From: a virus
Taxonomy: Duplodnaviria > Heunggongvirae > Uroviricota > Caudoviricetes
DNA length: 8,827 bases
Reading direction: 5' to 3' (one strand)
Virus record (IMG/VR): IMGVR_UViG_2667527792_000005
This document shows, one piece after another, positions 1 through 8,827 of this stretch. How positions within the stretch are numbered: the first letter of the stretch is position 1; every line of letters begins with the position of its first letter. Position numbers and translations under genes: made by a program. The notes under the pieces are model-generated. The model had not been told where the DNA came from. It made no database searches and saw nothing but the letters and a program-made list of their open reading frames with translations.

Positions 1-101
1 ATACTTTGCTGCATCCGCGTTGATCCCTGATGCAGGGTGTTCCACCACTCCACGGAGTAATGAATAATCGGCAGATTCACCACGCCAATCAGCACCAGGG
101 T
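1..101 (-). pseudogene. ccmC: Internal shard of a ccmC-like gene (cytochrome c heme exporter CcmC); runs off the window start and is cut at ~99-104
   Basis: Minus-strand translation [32 protein letters not shown] matches the C-terminal WWNTLHQ region of E. coli CcmC as I recall it. Immediately 5' of this (plus >101) the translation becomes [26 protein letters not shown], which does not match CcmC, with in-frame stops beyond. Confidence 0.55.
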
Positions 102-212
102 CGCGCCAATGACCTCGCCGGTCTTAACAATTTGCACATTCCCGTCGCTCATCAAGTTTTTCGCATCAGATCCCATGATTTATTCCTTTGCTGCATCTGT
201 GTGCCTTTATTG

Positions 213-2069
213 CTACCTAAGTGTAAAGGCTACGGAGGATTTATCCACGACAGATTTGAGATGGTGGCAAACAACTCTGTTTACTATGTCTTCTACGATT
301 ACGGGATCTGCGACTTCGCCAGTTTCATCACTGCAATCGCGATGCGGATCGCTGCCAGCATTCTCATTGTGCGGATGTTCAGCGCCTTCCATTTCCTCCG
401 GATCATTTTCCTTAGCTTCAACCTGACTCTCTTCATCGAATGTTTCCTGGTATGTTGCGTCGCCCATCACCGCACCACAGTCAGGGCAGTTATCCCCGCC
501 AGTCTGGCCGCAGGCATTGCAGGCTATTTCCGGTTCCTGTTGCACTACTGGCTCAGGTTGATTCATATCTGGGCTGGTTTTTTCCGTTTCTGGCTGGTTC
601 TGGTACACACAATCGCGAGTCTGGATCCCCTTTACCCATTTCGGATCGTTCGGGTCGCTAATTCCGTCAACAAATTCACCACGTGATGCAGCAAGCAATT
701 TATCGGCATCGACAGGATTTTTTGATGGAATGTTTTTCCGGGCTTCATGGAGTTCTGCCCGCAGTTCCTGATATTTCGCATCAACAGAATTTACCTGTGA
801 CTGAGCATCCAGCGGCTGCGTGTCCTGATGATGTTCAGTTGCGTCCGGTTCCATTGTTTCAGCCTCTCCCTGTTCAACTGCCGTTGTTCCAGATGGTTGC
901 GGTTTTTCTTCATCATCCTGTTTTCCTTCTTCTGTTACTCGCTGCGGCATCGGGGCAGAGGAGCGACCGCAGGCAATATCCACGATTTCCGGATCAGGGT
1001 TGGCATGATCGGTTTCAGTCAGTACTTTGTTCAGATATTCAGTGACGTGCGCGGGGATGACCTCGATCCCAATTGGTGCTTCTTTTACGGACGCAACCAC
1101 GATGGCGCGGGAATAATCCAGCCCGCCAGGCATGGTGATGAATTTGTCGCGGAAAACAGAAAAGGGCGGTTTATTTTCAGCGATAATTTCCTCAATGCGT
1201 TTAGCGTGTGCCGGATGAAGGTTATAGATGTCCAGATCCATTGAACGGGCCAGTACGCCAGTGGCTACGTCGCGCGCCAGTGACGTCAGATCGTGTACGA
1301 AACCTTCGCCGCGATCGGTGAGGTTTCCGCCGCCAGCATTAGCACCGGAAGCCGTGCAAGTGATGTGTGAAACACGATTACCCTTCATCCACTCTTTTGT
1401 CAGCAGTCCTCGATCGGTGTAGTCAGCGTTCAGGTATGCTTCGAAAAAAGCAGTTATCAGTCCCAGGTTTGAATTACCAGGATTAGGGAAAACTTTGTCA
1501 GTGTCACGAACCAGTTTGTGGAGTTCGCGAATTTCCAGCGGGTCGAGCAGGCTGGTTTTGTGGGAAACAGCCAGGGCAGTAACAGCCGGTAGTTCTTCAG
1601 CCCGAGCAATGTGTAATGCCTGGAGTCCGTCGCGTGAAACGTGCGTTACCGGTTTTTCGCTGCCGTGTTGAGCAAGCCAACGAATGGGCAGTTCCTGGCC
1701 AGAAATTGGGAGTAGCATATTCTCCTCAATCTCAGTCATGTCTTCGCCGTTGACGTTGGTATTGCCTTGATAGTGAGCGTTGTCTGGTGCTGCTCCCGGT
1801 TTTAGTTCCCATGTCATGGAGTCTTTGCTGAGTTGATAGCGTTCACTCCAGGTAAAATCGATCTCACCTTCAGCGGGCAGGTCATTAACGACAGGAAAAT
1901 TCGTGGCAACAGCTTTAAAATAGCTGCTCAGTTTTTTACCTGACTTAACGATCAGGTAGTCCAGAGTGGCACAGGTCGATTCAAAATCGTTGCTTGCCCA
2001 CAGGACGACGTCAGGTTCACCGGATGATTTTTTCGCTTTCCGTAACAGGAAGAGTGGTTTTGTGCTCAT
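213..2069 (-). CDS. recE: recE 5' portion: Rac-prophage exodeoxyribonuclease VIII N-terminal region. ORF is 618 codons versus 866 aa for the K-12 protein as I recall it; the C-terminal nuclease domain is absent. Similarity to RecE appears to end near plus 285; the last ~23 codons ([23 protein letters not shown]) look foreign
   Basis: Six-frame track ORF; N-terminus [30 protein letters not shown]... recognised as RecE; sits directly downstream of racC-ydaE-kilR in the known Rac order; acidic low-complexity middle and a [16 protein letters not shown]ys4 motif. Downstream in the same frame are stops at 213-215, 207-209 and 180-182. Confidence 0.8.
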
Positions 2070-2142
2070 TGTTTTTTAACCTCAACTCAGATTAAAATTC
2101 GTTTTGTTCAGTGAATGATCTTGCCGGATACACACTGTTCAT

Positions 2143-2163
2143 AGCCTGCGCCATACGCAGGCT
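2143..2163 (-). promoter_or_regulatory. Perfect 8-bp-stem hairpin (agcctgcg-ccata-cgcaggct) in the racC-recE intergenic region; not followed by a U-tract on the minus transcript
   Basis: Inverted repeat read directly from the sequence at 2143-2150 and 2156-2163, lying between the racC stop (2171) and the recE start (2069). Confidence 0.4.
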
Positions 2164-2170
2164 ATTTCTT

Positions 2171-2446
2171 TCAGATTTCACCTTTTAATTTCATTGCAAT
2201 TAGAGTTGCCAGAAATTCGGCTTTTTTTTCTGCGGGCAGATTCTTTCCGATATGCACCAGGCACATTTTTTTGACACCTTCATCAAGTGTTTTTACGTTG
2301 CCTGATGGACCATCGATATCAACCACAGTGAATGGGGTTTCTTTATTTTCTGTTTTAATTACGTAGCCAATGCGCTTTCCTTCCAGATTCACCTCGTGAA
2401 CAATGTCATCGGTAGTTACAACAGTGGCTTCATAATTGGTAATCAT
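2171..2446 (-). CDS. racC: RacC, Rac prophage small protein (91 aa)
   Basis: Translation MITNYEATVVTTDDIVHEVNLEGKRIGYVIKTENKETPF...MKLKGEI, 91 aa, matches RacC as recalled. Start chosen at the ATG preceded by AAGGAG with 6-nt spacing (plus 2444-2446), not the longer track ORF starting at 2494. Confidence 0.8.
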   Translation of the reverse strand: MITNYEATVVTTDDIVHEVNLEGKRIGYVIKTENKETPFTVVDIDGPSGNVKTLDEGVKKMCLVHIGKNLPAEKKAEFLATLIAMKLKGEI

Positions 2447-2520
2447 GTTTTTCTCCTTAATTAAGGTTGAGCGAATACCTGCCATTTCTGGCATAAATTC
2501 AGTTTCGAATAGTCAATTAA

Positions 2521-2691
2521 TTAAAGTTCATGTGCCATCTGGTCTTTTTCGGCACAAGCTTCACTGCAATATTTTCTCGGTTCGTCTTTTGATAAAATCC
2601 CGTGCATGAAGTGAAGCATTCTTTCAATAGCTTTGCTTTCTTCAACGTCTTTTTTGCAAAGGTGGTAAGCACATTTTATTTTCTTAGTCAT
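2521..2691 (-). CDS. ydaE: YdaE, Rac prophage small Cys-rich (zinc-binding-like) protein, 56 aa
   Basis: Minus-strand translation [56 protein letters not shown] (56 aa). Its ATG (2689-2691) overlaps the kilR stop (2691-2693) by 1 nt. Missed by the >=60-aa ORF track. Confidence 0.75.
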   Translation of the reverse strand: MTKKIKCAYHLCKKDVEESKAIERMLHFMHGILSKDEPRKYCSEACAEKDQMAHEL

Positions 2692-2912
2692 CACCATGAC
2701 TCCGCCTTTACAGGTAAACCATCACGACCGAGGAAGACTTTAATCATGCGGTCAGTAATGAATGTTTTTGTGGTCAGGTTACGAATATATAGTTTTCGCT
2801 TTTTAATATTGTTTGCCGAGGCAATATATGTCCGGCCTTCATGAAGAACATAATCGCCAGGAGTCACACACTGACGTGGTATTTCATCAGTTCCGAAGTG
2901 ATGTGCAATCAT
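2691..2912 (-). CDS. kilR: KilR, Rac prophage killing protein (cell-division/FtsZ inhibitor), 73 aa
   Basis: Translation [73 protein letters not shown]. Start at the second ATG (2910-2912), which has GGAG 8 nt upstream; the track ORF starts 4 codons earlier. Confidence 0.85.
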
Positions 2913-3353
2913 AATTATCTCCATTTTTACAAATGAACTTTGTTGATGCGGTGTCTGGTGCCTCCAGGTGACTGCAACCAGTTAACAATTACAGTCGGCT
3001 TTCCCACCCAAACCAATAAGGACTAACATGACTTTTAACTGTGCCACGTGCGCTTAGCCGCATTCACCGCATCACAAAATTCACTTTAAAAAGGGCGGAC
3101 ATCAGCCGAACTTCAAGAAAAAAACTGATGCCGCCAGGACTACACACAGCAATGTCGTTATTTACAACCGGAGGCGCACTCCCTCCATTTAAATTTAACA
3201 GACAAGACCGACTCTTTATGGATATCGGAAATGCGCCTTCGTGTTGTGCCCGGTTTTATTTCACCACCTCCGGGCTTCGGTGGTCTCGGCTATACCCCTA
3301 CAGCGAGAGCTTGTGTTAACATTTCAATACCCTTACAGTTGAGAGTTATTGAT

Positions 3354-3842
3354 ATGTTGGATGTATTTACTCCATTGTTGAAACTTTTTGCTAACGAGCC
3401 ACTCGAAAGACTTATGTATACGATTATCATTTTTGGTCTCACTCTCTGGCTGATACCGAAAGAGTTTACTGTCGCATTCAATGCTTATACTGAAATACCT
3501 TGGCTCTTTCAGATTATCGTTTTTGCCTTTTCTTTCGTGGTCGCCATTTCCTTCTCAAGATTGCGAGCACATATTCAAAAGCATTATTCATTACTACCAG
3601 AGCAACGAGTATTGCTTCGTTTATCTGAGAAAGAAATCGCTGTATTTAAAGATTTCCTTAAAACAGGAAATCTTATTATCACTTCTCCTTGCCGTAACCC
3701 GGTTATGAAAAAATTAGAACGGAAGGGCATCATTCAACATCAGAGTGATAGCGCAAACTGTTCTTATTATCTCGTCACCGAAAAATACTCCCATTTTATG
3801 AAGTTATTCTGGAACAGCAGGAGTAGACGTTTTAATCGTTAG
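3354..3842 (+). CDS. sieB: SieB, superinfection exclusion protein B (Rac prophage), 162 aa, two predicted transmembrane helices
   Basis: Translation MLDVFTPLLKLFANEPLERLMYTIIIFGLTLWLIPKEF...FWNSRSRRFNR. Start at ATG 3354 with GAGAG upstream; the track's 203-aa version (3231) is an unsupported N-terminal extension. Confidence 0.85.
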   Translation: MLDVFTPLLKLFANEPLERLMYTIIIFGLTLWLIPKEFTVAFNAYTEIPWLFQIIVFAFSFVVAISFSRLRAHIQKHYSLLPEQRVLLRLSEKEIAVFKDFLKTGNLIITSPCRNPVMKKLERKGIIQHQSDSANCSYYLVTEKYSHFMKLFWNSRSRRFNR

Positions 3843-3994
3843 CTTACTGTGTGCTTCTCCAACCATCGGCGCGCACCAGTTTCGGTTTTAAATGTTTTGC
3901 TTTTGGTATACGTCATGGCAGTGAACGTTCCATCCTGGTTGGGGAACACGCCGCACACCAGGGATTCGTTGTTGCCGAGGTCGATTTTTTGCAT
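3839..3994 (-). CDS. ydaF: YdaF, Rac prophage small protein, 51 aa
   Basis: Minus-strand translation MQKIDLGNNESLVCGVFPNQDGTFTAMTYTKSKTFKTETGARRWLEKHTVS. Convergent 4-bp overlap with the sieB stop. Below the track size cutoff. Confidence 0.7.
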   Translation of the reverse strand: MQKIDLGNNESLVCGVFPNQDGTFTAMTYTKSKTFKTETGARRWLEKHTVS

Positions 3995-4004
3995 TTTGCG
4001 AATC

Positions 4005-4139
4005 TCACATCTTGTTGCTACGTATAGCGACTTCTGCCTGCCAGAGATCCCAGTCGTTGCTGCGTAAAGCCTGCACAGCCTGGTTGTAAGTGATACCGCA
4101 ACAATCCATCAAATACTGAACTACTTCGTAATGCACCAT
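4005..4139 (-). CDS. ydaG: YdaG, Rac prophage small protein, 44 aa
   Basis: Minus-strand translation MVHYEVVQYLMDCCGITYNQAVQALRSNDWDLWQAEVAIRSNKM, preceded by AGGGGAGAG 5 nt upstream. It is the 3' end of the track ORF 4005..4361, whose upstream part is read-through across N's. Confidence 0.7.
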   Translation of the reverse strand: MVHYEVVQYLMDCCGITYNQAVQALRSNDWDLWQAEVAIRSNKM

Positions 4140-4152
4140 CTTATCTCTCCCC

Positions 4153-4201
4153 TTAACGCCGGGTGGCGGAACTAACTGCTGCACTGCAAAATTTGAATCC
4201 C
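4153..4201 (-). pseudogene. racR: Possible 3' tip of racR (Rac repressor), cut by NN at 4202-4203
   Basis: Minus-strand frame ends ...GFKFCSAAVSSATRR-stop immediately upstream of the ydaG RBS. Identity inferred from Rac gene order only; the sequence is not recognised from memory. Confidence 0.25.
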
Positions 4202-4203
4202 NN
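4202..4203. other. Two ambiguous bases (NN) at the breakpoint between the Rac block and an unrelated shard
   Basis: Literal n characters; the sequence context changes completely across them. Confidence 0.9.
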
Positions 4204-4285
4204 CGCGTCGGAGAGGTAATTTTTGCCGGTTTCGCCGTCGCTGAGCGCCAGTTGCCACTCATCGCCCGCCGGGTAAAGACCAAGG
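4204..4285 (-). other. Unassigned 82-bp coding-like shard (minus frame LGLYPAGDEWQLALSDGETGKNYLSDA)
   Basis: Open minus-strand frame with protein-like composition, but no start or stop inside the shard; bounded by NN on one side and the garR shard on the other. Confidence 0.3.
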
Positions 4286-4458
4286 TGAGCGGCGGTGAAC
4301 CGAAAGCCATCGACGGTACGCTGTCAGTGATGGTGGGCGGCGACAAGGCTATTTTCGACAAATACTATGATTTGATGAAAGCGATGGCGGGTTCCGTGGT
4401 GCATACCGGGGAAATCGGTGCAGGTAACGTCACCAAACTGGCAAATCAGGTCATTGTT
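4286..4458 (+). pseudogene. garR: Internal shard of garR (tartronate semialdehyde reductase, 3-hydroxyisobutyrate dehydrogenase family), ~57 codons
   Basis: Translation VSGGEPKAIDGTLSVMVGGDKAIFDKYYDLMKAMAGSVVHTGEIGAGNVTKLANQVIV matches GarR, not GlxR. The conserved DAP preceding VSGG is absent in all frames upstream, so the 5' breakpoint is at ~4285/4286; the 3' end is at N 4459. Confidence 0.7.
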
Positions 4459-4459
4459 N

Positions 4460-4594
4460 AAGACGTTGTTCCAGTGTTTTAATACTATGGCTAATGGCGG
4501 ACGAGGATAAGCCTAATTCATCGCCCGCTGCACGAAAGCTTTGATTACGGGCCACGGCAAAGAAAGTGGCAAAGTCAGACATATTCATCCGCAT
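4460..4594 (-). pseudogene. ycaN: 5' end (45 codons, HTH domain) of the LysR-family regulator ycaN, truncated at N 4459
   Basis: Minus-strand translation MRMNMSDFATFFAVARNQSFRAAGDELGLSSSAISHSIKTLEQRL is a typical LysR N-terminal helix-turn-helix; divergent from ycaK as in K-12. Confidence 0.75.
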
Positions 4595-4617
4595 TAGTGA
4601 AAATCCTTCATTAACTC

Positions 4618-4643
4618 ATCCTGAATCATCACGTTTACAGGAT
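4618..4643. promoter_or_regulatory. Inverted repeat ATCCTG-N14-CAGGAT in the ycaN/ycaK divergent intergenic region; candidate LysR-type binding site
   Basis: Arms read directly at 4618-4623 and 4638-4643; located in the 99-bp divergent promoter region between a LysR regulator and its neighbour. Confidence 0.35.
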
Positions 4644-4693
4644 TATGCCGCCTGCGTAAAGTGCGCTCCAGAACTTAACGTGGAGGTAAAATT

Positions 4694-5284
4694 ATGCAGT
4701 CTGAACGTATTTATTTGGTATGGGCCCATCCTCGTCATGATTCATTGACCGCACATATTGCTGATGCGATCCATCAGCGGGCAATGGAGCGGAAAATACA
4801 GGTGACGGAACTCGATTTATATCGGCGTAATTTCAACCCGGTGATGACGTCGGAAGATGAACCAGACTGGAAGAATATGGATAAACGTTATTCTCCAGAG
4901 GTTCATCAGCTTTATTCAGAGCTGCTTGAGCATGACACGTTAGTGGTGGTTTTTCCTCTCTGGTGGTACAGCTTCCCGGCAATGCTAAAAGGATATATTG
5001 ACAGAGTATGGAATAATGGGCTGGCTTATGGAGATGGGCACAAATTACCATTCAATAAAGTTCGTTGGGTGGCGCTGGTTGGAGGAGACAAAGAATCATT
5101 TGTCCAGATAGGCTGGGAAAAAAATATAAGCGATTATTTAAAAAATATGTGCAGTTATCTTGGTATTGAAGATGCCGATGTCACTTTCTTGTGTAATACA
5201 GTGGTATTCGATGGGGAAGAACTTCACGCGAGCTATTATCAGTCGTTATTATCTCAGGTACGGGATATGGTAGATGCACTATAA
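4694..5284 (+). CDS. ycaK: YcaK, flavodoxin-like NAD(P)H:quinone oxidoreductase family protein, 196 aa
   Basis: Track ORF; GGAGG 8 nt upstream of the ATG; translation MQSERIYLVWAHPRHDSLTAHIADAIHQRAMERK...; neighbour of pflA as in K-12. Confidence 0.9.
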   Translation: MQSERIYLVWAHPRHDSLTAHIADAIHQRAMERKIQVTELDLYRRNFNPVMTSEDEPDWKNMDKRYSPEVHQLYSELLEHDTLVVVFPLWWYSFPAMLKGYIDRVWNNGLAYGDGHKLPFNKVRWVALVGGDKESFVQIGWEKNISDYLKNMCSYLGIEDADVTFLCNTVVFDGEELHASYYQSLLSQVRDMVDAL

Positions 5285-5323
5285 GATGTGTTAAAAACGC
5301 TGTAGCAGAATGAAGTGCGGAAT

Positions 5324-5357
5324 AAAAAAGCGGCAACTCAATAAAGTTGCCGCTTTA
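5324..5357. terminator. Bidirectional rho-independent terminator between convergent ycaK and pflA
   Basis: aaaaaa-GCGGCAACT-caataa-AGTTGCCGC-ttt: 9-bp perfect stem with an A-tract on one side and a T-tract on the other. Confidence 0.75.
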
Positions 5358-5365
5358 CGGGGAAA

Positions 5366-6106
5366 TTAGAACATTACCTTATGACCGTACTGCTCAAGAA
5401 TGCCTTTCACGCGTTCCATGGTCTCTTTCTTAGGTGGTTTAACACCGTCGAGTTTGTACTCTTCACCCATTGCCACCCATTTGTGTTTGCCCAGCTCGTG
5501 GTAGGGGAGGAGTTCGATTTTCTCAACGTTGCCCATATCACGGGTAAATTCACCGAGGCGATGCGCTGAATCGTCATCGTCAGACCAGCCTGGGACAACA
5601 ACGTAGCGGATCCACACCTTCACATTTTTGTTCGCCAGATATTTGGCGAACTCCAGCGTGCGGTGGTTGGAAACTCCAACCAGATTTTGGTGGATCTCGT
5701 CGTTCATCTGTTTGAGATCGAGCATTACCAGGTCGGTTACTTCCAGCAGTTCATCAATCACCGGATCGTAACGACGAACAAAACCGTTGGTGTCCAGACA
5801 GGTATGAATGCCTTCTTTTTTGCAGGCGCGGAACCAGTCACGAACAAACTCAGCTTGTAGGATTGCCTCACCGCCGGATGCGGTAACGCCGCCGCCGGAA
5901 GCGTTCATAAAGTGGCGATAGGTCACCACCTCTTTCATTAAATCTTCAACGGTAACTTCTTTACCGCCATGCGTATCCCAGGTGTCGCGGTTATGACAAT
6001 ACAGGCAGCGCATCAGGCAGCCCTGGAAAAAGGTGATAAAGCGAATACCTGGGCCGTCTACGGTTCCACAGGATTCAAAGGAGTGAATGCGACCAATAAC
6101 TGACAT
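5366..6106 (-). CDS. pflA: PflA, pyruvate formate-lyase activating enzyme (radical SAM), 246 aa
   Basis: Translation [41 protein letters not shown]... with the CxxxCxxC radical-SAM motif. Start at ATG 6104-6106 (GGAGAAA upstream), 9 codons inside the track's longer ORF. Confidence 0.95.
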
Positions 6107-6229
6107 TGCGGTGTTTCTCCAGATGTGGCCCATCTGAGGCCGTGTTGGTGCGCAGCTCGAAGGCTACGTCGAGTCTGTTTTGGCAGTCACCTTAAAGTAT
6201 AGATAGCTGACAAAAAAGGCTCTCGTGCT

Positions 6230-6258
6230 AAAAAAGGCCCCACTTTCGTGGAGCCTTT
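6230..6258 (-). terminator. Candidate rho-independent terminator downstream of pflB (minus transcript GGCUCCAC-gaaa-GUGGGGCC then U-run)
   Basis: 8-bp stem with one G-U pair followed by six T on the transcribed strand, ~40 nt after the pflB stop. Confidence 0.6.
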
Positions 6259-6297
6259 ATTGTACGCTTTTTACTGTACGATTTCAGTCAAATCTAA

Positions 6298-7357
6298 TTA
6301 CATAGATTGAGTGAAGGTACGAGTAATAACGTCCTGCTGCTGTTCTTTAGTCAGCGAGTTGAAACGTACTGCGTAGCCAGATACACGGATGGTCAGCTGC
6401 GGATATTTTTCCGGGTTTTCCATCGCGTCGAGCAGCATTTCACGGTTCATCACGTTAACGTTCAGGTGCTGACCACCTTCGATGGATGCTTCGTGGTGGA
6501 AGTAACCATCCATCAGACCAGCCAGGTTGGTCTTACGAACTTCGTCGTCTTTACCCAGTGCGTTCGGAACGATAGAGAAGGTGTAGGAGATACCATCTTT
6601 AGCGTAAGCAAACGGCAGTTTAGCAACGGAAGTCAGAGACGCTACAGCACCTTTCTGGTCACGACCGTGCATCGGGTTAGCACCCGGTCCGAACGGCGCG
6701 CCAGCACGACGACCGTCTGGGGTGTTACCAGTTTTCTTACCATACACAACGTTAGAAGTGATGGTCAGAACAGACTGAGTCGGGATAGCGTCACGGTAGG
6801 TGTGCAGTTTCTGAATTTTCTTCATGAAACGTTCTACCAGGTCAACAGCCAGGTCATCTACACGCGGATCATTGTTACCAAACTGCGGGTATTCGCCTTC
6901 GATTTCGAAGTCGATAGCCAGACCGTCTTCGTCACGAATCGGTTTAACTTTCGCATATTTGATTGCAGACAGGGAGTCAGCAGCAACGGACAGACCAGCG
7001 ATACCACACGCCATGGTGCGGATAACGTCACGGTCGTGCAGCGCCATCAGAGAGGCTTCGTAGCTGTACTTGTCGTGCATGTAGTGGATGATGTTCAGTG
7101 CAGTGATGTACTGTTTAGCCAGCCAGTCCATGAAGTGATCCATGCGCTCCATCACTTCATCATAGTTCAGGACATCGCCTTTGATCGGTTCAGACTTCGG
7201 ACCAACCTGCATTTTCAGTTTTTCGTCAACGCCGCCGTTGATTGCGTACAGCATGGTTTTCGCCAGGTTTGCACGCGCACCGAAGAACTGCATTTGTTTA
7301 CCAACGATCATCGGGCTTACGCAGCAAGCAATAGCGTAGTCATCGTTGTTGAAGTCC
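6298..7357 (-). CDS. pflB: pflB 3' portion: C-terminal 353 codons of pyruvate formate-lyase, truncated at N 7358
   Basis: Translation ...[31 protein letters not shown]...[29 protein letters not shown] includes the Cys-Cys active site and the glycyl-radical RVSGYAV motif (Gly codon at 6376-6378). The open frame continues right up to the N, after which unrelated sequence follows. Confidence 0.93.
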
Positions 7358-7358
7358 N
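7358..7358. other. Ambiguous base (N) at the breakpoint between pflB and unrelated sequence
   Basis: Literal n; pflB frame is intact to 7357, then the context changes. Confidence 0.9.
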
Positions 7359-7412
7359 GAGGATTTTGTTATTGAAATTCTTTGCGCCACCAATGCTCTC
7401 TTTGTATCCCGC

Positions 7413-8827: not shown

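Follow-up and report, generated by a model that had tools for sequence, protein, structure and literature searches.

A truncated recE gene and its neighbouring gene fragments on a draft Escherichia coli contig as the probable product of chimeric assembly

The stretch of DNA analysed here (8,827 bp; hereafter, the window) carries near its start a recE gene of the Rac prophage that is much shorter than its K-12 counterpart, and the question that it raises is whether a natural recE allele has lost its nuclease domain at a breakpoint or whether the breakpoint belongs to the record rather than to the bacterium. By an exact-protein match, the window proved to be the entire contig CDRT01000476.1 (no. 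476) of draft assembly GCA_001373215.1. The truncated recE and the sequence next to it are real in this record, and are most likely the result of faulty assembly, not a recE allele that exists in nature.

recE and its neighbours at the start of the window

The first 2,069 positions contain the following features, all on the minus strand:

1..99, minus strand: piece from within ccmC, with codons 162-193 complete, the final base of codon 161 and 2 nt of codon 194, cut off by the contig end
100..176, minus strand: 77 nt from the 5' end of ydhQ, amounting to 25 codons and 2 nt, with its ATG at 174-176, assigned by locus identity
177..283, minus strand: part of the spacer upstream of ydhQ (107 of 307 nt), with AAGGA at 184-188 in the ribosome-binding region
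213..2069, minus strand: recE open reading frame of 618 codons, with its start at 2069 and a TAG stop at 213-215
284..2069, minus strand: recE through codon 595, with 1 nt of codon 596, assigned by identity to K-12 RecE

The initial annotation had contrasted the 618 codons of this reading frame with the 866 amino acids of K-12 RecE (b1350), and both lengths hold, the latter as read from the K-12 Rac locus. In BLASTP, the product matches residues 1-595 of K-12 RecE with 593 of 595 identities and has no match beyond, and in the DNA, identity to Rac starts exactly at window base 284, which is recE nucleotide 1786 and the first base of codon 596. Past codon 595 the frame continues for another 23 codons foreign to recE (216-283) before it stops at 213-215, the first of three in-frame stops that had been counted in this interval and that lie at 213-215, 207-209 and 180-182.

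K-12 RecE carries two Pfam domains, Exonuc_VIII (residues 2-178) and the PD-(D/E)XK-like PF12684 (residues 615-850). The former (PF06630) is present in the window reading frame at residues 2-178 (E = 2.8e-98), whereas the same Pfam search, which finds PF12684 in K-12 RecE, did not find it in the window reading frame. The sole solved structure of RecE, PDB 3H4R, spans residues 605-866, and because the window match stops at residue 595 the whole PD-(D/E)XK nuclease domain is absent, bearing out the earlier proposal that recE is cut at a breakpoint with loss of its C-terminal exonuclease domain. Judged by sequence, then, the recE piece belongs to the RecE family through its N-terminal region but lacks the nuclease domain that defines the family. 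The two substitutions relative to K-12, R238C (window 1356-1358) and D455A (window 705-707), are ordinary allelic variation; the DNA at 284-4201 is 100% identical to the Rac prophages of many wild strains.

Over residues 1-595, and in the succession of racC, ydaE, kilR, sieB and ydaF, the window resembles the K-12 Rac prophage. It departs from K-12 in that spacer sequence from upstream of ydhQ, translated outside its context, takes the place of RecE residues 596-866, and in that recT, the next gene past the 3' end of recE in K-12, is missing. Deletions of the sbcA type in K-12 Rac, which change the expression of recE, lose sequence upstream of recE or the 5' part of recE and keep the active 3' nuclease domain. 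The window shares with them a breakpoint in this part of Rac (within recE here, within or adjoining recE in the sbcA deletions), but it is the 3' nuclease part that recE loses in the window, so that no recombination-proficient product would be possible.

The sequence on the other side of the breakpoint had been described as the last ~23 codons of the reading frame plus some 180 bp (102-284) that match nothing. It is indeed foreign to recE, but it can be assigned: the stretch, whose limits are corrected to 100-283, consists of the 5' end of ydhQ and its upstream spacer and is identical at 184 of 184 positions to a locus that occurs in thousands of E. coli genomes, which led us to reject novel or foreign DNA as its source. 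In strain 504838, the 307-nt spacer sits between ydhQ and a tRNA-Val gene, and it is this spacer through which the recE frame reads, giving rise to the 23 foreign codons and the stop. The ATG at 174-176 had been dismissed as a spurious gene start; this view has to be abandoned, as the ATG is the genuine annotated start codon of ydhQ (locus position 3077, equivalent to window position 176), translation from it gives 26 residues identical to the start of YdhQ, and the gene is cut after 25 codons plus 2 nt.

The CcmC peptide reported at the very start of the window is likewise present, at 1-99 and not 1-101. These 99 nt are 100% identical to K-12 NC_000913.3 positions 2295740-2295838, inside ccmC (b2199), and encode residues 162-193 of the 245 in CcmC, with a weak match to Pfam Cytochrom_C_asm that reaches the end of the profile. 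Both shards are thus perfect copies of chromosomal genes, ydhQ (AIDA-repeat autotransporter-like) with its start codon, ribosome-binding site and 107 nt of spacer intact, and ccmC (cytochrome c maturation protein C) as an internal piece; unlike the intact genes, they hold just 25 of 418 and 32 of 245 codons, and neither could yield a functional protein. The join between ydhQ and ccmC is in frame, which happens by chance one time in three and was given no weight. On the plus strand, a reading frame of 218 codons (30-686) runs antisense to recE across both joins and is almost certainly spurious.

Identity to CcmC and to RecE is lost between positions 99 and 100 and between positions 283 and 284 (written here as 99/100 and 283/284), close to where the initial annotation had placed the changes. 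When parent loci were aligned to the window, the joins at 99/100 (ccmC to ydhQ) and 283/284 (ydhQ spacer to recE) were both blunt, with zero shared bases, and the pieces kept 99.9-100% identity to their parents up to a sharp boundary, so they are not chance matches. These alignments revealed no IS end, att site, direct repeat or microhomology at either join, and signatures of IS elements or integrases are absent, the parents at these points being unique coding or spacer sequence with nothing duplicated. The annotated surroundings of the parent loci (ydhQ, tRNA-Val, the ccm genes) contain no mobile element, and neither join carries an N.

We also considered whether base 284 might be a repeat boundary, and hence a natural place for a contig to stop, by setting K-12 recE against two paralogous recE genes of prophages and against a Rac-like phage of 97% identity. 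The comparisons did not support this: DNA homology to the paralogous genes is confined to window 305-705, at ~78%, a level too low for such a boundary and on the side of base 284 that the contig keeps.

Ten pieces and nine joins along the contig

The reading of positions 1-290 on their own had correctly picked out two discontinuities; seven further joins, several of them marked by Ns, lay outside its view, and the chimera was missed. In full, the contig consists of ten pieces and nine joins, bringing together nine dispersed chromosomal loci and one segment of an enterotoxin (LT) plasmid. Beyond the ccmC and ydhQ shards, it is made up as follows:

284..4201: Rac block with recE', racC, ydaE, kilR, sieB, ydaF and a small phage reading frame, in K-12 gene order
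4202-4203: NN, between the Rac block and malF
4204-4283: malF shard
4284-4457: garR shard
about 4458-7360: ycaN'-ycaK-pflA-'pflB block, with N at 4459 and at 7358
7361-7412: yqeI shard
7413-7610: otsA shard
7611-8720: LT plasmid segment with an IS91-like transposase remnant, the elt upstream region and eltA nucleotides 1-693 of 777
8721-8723: N-A-N, between eltA and ileS
8724-8827: ileS shard

Apart from the 52-nt yqeI shard, the pieces are ~99.5-100% identical to ordinary E. coli loci; the Rac block, for example, is identical to K-12 at 3915 of 3918 positions and 100% identical to many wild strains, among them 504838 and ATCC 43896. Eight of the nine joins cut through genes, and neighbouring pieces share 0-2 nt per join. 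The parent loci are separated by hundreds of kilobases to megabases: in strain E2865, ileS lies at 0.025, ydhQ at 2.27, otsA at 2.60, yqeI at 3.86 and garR at 4.18 Mb, and in strain 504838, ydhQ lies at 0.31, recE at 0.65 and malF at 2.57 Mb, while the elt piece is plasmid-borne.

In size the pieces form two classes, shards of 52-198 bp and blocks of 1.1-3.9 kb, and their layout is regular: a pair of shards precedes a block, and this pattern occurs three times. Between the blocks the inserts measure 256 bp and 250 bp, and the insert at the contig end 283 bp, all of about the scale of a single read. Together, this short-short-long layout and the roughly read-sized inserts may hint at how the chimera arose.

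The yqeI shard is an uncommon allele, being at least 99% identical in 20 of 3,679 matching genomes and ~92% identical in most, and it could point to the lineage of the isolate.

All six Ns of the contig (4202, 4203, 4459, 7358, 8721 and 8723) cluster at four joins, none of them more than 3 nt away, an arrangement with a chance probability of ~3e-9 that did not arise in any of 2,000,000 random placements. At three of these four joins, an N stands where the two parents differ and a called base where they agree: GCCG and AACG give NNCG, GGA and TGA give NGA, and TATC and AAGC give NANC. The fourth (4457-4459) fits imperfectly, position 4458 being called T where an N would be expected. Such Ns at points of disagreement are the output of a program that overlaps two sequence ends, and are unlike anything in a DNA molecule. 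The other five joins (99/100, 283/284, 4283/4284, 7412/7413 and 7610/7611) are free of Ns.

The plasmid segment at 7611-8720 is 99.6-99.7% identical to the LT plasmids of H10407, B7A and E275a, and the isolate is probably an LT-positive ETEC. eltA is represented by nucleotides 1-693 at window 8028-8720 and is cut at the N-marked join to the ileS shard, so that its last 28 codons and all of eltB are missing; this shortened toxin gene deserves the same doubt as the shortened recE.

The upstream end of the same segment coincides with a position at which other assemblies break. A reading frame of 34 codons (7607-7711) abutting the join at 7610/7611 corresponds to the N-terminus of the IS91-family transposase remnant upstream of elt, and the same 34 residues occur at the extreme contig end in at least nine independent assemblies, in surroundings that differ from one to the next (colicin, pap, type IV secretion, ospC, ermC). 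Window 7611-7791 (181 bp, comprising the transposase N-terminus and its 5' flank) is shared with those contigs at 97-99%, and they stop at one common base, 1 nt from the join at 7610/7611 and 102 nt into the IS91-family transposase gene. This common end recurs across assemblers and k-mer sizes, and in light of it the elt block looks like an ordinary assembly unit to which unrelated sequence has been attached. An inverted repeat or palindrome was considered as the cause of the recurrent end and found to be unsupported, with only weak inverted repeats of 10-13 nt in its vicinity.

Occurrence of the joins in other genomes

None of 5,426 complete E. coli genomes covers at least 80% of window 1-300 or 1-700, and no record in the phage and plasmid collections spans either interval at that coverage. 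The 40-mers across 99/100 and 283/284 are absent from 185,579 species-representative genomes, and the one across the recE join (263-302) is absent from metagenome contigs too. Among ~15 billion proteins, the exact 618-residue product is recorded on one contig alone, and its cluster holds 6,555 RecE sequences of which the others are 866 amino acids long or marked as partials at contig ends. We thus encountered in these collections no Rac-like prophage, phage or plasmid in which recE continues colinearly through 100-283, and no other recE of this kind; a naturally shorter recE allele or Rac variant was rejected on the grounds that no spanning match exists among the complete E. coli genomes, the phages and the plasmids.

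The shards themselves are internal pieces of single-copy core genes, including the essential ileS. They occur singly in essentially all of the 5,426 genomes, and extra copies are essentially never seen there. Every one of the 5,417 genomes with the malF piece has exactly one copy of it, and the ileS piece occurs 5,428 times in the 5,426 complete genomes.

Origin of the contig and what it means

We consider it very probable that assembly or scaffolding produced this contig as a chimera in a draft genome of an enterotoxigenic-type E. coli, and that 1-290 contains two of its nine artificial joins. All nine joins connect loci that are not adjacent in reference genomes, with no signature of mobile elements or recombination, and four of them (the two within 1-290 not included) bear the Ns that software leaves behind; this context of nine joins, together with the Ns, argues for an assembly chimera and against a biological truncation of recE. 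Unrelated short sequences and long blocks would have been glued together during or after assembly, possibly by scaffolding, overlap-merging or gap-closing, possibly through chimeric library reads that stayed attached to the ends of contigs, and possibly by the two routes combined. The isolate itself would then most likely carry normal, full-length recE, ydhQ and ccmC in their usual places, and the 618-codon "RecE" and the YdhQ'-'CcmC fusion would be accidents of reading frame at the joins, not expressed proteins.

As in other mis-joined contigs of draft short-read assemblies, unrelated loci meet bluntly, shards lie between long blocks, Ns sit on joins, the arrangement is limited to a single record, and one block end (7611) matches a break position of other assemblies. 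The window differs from a pure graph misassembly in that five of the nine joins, both of those in 1-290 included, have neither an N nor an overlap. Assemblers based on de Bruijn graphs cannot make joins of zero overlap unless reads span them, and the zero-overlap joins therefore imply either real chimeric molecules in the library or a joining step outside the graph.

The former of these leads to a wet-lab version of events, in which the joins were physical but existed only in the library, as blunt-ligated fragments whose chimeric reads were kept as low-coverage tails at contig ends. We regard this, which would still make the joins an artefact, as possible, although clearly less likely than the chimeric-assembly reading as a whole. 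It agrees with the N-free joins, which are perfectly blunt and share zero bases as ligation would have it, and for which a graph assembler would need spanning reads, as well as with the position of the chimeric tails at the ends of long blocks and their length of about 250-283 bp, the scale of a single read. The Ns where parents disagree are left unexplained by ligation, however, and a random ligation point should not fall 1 nt from a recurrent contig end; three-part chimeras within single reads would, moreover, require an unusually bad library. This account overlaps with the chimeric-assembly explanation that we prefer, and the two are separable only by the reads.

That the mosaic is a genuine rearrangement, with Rac cut in recE, a 184-bp ydhQ fragment and a ccmC fragment inserted through end-joining or illegitimate recombination, and a real nuclease-less RecE(1-595) allele as the outcome, seems to us very improbable. 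The sequence is a deposited record, the cut at codon 595 lies just ahead of the nuclease domain (605-866), and both joins in 1-290 are free of Ns, all of which would suit such an event. Against it, nine independent illegitimate joins would have had to accumulate within 8.8 kb, drawing on core chromosomal genes as well as a plasmid and proceeding without microhomology, an IS element or an att site, and the genome would have to contain either duplicated core-gene shards of 52-198 bp, unseen in 5,426 genomes, or disrupted copies of ileS, pflB and others; four joins carry Ns, and the arrangement is limited to one draft contig. The boldest form of this reading, and one to which we attach equally little credence, takes the mosaic for a real molecule of the isolate, in which core-gene shards of 50-200 bp and kilobase blocks were stitched by microhomology-independent end-joining after massive breakage ("chromothripsis-like"), with RecE(1-595) and a YdhQ'-'CcmC product driven by the ydhQ promoter. 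If its joins were real, they would reveal a process of fragment stitching new to E. coli, and the evidence is strongly against it. We give slightly less credence still to a deliberate construct or clone, such as a concatemer insert of E. coli fragments ligated in vitro and sequenced alongside the strain: blunt joins, unrelated fragments in random orientation and the mixture of chromosomal and plasmid pieces are what this would produce, but inspection revealed no vector, linker, adaptor or restriction site at any join, the joins occur in no plasmid record, every piece is wild-type E. coli sequence, and the Ns at joins indicate a computational merge.

The contig serves mainly as a caution: taken at face value by a gene caller or a reader, it would put on record a RecE short of a domain, a fusion of YdhQ with CcmC, an incomplete enterotoxin A subunit and elt at a chromosomal site, none of which is likely to be real. 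Its signature, consisting of many blunt joins between dispersed single-copy loci, Ns on the joins and confinement to a single draft contig, can serve as a filter for others of its kind.

Follow-up and report, generated by a model that had tools for sequence, protein, structure and literature searches.

The cryptic prophage Rac of Escherichia coli K-12 MG1655 carries the genes b1351-b1355 and the small RNA (sRNA) gene kilS (b4833) at NC_000913.3 1417488-1419518. One of these genes, sieB, encodes superinfection exclusion protein B, known from work on lambda and P22 to abort superinfecting lambdoid phages. Another, kilR, encodes a division inhibitor, a low dose of which disrupts Z-rings and a high dose MreB (PMC12482147). 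Expression of kilR is normally silenced by NusG/Rho-dependent termination; under oxidative stress OxyS represses nusG, so that transcription reads through into kilR and division is halted transiently, to the benefit of DNA repair (PMC5793797). The sRNA KilS was predicted from RIL-seq by Bar et al. (2021), verified on northern blots and found to have its own transcription start site (PMC8175672).

The closest described counterpart of this arrangement is the ydfA-ydfB-ydfC-dicF-dicB operon of the prophage Qin (Kim), with which it shares an architecture in which a DUF1391 gene is followed by an sRNA, a homologous leader and a small division inhibitor. The sRNA of Qin, DicF, is a 53-nt product of processing of the operon transcript (PMC5069750). 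Here we describe a copy of the Rac block found in a stretch of 8,827 nt (the window), compare it with both K-12 prophage systems, and consider what may be concluded from it given the composite nature of the DNA in which it lies. The functional statements made below draw on the literature for the identical genes of K-12, and the anatomy is read from the sequence here.

Results and Discussion

Identity of the block

The original prediction placed the early-left module of Rac at positions 2171-4201 of the window. Transfer of the MG1655 annotation by gap-free alignment confirmed all six of the six protein-coding genes at their predicted coordinates and in K-12 order, and gave the following features for the block and its immediate surroundings.

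284-2069, minus strand: recE (exodeoxyribonuclease VIII), partial, 5' 1786 nt only; in the same Rac piece, outside 2171-4201
2141-2165, strand not assigned: perfect 10-bp palindromic hairpin between racC and recE
2171-2446, minus strand: racC, 91 aa, identical to K-12 b1351, function unknown
2521-2691, minus strand: ydaE, 56 aa, identical to K-12 b4526
2691-2912, minus strand: kilR, 73 aa, identical to K-12 b1352, inhibitor of FtsZ (and MreB)
2913-3087, minus strand: kilR 5' leader, homologous to the dicF-dicB leader of Qin
3088-3185, minus strand: kilS sRNA gene, 98 nt, with MG1655 b4833 at the equivalent position
3192-3200, minus strand: candidate extended -10 promoter of KilS, TGT-TAAATT, -15 to -7 from the annotated 5' end, read by eye
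3309-3862, plus strand: sieB cassette, 554 bp, comprising sieB and 45 bp upstream, which related phage contigs either have in full or lack
3354-3842, plus strand: sieB, superinfection exclusion protein B, 162 aa, identical to K-12 b1353
3839-3994, minus strand: ydaF, 51 aa, DUF1391, identical to K-12 b4527
4005-4139, minus strand: ydaG, 44 aa, uncharacterised, identical to K-12 b1355
4140-4201, minus strand: leader upstream of ydaG, 62 nt; the Rac piece stops at 4201

Read along the minus strand the order is therefore ydaG, ydaF, KilS, kilR-ydaE, racC and recE, with sieB on the opposite strand between ydaF and KilS, and the genes, their order, strands and spacing are all shared with the cryptic Rac of MG1655. 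None of the six translations contains an internal stop, and every protein is identical to its MG1655 counterpart. Across 2171-4201, 2030 of 2031 nt (99.95%) are identical to MG1655 Rac, the single mismatch being at position 3184; across the longer piece 284-4201 there are three mismatches in 3918 nt and zero gaps, and the other two of these mismatches fall in recE (R238C and D455A). Alignment to MG1655 revealed neither poor identity nor a differing gene order, and the predicted colinearity with K-12 Rac was upheld, the order matching b1351-b1355 with kilS included. As to whether the copy is of K-12 type or a variant, it is of K-12 type, and it is identical to the chromosome of the ETEC strain ATCC 43896 (NZ_CP024278.1), which shows no mismatch over the 3918 nt of 284-4201; more than 25 other complete E. 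coli genomes are likewise 100% identical over this piece. We consequently read 2171-4201, with a probability of about 0.95, as the K-12-type early-left (recombination-side) accessory block of lambdoid Rac, from an E. coli with a heat-labile toxin gene, and nothing found speaks against the Rac identification.

The predicted gene family assignments proved sound, with matches in NCBIfam, Pfam and PHROGs exceeding the cut-offs. KilR matched NCBIfam PRK11354 over residues 1-73 of 73 (159.1 bits, cut-off 92) and phrog_294, 'Kil protein for bacterial septation inhibition' (E 7.5e-35), and RacC matched NCBIfam NF007306 (206 bits, cut-off 171) and phrog_4778. YdaE, a Cys/His-rich protein annotated in MG1655 as zinc-binding, matched NCBIfam YdaE_coli NF041288 (86.1 bits, cut-off 35) and gave sub-threshold Pfam matches to the Rtr1/RPAP2 zinc finger and to prokaryotic metallothionein. 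YdaF was assigned to Pfam DUF1391 (PF07151; 98.3 bits, gathering score 27.3), and YdaG to phrog_14709 with a marginal match to Pfam UBA_4 (24.1 bits, gathering score 21.8). SieB matched Pfam PF14163 (109.4 bits, gathering score 26) and phrog_6399; two hydrophobic stretches lie in its N-terminal half (residues ~24-42 and ~45-72; Kyte-Doolittle 19-residue windows exceeding 1.6 from residue 24 and residues 45-54), so that membership of the family (109 bits), N-terminal hydrophobic helices and early-left location are all shared with the SieB proteins of lambda and P22. For the partial recE, the profile NCBIfam PRK09709 (877 positions) was matched over residues 1-595. PADLOC returned zero matches for any of the six proteins of the block.

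The block, its genes and its K-12 alleles are all already known, each gene being already annotated, and in this sense the locus is an ordinary one. It is among the best-known pieces of E. coli prophage DNA: some match was present in 4420 of 5426 complete E. coli genomes, and 1366 of the 5426, about a quarter, contain 80% or more of the 2031-nt block at a single location, with 1288 records in this genome set matching the block at 99% or better.

A contiguous Rac piece in a patchwork window

The DNA on either side of the Rac piece proved to be unrelated to it, and the window resolves into the following pieces.

1-99: ccmC
100-283: ydhQ
284-4201: Rac
4204-4283: malF
4284-4457: garR
4460-7357: ycaN'-ycaK-pflA-pflB'
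7359-7409: unidentified
7410-7610: otsA
7611-8720: plasmid eltA region, 99.7% to B7A and E275a
8724-8827: ileS

Five of the seams carry N and the others do not, and a ligation/proximity-ligation test for restriction sites (Sau3AI, NlaIII, HindIII and others) found none at any seam. The window is a chimera in which at least ten unrelated fragments, drawn from scattered loci of the chromosome and from a plasmid, are concatenated. Because it is chimeric, neighbouring genes provide no context for the block, the source replicon cannot be read from them, and the module cannot be inferred to be 'carried' in any genomic context; findings of gene neighbourhood inside such a patchwork are not to be trusted.

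The composite structure also sets the limits of the block. Position 4201 is merely the last base before an NN seam (4202-4203), after which the unrelated malF fragment begins, and it is no biological boundary. The Rac piece includes only 62 nt upstream of ydaG and stops 246 nt short of where racR would start, and both racR and the early-left promoter are absent from it; at its other end recE is severed at the 283/284 seam and is without its 3' 815 nt. The description of the module as intact accordingly holds for the coding sequences of the block, which are whole, and fails for racR and the promoter-proximal leader, which lie outside the piece, and for recE, which is cut. Relative to MG1655 Rac, the block differs by one SNP, at position +2 of KilS, and by having been cut from racR and from the recE 3' end by artificial seams.

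In view of at least ten scattered pieces joined at arbitrary points, with five N seams and no restriction site at any join, it might be argued that the module is a mere artefact of concatenation or mis-assembly that says nothing about any real locus. We consider this highly improbable, since 284-4201 forms one uninterrupted stretch and all 3918 nt of it match real chromosomes at 100%; the block is therefore genuine, and only its junctions are artificial. A more serious alternative, plausible if not the reading we favour, is that the block derives from an inducible Rac-like phage, or from an intact Rac-like prophage with another immunity region, and not from a K-12-like cryptic Rac. The entire block is held at 99.7-99.8% by three Rac-like phages (vB_EcoS-666R9, 673R7 and 613R10), and in ATCC 43896, a 100% match, the immunity region adjoining ydaG is of a non-K-12 kind in which a 420-nt HTH protein replaces racR; K-12 and ATCC 43896 are homologous for only 98 bp past position 4201 before their immunity regions differ. 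Nevertheless, the 100% matches are to prophages that sit in the chromosome next to ttcA, as Rac does in K-12, and the Rac piece stops short of the region able to tell a phage or intact prophage from cryptic Rac.

Organisation of the leftward genes and the sieB cassette

The kilR stop codon and the ydaE start codon overlap by 1 nt, an arrangement that suggests translational coupling, and kilR, ydaE and racC probably constitute one operon, no intrinsic terminator having been found between ydaE and racC in a promoter/terminator scan. The hairpin at 2141-2165 lacks a following T-run when read along the minus (operon) strand and is therefore no canonical intrinsic terminator in that direction. The same consensus scan gave no minus-strand signal anywhere in the block; it overlooked the KilS terminator, whose stem is bulged and whose loop is long.

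The genes sieB and ydaF are convergent and overlap by 4 nt. In two related loci (L058 and L115) homology to the block runs from 4201 to 3863 and again from 3308 to 2171, with ~46 bp standing in place of 3309-3862. More widely, sieB is present in 11 of the 22 KilS-type IMG/VR loci described below, and other loci have at this slot a different insert or a sieB allele of 27% identity. Its presence or absence as a unit in a variable slot indicates that sieB is a discrete, reverse-oriented cassette outside the leftward operon. The prediction that sieB is present in the block was right, with the qualification that the gene is separable and on the opposite strand.

An sRNA gene related to dicF between kilR and sieB

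The original prediction listed the six protein-coding genes correctly but overlooked an annotated sRNA gene, kilS (3088-3185, minus strand), which occupies the 441-nt gap between kilR and sieB. KilS is identical to K-12 b4833 at 97 of 98 nt and lies on the same strand, 176 nt upstream of kilR. The one difference, the SNP at 3184, is at KilS +2, where the window and the 100%-match genomes have A and where K-12 and 22 of the 22 KilS-type IMG/VR copies have U; in the minimum-free-energy fold this base belongs to the unpaired 5' end. In the predicted fold, a hairpin at the 5' end precedes a long terminator hairpin that is itself followed by UUUUU. Upstream, TGT-TAAATT can be proposed as a candidate extended -10 promoter, its hexamer covering -12 to -7 relative to the 5' end annotated for KilS; the consensus scan, which needs a -35 element, did not list it.

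The 3' half of KilS (3093-3148) comprises a DicF-like hairpin and U-tract terminator. It matched the Rfam DicF model (RF00039) over positions 1-52 of 52 with 39.1 bits (E 4e-7), below the gathering score of 48, so that KilS is not filed as DicF and is to be regarded as a diverged relative; Rfam includes no family for KilS. This covariance-model match is backed by two further similarities to Qin, namely that of the kilR leader (2932-3098) to the dicF-dicB leader (2930-3094 of the Qin locus L003), which are 79% identical, and that of ydaF to ydfA (87.5% nucleotide and 86% amino acid identity). The kilR leader also gave a sub-threshold match to Rfam STnc100 at 2905-3091 (28 bits, gathering score 47). 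Both sRNAs end in a GGCGG...CCGCC-U-tract hairpin, and each precedes a prophage gene for a division inhibitor within an operon of the ydfA/ydaF type.

The likeness does not extend to the whole of the two systems. KilS, at 98 nt, has an extra 5' hairpin and its own promoter, in contrast to the processed 53-nt DicF, and the slot of ydfB-ydfC in Qin is taken by sieB in Rac. KilR and DicB gave no BLASTP match, and as judged by sequence the two inhibitor proteins are unrelated; YdaG and YdfB similarly have no sequence similarity. On this comparison the Rac block appears to be the positional homologue of Qin ydfA-dicF-dicB, KilS taking the place of DicF and KilR that of DicB, and the kinship of KilS and DicF ties together the division-inhibition modules of Rac and Qin. 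Faubladier and Bouche are said to have probably noted a dicF-like sequence in Rac already in 1994, and the kinship may thus have been recorded in the literature of that time; no paper naming KilS and DicF together was found in the searchable literature.

Whether KilS shares a target with DicF was addressed by an accessibility-corrected scan, which recovered the validated DicF site (DicF 24-37 with ftsZ -13..+1, -5.0 kcal/mol) in agreement with the published pairing region (PMC5069750). The DicF-homologous loop of KilS (61-74) reached only -1.1 kcal/mol against ftsZ, and a generic anti-SD stretch in the 5' hairpin (13-21) reached -3.3 kcal/mol; an action of KilS on ftsZ is not supported by these predicted energies. 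When paired with the 5' region of ftsZ in plain RNAduplex, neither KilS nor even the validated DicF gave better energies than shuffled sRNAs did, and this measure was dropped as uninformative.

Two further readings of KilS bear on this result. The more ambitious holds that KilS is a functional DicF paralogue, that Rac- and Qin-type prophages share an exchangeable 'sRNA plus small protein' division-arrest cassette in the form of KilS+KilR or DicF+DicB, of which natural recombinants exist, and that KilS would act in trans on host envelope or division mRNAs, possibly ftsZ, alongside KilR; we regard this as unlikely. Appreciably closer to an even prospect, if still short of one, is that KilS amounts to the kilR leader plus a terminator that attenuates, a remnant of dicF that works in cis and has no role in trans. 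Its position directly upstream of kilR, its termination at an intrinsic terminator and the weakness of the predicted pairing with ftsZ are all consistent with such a relic, as is the number of KilS interactions in the RIL-seq data, only three (PMC8175672). Against it, KilS was seen as a discrete RNA on northern blots and was scored by the same authors as an sRNA with the target yncL (PMC8175672), and its sequence is strongly conserved across diverged Rac-like loci.

A putative course of events

By analogy with K-12, leftward transcription would begin in the racR-controlled immunity region, outside the Rac piece, and Rho/NusG-dependent termination would normally keep it out of kilR. A fall in NusG, brought about by OxyS under oxidative stress, would allow read-through and hence production of KilR, which, as the K-12 protein to which it is identical, is expected to block assembly of the FtsZ ring, and MreB at higher dose, giving a transient division arrest. 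KilS would arise from a separate promoter a short way ahead of kilR, its transcription ending at the DicF-like terminator. Separately, SieB, probably a two-helix membrane protein made in the lysogen, would abort superinfecting lambdoid phages, as its relatives do.

Pairing of sRNA and inhibitor in related loci

A scan of IMG/VR for the shared sRNA core TGGCGGNATCAGTTTT gave 120 loci, comprising 87 of DicF type, 22 of KilS type and 11 others. The kinship of KilS and DicF, and the exchangeability of an sRNA-plus-inhibitor cassette, are of some mild interest here, and concern the Rac family at large and not this window in particular. In 76 of the 87 DicF-type loci DicB comes next after the sRNA, and in 21 of the 22 KilS-type loci KilR does. 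The reverse combinations are also found, namely a DicF-type sRNA followed by a KilR relative (81% amino acid identity) in three of the 87 (L039, L041 and L071), and a KilS-type sRNA followed by DicB in one of the 22 (L083). For the most part each sRNA type keeps to the same inhibitor protein, and recombination between them is possible, with four recombinant pairs among the 120 loci.

Modularity of the sRNA and division-inhibitor slot

The IMG/VR loci collected by scanning for the sRNA core shared by KilS and DicF include three (L039, L041 and L071) in which a DicF-type sRNA is followed by a relative of KilR, and one (L083) in which a KilS-type sRNA is followed by DicB. These four loci are natural recombinants between two sRNA types and two unrelated division-inhibitor proteins, and indicate that a modular 'sRNA + inhibitor' slot is common to Rac-like and Qin-like prophages. 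A further locus, L089, has a third variant of the sRNA that shares the core (…TTTGGCGGAATCAGTTTTTGCTTCGCTACTGCTCTTCCGCCC…); this variant is flanked by a ydaF homologue on one side and, on the other, by a 77%-identical KilR, and lies approximately 1.1 kb upstream of the latter. The kilR leader in the window (2905-3091, minus strand) gives a sub-threshold match to Rfam STnc100 (28 bits, gathering score 47) and shares 79% identity with the leader between dicF and dicB in Qin.

Window 3309-3862, which comprises sieB together with 45 bp of upstream sequence, acts as a 554-bp presence/absence unit between ydaF and KilS (loci L058, L115, L070 and L083 of the same scan). The corresponding slot is reduced to about 46 bp in some relatives, and in others is occupied by a different insert or by a sieB allele of 27% identity.

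Differences from K-12

Within the early-left block (2171-4201), the sole SNP relative to K-12 lies at window 3184, i.e. position +2 of KilS, which is A in the window, whereas K-12 and each of the 22 KilS-type copies from IMG/VR have U. The complete E. coli genomes with a 100% match, ETEC ATCC 43896 among them, also have A. Elsewhere in the Rac piece, recE carries two nonsynonymous changes compared with K-12 (window 706 and 1358, RecE R238C and D455A), both of which are also found in ATCC 43896.

Composition of the window

The window (1-8827) is a series of E. coli fragments, at least ten in number and unrelated to one another, concatenated head-to-tail, five of the seams being marked by N bases; no restriction site was found at any seam.

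Fragment order, seams and other features of the window
Order: ccmC, ydhQ, Rac, malF, garR, ycaN-pflB, 51-bp unidentified piece, otsA, plasmid eltA, ileS
Seams, first half: 99/100, 283/284, 4201/4204, 4283/4284, 4458/4460
Seams, second half: 7357/7359, 7409/7410, 7610/7611, 8720/8724
2141-2165: perfect 10-bp palindromic hairpin between racC and recE
7611-8720: eltA (heat-labile enterotoxin A-subunit gene) and its upstream region

The eltA fragment is 99.7% identical to plasmids of ETEC B7A and E275a; the gene is severed by a seam close to its 3' end, and eltB is absent from the window.

The hairpin is terminator-like on the plus strand only, where it is followed by a T-rich tail, and no gene reads into it from the plus-strand side; the hairpin may have a bearing on the usual silence of recE. 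YdaG (44 aa, window 4005-4139), which is probably a three-helix bundle, matches the Pfam UBA-like domain UBA_4 at 24.1 bits, just over the gathering threshold of 21.8.

What the first reader, a model, noticed from the sequence alone, without database searches (positions are those of the whole stretch)
4202..4459. Two small coding shards (unassigned 82 bp, garR 173 bp) sandwiched between N's, separating the Rac block from the ycaN-pflB block
4286-4458 encodes GarR residues beginning exactly at VSGG, but the conserved preceding DAP is missing, so there is a further breakpoint about 80 bp after the NN. 4204-4285 is an open minus-strand frame of unknown origin. Fragments this short, from unrelated genes, delimited by ambiguous bases, look like concatenated short contigs or reads rather than biology.
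Basis: partly seen in the sequence, partly recalled or inferred. Interest (0 to 1): 0.4.

Follow-up and report, generated by a model that had tools for sequence, protein, structure and literature searches.

The report
Chimeric draft contig, not biology
The two tiny gene fragments are pieces of the E. coli genes malF and garR, wrongly stitched between unrelated sequences in a badly assembled draft-genome contig, so they are an assembly artefact and not a feature of the genome.

Summary
Window 4204-4283 is an 82-bp piece of malF, coding on the minus strand for MalF residues 123-148. Window 4284-4457 is a 174-bp piece of garR (GarR residues 122-179). The two abut bluntly at 4283|4284. They lie between a Rac prophage block (284-4205) and a ycaN-ycaK-pflA-pflB block (4457-7360).

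In none of 5426 complete E. coli genomes are the two shards adjacent. The problem is wider than the finding. The whole window is a mosaic of ten unrelated E. coli pieces: ccmC, ydhQ, Rac, malF, garR, ycaN-pflB, yqeI, otsA, an eltA plasmid piece and ileS. There are nine junctions, and only four carry N.

The window is the complete 8827-bp WGS contig CDRT01000476.1 of assembly GCA_001373215.1, reverse-complemented. Its chimeric RecE-ydhQ ORF is on record on that one contig only.

The Ns are not spacers. Each sits inside a 1-5 base stretch where the two neighbouring references are superposed, at a position where they disagree (for example ATATC / AAAGC gives ANANC). That points to a computational join, not a ligated molecule. 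The junctions share no restriction site, no repeat and no mobile-element end.

Verdict: a mis-joined draft contig. Interest is low.

The parts
1..99 (-). ccmC fragment (block 1), at the contig end
   Evidence: 100% match to ccmC in 5421 genomes. Annotation, exact limits.
100..283 (-). ydhQ 5' end plus upstream intergenic DNA (block 2). Blunt junctions at 99|100 and 283|284, no N.
   Evidence: 100% match. Annotation, limits.
284..4205 (.). Rac prophage block: recE (cut at codon 595), racC, ydaE, kilR, sieB, ydaF, ydaG-like. Colinear with strain 504838 and 100% identical to it.
   Evidence: The Rac reference keeps matching through the NN and the following CG.
4202..4203 (.). NN inside a 4-base superposition of the Rac end (GCCG) and the malF end (AACG), written as NNCG
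4204..4283 (-). malF shard, encoding MalF residues 123-148 (periplasmic loop region).
4284..4457 (+). garR shard, encoding GarR residues 122-179. Blunt junction with malF at 4283|4284.
4459..4459 (.). Single N at a position where garR (G) and ycaN (T) disagree. It is the third base of the ycaN block.
4457..7360 (.). ycaN (first 46 codons only), ycaK, pflA and pflB (C-terminal ~354 codons only). Colinear and 100% identical.
7358..7358 (.). Single N in the superposition of pflB GGA and yqeI TGA, written as NGA
7359..7412 (-). yqeI shard (54-55 bp)
7413..7610 (-). otsA shard (198-201 bp). It shares 2-3 bases with the yqeI end. No N.
7611..8724 (+). Piece of a heat-labile enterotoxin plasmid: upstream region plus eltA cut at about codon 232 of 258. 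99.7% identical to pB7A_66.
8720..8724 (.). ANANC, a superposition of eltA ATATC and ileS AAAGC. The two Ns (8721, 8723) are exactly the two positions where they disagree.
8725..8827 (-). ileS fragment, at the contig end

Best explanation
The window is one complete contig (CDRT01000476.1, 8827 bp) of a fragmented draft assembly of an LT-positive (ETEC-like) E. coli. Software, not the cell, strung ten unrelated pieces of the genome and of a toxin plasmid together. The malF (82 bp) and garR (174 bp) shards are two of seven short pieces. These short pieces fill the space between, and cap the ends of, three genuine contigs: Rac 3.9 kb, ycaN-pflB 2.9 kb and eltA 1.1 kb. Shown: where each block comes from, the exact breakpoints, the uniqueness of the record, and the superposed nature of the Ns. 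Inferred: a scaffolding, end-extension or gap-closing step joined the pieces. Where the ends of two neighbours could be laid over each other by a few bases it collapsed them and wrote N at the disagreements. Elsewhere it simply butted them together. The program cannot be identified from the sequence.
For: 1. Every block matches E. coli at 99.5-100%, but at separate loci. In strain E2865: ccmC 3.00 Mb, ydhQ 2.27 Mb, otsA 2.60 Mb, yqeI 3.86 Mb, garR 4.18 Mb, ileS 0.03 Mb. In strain 504838: Rac 0.64 Mb, malF 2.57 Mb. eltA is on a plasmid.
2. No complete genome (0 of 5426) holds any neighbouring pair together.
3. The malF|garR junction sequence is absent from GTDB species genomes, IMG/VR and JGI metagenomes. 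No phage or plasmid record covers 3900-4800.
4. The chimeric RecE+ydhQ ORF is on record on exactly one contig, which equals the window reverse-complemented.
5. The breakpoints cut core and essential genes mid-gene, some mid-codon: recE, malF, garR, ycaN, pflB, otsA, eltA, ileS.
6. All 6 Ns lie where the two neighbouring references disagree, inside 1-5 base stretches where the other positions agree: NNCG, NGA, ANANC. In 3 of the 4 N junctions the left reference goes on matching for 2 further bases beyond the first N, skipping any second N. The chance of that is about 0.001. A single ligated molecule would have one unambiguous sequence there.
7. The layout is regular: small, small, LARGE, repeated. 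Ns occur only at large|small borders: 4 of 6, against 0 of 3 small|small borders.
8. Authors of a widely used pipeline state that greedy scaffolders and gap fillers make false joins (PMC5320598).
Against: The software is unidentified. I could not see the reads, the assembly's other contigs or the submitter's methods, so lack of read support across the junctions is inferred and not shown. At 4458 the window has T where garR has G. The simple superposition model would predict N there, unless the overlap was one base or the strain carries a synonymous GTG-to-GTT change.
Confidence: 0.93

Rival explanations
1. Physical chimeras: sheared fragments were ligated to one another during library construction (or by amplification template switching), and the assembler faithfully assembled the chimeric molecules.
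For: Five of the nine junctions are clean and blunt, with 0-3 bases of shared sequence, as blunt ligation would give. The two-shard fillers are 253-283 bp, about the size of one sequenced fragment.
Against: A chimeric molecule has a single sequence at its junction. Here four junctions carry Ns exactly where the two parents disagree, within superposed ends. Nine independent chimeras, each covered well enough to be assembled into one 8.8-kb path, are very unlikely. No common restriction or adaptor sequence occurs at the junctions.
Confidence: 0.05
2. Deliberate or semi-deliberate concatenation: leftover short contigs or reads were pasted into one record, for example to pass a minimum-length filter or as a 'bin' of unplaced pieces. 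No scaffolding evidence was involved.
For: The order and orientation of the blocks bear no relation to genome position. Pieces of 55-201 bp are shorter than archives or pipelines normally allow as separate contigs (PMC5320598, describes removal of short contigs).
Against: Plain pasting would not superpose ends or write N at the mismatches. It would not give the regular small-small-large pattern. Usual practice inserts a fixed linker or N run. This is a variant of the best explanation (in-silico artefact) and not a true alternative to it.
Confidence: 0.1
3. Genuine genomic mosaic: the isolate really carries this scrambled DNA, produced by illegitimate or RecET-type microhomology recombination, or by mobile elements.
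For: The Rac block encodes recE, and RecET can recombine short homologies (general knowledge). Some junctions share 2-3 bases.
Against: No IS end, att site, target duplication or repeat occurs at any junction. The pieces are 99.5-100% identical to core genes, which would then be broken or duplicated. None of 5426 complete genomes shows any of the joins. Ns at the superposed positions point to software.
Confidence: 0.01

Closest known systems
Mis-joined (chimeric) contigs from short-read assembly, scaffolding and gap closure (for example Velvet/SSPACE/GapFiller-type pipelines)
   Same: Unrelated loci are joined in one record. Very short pieces sit between larger genuine contigs. Residual 1-2 base Ns sit at the joins. 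The record is unique to one draft assembly. Pipeline authors acknowledge false joins by greedy scaffolders and gap fillers (PMC5320598).
   Different: The density is extreme: 9 false joins in 8.8 kb. The shared ends are only 0-5 bases, below GapFiller's published 10-nt closure rule (PMC3446322). The tool and submitter are unknown, and attribution to any particular pipeline is untested.
Pseudomolecules or scaffolds with N spacers between contigs
   Same: Contigs are placed one after another in a single record, with N near the joins.
   Different: Spacers are normally runs of N lying between the contigs. Here the Ns are 1-2 bases, lie inside overlapped ends at mismatch positions, and are missing from 5 of 9 joins.
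Proximity-ligation or cloning chimeras (3C/Hi-C, chimeric inserts)
   Same: Distant loci are juxtaposed with sharp junctions.
   Different: Those junctions carry the restriction or ligation site. No common 6-mer occurs at these junctions, and the Ns indicate superposed consensus.

Membership tests
Assembly artefact (chimeric draft contig) | Neighbouring blocks map to non-adjacent loci in finished genomes of the species | tested here: met
   0 of 5426 complete E. coli genomes hold any neighbouring pair together. The loci are megabases apart.
Assembly artefact (chimeric draft contig) | Each block on its own is near-identical and colinear with the species' genome | tested here: met
   99.5-100% identity. 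Zero internal mismatches in 8 of 10 blocks; otsA has 1 and eltA has 3.
Assembly artefact (chimeric draft contig) | The junctions exist in one draft record only | tested here: met
   The chimeric ORF is found on 1 contig, CDRT01000476.1 of GCA_001373215.1. The junction pattern is absent from three large collections.
Assembly artefact (chimeric draft contig) | No reads or read pairs span the junctions | not testable with these tools
Scaffold gap spacer (N run between contigs) | Ns lie between the aligned ends of two contigs and stand for unsequenced bases | tested here: not met
   The flanking references continue to match across and beyond the Ns. The Ns coincide with positions where the two references disagree (P about 0.001).
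Restriction/ligation chimera (Hi-C, cloning) | A common restriction or ligation motif at the junctions | tested here: not met
   No 6-mer is shared by two or more junction neighbourhoods. The best 4-mer occurs in 4 of 9.
Genuine rearrangement or mobile-element mosaic | Element ends, target-site duplications or repeats at the junctions, and recurrence in related genomes | tested here: not met
   The junction contexts show only 0-5 shared bases and no repeats. No recurrence in 5426 genomes.
GapFiller-type gap closure | Closure only where the left and right extensions overlap by at least 10 nt (PMC3446322) | tested here: not met
   The small|small junctions share 0, 0 and 2-3 bases.

The most novel reading that the evidence does not exclude
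The mosaic is physically present in the isolate: short pieces of core genes and of the LT plasmid were stitched by microhomology-poor end joining next to a Rac prophage segment that carries recE. That would be an unusual illegitimate-recombination product in E. coli.
Probability: 0.01. Interest if true: 0.6.

Novelty: not a real feature. Interest (0 to 1): 0.04.

Why it matters
The finding has no biological significance. Its practical value is as a warning. This public record (GCA_001373215.1, contig CDRT01000476.1) carries nine false joins in 8.8 kb. Gene callers have already turned them into chimeric 'proteins' that sit in large protein collections: RecE+ydhQ of 618 aa, a malF/garR/ycaN ORF of 76 aa and an eltA+ileS ORF of 265 aa. 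Scans for novel gene fusions, prophage boundaries or toxin-gene variants would be misled by it. The rule that single Ns mark mismatches of a forced tiny overlap is a handy signature for flagging similar records.

Tried and rejected
1. I looked for the source or a second copy of the malF|garR junction. It is absent from genome contigs, viral contigs and metagenome contigs. Phage and plasmid records match only the separate pieces.
2. I searched papers for the accession (CDRT01, GCA_001373215) and found nothing. The submitter and method remain unknown.
3. I tested restriction or ligation sites at the junctions. There is no shared motif, so Hi-C or cloning chimeras are rejected.
4. I tested a repeat-mediated (shared k-mer) mis-join. 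Neighbouring references share only 0-5 bases at the joins, so this is rejected.
5. I tested Ns as gap spacers. This is rejected because the references read through them.
6. I tested GapFiller's published closure rule (at least 10 nt of overlap). It does not fit. I recall that single-N insertion by some scaffolders also exists, but it would not give ANANC.
7. The exact look-up of the 76-aa malF/garR/ycaN ORF, which contains an X, found nothing in the collection under that spelling, although a 76-residue gene is called at that place on the record.
8. One malformed paper search returned an error.

Full report
**Observation.** The window holds only six ambiguous bases: NN at 4202-4203 and single Ns at 4459, 7358, 8721 and 8723. 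The stretch between the first two N sites is made of two pieces.
- Megablast of 4204-4458 against 5426 complete E. coli genomes places 4284-4457 in garR at 100% identity. No genome covers 80% or more of the query in one place.
- The left part, 4204-4286, matches malF in 5417 genomes.
- Base-by-base comparison with reference loci puts the exact malF block at 4204-4283. It can be extended to 4202 if the Ns are treated as wildcards. Exact garR begins at 4284, so the junction is blunt.
- The plus frame from 4285 reads VSGGEPKAIDG...NQVIV, which is GarR residues 122-179.
- The minus frame of the left shard reads GLYPAGDEWQLALSDGETGKNYLSDA, which is MalF 123-148.

The 'unassigned' shard is malF.

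**Surroundings.** The mosaic is not limited to the finding. Successive searches resolve the whole window into ten blocks:

| Window coordinates | Origin |
|---|---|
| 1-99 | ccmC |
| 100-283 | ydhQ 5' end and upstream DNA |
| 284-4205 | Rac prophage, recE to ydaG, 100% colinear with strain 504838 |
| 4204-4283 | malF |
| 4284-4457 | garR |
| 4457-7360 | ycaN-ycaK-pflA-pflB, 100% |
| 7359-7412 | yqeI |
| 7413-7610 | otsA |
| 7611-8724 | eltA with its upstream region, 99.7% to ETEC plasmid pB7A_66 |
| 8725-8827 | ileS |

- In single genomes these loci are megabases apart. In strain E2865, ccmC is at 3.00 Mb, ydhQ at 2.27, otsA at 2.60, yqeI at 3.86, garR at 4.18 and ileS at 0.03. In strain 504838, Rac is at 0.64 Mb and malF at 2.57.
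- eltA is plasmid-borne.
- No complete genome joins any neighbouring pair.
- The breakpoints cut recE, malF, garR, ycaN, pflB, otsA, eltA and ileS within the genes.

**Source.** The recE reading frame runs across the 283|284 junction into ydhQ DNA and gives a 618-residue chimeric ORF (window 213-2069, minus strand).
- An exact look-up finds that protein on one contig only: NCBI GCA_001373215.1, WGS contig CDRT01000476.1, length 8827.
- That locus is the reverse complement of the window, base for base. The window is therefore one entire 'contig' of a draft assembly of an LT-positive E. coli.
- The malF|garR junction sequence is absent from the GTDB species genomes, IMG/VR and the JGI metagenomes. 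No phage or plasmid record spans 3900-4800.
- No paper in the library cites the accession.

**Nature of the Ns.** I laid the two neighbouring references over each junction.
- At Rac|malF the references read GCCG and AACG, and the record reads NNCG.
- At pflB|yqeI they read GGA and TGA, and the record reads NGA.
- At eltA|ileS they read ATATC and AAAGC, and the record reads ANANC.
- At garR|ycaN the N (4459) is again a G/T disagreement.

All six Ns fall on disagreeing positions inside 1-5 base stretches in which the remaining positions agree.
- In three of the four N junctions the left reference continues to match for two more bases beyond the first N, skipping any second N. If the Ns were spacers between independent pieces, the chance of this would be about 0.001.
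- The five junctions without N share 0, 0, 0, 2-3 and 0 bases, which is what chance gives.
- The Ns are therefore consensus ambiguities of tiny forced overlaps. They are neither gaps nor delimiters.
- This argues for a computational join. A ligated molecule has one definite sequence at its junction.
- One position does not fit perfectly. At 4458 the window has T while garR has G. This needs either a one-base overlap or a synonymous GTG-to-GTT difference in this strain.

**Architecture.** The block sizes follow a pattern: 99 and 184, then 3922, then 82 and 174, then 2904, then 55 and 198, then 1114, then 108.
- The layout is two short shards between each pair of larger blocks.
- The two-shard fillers total 283, 256 and 253 bp.
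- Ns occur only at large|small borders (4 of 6) and never at small|small borders (0 of 3).
- This looks like three genuine contigs, each 'extended' at both ends by an unrelated short piece, with the extensions then abutted. That is the behaviour expected of a faulty scaffolding, extension or gap-closing step.
- Authors of a widely used bacterial pipeline state that SSPACE and GapFiller are greedy and can make false joins. They also state that scaffold gaps of N are then targeted for closure and that short contigs are dropped (PMC5320598).
- I cannot attribute this record to that pipeline or any other. GapFiller's published rule, closure only with an overlap of at least 10 nt (PMC3446322), does not reproduce junctions that share 0-5 bases.

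**Alternatives.**
- Restriction or ligation chimeras are rejected. No 6-mer is shared by the junction neighbourhoods.
- Repeat-mediated mis-joins are rejected, because the neighbours share no k-mer at the joins.
- Library ligation chimeras explain the blunt junctions. They explain neither the superposed Ns nor nine such events in one 8.8-kb path.
- A genuine rearrangement has no support. There are no element ends, no duplications and no recurrence in 5426 genomes, and core genes, including the essential gene ileS, are represented here only by internal fragments.

**Verdict.** The finding is real as a sequence observation and is explained as an assembly artefact.
- It is a chimeric draft contig in which malF and garR shards sit between a Rac block and a ycaN-pflB block.
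The mosaic has ten blocks, and the Ns mark mismatches of forced overlaps and are not boundaries.
- Confidence that the joins are computational is about 0.93. Confidence in the particular step (scaffold extension or gap closure with tiny-overlap merging) is about 0.5.
- Biological interest is minimal. The practical point is that this record has seeded chimeric ORFs into protein collections.

Noticed in passing
window 1-8827: The whole record alternates two short shards with one larger block. The two-shard fillers are 283, 256 and 253 bp. Ns occur only at large|small borders. The near-equal filler sizes may reflect an estimated gap or fragment size in the assembly software.
   Followed up: partly
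window 213-2069 (-), 4252-4482 (+), 7974-8771 (+): The junctions create chimeric ORFs: RecE(1-595)+ydhQ tail (618 aa), malF/garR/ycaN (76 aa, contains X) and eltA+ileS (265 aa). Genes of 618, 76 and 207 residues are called at these three places on the public record (the last is a shorter call within the 265-aa ORF). The 618-aa one is on record in the protein collection as a member of the RecE cluster.
   Followed up: yes
window 7611-8724: The eltA (heat-labile enterotoxin A subunit) block marks the source as an LT-positive, ETEC-like strain. It differs from plasmid pB7A_66 at three positions (8023, 8600, 8668) and is cut at about codon 232, so eltB is absent from this contig.
   Followed up: partly
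L008 2811-3064 (plasmid pB7A_66, NZ_CP035815.1): In the reference plasmid, RefSeq annotates a 'frameshifted hypothetical protein' just downstream of eltA and annotates no eltB in the stretch shown, where I would have expected eltB (from memory). This may be an annotation or assembly issue in that record.
   Followed up: no
window 3231-3842 (+): The sieB reading frame is open for 203 codons here and is called as 203 aa on the record. RefSeq annotates a 162-aa SieB in strain 504838. This is probably just a difference in start-codon choice.
   Followed up: no
window 6307-7452 (+): A 381-codon ORF runs antisense to pflB and crosses the N at 7358 into the yqeI and otsA shards. It is almost certainly a spurious shadow ORF.
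   Followed up: no
window 4458: The window has T where the garR reference has G (a synonymous GTG to GTT if it belongs to garR). This is the only position that does not fit the simple 'N at every mismatch of the overlap' rule.
   Followed up: partly
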